Notes under the pieces: model-generated
Database searches by the model: none
Told to the model about the DNA's origin: nothing
What the model saw: the letters and a program-made list of their open reading frames with translations, nothing else
Origin: a virus
Lineage: Duplodnaviria; Heunggongvirae; Uroviricota; Caudoviricetes
Direction: 5' to 3' (one strand)
Length of the DNA: 14,994 nt
IMG/VR virus record: IMGVR_UViG_2681813161_000005
Made by a program: the position numbers and the translations under genes
Part shown: piece by piece, positions 1 through 14,994 of the stretch
Numbering within the stretch: position 1 is the first letter of the stretch
How the letters are laid out: every line of letters starts with the position of its first letter

Positions 1-891
1 TCAGGCTGCCAGATCATCGTTTCCGATGGAAGCATAATAAGCTTTTTCTGCTTCTGCCGGAGGGATGTGGCCCAGCCTTTCCAGCAATCGTCGATTATTA
101 TACCAGTCCACCCACGTGAGCGTGGCCAGTTCCACTTCTGCACGGTTTTTCCAGCTCTTACGGTGTATTACCTCCGCTTTGTAAAGACCATTGATGCTCT
201 CCGCCATCGCGTTGTCATACGAGTCGCCTGTACTTCCTGTTGATGCCAGTAATCCGGCTTCCTTAAGCCGCTGTGTGTAGGCCAGCGATACATACTGAGA
301 ACCTTTATCACTGTGATGGACCGTGCCGGACGGTCGACGGGCCCATAACGCCTGCTCCAGAGCATCCAGCACGAATGTCGTTTCCATGGACGATGAGACC
401 CGCCACCCCACGATGTATCCGGCAAACACATCAATAATGAACGCCACATAGACGAAGCCCTGCCATGTGCTGACGTAAGTAAAATCAGCCACCCACAGCT
501 GGTCAGGTCGTTCTGCCACGAACTGACGGTTTACGCGGTCGCCTGCGGCAACGGCTTTCCGGCTGATGGTCGTACGGACCTTTTTACCCCGGAGAACACC
601 GGCAAGTCCCATAACCGCCATGAGACGTGCCACAGTGCATCTGGCCACTCTGATACCTTCCCGTAACAACTGACGCCAGACTTTACGCACACCGTATACC
701 TGATGATTCCCATCGTATACGCGCAGTATCTCTTTCTTCAGCCAGTCATCGCGCTGCGCACGGGCACTGCGTTTATCAGGATGATGTCGCTGTTGCTGAC
801 AGTGGTAATACGTTGACGGGGCAATATGTAGTTCACTGCATACCGGTCCGACCCCGTACAGCTTACGCAGCTTATCCAGCAGTGGCATCAC
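1..891 (-). CDS. IS3-family transposase OrfB (DDE catalytic domain), 296 aa
   Basis: Complete 296-aa ORF, identical protein in all three IS copies; integrase-core-like sequence (WVADFTYV...HHSDKGSQY...DNAMAES) typical of IS3/IS629 OrfB. Confidence 0.9.
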
Positions 892-1214
892 TTTTTCCAG
901 AGGCGGTCGAACTCCGCCTTCGCAAAATAAGCGGAAGCCTGGCGAAGGATATCGTTACTGCGGCGCAGTTCACGATTTTCACGTTCCAGCTCTTTCAGAC
1001 GCTGACGTTCAGCGGTGGTGAGCCCGCCATCACCGCCTCCGGTATCCCGCTCATGCTGGCGTACCCAGACACGCAGAGTCTCCGGTGTACAGCCAATCTT
1101 TGGGGCAATGGAACAAATTGCCGCCCACTGTGAGTCATATTCGCCCTGACTTTCCAGAACCATACGAATCGCCCTCTGACGGACTTCGGGGGAAAAACGA
1201 GTATTTTTAGTCAT
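888..1214 (-). CDS. IS3-family transposase OrfA (HTH DNA-binding), 108 aa, intact in this copy
   Basis: ORF begins [27 protein letters not shown] and carries a C-terminal leucine-zipper-like [11 protein letters not shown]. Its stop overlaps the orfB start. This copy has a G5/C5 homopolymer where copies 2 and 3 have 4. Confidence 0.85.
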
Positions 1215-1269
1215 CCTGTTTACCTCTTTCTCAGGGAGTTTAGTCTCCAGGATTCCCGGGGCGGTTCAG

Positions 1270-2667
1270 TTCGGTACCCGTTCTGAAAAACTGCGTCGTG
1301 AAGTTGAACAGGCTGAGGCCCTGCTGAAACAACGCGAACAGGACAGTGATCGTTACAGTGGGCGGGAAGACGATCCGCAGGTTCCCCGCCAGTTGCGACA
1401 GTCTCGTCATCGTCGCCCGTTACCGGAGCATCTGCCCCGCGAAATAAATCGCCTGGAGCCAGAAGAAAGCTGTTGCCCGGAGTGTGGCGGTGAGCTGGAT
1501 TATCTGGGGGAAGTCAGCGCAGAACAACTGGAACTGGTGAGCAGCGCTCTGAAAGTGATCCGCACAGAACGGGTAAAAAAAGCCTGTACAAAATGTGACT
1601 GCATCGTTGAAGCACCGGCACCATCCCGTCCGATAGAGCGTGGTATCGCGGGCCCGGGGTTACTTGCCCGCGTGTTAACGGGAAAATACTGCGAACACCT
1701 GCCACTGTATCGTCAGAGTGAAATTTTTGCCCGTCAGGGTGTCGAACTGAGCCGTGCATTACTCTCCAACTGGGTTGACGCGTGCTGCCAGTTAATGACG
1801 CCGCTGAATGATGCTCTGTACCGTTATGTAATGAACAGCCGCAAAGTTCACACTGATGACACACCAGTAAAAGTGCTGGCACCGGGCAGGAAGAAGGCGA
1901 AAACAGGATATATCTGGACGTATGTCCGGGATGACAGGAATGCCGGTTCGCCAGAGCCTCCGGCGGTCTGGTTCGCCTACTCACCGGACCATCAGGGTAA
2001 ACATCCGGAGCAGCACCTTAGTCCCTTCCGGGGTATCCTGCAGGCAGATGCGTTTAATGGTTACGATCGGCTGTTCAGTGCCGAACGAGAAGGCGGCGCG
2101 TTGACGGAAGCAGGATGCTGGGCTCATGCGCGGCGCAAAGTCCACGATGTATATATCAGTACCAAAAGCGCGACAGCGGAAGAAGCCCTGAAACTAATCG
2201 GTGAGCTGTACGCCATCGAGCACGAAATACGCGGGTTGCCGGTGTCTGAACGCCTGGCGGTCAGGCAAATGCAGAGTAAACCGCTACTGACTTCCCTGTA
2301 TAAGCTGATGCAGGAGAAAGAACACACGTTATCGAAAAAATGCCGTCTGAGAGATGCGTTCCGGTATATCAGGAAGCACTGGGTTGCGTTGTGCAACTTC
2401 AGTGATGATGGTCTGGCTGAGGCGGATAATAATGCCGCGGAAAGAGCGCTTCGTGCAGTCTGTCTCGGAAAGAAAAACTTTATGTTCTTCGGCAGCGATC
2501 ACGGTGGAGAGCGTGGTGCGCTACTGTACGGGCTGATCGGCACCTGCCGACTGAACGGTATCGATCCGGAAGCGTATCTGCGCTATATCCTGAGCGTACT
2601 GCCGGAATGGCCTTCCAACCGTGTTGACGAACTCCTGCCATGGAACGTAGCACTCACCAATAAATAA
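1270..2667 (+). CDS. tnpC: IS66-family transposase TnpC (ISEc8-like), N-terminally truncated by the IS629 copy-1 insertion
   Basis: Reading frame is open from the IS629 boundary (1269) to the stop at 2667. Contains the zinc-finger-like CPECGGEL motif and a long DDE transposase body typical of IS66 TnpC. The ORF-track start at 1393 is an internal TTG. Confidence 0.8.
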   Translation, partial: FGTRSEKLRREVEQAEALLKQREQDSDRYSGREDDPQVPRQLRQSRHRRPLPEHLPREINRLEPEESCCPECGGELDYLGEVSAEQLELVSSALKVIRTERVKKACTKCDCIVEAPAPSRPIERGIAGPGLLARVLTGKYCEHLPLYRQSEIFARQGVELSRALLSNWVDACCQLMTPLNDALYRYVMNSRKVHTDDTPVKVLAPGRKKAKTGYIWTYVRDDRNAGSPEPPAVWFAYSPDHQGKHPEQHLSPFRGILQADAFNGYDRLFSAEREGGALTEAGCWAHARRKVHDVYISTKSATAEEALKLIGELYAIEHEIRGLPVSERLAVRQMQSKPLLTSLYKLMQEKEHTLSKKCRLRDAFRYIRKHWVALCNFSDDGLAEADNNAAERALRAVCLGKKNFMFFGSDHGGERGALLYGLIGTCRLNGIDPEAYLRYILSVLPEWPSNRVDELLPWNVALTNK

Positions 2668-2697
2668 GCGTCAATACGGTGCTCCGTTGACGCTTAC
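2664..2697. repeat. Putative IS66-family terminal inverted repeat (right end), containing an internal 9-bp palindrome
   Basis: Sequence ATAAGCGTCAATACGGTGCTCCGTTGACGCTTAC lies directly after the tnpC stop. Its reverse complement starts GTAAGCG, as recalled for IS66-family termini. AAGCGTCAA and TTGACGCTT form an internal inverted repeat. Confidence 0.4.
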
Positions 2698-2782
2698 TAT
2701 CGTATTGATTGATCTGCATCAAATTAACGTAAAAGCAACTTCAGATAATACAAATCAGCAACACTGAATATGGGGAAACATT

Positions 2783-2983
2783 ATGTCATCAAAGAACAGA
2801 ACCCGCAGAACAACAACCCGCAACATCCGATTTCCAAACCAGATGATTGAACAAATTAACATCGCTCTTGATCTGAAAGGTTCAGGAAACTTTTCAGCGT
2901 GGGTTATTGAAGCCTGCAGGAGAAGGCTGGCAACAGATGCAACGCATCTGCGCCCGGCCAGCATGAAAAATAACGAGAAATGA
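2783..2983 (+). CDS. Ribbon-helix-helix (Arc/Mnt/CopG-like) small DNA-binding protein, 66 aa
   Basis: N-terminal basic stretch, then beta-strand-like RNIRFP followed by two helices (NQMIEQINIALDLKG / NFSAWVIEACRRRL), the same layout as Arc (FNLRWP) and Mnt (FNFRMP). GGGG(A) Shine-Dalgarno about 7 nt upstream of the ATG. Confidence 0.55.
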   Translation: MSSKNRTRRTTTRNIRFPNQMIEQINIALDLKGSGNFSAWVIEACRRRLATDATHLRPASMKNNEK

Positions 2984-3114
2984 ACGTTCGGTTACAGGAG
3001 CAGGTACCCACTGTCCTCCAACAATATTTCATCTTCATATCCGACGGAACAAGACTTACCCTGCCGGGATGTACAGAATAACAACAGAGTGATAATTAAT
3101 TTCTGATGAAATAA

Positions 3115-3447
3115 TCAGGGTGCAGAAGGACTAAAGATAAACGTTTTCTTCACGCCTTTACACGGCCTGTCCTTCTCAAATCGCCATTTTGCCATCGCCT
3201 TTACAACCTGCTCATCAAACAAATGGTGCGGCTCTGAACGGATAAACTCAATTCGGGTGACAGTACCATCAGCACCAATATCAAACTTCACATCAACCCG
3301 TCCCTTTATATAATTTGCCGCTGCATAGGCCGGATATTGTGGTAATGCCTTAACCAACTGTCGGGGCATATCTGTTTTATGTTGCGTACAGCCCATAACC
3401 AGAGAAGACAACAAAATAATTAACGGAAGGTTTCTTTTCATTTTCAT
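3115..3447 (-). CDS. Lipoprotein with a TonB C-terminal-domain-like sequence (alternative GTG start at 3456)
   Basis: Signal peptide MKMKRNLPLIILLSSLVMGC with a lipobox-like VMGC. Mature part PQYPAYAAANYIKGRVDVKFDIGADGTVTRIEFIRSEPHHLFDEQVVKAMAKWRFEKDRP matches the remembered E. coli TonB C-terminal domain pattern (PQYPARAQALRIEGQVKVKFDV..DGRV...PANMFEREVKNAMRRWRYEPGKP). It lacks TonB's N-terminal membrane anchor and Pro-rich spacer. Confidence 0.6.
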   Translation of the reverse strand: MKMKRNLPLIILLSSLVMGCTQHKTDMPRQLVKALPQYPAYAAANYIKGRVDVKFDIGADGTVTRIEFIRSEPHHLFDEQVVKAMAKWRFEKDRPCKGVKKTFIFSPSAP

Positions 3448-3461
3448 TCCCGGCACAGATA

Positions 3462-3478
3462 AGAATAAGTCTTATTCT
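3462..3478. promoter_or_regulatory. Perfect 17-bp palindrome (8-1-8) just upstream of the lipoprotein start; candidate operator
   Basis: AGAATAAG-T-CTTATTCT on the + strand, with arms that are exact reverse complements, 6-15 nt upstream of the candidate start codons of the 3115..3447 gene. Confidence 0.4.
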
Positions 3479-3785
3479 AACAATGCCACCCTGTCGGTCA
3501 TCAATCCTCTGCTTAATGGCAACGACAATTATCCGACTTAAATCACAAATCAGACACATGACATAACAGAGCTTGCGAGGTAACACATCGTCCGGTTTCT
3601 TCCACCATCGCACCGGACCAGCGACCATGAGGGGACAACGCCGCGCTCCGTTAACGCGGTAAACCCCGGTGTGTATCGTTTTTGATTATCCCCGCACACT
3701 CGCGCAGAGGAGTCTCCCGGTCGGGCTGCGGTCTCTGTTAATGCGGGGATACGGCGACAATACCGCGCATGGTTAATAAGGTCGC

Positions 3786-4010
3786 TCAACACACTGGCTG
3801 TAATGCAGCGGATACCATGCGGCATTTAGCGGCATTCATCGTACACTCAACGGTTAGCTCTTCATTCGTGGCATTCACCTGAAAGGTCCGGGAGTGTAAT
3901 TGCGTACATTTACCACTGAACGAACCTTCAACAAGAACACGACCACGCTGCAAAATACGGAACGGAATTGTTCCCTGAAAAGGCTTTACGGTTACCAGTA
4001 ATTTCTTCAT
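3786..4010 (-). CDS. Small Cys-containing hypothetical protein (74 aa), immediately downstream of Rz
   Basis: ATG at 4008..4010 with GGAG 5 nt upstream; begins 23 nt after the Rz stop on the same strand. Five Cys, no signal peptide. No family recognised. Confidence 0.45.
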   Translation of the reverse strand: MKKLLVTVKPFQGTIPFRILQRGRVLVEGSFSGKCTQLHSRTFQVNATNEELTVECTMNAAKCRMVSAALQPVC

Positions 4011-4033
4011 GCATTCTCCGGATAACAAAAATA

Positions 4034-4432
4034 CTAGTTAATACACTGAGTGCGGATATATTCCTGCGCCCCTTCCAGTTGCTTCTGCATTGTCATCAAC
4101 CGCTCTCTGAGGGTGAAATAATCCCGTTCAGCGGTGTCTGCCAGTCGGGGGCCGGTTGCATTATCCATTCCGGAGGTGCCGGTGGCTTCACGCACGGTAC
4201 CGGAGCAGGTGGCGTTGATCCGCAGGCGCTTACGACCAGCGGCAACATCACGCTGGCGCTGCTGCATGTCAGTAATGGTTGCGTTTGCCAGCTCCAGCTC
4301 TCTGGCTTTTTTATCGCGCTGCGCTTTGTAGGTGATGGCGTTATCACGGTAATGGTCTGTTGCCAGCCACAGCGCACCACAGACCACCAGCAGAATAACG
4401 GTAAACGCGGAAAGCATTCGGTTTATGTTCAC
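4034..4432 (-). CDS. Rz: Rz i-spanin (lambda Rz homolog)
   Basis: HYRDNAITYKAQRDK...RLADTAERDYFTLRERLMTMQKQLEG matches lambda Rz closely; N-terminal TM segment. Lacks an internal segment (about 24 aa, from memory) relative to lambda Rz. Start is GTG at 4432 or ATG at 4417. Confidence 0.85.
   Translation of the reverse strand: MNINRMLSAFTVILLVVCGALWLATDHYRDNAITYKAQRDKKARELELANATITDMQQRQRDVAAGRKRLRINATCSGTVREATGTSGMDNATGPRLADTAERDYFTLRERLMTMQKQLEGAQEYIRTQCIN
4096..4248 (-). CDS. Rz1: Rz1 o-spanin lipoprotein embedded in the +1 frame of Rz
   Basis: MLPLVVSACGSTPPAPVPCVKPPAPPEWIMQPAPDWQTPLNGIISPSESG matches lambda Rz1 (..MLPLVVVGC..CVKPPPPPAWIMQPPPDWQTPLNGIISPSERG). Lies entirely inside Rz. The true start may be upstream or non-AUG, because the signal peptide is short. 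Confidence 0.75.
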   Translation of the reverse strand: MLPLVVSACGSTPPAPVPCVKPPAPPEWIMQPAPDWQTPLNGIISPSESG

Positions 4433-4560
4433 CCCAGCAGCCCCGACGAAGACAACATCATCCAGGCCATGGAAAGAAAAAGAGCAACCAGCATTAGTGA
4501 AAATGAAATGCCGACAATTACACAGAGGATCTTCGCCAGCGTTATGAGTTTGTCTGACAT
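4429..4560 (-). CDS. Small hydrophobic membrane protein (43 aa), hypothetical
   Basis: Strong Shine-Dalgarno AAGGGAGGA 6 nt upstream of the ATG at 4558..4560. Protein MSDKLITLAKILCVIVGISFSLMLVALFLSMAWMMLSSSGLLG is essentially one or two TM helices. Its stop overlaps the Rz start. Confidence 0.4.
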   Translation of the reverse strand: MSDKLITLAKILCVIVGISFSLMLVALFLSMAWMMLSSSGLLG

Positions 4561-4574
4561 GCTTAATCCTCCCT

Positions 4575-4757
4575 TCACGATTTCAACGCAATGACCAGTT
4601 TTGCCAGCCCATACAGCATCGGGGACACAGCAACACCGACCGCCACCCACTTAATGGCAAAAGCCAGTGCTCTGCTGATGTCATCAGTTACAGGCGCTTT
4701 CAGTTCAAGGCCGTTTTTCATGGTCAACCTCAACAGAATTCGTTTATACTTCGCCAT
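4575..4757 (-). CDS. Small C-terminally membrane-anchored protein (60 aa), hypothetical
   Basis: AAGGGAG Shine-Dalgarno upstream of the ATG at 4755..4757. Basic N-terminus MAKYKRILLRL followed by a C-terminal TM segment IKWVAVGVAVSPMLYGLAKLVIAL. Sits between the endolysin and the spanins. Confidence 0.4.
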   Translation of the reverse strand: MAKYKRILLRLTMKNGLELKAPVTDDISRALAFAIKWVAVGVAVSPMLYGLAKLVIALKS

Positions 4758-4788
4758 GTTCTCCCTTGCCTTACTCAAGGTCAGAAAC

Positions 4789-4826
4789 ACAAAACCCCGC
4801 CTGGTGCCAACAAACGGGGTTTTTAC
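4789..4826. terminator. Rho-independent terminator-like hairpin, bidirectional, downstream of R
   Basis: AAAACCCCG / CGGGGTTTT stem with a loop of about 15 nt. Followed by TTTTACTTTTATT on the + strand and TTTTGTGTTT on the - strand. Confidence 0.55.
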
Positions 4827-4912
4827 TTTTATTCACTTACGTTTCGCCAGTTCGCAGGATTTCGTGTTATCCGTCCGCGTGCTCATGCCTTATTTTCAGC
4901 AAAATATTCTGC

Positions 4913-5446
4913 TTATCTGTCGATGTCCCAGCACGCCAGCGCACTTTCCTGGTCTCGCCGGGATACCTGACCGTAGCAATTATTTGAGCGGATACGGCAG
5001 TCTCTGCCACCGTCCTTAATCCACCAGCGAATCGCTTCGCATGCTCCCCTGCGGTCACCAGCATTAATCCGTCTGTAAAACGTCGACGGGAAACACTTAC
5101 CGGGGCCAATGTTATAGGGACAAAATGACGCGATACCCGCTTTCTGGGGTTCGGTCAGCGGCACTTTAATATTGCGCTCCACCCATGCCAGCGCCTTATC
5201 ACGCTCAATGGCGTTGACCTGGTCGCATTTTTCCTTCGACAACTTCATGCCCGGGACGACAGGTTTACTATCCACCAGGATGGCACCGCGGCAGATGGTC
5301 CAGATACCCGCGCCATCACGGTATGCCGTGGTGTGGTTACCTTCCTTTTCATCCAGAAACTGGTCGAGGATTTCAGGCGCAGGCGCACCTGCGGCAATCA
5401 GCGCCAGAACGGCAGCCGACAGGCCGTATTTGATTTTGGTGTTCAT
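4913..5446 (-). CDS. R: Phage lysozyme-type endolysin with N-terminal SAR (signal-anchor-release) segment, 177 aa
   Basis: N-terminal weakly hydrophobic Gly/Ala-rich TM (YGLSAAVLALIAAGAPA) followed by a lysozyme-like domain, resembling the phage 21 R21 layout. Lies in a lysis cassette with a pinholin. Confidence 0.85.
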   Translation of the reverse strand: MNTKIKYGLSAAVLALIAAGAPAPEILDQFLDEKEGNHTTAYRDGAGIWTICRGAILVDSKPVVPGMKLSKEKCDQVNAIERDKALAWVERNIKVPLTEPQKAGIASFCPYNIGPGKCFPSTFYRRINAGDRRGACEAIRWWIKDGGRDCRIRSNNCYGQVSRRDQESALACWDIDR

Positions 5447-5496
5447 GGATATTTATCAGGGTTTATCGATTTCAAATCCCTGGATATGTTAAGTCT

Positions 5497-5646
5497 TCAG
5501 GCCAGCGGTGGAGTCTTCAGAGAACCAGTAATTATTCCCGGTAGTTTTCCTCTGTAGGTTATCAACACATCCTGCGCCTCTAAAATTACGGGGCGCTTTT
5601 CCGGCAACGGACCATCCCCTTCACATAACCCGGCAGCAACATCCAT
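5497..5646 (-). pseudogene. 3' portion of a small gene between holin and endolysin, split by IS629 copy 2
   Basis: After removing the IS and one copy of the CAT duplication, the frame continues from 6956 into 5646..5497 (..DVAAGLCEGDGPLPEKRPVILEAQDVLITYRGKLPGIITGSLKTPPLA), giving an ORF of about 114 aa. Its position matches ydfR of the Qin prophage; that identity is recalled, not verified. Confidence 0.5.
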
Positions 5647-5700
5647 TGAACCGCCCCGGGAATCCTGGAGACTAAACTCCCTGAGAAAGAGGTAAACAGG

Positions 5701-6026
5701 ATGACTAAAAATACTCGTTTTTCCCCGAAGTCCGTCAGAGGGCGATTCGTATGGTTCTGGAAAGTCAGGGCGAATATGACTCACAGTGGGCGGCAATTTG
5801 TTCCATTGCCCCAAAGATTGGCTGTACACCGGAGACTCTGCGTGTCTGGGTACGCCAGCATGAGCGGGATACCGGAGGCGGTGATGGCGGGCTCACCACC
5901 GCTGAACGTCAGCGTCTGAAAGAGCTGGAACGTGAAAATCGTGAACTGCGCCGCAGTAACGATATCCTTCGCCAGGCTTCCGCTTATTTTGCGAAGGCGG
6001 AGTTCGACCGCCTCTGGAAAAAGTGA
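5701..6026 (+). pseudogene. IS629 orfA with a -1 frameshift in a homopolymer (HTH N-terminus lost; internal restart possible at 5751)
   Basis: [15 protein letters not shown]... diverges from copy 1 ([18 protein letters not shown]) after codon 9 because of the one-base-shorter C-run. The downstream frame [10 protein letters not shown]... is identical to copy 1. Confidence 0.8.
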
Positions 6027-6913
6027 TGCCACTGCTGGATAAGCTGCGTAAGCTGTACGGGGTCGGACCGGTATGCAGTGAACTACATATTGCCCCGTCA
6101 ACGTATTACCACTGTCAGCAACAGCGACATCATCCTGATAAACGCAGTGCCCGTGCGCAGCGCGATGACTGGCTGAAGAAAGAGATACTGCGCGTATACG
6201 ATGGGAATCATCAGGTATACGGTGTGCGTAAAGTCTGGCGTCAGTTGTTACGGGAAGGTATCAGAGTGGCCAGATGCACTGTGGCACGTCTCATGGCGGT
6301 TATGGGACTTGCCGGTGTTCTCCGGGGTAAAAAGGTCCGTACGACCATCAGCCGGAAAGCCGTTGCCGCAGGCGACCGCGTAAACCGTCAGTTCGTGGCA
6401 GAACGACCTGACCAGCTGTGGGTGGCTGATTTTACTTACGTCAGCACATGGCAGGGCTTCGTCTATGTGGCGTTCATTATTGATGTGTTTGCCGGATACA
6501 TCGTGGGGTGGCGGGTCTCATCGTCCATGGAAACGACATTCGTGCTGGATGCTCTGGAGCAGGCGTTATGGGCCCGTCGACCGTCCGGCACGGTCCATCA
6601 CAGTGATAAAGGTTCTCAGTATGTATCGCTGGCCTACACACAGCGGCTTAAGGAAGCCGGATTACTGGCATCAACAGGAAGTACAGGCGACTCGTATGAC
6701 AACGCGATGGCGGAGAGCATCAATGGTCTTTACAAAGCGGAGGTAATACACCGTAAGAGCTGGAAAAACCGTGCAGAAGTGGAACTGGCCACACTCACGT
6801 GGGTGGACTGGTATAATAATCGACGATTGCTGGAAAGGCTGGGCCACATCCCTCCGGCAGAAGCAGAAAAAGCTTATTATGCTTCCATCGGAAACGATGA
6901 TCTGGCAGCCTGA
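6023..6913 (+). CDS. IS3-family transposase OrfB (DDE), 296 aa
   Basis: Protein identical to the orfB products of copies 1 and 3. Confidence 0.9.
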
Positions 6914-6955
6914 GTTCACAGATAAAACACTCTCCAGGAAACCCGGGGCGGTTCA

Positions 6956-7153
6956 CATGAAAAACTGCTTCGCCTGCTTTTTCGCCTCAGCTTCGTAAAA
7001 CTCCAGCGTGGCATCTTCAGTACGGTCAAGACTAATCGCCACATCTGGCAACAACAGTGACGGATACCCACCAATTTCCAGTGCCACAGTAACAGTAATC
7101 TTATTCGGGTAATTATTTATCCCTTTAACAACCAGTTCGTATTTTTTCTTCAT
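6956..7153 (-). pseudogene. 5' portion of the small gene between holin and endolysin, truncated by IS629 copy 2
   Basis: ATG at 7151..7153 with a GGGGAGAG Shine-Dalgarno, 4 nt after the holin stop. The ORF runs into the IS terminus, whose TGA supplies the stop. Confidence 0.5.
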
Positions 7154-7157
7154 CGCT

Positions 7158-13919: not shown

Positions 13920-14994
13920 CGTAGCCGGTCTTTACGAAAAGTTTGATCGCAGAACTGGCAGAGTTTACTACCAGTATAAAAATCCTGTGACTGGAAAATT
14001 TCACGGACTCGGAACAGACAAAGGTAAGGCAGAAAAAATCGCTTCCACAGCCAATCAGCGAATAGCTGCAGCAGAAGCTGAATATTTCATGCGCAAAATT
14101 GATGAAAGTCCGTCAGCAACAAAACGTCGGGGTATCAGATTAAAGGCATGGGTTGATCGATATCTGAAAATACAGGACACGCGACTGAAAAATGGAGATA
14201 TTGCAGCTACAACTCACAAAGAAAAAACTCGAATGGCTGCATACCTGGTTTCCCGTCTGGGAAACCACCCATTGAAAGAACTGGAAGTAAGAGACTTTGC
14301 ATTAATACTGGATGAGTGGCTGGATAAAGACATGGTCAGCACAGCGAGAGTAAATCGTGGATTATGGGTTGATATTTATAAAGAAGCACAGCATGCAGGG
14401 GAAGTTCCTCCTGGATGGAATCCTCCGGAGGCTACCCGTAAACCGATCCCTAAAGTAACCAGAGCCAGGCTCACCATGGAAGACTGGCAAAAAATTTACA
14501 ATGCAACGCCTGAAAAACACTTTATCCGTAACGCAATGCTTCTTGCGATTGTTACTGGTCAGCGCCGTGATGACATTTGCCACATGCGTTTTTCAGATGT
14601 GTGGAACGAACACTTGCATATCACCCAGGGAAAAACCGGAATGCGTCTGGCGTTACCGCTTACACTACGCTGTGATGCCATTGGGATAACGTTAAAAGAA
14701 GTTATTGATGGGTGCCGAGACAGAATATTAAGTCCATATCTAATCCATAGTCGGCACCAGAAACAACCGAAGCCGATGAGTAAAGACAACCTGAGCGACT
14801 ACTTTGCCAAAGCACGGGATCTGGCTGGGATAATTCCACCAGCAGGAAAAACTCCGCCAACATTTCATGAACAACGCTCTCTATCAGAACGGCTGTACCG
14901 TGCACAGGGTATCGATACAAAAACATTACTAGGACATAAAGTCCAGGCAACCACCGATCGCTATAACGATACTCGAGGTCAGGAATGGGTTTAA
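13888..14994 (+). CDS. int: Tyrosine recombinase / phage integrase (lambda Int family), 368 aa
   Basis: Lambda-Int-like C-terminus with the catalytic Tyr context (LLGHK...TDRYNDTRGQEW). Overlaps xis. The stop is at the window edge, so the att site should lie just beyond 14994. Confidence 0.85.
   Translation: MSPRPRKNSTDVAGLYEKFDRRTGRVYYQYKNPVTGKFHGLGTDKGKAEKIASTANQRIAAAEAEYFMRKIDESPSATKRRGIRLKAWVDRYLKIQDTRLKNGDIAATTHKEKTRMAAYLVSRLGNHPLKELEVRDFALILDEWLDKDMVSTARVNRGLWVDIYKEAQHAGEVPPGWNPPEATRKPIPKVTRARLTMEDWQKIYNATPEKHFIRNAMLLAIVTGQRRDDICHMRFSDVWNEHLHITQGKTGMRLALPLTLRCDAIGITLKEVIDGCRDRILSPYLIHSRHQKQPKPMSKDNLSDYFAKARDLAGIIPPAGKTPPTFHEQRSLSERLYRAQGIDTKTLLGHKVQATTDRYNDTRGQEWV

Follow-up and report, generated by a model that had tools for sequence, protein, structure and literature searches.

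A predicted TonB-like outer-membrane lipoprotein and a conserved non-coding element in the cargo slot of a decayed lambdoid prophage

INTRODUCTION

Lambdoid phages carry cargo in a slot of the right arm, with lysis genes on one side and cos and terminase on the other. Positions 2698–4030 of the window (the whole stretch of 14,994 nucleotides that we analysed) are such a slot, normal for these phages, surviving in the IS-riddled remnant of a decayed lambda-like prophage. It holds three small genes and a conserved non-coding element, each of them widespread in E. coli. The sequences of this locus were already known. One of the genes, which we call TonBL, encodes a TonB C-terminal domain behind a lipoprotein signal peptide, and the most reasonable reading of its sequence is a role in exclusion or host interaction. 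Our best explanation of the locus as a whole is that TonBL would act as a decoy at the outer membrane, competing with TonB for its transporters. We give this package, mechanism included, a probability of about 0.5. In the anatomy of the genes, taken alone, we have high confidence. The joint proposition, that TonBL is a natural pan-transporter decoy and also that the 180-nt element is a new functional RNA of the lambdoid late region, is tentative, and we think it somewhat more apt to fail than to hold.

THE LOCUS AND ITS SETTING

The features discussed below are, in order of position:

1273–2699, plus strand: fragment of an IS66-family element, context (Pfam DDE_Tnp_IS66, E=2.6e-96)
2700–2782, plus strand: upstream region of ylcI, presumed promoter, GC 0.33, kept in K-12 DLP12 and lambda
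2783–2983, plus strand: YlcI/YnfO-family gene (DUF3950), 66 aa (PF13132, E=4.8e-19; NCBIfam NF041551)
2984–3114, no strand: spacer of 131 bp that separates ylcI from the convergent TonBL gene and has a constant length in every window-type locus
3115–3441, minus strand: TonBL, predicted outer-membrane lipoprotein of 108 aa (Pfam TonB_C, E=1.4e-14)
3442–3589, minus strand: TonBL-specific upstream region with a promoter candidate (promoter scan)
3590–3771, minus strand (putative): conserved non-coding element with sharp bounds, a GC content of 0.61 and three hairpin domains (conservation, compensatory changes)
3786–4010, minus strand: hyp74, conserved 74-aa protein with four cysteines (PHROG 2571)
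4034–4432, minus strand: Rz (i-spanin) with embedded Rz1, context (Pfam Phage_lysis and Rz1)

In intact relatives the same block lies between Rz and the small terminase subunit, and lambda itself carries about 2 kb of cargo in this interval. The earlier note on this DNA had supposed that terminase would normally follow Rz and that the block stands here in its place; the intact relatives contradict this. Terminase is missing from the window because an IS66-family element, into which an IS3-family copy has cut, borders the block at 2699. The IS66 fragment, which encodes a 424-aa transposase ORF at 1393–2667 and is interrupted on its left by that IS3-family copy (1–1272), sits on the side where intact relatives have cos and terminase. 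In strain CB6837, homology to the block begins exactly at 2698, and terminase follows. Damage extends through the prophage: the repeat map contains three identical IS3-family copies, and there is also an IS1, a truncated esterase and a truncated methylase. Rz has lost 75 bp in frame (aligned against the 157-aa relative in L010), and this deletion also takes out the start and the signal n-region of Rz1.

The three ORFs lie downstream of Rz/Rz1, where they had been placed, as accessory cargo beside the lysis cassette, and Pfam and NCBIfam matches of YlcI and TonBL, and membership of each of the three in a conserved family, confirm them. They are real, beyond chance, and under purifying selection, with pairwise dN/dS of 0.14 for TonBL, 0.32 for hyp74 and 0.16–0.26 for YlcI. 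None matches the Bor family in Pfam, PHROG or NCBIfam, in agreement with the earlier statement that none looks like bor, and PADLOC defence-system profiles gave a chance-level match only (E=0.022). The ORFs are not degraded fragments of structural genes, an outcome that had been considered: all are intact, and other assemblies and functional phages have copies that are 100% identical. That the block is mere debris left by a dead prophage, decaying and functionless today, is on these grounds barely credible. The wreckage around it—IS copies, truncated esterase and methylase, spanin deletion—would suit such a view, but the intact ORFs and the selection on their families do not.

The block had been described as AT-richer than its surroundings. 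This is correct for 2700–3589 (GC 0.42) and for the hyp74 gene (0.46), compared with Rz, the lysozyme gene and the IS (0.55); it is wrong for 3590–3771, which lies inside the block and has a GC content of 0.61. The AT-rich part is 2700–3589 only.

The block had also been taken for a single moron, and a comparison of synteny did not support its travelling as one; at least four independently assorting pieces make up the mosaic. Among 80 IMG/VR loci with the window-type TonB gene, that gene is followed by YlcI at a fixed spacing in every one of the 77 whose contig is long enough; only 30 of the 80 have the gene for the 74-aa protein as well. The phage-21 type of TonBL occurs without YlcI, and some other phages have the 74-aa gene without TonBL, with YlcI present or absent. 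TonBL combines freely with phages of different tail and terminase modules. The mosaic junctions coincide with the non-coding element, one module (A) ending at 3767 and the other (B) starting at 3590.

The small Cys-containing protein of the earlier note is hyp74, of 74 residues with four cysteines. It is a small cytoplasmic, all-beta protein of the beta-sandwich kind; fold searches gave generic beta-sandwich matches only. Its match to PHROG 2571 covers positions 100–172 of a 291-column profile, and we considered whether it is a fragment of a larger gene. We rejected this, as most full-length homologues are 74 aa long. The gene starts 23 nt after the Rz stop, with a GGAG site in front, and in relatives it overlaps that stop. 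It is therefore a gene of the late operon, and not part of a self-contained moron as had been proposed; it follows Rz tightly, has no promoter of its own, and fails as a moron on both counts. Presumably it would be made from the late transcript together with Rz.

THE YlcI/YnfO GENE

YlcI scores well above the cut-offs of its family models (68.4 bits versus 25 for PF13132, and 35.5 versus 30 for NF041551) and is directed opposite to the late genes. The stretch 2698–2928 is 88% identical to ylcI of DLP12 plus 85 bp upstream, and the ylcI stretch is 89% identical to lambda 48169–48388: reference lambda holds an intact, unannotated YlcI ORF 200 bp from cos. The family comprises 866 protein clusters, in which residues 1–50 are almost invariant. 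Judged by sequence, YlcI ranks among the most conserved small lambdoid genes, and is not exotic cargo. The window protein belongs with YlcI (DLP12) and YnfO (Qin) of K-12, at 69–98% identity among aligned homologues, and its gene shares their position and orientation, adjoining nohD/terminase; only the C-terminal tail varies.

YlcI is probably a small DNA-binding protein, and a ribbon–helix–helix (RHH)-like fold is suspected. The N-terminus is short and basic, with ‘NIRFP’ in register with ‘NLRWP’ of Arc, and two helices follow (residues 19–32 and 34–55 in an AF2 model of pLDDT 69). The firmer label ‘RHH’, which the protein had been given at the outset, could not be established. A profile search of the PDB gave no match; hhalign aligned YlcI with Arc in register but with a probability of 2.4%, and gave nothing with CopG; the match to phrog_497 (HicB-like) had E=0.007; and Foldseek with the AF2 model returned as best a TCP domain and ParD2, both non-significant at E>3. 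No comparison with RHH repressors of the Arc/Mnt/CopG/ParD kind reached significance.

In the model we favor, ylcI would have a promoter of its own, be read against the direction of the late genes, and be expressed in lysogens. A consensus promoter scan found none in 2700–2782, and a terminator scan of the spacer at 2984–3114 found no convincing intrinsic terminator. Hfq-CRAC peaks EcOnc10, EcOnc11 and EcOnc12 have been reported for uninduced O157 Sakai (Tree et al. 2014). Their positions need correction for a genome-version shift of 137–146 nt relative to NC_002695.2, which we gauged on the Rfam position of AgvB; corrected, all three map to the 3′UTR and terminator of the YlcI-family gene ECs_1967. 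Literature searches on YlcI, YnfO and DUF3950 found nothing relevant.

ANATOMY AND CONSERVATION OF TonBL

That the middle gene encodes a lipoprotein with a TonB C-terminal domain, as the earlier note had read it, is well founded. Its scores are 54.7 bits with PF03544 (cut-off 24.6) and 54.6 bits with TIGR01352 (cut-off 27.1). Residues 26–104 align without gaps to residues 4–82 of the E. coli TonB C-terminal domain chains 1u07 and 8rd6 (E about 5e-16), and match the TonB domain of 2grx and 2gsk as well. NCBIfam equivalog models for TonB reach 49–74 bits against cut-offs of 265–448, and match the C-terminal part only. TonBL is in fact the C-terminal domain alone, behind a 7-residue tether (TQHKTDM) that follows Cys18; a lipoprotein signal peptide forms the N-terminus, and both a TM helix and a Pro-rich spacer are absent. 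Searches of Pfam, PHROG and NCBIfam gave TonB-type matches only, and no Llp or Cor family. By PHROG the protein belongs to phrog_1267 (7.7e-43), a family labelled ‘Rz-like spanin’.

The lipobox is LVMG/C with Thr at +2 (MKRNLPLIILLSSLVMG/C-T in the window type), and LAVG/C-S in the phage-21 type; relatives have LMGC, ISAC, LLGC or LSAC. We read the lipobox and the +2 residue by eye against a PROSITE-type rule. The two E. coli subfamilies keep the lipobox and a non-Asp residue at +2, and so do most of the aligned relatives of about 110 aa and 35–49% identity, which come from Salmonella, Klebsiella, Gibbsiella, Rahnella and Erwinia/Pantoea (the exceptions are P0298 and P0324).

Compared with the C-terminal domain of E. 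coli TonB (residues ~150–239; PDB 1U07, 2GRX with FhuA, 2GSK with BtuB), TonBL keeps the YP motif, the aromatic cluster and beta3, the strand that pairs with the TonB box. It differs from TonB in being phage-borne and in lacking the N-terminal TM anchor, the Pro-rich spacer and the last beta strand. Invariant or nearly invariant positions correspond to Y163, P164, G174, G186, P198, F202, W213, P220 and F230 of TonB. The position of R166, a residue that we take to contact FhuA in the 2GRX complex, is Tyr in TonBL. The position of Q160, the classic site of TonB-box suppressors, has Q in the window type but varies elsewhere, with R in the phage-21 type and no conservation across the wider family.

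About 30% of the complete E. coli genomes (1616 of 5426) carry TonBL. It is common in clinical and STEC genomes, with STEC and ST131 among the carriers, and phage 21 encodes it as CPT_21_73. There are two well-separated subfamilies in E. coli and many genus-specific relatives, and such lipoproteins of about 110 aa are spread across the Enterobacterales. A scan of genome contigs with TonBL gave one contig of 418 bp, probably a contaminant. Literature searches on prophage TonB-like proteins and on phage 21 TonB found no functional study of TonBL.

The TonBL module has a GC content of 0.41–0.44, against 0.55 in its flanks. A candidate sigma-70-like promoter (ATGACC, 16 nt, TG-n-TAGAAT) lies at 3501–3474, in a scan whose count of sites was not above chance; its extended −10, ‘TGTnAGAATAAGAC’, is retained in the 70%-identical module of the phage-21 type. 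Measured by the features of morons (Juhala et al. 2000), TonBL has a deviant GC content and a promoter-like extended −10, and a terminator scan found none.

A CONSERVED NON-CODING ELEMENT

The earlier note had passed over an unannotated gap of 330 bp between TonBL and hyp74 (3442–3785), and the conserved element within it. An ORF at 3550–3825, over the element, matches phrog_6954, and RefSeq and CPT annotate ORFs in this gap. We rejected a coding role for the gap: no frame is conserved, and stops and frame changes occur among the copies. The ‘MVEETG..’ ORF has no start codon in about 20% of copies, and ranges from 5 to 53 aa in length.

The element is present in 398 phage records, and at 11163 places in 4154 of the 5426 complete E. 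coli genomes (~77%), with no annotation beneath. BLAST missed it in K-12 DLP12 and in reference lambda; a profile HMM (nhmmer) recovered both, at 579009–579175 and 46868–47033, respectively, and matched phage 21 and a 933W-type phage too. It follows the last gene of the lysis cassette in most lambdoid phages, lambda included.

On present evidence from its sequence, we regard the element as a candidate structured RNA of the late transcript, its strand putative. Of the cells in the proposed pairs, 97.1% are paired, against 37–62% when the pairing is slid; five pairs have double changes, and 20 pairs vary between Watson–Crick and G.U against six between Watson–Crick and A.C. In lambda and DLP12 a C-G pair of helix 1 is swapped to G-C. 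Copies of the element are close relatives of one another, and the covariation term of RNAalifold is small. The minimum free energy (MFE) of single sequences is no better than that of shuffles (z −0.2 and −1.3), and six divergent copies give a slightly better fold on the antisense strand, so that inference of the strand is not robust. Rfam gave nothing at gathering score for the element, nothing relevant at E≤5 across 2650–4100, and nothing at the Sakai copy. A literature search on borD–ybcV RNA found nothing relevant.

Most likely, then, the element would be an RNA within, or antisense to, the late transcript, acting in processing, stability or regulation, for example. It could instead be a feature of the DNA: a boundary sequence for module exchange, a site for protein binding or single-stranded DNA, or a remnant of the region upstream of bor. 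We consider this a genuine possibility, although an unlikely one. It would account for the position of the element exactly at the mosaic junctions, and for its lying, in bor-carrying phages, 165–180 nt upstream of bor and on bor's strand; the unexceptional MFE and the uncertain strand are also easier to accept if there is no RNA. It would not explain why variation is so strongly biased toward changes that keep pairs, the swap in helix 1 included, or why phages lacking bor keep the element with its edges sharp.

The element shares with the EHEC prophage sRNAs (AgvB, AsxR, STnc100, Pas, EcOnc) that it is non-coding and sits at a conserved position in lambdoid prophages. Those sRNAs lie at the pR′ moron site or beside the holin gene, and the element differs from them in sequence and has no family in Rfam. 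Identity with AgvB, AsxR, Pas or STnc100 was rejected, since these map elsewhere. Nor does EcOnc11 lie inside the element: the 137–146-nt shift puts its peak in the 3′UTR/terminator of the YlcI-family gene, and in Sakai EcOnc10–12 lie 22–80 nt from the element.

WHAT TonBL MIGHT DO

We infer from its anatomy where TonBL sits, what it binds, when it is expressed and what it excludes, in the following way. The TonBL moron would comprise its own extended −10 promoter and the gene for an outer-membrane lipoprotein. Tethered at the outer membrane, TonBL would occupy the TonB boxes of TonB-dependent transporters, its beta3 pairing with the box of FhuA, FepA, Cir, BtuB and others as that of TonB does. 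With a lipoprotein signal peptide and a 7-residue tether in place of the anchor, TonBL has no coupling to ExbB/ExbD; transporters that it occupied would not be energised, and it would therefore be a competitor of TonB. TonB-dependent phages of the T1/phi80 type, group B colicins and siderophore-microcins would be excluded, at the price of some loss of iron and B12 uptake.

The scheme has precedents. Periplasmic C-terminal fragments of TonB, in work of Howard and colleagues from 2001, reportedly inhibit transport by FhuA and FecA in a dominant-negative manner. Such laboratory fragments would compete with TonB just as is proposed for TonBL; they are artificial and soluble, whereas TonBL is natural, predicted to be lipid-anchored, ~45% identical and carried by phages. 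The pairing of the TonB box with beta3 has a structural basis, and adsorption of T1 depends on TonB (PMC11658791). Phages also encode Llp (T5) and Cor, lipoproteins of the outer membrane that act from the periplasm to disable a transporter of the TonB-dependent class. These FhuA exclusion lipoproteins (Cor of the phi80/HK022/N15 type), which act at the inner leaflet of the outer membrane, follow the same logic as proposed for TonBL. The resemblance is one of functional logic only: they share neither fold nor family, the action of Llp is allosteric and on a single receptor while TonBL would use the universal TonB-box interface, and cor genes lie in the tail region, the TonBL gene in the slot near cos.

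Several points weigh against this scheme: Tyr at the position of R166, the variable position of Q160, a promoter call from a scan whose number of sites was no better than chance, the failure to find a terminator, and no significant match in PADLOC. A general decoy should also starve the lysogen for iron, which is hard to reconcile with a gene present in 30% of E. coli genomes, unless it is expressed weakly, conditionally or in the lytic cycle only. The cost would be escaped if TonBL bound from the periplasm a single transporter (e.g. FhuA), one that its own phage or that phage's close kin use as receptor, and locked it allosterically in the manner of Llp and Cor, with no general competition for TonB. 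The existence of two E. coli subfamilies and of genus-specific relatives could then reflect co-evolution with receptors, and Llp and Cor, small phage lipoproteins of the outer membrane, act in precisely this way. We nevertheless judge such receptor-specific exclusion unlikely: TonBL has a different fold, it has kept the generic core that binds TonB boxes rather than diversified its surface, and it is combined freely with tail and terminase modules of different kinds.

Decidedly less likely is that TonBL is an envelope factor of lysogenic conversion, comparable to Bor of lambda (and Lom), that aids the lysogen in its host—by serum resistance, the known phenotype of Bor, by tethering of peptidoglycan or of the outer membrane, or by iron signalling of the FecA type—and has no role in exclusion. 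Bor, like TonBL, is an outer-membrane lipoprotein (predicted, for TonBL) encoded in the same slot after Rz, in AT-richer DNA with its own expression signals (candidates, for TonBL); the position is that of bor in lambda, phage 21 and 933W, the two genes co-occur in phage 21, and the frequency of TonBL in clinical and STEC genomes suits such a role. But the two proteins are unrelated in sequence and fold, bor is directed opposite to the late genes while TonBL is on the late strand, and the residues conserved in TonBL are the core of the TonB–transporter interface. Very improbable, finally, is an accessory part in lysis for TonBL or hyp74 or both, for example as an extra spanin-like component of the outer membrane. 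Both genes come directly after Rz/Rz1 on the late strand, hyp74 appears to be translationally linked to Rz, and the PHROG of TonBL bears the ‘Rz-like spanin’ label. That label resembles annotation spill-over; it has also been given to the spurious ORF that covers the element. Rz and Rz1 are genes of their own, and relatives have the pair complete ahead of these two; TonBL, with a globular TonB_C domain and not a Pro-rich o-spanin, has neither i- nor o-spanin architecture; and each gene is dispensable, many lambdoid phages lacking one or both. Competition with TonB at the TonB box continues to be the reading of TonBL that we prefer.

IMPLICATIONS

Reference lambda still has, near cos, an intact, conserved and unannotated gene (YlcI), and misleading public labels are corrected: ‘Rz-like spanin’ belongs neither on the PHROG of TonBL nor on the ORF over the element. 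The 180-nt element may be a regulatory or processing RNA that has been missed in the best-studied family of phages.

Several phages, group B colicins, siderophore-microcins and siderophore-conjugated antibiotics use TonB-dependent transporters as their gates of entry. If the decoy reading is true, TonBL would represent a new class of superinfection or bacteriocin exclusion, and lysogens would tolerate TonB-dependent phages, colicins and microcins, with relatives of the protein in Salmonella, Klebsiella and other Enterobacterales. A gene in some 30% of complete E. coli genomes, those of STEC and ST131 among them, would tune or block these gates, and so affect host range in phage therapy; it would also bear on bacteriocin competition in the gut and on the acquisition of iron.

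Features of the block and its surroundings

The block at 2698-4030 lies between Rz and a fragment of an IS66-family element, in the late region of a lambdoid prophage that is read on the minus strand. The features referred to below, by position in the window, are these:

1-1272, 5647-6955 and 8395-9703: three IS3-family copies, 100% identical, each with an ALIL frameshift pseudoknot
1273-2699: IS66-family fragment, cut
2783-2983 (+): YlcI, 66 aa, DUF3950 (Pfam E=4.8e-19; NCBIfam YlcI/YnfO)
3115-3441 (-): TonBL, 108 aa, TonB_C domain (54.7 bits, cut-off 24.6), signal peptide MKRNLPLIILLSSLVMG followed by C
3590-3771 (-): non-coding element, 182 nt with sharp edges, between hyp74 and TonBL; on the minus strand it starts ATGCGCGGTATTGTCGCC and ends GGTGGAAGAAACCGGA
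3786-4010 (-): hyp74, 74 aa, four Cys
4034-4432 (-): Rz, with Rz1 embedded
4913-5446 (-): lysozyme gene
7158-7427 (-): holin
about 12931-13628: IS1
13888-14994: integrase gene, adjoining truncated late-region genes

The earlier note had claimed three small ORFs in the block, one a TonB-domain lipoprotein and one a Cys-containing protein, and all three are where it placed them. Each is part of a conserved family, and pairwise comparison with diverged homologues gives a dN/dS of 0.14 for TonBL, 0.32 for hyp74 and 0.16-0.26 for YlcI; they are therefore genes rather than chance ORFs or gene fragments, and the concern that they might be degraded pieces of structural genes falls away. The description of the block as AT-richer holds for 2700-3589 (GC 0.42) and for the hyp74 gene (0.46), set beside the 0.55 of Rz, the lysozyme gene and the IS, but fails for 3590-3771, inside the block, where GC is 0.61. 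Public annotation already names all three genes (‘TonB family protein’, ‘YlcI/YnfO family protein’ and ‘hypothetical protein’), and the sequence is therefore not new. No function is described for TonBL, YlcI or hyp74; we judge right the view that uncharacterised content lies here, and it is probably related to exclusion.

Position, damage and mosaic structure

Reading on from Rz, intact relatives have hyp74, a gap, TonBL, YlcI (on the opposite strand), in some cases an HNH endonuclease, and then the small and large terminase subunits. Between the lysis cassette and cos, where the block sits, is the usual place for cargo; in lambda, phage 21 and 933W-type phages this slot holds bor. Homology to strain CB6837, to which the block is 99.9% identical, starts exactly at 2698, with IS66-family terminal sequence immediately to the left. 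Terminase is missing from the window because of insertion-sequence damage, and the earlier reading, that terminase should follow Rz and had given way to the block, was mistaken: the block normally sits before terminase.

The prophage is a heavily damaged remnant. The SASA esterase and DNA methylase genes are both truncated, and an in-frame deletion of 75 bp, lying between short direct repeats, has cost Rz residues 65-89. From Rz1, in the embedded frame, this deletion takes the start codon and the charged n-region of the signal peptide, and the spanin pair is probably defective. The exact arrangement of the window is absent from the complete Escherichia coli genomes in the collection searched; the proteins encoded by the block are 100% identical in several IMG/VR contigs (e.g. 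L021, L026 and L030). Upstream of the truncated SASA esterase, at the usual pR' moron site, lie an STnc100 sRNA (139 bits) and three tRNA genes (Arg-tct, Arg-tcg and Met-cat), at 11341-11531 (-) and 11608-11857 (-). The CB6837 prophage (locus L001) has at its pR' moron site a 142-aa gene annotated ‘cell envelope integrity protein TolA’ (15557-15985, -), which may be a second case of a phage-borne piece of a host protein that couples energy across the envelope.

The block is a mosaic and not a unit. Comparison of synteny speaks against its travelling whole, as the earlier note had supposed it might: at a coverage of at least 80%, phage records match either 2783-3767 (YlcI, TonBL and the region upstream of TonBL) or 3590-4030 (hyp74 and what follows), never both. 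Among 80 IMG/VR loci chosen for carrying the window-type TonBL gene, only 30 have hyp74; YlcI stands at identical spacing after TonBL in all 77 whose contigs are long enough. Other phages carry hyp74 and YlcI without TonBL, or hyp74 alone, and TonBL of the phage 21 type has no adjoining YlcI. On one phage-21-type contig (L211), a 163-aa signal-peptide ORF is called on the opposite strand at the position of window-type YlcI (888-1379, -), and in the equivalent spacer the record of phage 21 has two small ORFs annotated on the other strand.

The hyp74 and YlcI genes

No Pfam or NCBIfam family matches hyp74. Its homologues, from E. coli and Salmonella (56-100% identity), are mostly 74 aa long, with C35 invariant and C56 nearly so, and AlphaFold models the protein with confidence as an all-beta sandwich (pLDDT 90). 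The gene starts 23 nt past the Rz stop codon, preceded by GGAG, and in relatives overlaps that stop; it is therefore a late-operon gene.

YlcI had been taken for an accessory gene, wrongly in our judgement. Residues 1-50 are almost invariant over 866 protein clusters (the tail is variable); K-12 prophage DLP12 has the gene at the same place and in the same orientation; and reference lambda carries an intact 64-aa YlcI/YnfO ORF that matches K-12 YlcI exactly and lies about 200 bp from cos (NC_001416 48109-48303, complement; L214 2710-2904, -), without annotation in NC_001416. The layout of the protein (a basic N-terminus, ‘NIRFP’ and two helices) fits the ribbon-helix-helix pattern and aligns in register with Arc; no test for this fold was significant. 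Tree et al. (2014) reported orphan Hfq-binding (CRAC) peaks, EcOnc10/11/12, in uninduced O157 Sakai. Once a 137-146-nt shift between genome versions is corrected, calibrated on AgvB, these coincide with the 3'UTR and intrinsic terminator of ECs_1967, a YlcI-family gene in Sakai prophage Sp10 (L210 ~6457-6514, -). This suggests an abundant Hfq-bound 3'UTR RNA of ECs_1967 in uninduced lysogens, and lends indirect support to expression of the YlcI family in lysogens.

A conserved element between hyp74 and TonBL

The element at 3590-3771 went without mention in the earlier note. Copies stand in 398 phage records and, among 5426 complete E. coli genomes, in 4154, at 11163 places and up to 11 per genome; among the matches listed, none of them is annotated. 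A profile HMM finds one copy in the window and others as follows:

lambda 46868-47033 (L214 1469-1634): between bor and lambdap78
K-12 DLP12 579009-579175 (L209 3510-3676): between borD and ybcV
phage 21 (L213 2656-2819)
a 933W-type phage

No reading frame is conserved across the copies. The ‘MVEETG..’ ORF of phage 21 (CPT_21_72, L213 2801-2938) was rejected as a gene: its start codon is absent from ~20% of copies and its length ranges from 5 to 53 aa. Another spurious ORF over the element (VT2phi_272, YP_009187371.1, L088 2443-2688) is labelled ‘Rz-like spanin’ (PHROG 6954), a label that looks wrong.

The element is a candidate structured RNA, judging by its pattern of variation. Across 40 non-redundant copies, which are closely related, an eight-helix structure whose helices were picked on the sense strand is 97.1% paired; sliding the partners lowers this to 37-62%. 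Five pairs have changed on both sides, a number reached in none of 500 shuffles, and in helix 1 a C-G pair is swapped to G-C in lambda and DLP12. The main rival is a ‘boundary sequence’ acting at the level of DNA. Twenty pairs alternate between Watson-Crick and G.U and only six between Watson-Crick and A.C, an asymmetry that favours an RNA of the late-gene strand. Six divergent copies fold slightly better as the antisense strand, the minimum free energy is unremarkable, and a search for an Rfam family found none.

TonBL and a possible decoy of TonB-dependent transporters

Residues 26-104 of TonBL align without gaps to the C-terminal domain of E. coli TonB in experimental structures, its complexes with FhuA and BtuB among them (E ~5e-16). 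TonBL shares this domain with TonB but lacks the features that define TonB itself: it has no transmembrane anchor and no Pro-rich spacer, and between the predicted lipidated Cys and the domain there are only 7 residues. At +2 it has Thr, where relatives have Ser or Ala. Under the Lol sorting rule such a residue directs a lipoprotein to the outer membrane, and TonBL is therefore predicted to lie in its inner leaflet.

A word-index search returned mostly E. coli sequences in two subfamilies (98% and ~70% identity). Exhaustive searching added relatives of ~110 aa at 35-49% identity, lipoboxes being present in most. These belong to Salmonella, Klebsiella, Gibbsiella, Rahnella, Erwinia and Pantoea, and all go by no other name than ‘TonB family protein’. 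Of 5426 complete E. coli genomes, 1616 carry the gene (the window type accounts for about 414 and the phage 21 type for about 1200); it also occurs in classic phage 21 (as ‘TonB C-terminal domain protein’), and in ev017, Perceval, JLK-2012, Stx1a phages and a Klebsiella phage. Invariant or nearly so across the family are the equivalents of TonB Y163, P164, G174, G186, P198, F202, W213, P220 and F230, and the beta3 strand is kept. A site resembling a promoter stands upstream of the gene at 3501-3474. It has an extended -10 (TG-n-TAGAAT), and the 70%-identical module of phage 21 has kept the -10 block; the promoter scan overall was not above chance. The family's PHROG (1267) also carries the label ‘Rz-like spanin’, which looks wrong. 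A literature search on the function of TonBL found no paper.

In TonB, the beta3 strand pairs with the TonB box of outer-membrane transporters and so energises them, and irreversible adsorption of phage T1 requires TonB and energy (PMC11658791). A TonB C-terminal domain held beneath the outer membrane, unlinked to ExbB/ExbD, should occupy TonB boxes unproductively, and the effect would be competitive and dominant-negative. We would then expect TonB-dependent phages to be excluded, and group B colicins and siderophore-microcins to be tolerated. Artificial periplasmic fragments of TonB reportedly have a dominant-negative effect (Howard et al., 2001). The outcome would be analogous to that of Llp and Cor, phage-encoded lipoproteins that put FhuA out of action from its periplasmic side; TonBL is no member of that family, and may act similarly. 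We therefore propose, by inference, that TonBL may be a decoy of TonB-dependent transporters. The weak points are the obvious cost to iron uptake and the equivalents of TonB Q160 and R166, which are not conserved. If this mechanism is true, TonBL would be a new variant among the phage lipoproteins aimed at TonB-dependent transporters.

Follow-up and report, generated by a model that had tools for sequence, protein, structure and literature searches.

The gene at positions 3115-3441 (minus strand) of the phage DNA analysed here, a stretch of 14,994 nucleotides referred to below as the window, encodes a lipoprotein of 108 residues that contains one TonB C-terminal domain. Its sequence, its fold and a lipobox that is conserved identify this protein as a stand-alone, lipoprotein-anchored version of the TonB head that binds receptors. 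The best explanation of its role, held tentatively and at slightly less than even probability, is that of an outer-membrane-tethered competitor for TonB boxes, which would uncouple TonB-dependent entry. The gene is already known by annotation, since RefSeq and GenBank label its product 'TonB family protein' or 'TonB C-terminal domain protein'; a description is missing only for its function. A full-text literature search found no functional study of the protein, and the paper describing the phage 21 genome is silent on the gene.

Domain, fold and anchor of the protein

The longest reading frame of the gene begins at a GTG codon and covers 3115-3456 on the minus strand, with the stop codon at 3115-3117. 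Of the possible starts, the phage 21 clade has kept the second ATG, at 3441, and the RefSeq call WP_000828068.1 (327 nt) has the same start and length as 3115-3441. The in-frame alternatives, ATG 3447 and GTG 3456, show no conservation. A Shine-Dalgarno sequence GGGA (3448-3451, minus strand) can be read 6 nt 5' of ATG 3441, and its counterpart in phage 21 is AGGA. Comparison of the window copy with the phage 21 copy, which belong to two E. coli clades, gives a dN/dS of 0.13; the gene is real, intact and under purifying selection. A search of positions 3100-3800 against Rfam families returned no RNA match.

The TonB C-terminal domain comprises residues 26-104 (3130-3366, minus strand), equivalent to residues 153-231 of E. 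coli TonB. The original prediction had recognised this domain by eye, and profile searches confirm it: Pfam TonB_C (PF03544) matches with E=1.3e-14 and 54.8 bits (cutoff 24.6), and NCBIfam tonB_Cterm (TIGR01352) with 54.5 bits (cutoff 27.1). A phmmer search against the PDB aligned 79 residues of E. coli TonB without gaps. The gapless match covers TonB 153-233, and over 79-83 residues the identity is 37% (31 of 83). The AlphaFold2 model reaches a pLDDT of 96-98 in the domain, and it shows a three-stranded sheet packed on helices, as in solved TonB heads. Its best Foldseek matches, 1u07, 2gsk_B and 2grx_C, have an rmsd of 1.1-1.4 A, a target TM-score of 0.88-0.91 and a probability of 1.00; among the heads matched are structures of TonB bound to BtuB and FhuA.

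The alignment with E. coli TonB shows that the QYP segment and the beta3 strand are conserved. The residues kept are Q162, Y163, P164, F180, G186, F202 and W213, of which Q162, Y163 and P164 presumably form the TonB segment that cross-links to TonB boxes. Three positions are changed, namely Q160 to L, R166 to Y and R158 to K, and we take these to be residues that touch transporters in crystal structures. The same three positions are variable among family members. The leucine at position 160 corresponds to a known TonB allele, Q160L, that makes TonB active again with mutated TonB boxes of FhuA and colicin M (PMC11658791).

The domain is preceded by just 25 residues, made up of a cleavable lipoprotein signal and a tether. 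The signal peptide is predicted to cover residues 1-17, followed by a lipidated Cys18 (3388-3441 in total, minus strand), with the lipobox L-V-M-G/C and Thr at the +2 position. The sequence MKRNLPLIILLSSLVMG/C fits the PROSITE PS51257-type lipoprotein pattern. Recognition as a lipoprotein required a positively charged n-region, then a hydrophobic h-region, and a lipobox [LVI][ASTVI][GAS]C whose Cys falls at position 15-35; the N-terminus MKRNLPLIILLSSLVMGC matches this pattern. The lipobox Cys is invariant in all 16 family members aligned (34-88% identity to the window protein). In family alignments covering 32-88% identity, the +2 residue is T, S or A and never D, so that the inner-membrane retention signal is missing and the outer membrane is the predicted location. 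Lipidation and outer-membrane sorting are thus probable, judging from sequence patterns. The tether TQHKTDM (residues 19-25; 3367-3387, minus strand), delimited by family alignments, is a stretch over which the pLDDT climbs from about 51 to 81-96. The distance from the lipid anchor to the fold is short, 8-11 residues in nearly all family members.

The protein was originally proposed to carry a lipoprotein signal in place of the TonB anchor and to be incapable of energy transduction, and both proposals hold. The N-terminal transmembrane anchor and the Pro-rich, periplasm-spanning spacer of TonB are absent from the 108 residues. NCBIfam TonB equivalogs (PRK10819 type) score 49-74 bits, far below their cutoffs of 265-448. 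Without the membrane anchor, the Pro-rich rod and coupling to ExbB/ExbD, the protein cannot transduce energy.

GenBank and PHROGs annotations point to another reading, in which the gene is a functionless tonB fragment ('partial tonB-like') or a spanin component ('Rz-like spanin'). The profile phrog_1267, which bears the latter label, matches with E=7.7e-43, a value that establishes family membership and not the correctness of the label. In i-spanins, a transmembrane helix at the N-terminus is combined with a coiled coil, while o-spanins are short lipoproteins rich in Pro, with genes that usually lie inside or beside that of the i-spanin. The protein described here is globular and has no transmembrane helix, coiled coil or Pro-rich o-spanin character; moreover, a separate Rz gene with Rz1 embedded in it is present in the carrier phages (4034-4432 and 4096-4380 in the window). 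Spanin identity is consequently ruled out by architecture and by the TonB fold. The fragment variant conflicts with the low dN/dS, with a lipoprotein signal that is newly acquired and conserved, and with the occurrence of the family across several genera and replicon types. Given these selection and architecture data, the whole reading is effectively refuted and retains hardly any probability.

Distribution and genomic setting

Of 5426 complete E. coli genomes, 1616 (~30%) carry the gene, and O157 strains are among the E. coli carriers of the family. In lambdoid phages, such as phage 21 and Stx1a phages, it is located between the lysis cassette and the terminase, and the same position is found in prophages of E. 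coli, Klebsiella, Salmonella and Rahnella. Family members are also present on plasmids, including those of Klebsiella, and in Pantoea chromosomes. The chromosomal members, in Pantoea and in one Salmonella-labelled genome, are situated in ordinary metabolic neighbourhoods. The prophage in the window is degraded: its Rz has an internal deletion, and IS elements stand in place of the terminase and head genes. The TonB-head gene is intact within it. A 74-aa ORF upstream (3786-4010) was considered as a conserved partner and rejected, as it is not homologous to the 74-aa ORF found there in the Rahnella prophage.

The gene is co-oriented with the late operon and lies directly downstream of the lysis cassette. 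This setting suggests a reading in which the protein is a late helper of the lytic cycle and not a factor of lysogenic conversion, being made by Q-antiterminated read-through and acting in the minutes before lysis. One possibility within this reading is that it blocks pore-forming colicins or superinfecting phages, which would otherwise collapse the membrane potential and trigger the holin early. The molecular act, capture of TonB boxes, could be the same as for a decoy, with a different timing and beneficiary. The arrangement is constant, with the gene always co-oriented just 3' of the lysis cassette and no convincing terminator in between, and PHROGs places the family in the category 'lysis'. 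However, the reading does not account for plasmid and chromosomal members outside prophages, nor for an intact gene in a prophage unable to lyse or package, and protection of the holin is pure inference. This reading is regarded as improbable.

A second lipoprotein of similar design, carrying the C-terminal domain of TolA, is present in the closest intact prophage, which belongs to the same lineage as the window prophage. Its domain matches Pfam TolA (PF06519) with E=2.9e-22, and its linker has about 35 residues. RefSeq labels it 'cell envelope integrity protein TolA' (e.g., WP_063104047.1, WP_032416767.1), and a full-text literature search found no functional study of this protein either. It occurs in 895 E. 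coli genomes and on 739 plasmids, many of them from Klebsiella. On eight of the nine Klebsiella-type plasmids that encode the identical TonB lipoprotein, the TolA-head lipoprotein is encoded 3-5 kb away. Its gene has the orientation of the late operon and occupies the site that holds the stx genes in Stx phages, which adds to the case for a late helper.

The chromosomal members in their metabolic neighbourhoods suggest a further reading, in which the TonB-like fold binds another partner, such as peptidoglycan, Lpp/OmpA or an outer-membrane protein, and serves a host-fitness trait such as envelope stability or serum resistance, comparable to the role of bor, a neighbouring moron. The variability of the transporter-contacting residues is in line with this, as is the location of the gene in the accessory slot of bor in phage 21 and lambda-like phages; the high prevalence also speaks against a costly block of transport. 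On the other hand, the nearest matches in sequence and structure are bona fide TonB heads and not TolA or other TonB_C-like domains, which are more distant. The pairing with a TolA head fits a shared theme instead, because Ton and Tol are both parasitised import systems. An envelope role is therefore judged unlikely, though not negligibly so.

The palindrome and promoter upstream of the gene

A palindrome with perfect 8-nt arms and a single central base, AGAATAAG-T-CTTATTCT, occupies 3462-3478 (no strand assigned) and is unique in the window. It overlaps the predicted -10 element and the expected transcription start of a candidate sigma-70 promoter (3474-3501, minus strand), which consists of a -35 element ATGACC (3501-3496), a 16-nt spacer and an extended -10 element TGtTAGAAT (3482-3474). 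The promoter is a consensus match only, and its -10 part is common to both E. coli clades. The original prediction had described a perfect palindromic operator. The palindrome is indeed perfect, whereas the operator role is not convincing and is only weakly indicated by the evidence below.

According to the operator reading, the site is bound by a dimeric repressor, either Fur or a phage protein, and the gene is regulated by iron or another signal. The perfection, uniqueness and position of the palindrome are consistent with this. The exact pattern, allowing up to three mismatches, is expected only 0.02 times per window. In addition, the site contains three NATWAT-like hexamers in the forward-forward-x-reverse order of Fur boxes and matches the Fur consensus at 13 of 19 positions in a simple consensus count. 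This is no worse than the best match within 200 nt upstream of K-12 tonB (12/19), and such a score has a chance of about 0.02 in 200 shuffled nucleotides. The same phages also carry stx1, whose Fur box, used here as a control, scores 16/19 in the carrier phage.

Several observations weigh against this reading. Perfect palindromes with 8-nt arms and a spacer of 0-3 nt are expected about 0.9 times per window and two are observed, so that the palindrome itself is not statistically exceptional, only its position. Its right arm falls within a 13-nt indel and is not found in the phage 21 clade, whose copies outnumber those of the window's clade three to one. The half that is conserved coincides with the predicted extended -10 element. 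Members from Klebsiella, Rahnella, Pantoea and Salmonella likewise lack the palindrome in their upstream sequence. Membership of a regulon was considered and rejected: no second copy with up to three mismatches exists in the window or in the 47-kb carrier phage Lys8385Vzw. A scan of 185,579 species genomes (596 Gb) gave scattered matches in unrelated AT-rich taxa, at about the frequency expected by chance for 16 specified bases, and was uninformative. Across the 47 kb of the carrier phage, 16 chance-like sites score at least 13/19 against the Fur consensus, and the family members of phage 21, Rahnella, Pantoea and Salmonella have not conserved the Fur-like site. With this background, the lower score than at stx1 and the lack of conservation across clades, the Fur box was rejected as evidence and kept as a side possibility. 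An RNA hairpin was also considered and rejected (MFE -4.9 kcal/mol, z = 0.18 versus shuffles). Regulation through the palindrome is accordingly considered quite improbable.

Proposed function and comparison with known systems

TonB- or Tol-dependent import is the entry route of many phages (T1, phi80, H8, Ff) and several microcins, as well as of siderophore-antibiotic conjugates (cefiderocol-type drugs). To our knowledge, all colicins enter by one of these two routes. In the mechanism favoured here, that of a TonB-box decoy, the lipoprotein head would add a strand to the same beta-sheet edge as in TonB and thereby occupy TonB boxes. The boxes in question could belong to transporters, to incoming group B colicins or to both. 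As a predicted outcome, T1/phi80-type phages, group B colicins and microcins would have their TonB-dependent entry uncoupled. The gene is a mobile accessory gene ('moron') of lambdoid prophages, placed in the orientation of the late operon and maybe served by its own promoter too.

The decoy mechanism is favoured by the match of domain and fold to TonB heads, including those solved with BtuB and FhuA, by the structural signature residues kept (Q162, Y163 and P164 among them) and by the Q160L-like substitution. The invariant Cys, the +2 residue that is never Asp and the short tether, maintained across 32-88% identity, also count in its favour, together with the strength of selection, the survival of the gene in a decayed prophage, its prevalence in E. 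coli and its constant lysis-terminase position in prophages of four genera. The conserved short tether and non-Asp +2 residue, the precedent of periplasmic TonB fragments and the TolA parallel, the last two discussed below, provide circumstantial support, and the analogy with T5 Llp also counts for the mechanism. The altered contact residues, which vary within the family, argue against it. A constitutive TonB blocker should impose a cost on iron and B12 uptake, yet the gene is found in about 30% of E. coli genomes and in Pantoea chromosomes, which suggests that the activity is weak, conditional or different. Further points against the mechanism are that expression in lysogens would depend on a promoter known from its consensus match only, and that no PADLOC model matches the protein at E<=0.01.

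If the decoy mechanism is correct, a generic mechanism joins the short list of phage-encoded receptor blockers, and the genome-based prediction of susceptibility to phages, colicins and 'Trojan horse' antibiotics changes. If it is wrong, there is still a very common and strongly selected prophage lipoprotein of known fold, with a partner to be found.

The lipoprotein-anchored TolA head is the closest parallel in design. Both proteins combine a lipobox, a linker and the head of an inner-membrane energy transducer, and both of the transducers copied are exploited by colicins and phages. They differ in the domain itself and in the linker, which is longer in the TolA form. It is conceivable, although somewhat doubtful, that lambdoid prophages and large plasmids of Enterobacterales carry matched TonB and TolA 'head decoys' that confer receptor-independent immunity along both import routes. 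Such decoys would intercept colicins, microcins and phages on entry, by their TonB boxes and by the epitopes that bind TolA; alternatively, they might block the transporters' own TonB boxes. If true, paired head decoys would represent a defence principle unlike the receptor-specific Llp and Cor, present in approximately a third of E. coli genomes.

Among characterised proteins, the C-terminal domain of E. coli TonB (~150-239; 1U07, 2GSK chain B, 2GRX chain C) has the same fold. Its YP motif and aromatic core recur in the lipoprotein, and both domains are basic (pI 9.6 for the lipoprotein vs 10.4). In contrast to TonB, the protein is a lipoprotein without a transmembrane helix and a Pro-rich spacer, its lipid anchor is placed at the opposite membrane, its equivalog score is 74 bits against a cutoff of 315, and Q160, R166 and R158 are substituted. 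A dominant-negative precedent exists in engineered periplasmic fragments of TonB, over-production of which is reported to inhibit the import of iron through TonB (Howard, Herrmann, Stratilo & Braun 2001, J Bacteriol 183:5885, cited in PMC9841981). Those fragments are likewise periplasmic TonB heads without energy coupling, but they are soluble, artificial and over-produced. The lipoprotein is natural, tethered by lipid near its presumed targets, 37% identical to TonB and selected on mobile elements.

Functional analogues are found among small phage lipoproteins that act at the periplasmic face of a TonB-dependent transporter, namely Llp of T5 and Cor of phi80/N15/HK022-type phages, which exclude superinfecting phages by inactivating FhuA. 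Llp is a lipoprotein of the inner leaflet of the outer membrane that binds the periplasmic face of FhuA (bioRxiv 10.64898/2026.03.26.714494; PMC9586334), which TonB also occupies; Llp can therefore be seen as a functional analogue of the TonB-head lipoprotein. Homology to Llp or Cor was not detected, as Pfam returned TonB_C/TonB_2 only and a viral structure library gave no match with E<0.2. Llp is specific for FhuA and allosteric, whereas a TonB head is expected to be generic for TonB boxes. Finally, the moron Bor/Iss of lambda and phage 21 is also a small lipoprotein of the outer membrane, and its gene fills the same slot between Rz and cos/terminase; however, it is unrelated in sequence, is transcribed from a promoter of its own on the opposite strand, and has a role in serum resistance.

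The TonB-like gene and its product

The TonB-like gene is the single ORF of its interval, lying on the minus strand at 3115..3456 when counted from GTG. Two further in-frame starts follow this codon, ATG 3447 and ATG 3441. Of the two ATGs, only ATG 3441 is kept in the diverged copy of phage 21, where ATG 3447 has become ATA. A Shine-Dalgarno sequence (GGGA/AGGA) is located 6 nt 5' of ATG 3441, and RefSeq WP_000828068.1 ('TonB family protein') makes the identical 108-aa call. The protein reads MKRNLPLIILLSSLVMG/CTQHKTDM-PRQLVKALPQYPAYAAANYIKGRVDVKFDIGADGTVTRIEFIRSEPHHLFDEQVVKAMAKWRFEKDRPCKGVKKTFIFSPSAP, with the slash placed before the lipobox Cys.

The alignment to the TonB C-terminal domain, made by eye in the original prediction, proved correct. 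Pfam TonB_C matches the 108-aa protein with E=1.3e-14 (54.8 bits vs a cutoff of 24.6), and the NCBIfam tonB_Cterm domain model also scores above its cutoff; the NCBIfam full-length TonB equivalog models give 49-74 bits, far below their cutoffs of 265-448. In a phmmer comparison with all PDB chains, residues 26-104 align without a gap to the E. coli and Salmonella TonB heads (1U07, 2GSK_B, 2GRX_C and 8RD6; E about 1e-15 to 1e-16). The equivalent stretch of K-12 TonB spans residues 153-231, and identical residues occupy 31 of 83 positions. The fold prediction agrees: an AlphaFold2 model, based on a 41-sequence alignment, has a pLDDT of 96-98 across the TonB domain and superposes on solved TonB heads (1U07, the BtuB-bound head and the FhuA-bound head) at 1.1-1.4 A, with a target TM of 0.88-0.91. 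TolA domain III and HasB are far poorer structural matches to the model than the TonB heads.

The proposed lipoprotein signal was likewise borne out, as the N-terminus matches a PROSITE-type lipoprotein pattern and its lipobox Cys is invariant in the family. The relatives collected by two word-indexed searches, a profile search and an exhaustive HMMER search of 1.84 billion representatives make up a distinct family of ~110-aa proteins. In 16 members at 34-88% identity to the window protein, the lipobox Cys is present in 16/16; position +2 holds T, S or A in every case, with no D, and a tether of only 8-11 residues separates the lipobox Cys from the first conserved Pro. Since D never occurs at this position, the established +2 rule predicts that Lol would sort the TonB lipoprotein, presumably lipidated at its Cys, to the outer membrane. 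Family members match the query at E values of 1e-17 to 1e-24, against about 1e-11 for genuine enterobacterial TonB proteins. Consequently, the lipoproteins are a separate lineage and not repeated recent captures of tonB.

The TonB-like gene is a working gene. The window and phage 21 copies share 72% protein identity and 73% DNA identity, with dS 1.37, dN 0.18 and dN/dS = 0.13, and inducible Stx1a phages and phage Lys8385Vzw encode a protein with 100% identity to the window product. The gene is intact although the surrounding prophage is heavily degraded. Three copies of an IS3-family element, presumably resembling IS629, occupy 1-1214, 5700-6913 and 8437-9650, each with an ALIL frameshift pseudoknot (817-933, 5981-6097 and 9253-9369). 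A fragmentary IS66-type transposase ORF (1393-2667) takes the expected place of the terminase, and the window holds neither terminase nor head genes. An IS1-like insertion (12931-13628) splits a DNA methyltransferase (11898-12485 / 12642-12929), and Rz (4034-4432) has lost 23 internal residues in comparison with L002, the intact prophage most closely related to this one.

The possibility that the ORF is a gene fragment or a spanin is very remote. A spanin is suggested by PHROGs phrog_1267, which matches 3115-3441 over its full length (E=7.7e-43) and is labelled 'Rz-like spanin' in the category lysis. However, the selection and architecture data effectively exclude both readings. The label was rejected, as the architecture of a TonB-domain lipoprotein is not spanin-like; it looks like annotation by neighbourhood, and it will propagate through phage annotations. 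As an annotation the family is not new, being already recorded as a TonB-domain protein; the curated record of phage 21 uses the name 'TonB C-terminal domain protein'.

Distribution and upstream region

The gene family is present in 1616/5426 complete E. coli genomes, of which ~415 carry the clade of the window (at least 95% identity) and ~1200 the phage 21 clade (about 74%). Phage carriers include Stx1a-converting phages, JLK-2012, Lys8385Vzw, the classical lambdoid phage 21, ev017 and Perceval, and a Klebsiella phage copy has 40% identity. In intact prophages, the gene always shares the strand of the late genes and is flanked by the lysis cassette and the small terminase subunit. This arrangement is seen in E. 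coli, in Klebsiella, in a Salmonella prophage-bearing plasmid and in a Rahnella prophage whose copy has only 35% identity; in phage 21 the gene follows bor. By analogy with lambda, late transcription is expected, because the gene is oriented downstream of the Q-antiterminated late promoter. A role late in the lytic cycle is kept as a rival reading but considered unlikely. Klebsiella and Pantoea plasmids carry further members in their accessory regions, and chromosomal members in ordinary neighbourhoods occur in Pantoea agglomerans and one Salmonella-labelled genome.

Two neighbouring elements were observed. Between a 74-aa ORF and the TonB-like gene lies a ~180-nt segment (about 3590-3770, minus-strand sense) that recurs at 77-95% identity in 398 phage records, with or without the TonB gene, among them Stx1 and Stx2 phages, VT1-Sakai, BP-4795 and lambda-like phages. 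The two E. coli clades differ less in this segment than in the TonB-like CDS. In other phages the segment is placed between bor and the terminase; no Rfam family matches it, and no ORF is consistently annotated in it. On the other side, a small YlcI/YnfO-family gene (DUF3950, phrog_949; 2783-2983, plus strand) is convergent with the TonB-like gene and, like bor, does not share the strand of the late genes. The original prediction referred to it as the 'RHH protein', and no link between it and the palindrome was found.

The palindrome AGAATAAG-T-CTTATTCT (3462-3478), which ends 20 nt 5' of the start codon, had been described as a perfect palindromic operator. It exists and is perfect, but its operator status is weakened by a clade-specific right arm, the lack of a second copy and a weak Fur match. 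The exact pattern has a chance expectation of 0.02 per window; for any perfect 8-nt-arm palindrome, ~1 is expected by chance in 15 kb and 2 are observed. The other one, ATCACTTA-TT-TAAGTGAT (9991-10008), lies just past an IS copy, beside a truncated SASA-esterase gene. The phage 21 clade shares the left arm as TTGT(T/C)AGAATAAGAC, which coincides with a predicted extended -10 (TGtTAGAAT; -35 ATGACC 16 nt away), while the right arm falls in a 13-nt insertion missing from that commoner clade. Nothing resembling the palindrome was found upstream of family members in other genera, neither the window nor 47 kb of carrier phage contains a second copy, and a scan of species-representative genomes gave chance-level matches only. 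An RNA hairpin formed from it is not stable (z = 0.18).

Parsed as a Fur box (GATAAG-AATAAG-T-CTTATT), the palindrome matches 13/19 of the 19-mer consensus, with P about 0.02 in 200 shuffled nt. For K-12 tonB, the best site in 200 nt of upstream sequence scores 12/19, and 16 sites in 47 kb of carrier phage score 13 or more. The positive control, the stx1 Fur box of the same phage type (Lys8385Vzw, L015 41841-41859, upstream of stxA), scores 16/19. This stx1 promoter is a known iron-regulated promoter, and its Fur box shows that Fur-regulated accessory genes exist in phages bearing the TonB lipoprotein. The palindrome is thus a clade-specific feature, a candidate operator at most, and does not define the gene family. 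That it mediates regulated expression of the TonB-like gene is a side hypothesis regarded as distinctly unlikely.

A TolA head behind a lipoprotein signal

In L002 (NZ_CM144248.1), which is 99.5-99.9% identical to the prophage of the window over their shared segment, a second moron annotated 'TolA' is found at 13555-13983 (-). Its product shares the design of the TonB lipoprotein, a lipoprotein signal followed by an energiser head: the signal (…LILASLTTG/C) is followed by a linker and TolA domain III, whose alignment with E. coli TolA 333-420 has no gaps (Pfam TolA E=2.9e-22; PDB E about 1e-24). Further genes of this type lie at 3348-3782 (+) on plasmid NZ_CP045217.1 (L019) and at 8986-9492 (-) in L020. 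Related copies occur in 895/5426 E. coli genomes, in phage mEp460_ev081 and in 739 plasmids, mostly from Klebsiella. In 8/9 plasmids with an identical Klebsiella-type TonB lipoprotein, a TolA lipoprotein is encoded 3-5 kb away. The gene is absent from the window, which has at the corresponding position an STnc100 sRNA (Rfam RF02076, 139 bits) adjoining three tRNA genes (Arg-tct, Arg-tcg, Met/Ile-cat), at 11341-11531 (-) and 11608-11857 (-).

Two independent heads, predicted to be lipid-tethered, of both import-energising systems, Ton and Tol, therefore share mobile elements. These systems are exploited by colicins and phages. The pairing of the two heads on the same elements is more in keeping with decoy or blocking activity than with housekeeping.

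Proposed competition for TonB boxes

The lipoprotein would hold a TonB head beneath the outer membrane by a tether of 8 residues, and, as nothing in it can couple to ExbB/ExbD, it is non-energising. The QYP segment (TonB 160-163), which cross-links to TonB boxes, is kept as Q35-Y36-P37. TonB heads take up the TonB box of a transporter as an added strand beside beta3 (PMC11658791), and the equivalent of beta3, residues 94-103, retains its alternating hydrophobic pattern. Position 160 of TonB is Leu in the lipoprotein; TonB Q160L is a known, functional allele that can also compensate for TonB-box mutations in FhuA and colicin M (PMC11658791). According to Howard et al. 2001, as cited in PMC9841981, TonB-dependent import of iron is inhibited when the periplasmic domain of TonB is over-produced. 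Llp of T5, a small lipoprotein of the inner leaflet of the outer membrane, acts from the periplasm to disable a TonB-dependent transporter (PMC9586334; bioRxiv 10.64898/2026.03.26.714494).

Given this anatomy, the kept QYP segment, the inhibition by periplasmic TonB and the Llp precedent, a tethered non-energising competitor for TonB boxes is the best explanation, held tentatively and at slightly less than an even chance. The head would bind TonB boxes, expression would be lysogenic, late or both, and TonB-dependent phages, group B colicins and microcins would enter less readily. It counts against a decoy that several positions which touch the transporter in crystal structures are changed or variable (R166->Y, R158->K). 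Moreover, blocking TonB in general ought to carry a cost, and yet the family is very common and has chromosomal members too, which suggests a weak, conditional, target-selective or different activity. A different binding partner or envelope role has a small but real chance.

The full-text literature search returned no described function of the TonB lipoprotein, no decoy role for this architecture, and no paper on the TolA-type lipoprotein or on TonB/TolA pairing. If the competitor mechanism holds, the TonB lipoprotein would join the phage-encoded lipoproteins that shut TonB-dependent gates. Llp acts at the transporter face that TonB also occupies (PMC9586334; bioRxiv 10.64898/2026.03.26.714494). 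In contrast to receptor-specific inhibitors, the TonB lipoprotein would act by molecular mimicry of the energiser.

Follow-up and report, generated by a model that had tools for sequence, protein, structure and literature searches.

Lambdoid lysis cassettes are usually regarded as complete with a holin, an endolysin, and spanins, and to our knowledge nothing lies between R and Rz in lambda or phage 21. P2 LysA, P1 LydB, LydC, and LydD, and T4 RI are non-essential proteins that are encoded in or beside lysis cassettes and shift the time of lysis, and the pinholin gene S21 encodes its own antiholin as a longer translation product. The PeSL cassettes of T4-type phages are mobile small-gene cassettes flanked by stem-loops. 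The releasin of phage Mu, gp25 (DUF2730), is a non-holin membrane protein, small and single-pass, whose gene is a few genes away from the endolysin gene (Chamblee et al. 2022, PMC9239132). It has 99 aa, an N-out/C-in topology, and a 73-aa acidic cytoplasmic domain (PF10805), and it pairs with diverse endolysins, both SAR and non-SAR (PMC9239132). The releasin precedent shows that an accessory membrane protein of a lysis cassette can truly function in lysis.

In the window (the whole stretch of 14,994 nucleotides analyzed here), two small open reading frames, ORF1 and ORF2, lie between the genes for a SAR-type lysozyme, R, and the i-spanin Rz. By direct sequence membership, ORF1 belongs with PHROGs 1115, 4493, and 3246 and ORF2 with PHROG 4906. 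Unlike releasin, their products have no Pfam match, measure 60 and 43 aa, are predicted to be oriented N-in, lack such a cytoplasmic domain, and coexist with holins. They have no sequence similarity to LysA, LydB, LydC, LydD, or RI in any library searched; those proteins are larger or multi-pass, and each acts on a single cognate holin, in contrast to the three unrelated holin sets found with ORF1 and ORF2. They are like the S21 pinholin (PF04971) in being small membrane proteins of the same cassette with Gly/Ser helix faces, and ORF1 has a second in-frame Met, but each contains one hydrophobic segment instead of two and lacks a charged C-terminal tail. The features of the region are as follows.

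4034..4432, minus strand: Rz i-spanin; start GTG at 4432 or ATG at 4417; Pfam Phage_lysis, 9.9e-33
4429..4560, minus strand: ORF2; ATG at 4560, stop at 4431-4429; 43 aa, single-pass: MSDKLITLAKILCVIVGISFSLMLVALFLSMAWMMLSSSGLLG
4567..4575, minus strand: ORF2 Shine-Dalgarno sequence AAGGGAGGA, 6 nt before the ATG; conserved
4575..4757, minus strand: ORF1; ATG at 4757, stop at 4577-4575; 60 aa: MAKYKRILLRLTMKNGLELKAPVTDDISRALAFAIKWVAVGVAVSPMLYGLAKLVIALKS
4761..4767, minus strand: ORF1 Shine-Dalgarno sequence AAGGGAG, 3 nt before the ATG
4791..4823, minus strand: terminator-like hairpin upstream of ORF1; 13-bp stem, 7-nt loop, T-rich tail
4913..5446, minus strand: SAR-type lysozyme R, 177 aa; Pfam Phage_lysozyme, 2.8e-24
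5647-6955, between S and R: IS element; IS copies found
7161..7373, minus strand: S21-type class II holin (pinholin); tblastn, 79% identity over 71 aa

The E. coli-type prophage lysis cassette in the window is decayed. The IS element splits S from R, and alignment with locus L001 revealed a 75-bp in-frame deletion in Rz, with which the start of the embedded Rz1 is lost as well. R has a weakly hydrophobic N-terminal segment, and its relatives are annotated as lysozymes.

ORF1 and ORF2 are two separate genes

The preliminary description of this DNA had placed ORFs of 60 and 43 aa between the SAR lysozyme gene R and Rz, each with a strong Shine-Dalgarno (SD) sequence and one hydrophobic helix. 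Both ORFs are present, on the minus strand, and the conserved SD sequences and Kyte-Doolittle profiles bear out the rest. The ORF1 product is a 100% match to WP_001151823.1 and aligns with the PHROG 1115 profile over residues 1-60 (E = 2.6e-42); the ORF2 product is a 100% match to WP_001280932.1 and aligns with the PHROG 4906 profile over residues 1-43 (E = 2.1e-23). Both memberships are thus full length. PHROGs 1115 and 4906 are entries without an assigned function, and RefSeq names both products hypothetical protein. The 541-bp interval with both ORFs annotated is found in 989 of 5,426 complete E. coli genomes (about one-fifth). That a gap between R and Rz is unusual agrees with the K-12 Qin prophage, where rrrQ and rzpQ overlap by 4 nt (one cassette read).

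In homologous prophages, the interval is neither non-coding nor read in another frame: both ORFs are annotated, and the minus-strand frames are under selection. A pattern of purifying selection is found in both ORF frames and is absent from the shifted frames. Plus-strand ORFs across the interval (142, 208, and 40 aa) were rejected because they have no family match and selection acts on the minus-strand frames. Because the interval and its SD sites are conserved and selection is confined to the ORF frames, the ORFs are more than chance. These results demonstrate that positions 4429-4757 hold two separate, genuine genes of the PHROG 1115 and PHROG 4906 families.

ORF1 and ORF2 are adjacent, with a combined length of ~105 aa, and had been suggested to be halves of one frameshifted holin-like gene with three transmembrane (TM) segments. 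The comparative data refute this reading, as they do that of chance ORFs in non-coding DNA. The two ORFs are read in different frames and are separated by two stops, each is found without the other, selection operates in the annotated frames, and in all ~230 copies examined they are separate, each with a conserved SD sequence. No single intact ORF, and no fused homolog, is present among ~250 protein clusters, and the Kyte-Doolittle profiles give one hydrophobic segment per ORF, or two in total instead of three. Several candidate fusions were rejected: P0123, P0127, and P0134 (103-105 aa) are only upstream read-through extensions of ORF1, and P0213 and P0218 are chimeras in reverse order, ORF2 then ORF1.

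The ORF1 product begins with a basic N-terminal head of ~28 aa, in which the motif MKNGLE-x-AP is conserved, and continues with one weakly hydrophobic helix. Its 19-residue Kyte-Doolittle maximum (1.88, residues 38-56) marks a single, weak hydrophobic segment, similar in this measure to the SAR domain of R (1.74). The AlphaFold2 prediction has one helix (residues 25-59) and a disordered head; its mean pLDDT of 64 is too poor for fold searches. The SD sequence is kept as AAGGGAG or AAAGGAG in ~220 of 224 copies. The 224 intact copies comprise 37 DNA haplotypes with 12, 5, and 26 variable sites at the three codon positions, and their dN/dS of 0.25 indicates purifying selection; the shifted frames contain stops and have higher pN/pS values of 0.54 and 1.75. 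Within the gene, pN/pS is 0.82 for codons 1-12 and 0.03 for codons 13-30. M13, the second in-frame Met, has its own GAGG and is not conserved in distant relatives. It was rejected as the true start, since Y-[KR]-[KR]-x-hydrophobic-x-R-hydrophobic-[ST] is kept in distant relatives with different codons. Because the N-terminal motif is preserved in these relatives despite the different codons, translation of the 60-aa form is probable, and dual starts, at M1 and M13, are possible.

The 19-residue Kyte-Doolittle maximum of the ORF2 product is 2.89, at residues 11-29, again in a single hydrophobic segment, and the first A of its SD sequence is the final base of the ORF1 stop codon. Within the type-C clade, ORF2 has 14 haplotypes with 10, 4, and 15 variable sites and a pN/pS of 0.11, indicating purifying selection; between clades, pN/pS is ~0.4. 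The window and type C differ at 40 of 129 nt, with pS at 0.47-0.75 versus pN at 0.16-0.30. The open frame kept at this 31% divergence is not significant alone, as 30% of random-substitution replicates stay open.

XECs191, the 49-aa Stx-phage form of ORF2 in O157 Sakai, is one of 465 translated intergenic ORFs reported by Hücker et al. 2017 (PMC5597208) and is predicted there to be an inner-membrane protein. Its RIBOseq signal in LB (RNA RPKM of 30.0, ribosome RPKM of 12.6, coverage of 0.55; PMC5597208) is weak, comes from uninduced cells, and is perhaps multi-mapped among prophage copies. That report does not mention the lysis-cassette position of XECs191 (PMC5597208).

Whether ORF2 overlaps the Rz start, as the preliminary description had it, depends on the Rz start chosen. 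A start at GTG 4432-4430 overlaps the ORF2 TGA, and the start annotated by PGAP, ATG 4417, lies 12 nt downstream. In every architecture the ORF2 stop overlaps the next start or lies 4 to 12 nt from it, and coupled translation of ORF2 and the gene that follows it is probable. The start region of Rz in the window has a weak SD sequence, and the C-terminal 17 codons of ORF2 are mosaic and weakly constrained. ORF2 might be mainly a translational-coupling leader whose finishing ribosomes are handed on to a weak Rz or lipoprotein start, with a peptide that matters little. We consider this very unlikely. The peptide itself is under purifying selection within type C, with at least six haplotypes encoding one protein, nine residues (S2, D3, V14, V16, G17, S19, F20, L24, and V25) are invariant across clades, and the hydrophobic character and the length of 43-49 aa survive 31% DNA divergence. 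In addition, many Rz alleles carry an SD sequence of their own overlapping the ORF2 stop, e.g., GGGTGAGGGGGATATG.

Genomic contexts and module boundaries

ORF2 was found in S21-pinholin/SAR-lysozyme cassettes, in Stx phages, in cassettes with holin_8 and holin_3_7/GH108, and in a Salmonella Phage_holin_3_1 cassette. It is always the gene immediately preceding Rz or a gene for a 60-aa lipoprotein, with anything from an overlap to a 12-nt gap, and was never seen elsewhere in these four cassette types and five genera. Most Shiga-toxin phage records have ORF2 just upstream of Rz, often unannotated, as in the 933W reference. The species distribution was read from protein names; two scans of genome contigs gave no confirmed loci. 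ORF2 occurs without ORF1 in ~270 records of Stx and other phages and in Cronobacter, and in Salmonella and metagenomic phages ORF1-family genes are found with no ORF2. A Salmonella prophage remnant carries an ORF1-family gene 2 nt upstream of Rz, and the PhiR phages, which are intact and plaque-forming, carry both ORF1 and ORF2.

These contexts bear on the proposal that the genes encode antiholin-like factors. Both proteins are small membrane proteins within a pinholin/SAR-endolysin cassette, and both helices have small-residue faces, like pinholin TMD2, so that one or both might be antiholins specific to the upstream S21-type pinholin. However, the genes are not paired with one cognate holin, being found also beside Phage_holin_8 plus Phage_holin_3_7 and beside Phage_holin_3_1, and the proteins have no similarity to S21. 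In this holin-specific sense, with three unrelated holin sets accompanied by the same genes, the proposal is extremely unlikely.

Other identities were rejected by profile comparison and library searches. Homology of ORF1 to the S21-type pinholin, a candidate raised by the chimeric P0239 (probably a recombinant or an assembly chimera), had an hhalign probability of 1%, and neither ORF has a Pfam holin match. Class II holins have at least two TM segments and a charged C-terminal tail; ORF1 and ORF2 have one segment each, and their C termini are ...ALKS and ...SSSGLLG. An origin of ORF2 as a duplicated Rz N-terminal helix was rejected (hhalign probability against Rz, 1%), and with only ~10 residues beyond its helix, ORF2 does not have the form of an i-spanin, whose periplasmic domain must extend to the o-spanin. 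ORF1 and ORF2 were also rejected as paralogs (hhalign probability, 3%); the V-x-VG-x-x-x-S-x-ML stretch that they have in common is not significant. Searches of Pfam, NCBIfam, PADLOC, PDB sequences, and Rfam gave no match to known families, and no homology in Pfam, NCBIfam, PADLOC, or the PDB ties either protein to lysis.

The hairpin upstream of ORF1 coincides with a module boundary. Position 4827, immediately upstream of the hairpin, is where the window's homology with the otherwise unrelated type-C cassette starts and where the Stx-type cassette diverges; these two otherwise unrelated cassettes, the window's and type C, share the ORF1-ORF2 pair at 83% DNA identity. At locus L297, a distant relative of ORF1 follows a hairpin whose stem is likewise AAAACCCCG/CGGGGTTTT, and locus L298 contains three near-identical hairpins, each followed by a different gene for a small membrane protein. 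Like PeSL cassettes, these loci combine a repeated hairpin ahead of each small ORF with a hairpin as the mosaic boundary; unlike them, the hairpins are terminator-like and promoterless and lie in temperate-phage late operons, and their association with small genes is not universal. ORF1 is a portable cassette with the hairpin as its first element.

Four distant ORF1 relatives lie outside lysis cassettes, after the major capsid gene, after tail-fiber genes, or inside baseplate clusters. Such placements elsewhere in late operons speak against ORF1 having a role specific to lysis. The position between R and Rz may by itself reflect an insertion hotspot, because the same gap accepts an unrelated ant gene in Stx phages; at locus L206, it contains four different small ORFs. 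Together with the hairpins of L298 and the module boundary at the hairpin in the window, these observations favor moron-like portable cargo at a permissive R-Rz junction, namely, late membrane peptides with a non-lysis job such as superinfection exclusion, countering a host membrane-based defense, or an effect on a host transporter. Classical morons, though, are expressed from the prophage, with their own promoter and a downstream terminator hairpin. Here a consensus scan of the coding strand from R to Rz, which weak or other promoters could escape, found no sigma-70-like site, and the only hairpin sits upstream of ORF1. Also against cargo are the lack of any PADLOC match and the fixed position of ORF2, which always immediately precedes Rz or the lipoprotein gene; we regard the cargo reading as possible but somewhat unlikely.

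A candidate role in envelope disruption

The explanation that we prefer as a whole, tentatively and at a little short of even chances, is that ORF1 and ORF2 encode genuine, late-made inner-membrane proteins, which would at best guess be non-essential accessories of envelope disruption. Their role in lysis is speculative. From the absent promoter and the upstream terminator-like hairpin we infer that the two genes would be expressed only late, during read-through of the late lysis operon by Q-modified RNA polymerase, and would be co-expressed with S, R, and Rz/Rz1. The topologies and the translational coupling are likewise predictions. In ORF1, the C-terminal helix would serve as an anchor for the conserved basic head, predicted to be cytoplasmic. 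ORF2 is predicted to be N-in/C-out, with a ~26-residue helix that has a conserved small-residue face (C13, G17, and S21) and with ~10 periplasmic residues. ORF2 may act at or with the spanin/lipoprotein step, and ORF1, as a portable late-operon cassette, may tune the membrane event.

Because the same genes serve three unrelated holin/endolysin sets, the target would have to be something shared and not one holin; membrane energization, a host membrane protein, or an outer-membrane step are candidates. The earlier proposal of a lysis-timing regulator like P2 LysA gains from the position of ORF2 directly before Rz or the lipoprotein gene, which is suggestive. Since phage 21 and lambda lyse without such genes, any lysis role of ORF1 and ORF2 would be an accessory one. 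A bolder version, which we think quite unlikely, is that ORF2 is an unrecognized, widespread fourth component of enterobacterial lysis cassettes, a 43-49-aa inner-membrane peptide that is translationally coupled to the gene for the outer-membrane step (Rz/Rz1 or a small lipoprotein) and gates this step regardless of holin and endolysin. With ORF1-type genes, it would then belong to mobile cassettes of a hairpin plus a mini-membrane-protein gene, by whose exchange phages adjust lysis and also when Shiga toxin is released.

Meaning for lambdoid lysis cassettes

The two genes are additional conserved members of a cassette usually thought complete, in about one-fifth of complete E. coli genomes. 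If they have no lysis phenotype, they would illustrate how small membrane proteins can be carried as cargo and how the R-Rz junction can serve as an insertion hotspot. Shiga toxin is released via phage lysis, and an effect of ORF2 on the timing or completeness of lysis, if true, would bear on toxin release.

Layout of the R-Rz interval

The lysis cassette of the window is encoded on the minus strand, with two small membrane-protein genes, ORF1 and ORF2, between the SAR lysozyme gene R and the i-spanin gene Rz:

5446-4913, minus strand: R, lysozyme of 177 aa whose N terminus has a weakly hydrophobic, SAR-like segment
4823-4791, minus strand: hairpin with a 13-bp stem and a 7-nt loop, followed by a T-rich tail; it opens a unit starting at 4827
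4757-4575, minus strand: ORF1, 60 aa; AAGGGAG 3 nt 5' of the ATG
4560-4429, minus strand: ORF2, 43 aa; AAGGGAGGA 6 nt 5' of the ATG
4432 or 4417 to 4034, minus strand: Rz, its start depending on the codon chosen

The preliminary description had located both ORFs correctly and rightly given each a Shine-Dalgarno site and one hydrophobic segment (Kyte-Doolittle 19-residue maximum, 1.88 for ORF1 and 2.89 for ORF2). The overlap that it reported between ORF2 and the Rz start holds for the GTG opening the Rz frame, which the ORF2 stop overlaps, but not for the PGAP start of Rz, 12 nt further downstream. K-12 Qin offers a contrast, as rrrQ and rzpQ overlap with no gene in between. The Rz frame is open across all of ORF2 (4560-4432, minus strand) without an ATG, GTG, or TTG there, and in some records, e.g., phi-O153, the annotated Rz extends over this region. 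Frameshifted ORF2 variants that pass into the Rz frame are present in some prophages, as are ORF2-then-ORF1 chimeras such as protein P0213 and PHROG 3246.

While the observation itself was confirmed, one of the three interpretations first offered for it, a frameshifted holin-like gene, is refuted: ORF1 and ORF2 do not share a frame and are separated by two stops, and the protein clusters searched contained no fused homologue. Database proteins of 103 to 105 aa, considered as the fused gene, are actually ORF1 extended upstream. The ORFs showed no similarity to the S21 pinholin or to Rz (probability 1% each) or to one another (probability 3%), and each is found without the other.

This copy of the cassette has decayed, with ORF1 and ORF2 intact and identical to common alleles. 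The S21-type pinholin gene (7373-7161, minus strand) is cut off from R by an IS629-like element (5647-6955), which sits inside a YdfR-like (PHROG 1085) gene; this element is the middle one of three 100% identical copies of about 1309 nt, the others being at 1-~1267, cut by the window edge, and at 8395-9703. Relative to its relatives, Rz (4034-4432, minus strand) has lost 75 bp in frame between short direct repeats (GATGTTGC(T/C)GC), and with them 25 aa of the coiled coil together with the start codon and N-terminal signal-peptide part of the embedded Rz1. This loss probably leaves the prophage without a working spanin. A predicted lipoprotein of 113 aa is encoded downstream of the cassette (3115-3456, minus strand). 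It has a Pfam match (1.4e-14) to the TonB C-terminal domain, and the "Rz-like spanin" label of its best PHROG, 1267, appears to be wrong.

Conservation and probable translation of ORF1 and ORF2

ORF1 and ORF2 are genuine genes. Of 5,426 complete E. coli genomes, 989 carry the 541-bp interval at 95 to 99% identity from end to end; the sole indel relative to the window falls in the non-coding stretch after R, and both ORFs are annotated there as hypothetical proteins. ORF1 of the window is identical to WP_001151823.1, and ORF2 to WP_001280932.1. They match function-unknown PHROGs families (1115, 4493, and 3246 for ORF1; 4906 for ORF2) and have no match in Pfam, NCBIfam, PADLOC, PDB, or Rfam.

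Selection on ORF1 was assessed in about 290 related IMG/VR loci. The 224 intact copies of ORF1 (37 haplotypes) have variable sites distributed 12/5/26 by codon position and a dN/dS of 0.25; codons 13-30 are nearly invariant (pN/pS 0.03), and the shifted frames contain stops throughout. For ORF2, the overall values are unimpressive (0.49; variable sites 21/19/23) because codons 1-26 hardly vary, even in DNA, and the last 17 codons comprise a few mosaic alleles. At the level of sequence comparison, selection on ORF2 is settled by a divergent clade with a 44-codon form (14 haplotypes; variable sites 10/4/15; pN/pS 0.11), from which the window differs at 40 of 129 nt (pS 0.47-0.75, pN 0.16-0.30). 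That ORF2 is purely a leader ORF is disfavoured, since the peptide itself is under selection. The Shine-Dalgarno sites of both ORFs are conserved, and XECs191 of O157:H7 Sakai, a 49-aa homologue of ORF2 with a predicted inner-membrane location, is one of the intergenic ORFs that RIBOseq classed as translated, with a weak signal from uninduced cells in LB (RNA RPKM 30.0, ribosome RPKM 12.6, coverage 0.55) (PMC5597208).

Cassette contexts and module boundaries

ORF2 occurs in Escherichia, Shigella, Citrobacter, Cronobacter, and Salmonella, in four cassette architectures:

Type A (the window type): S21-type pinholin, YdfR-like gene, SAR lysozyme, ORF1, ORF2, Rz/Rz1
Type B (Stx phages, about 270 phage records): SAR lysozyme, ant, 49-aa ORF2, Rz/Rz1
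Type C: Phage_holin_8, Phage_holin_3_7, GH108 endolysin, ORF1, 44-aa ORF2, 60-aa lipoprotein (PHROG 7528)
Type D (Salmonella): Phage_holin_3_1, another endolysin, a different small hydrophobic ORF, ORF2-like gene overlapping the Rz start

Type A is the majority and includes the plaque-forming PhiR phages. In type B, the start of ORF2 overlaps the ant stop; the 933W reference (NC_000924.1, 27420-27569) carries this homologue unannotated between ant and Rz (MMGWLMISDKLITLVKSLCVLVGISF...), the same protein as XECs191. No spanin is recognisable in the type-C loci L181 and L299-L301, whose Cys-rich lipoprotein belongs to a function-unknown family; in Cronobacter and relatives, a type-C cassette without ORF1 directly follows LT-II-like enterotoxin genes. 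ORF2 is always immediately 5' of Rz or the lipoprotein gene, with a spacing from overlap to 12 nt.

Two comparisons delimit the modules. The window and the otherwise unrelated cassette L181 are homologous only over 4827-4462 (83% identity), a segment with the hairpin, all of ORF1, and most of ORF2. In the Stx-type locus L259, homology covers R and continues to 4828, then starts again precisely at the ATG of ORF2 (4560), with ant in place of 4827-4561. The ~60 nt directly 3' of the R stop (4855-4913, minus strand) have a 78% identical copy in L181 (3534-3593), downstream of the lipoprotein gene, and may be boundary sequence shared for mosaic recombination. A consensus scan of the coding strand from R to Rz found no sigma-70-like promoter, and we infer that ORF1 and ORF2 belong to the late operon and are read solely by terminator-resistant, Q-modified polymerase.

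Possible roles and ORF1 relatives

Two conserved small genes lie in a late operon, within modules of defined boundaries. An antiholin-like role, also raised initially, is unlikely in the holin-specific sense because the same genes accompany three unrelated holin and endolysin sets. Both genes would be expressed late. ORF1 would insert into the inner membrane by a C-terminal anchor with its basic head in the cytoplasm, and ORF2 would adopt an N-in/C-out topology, its translation coupled to that of the following gene. More speculatively, both could be accessories of envelope disruption. Serving three unrelated sets would require a shared target, for example the outer-membrane step that ORF2 always adjoins, a membrane protein of the host, or membrane energisation.

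The main rival is that they are cargo cassettes using a permissive junction, as suggested by the genomic positions of ORF1 relatives, only 20 of which were recovered when 1.8 billion representatives were searched with a profile:

L298: after the major capsid gene (lambda-E-type)
L297: after tail-fibre genes
L304, L305: within baseplate or tail clusters
L307: 2 nt 5' of Rz in a common Salmonella prophage remnant

The relatives retain, with different codons, the N-terminal pattern M-x-x-Y-[KR]-[KR]-x-hydrophobic-x-R-hydrophobic-[ST]-M-K-N-G-L-E-x-x-A-P, so the 60-aa form of ORF1 is probably the one translated; the counterpoints are that codons 1-12 are under relaxed constraint and that M13 could serve as another start. 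In L297, the relative is preceded by a hairpin whose stem is that of the window hairpin, and L298 (3935-4903) has three near-identical hairpins (AAACGCCCCGGCAGTTxGCCGCTGCCGGGGCGTT), each 5' of a small membrane-protein gene, among them the ORF1 relative and a paralogue. An ...RWW ending is shared by several of these proteins. A hairpin next to ORF1-family genes is not universal. In locus L206 (2814-3363), the R-Rz gap is filled by four small hydrophobic ORFs of 47 to 57 aa, two of them ORF1-family paralogues with differing N termini, which suggests that genes for mini-membrane proteins have a hotspot at this junction. The ORF1-family protein at L307-L309 (3501-3650; 49 aa, cluster P0243, MKNGLEIDAPVS...VRWW), 2 nt 5' of Rz, lies in a Salmonella prophage remnant adjoining an IS110-family element and occurs in 1,647 blocks of the collection.

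In function, the closest precedents are accessory membrane proteins from other lysis cassettes, namely Mu releasin (gp25; PMC9239132), P2 LysA, P1 LydB-D, and T4 RI; where membership could be tested, ORF1 and ORF2 fell outside these families. Their sequences are already catalogued without a function attached (PHROGs, RefSeq, XECs191), and their place in the lysis cassette is not discussed in PMC5597208, PMC8136144, or PMC9239132. ORF1 and ORF2 are a real, ordinary-looking, uncharacterised gene pair, of moderate interest chiefly on account of ORF2, which is near-universal among Stx phages and can be tested easily.
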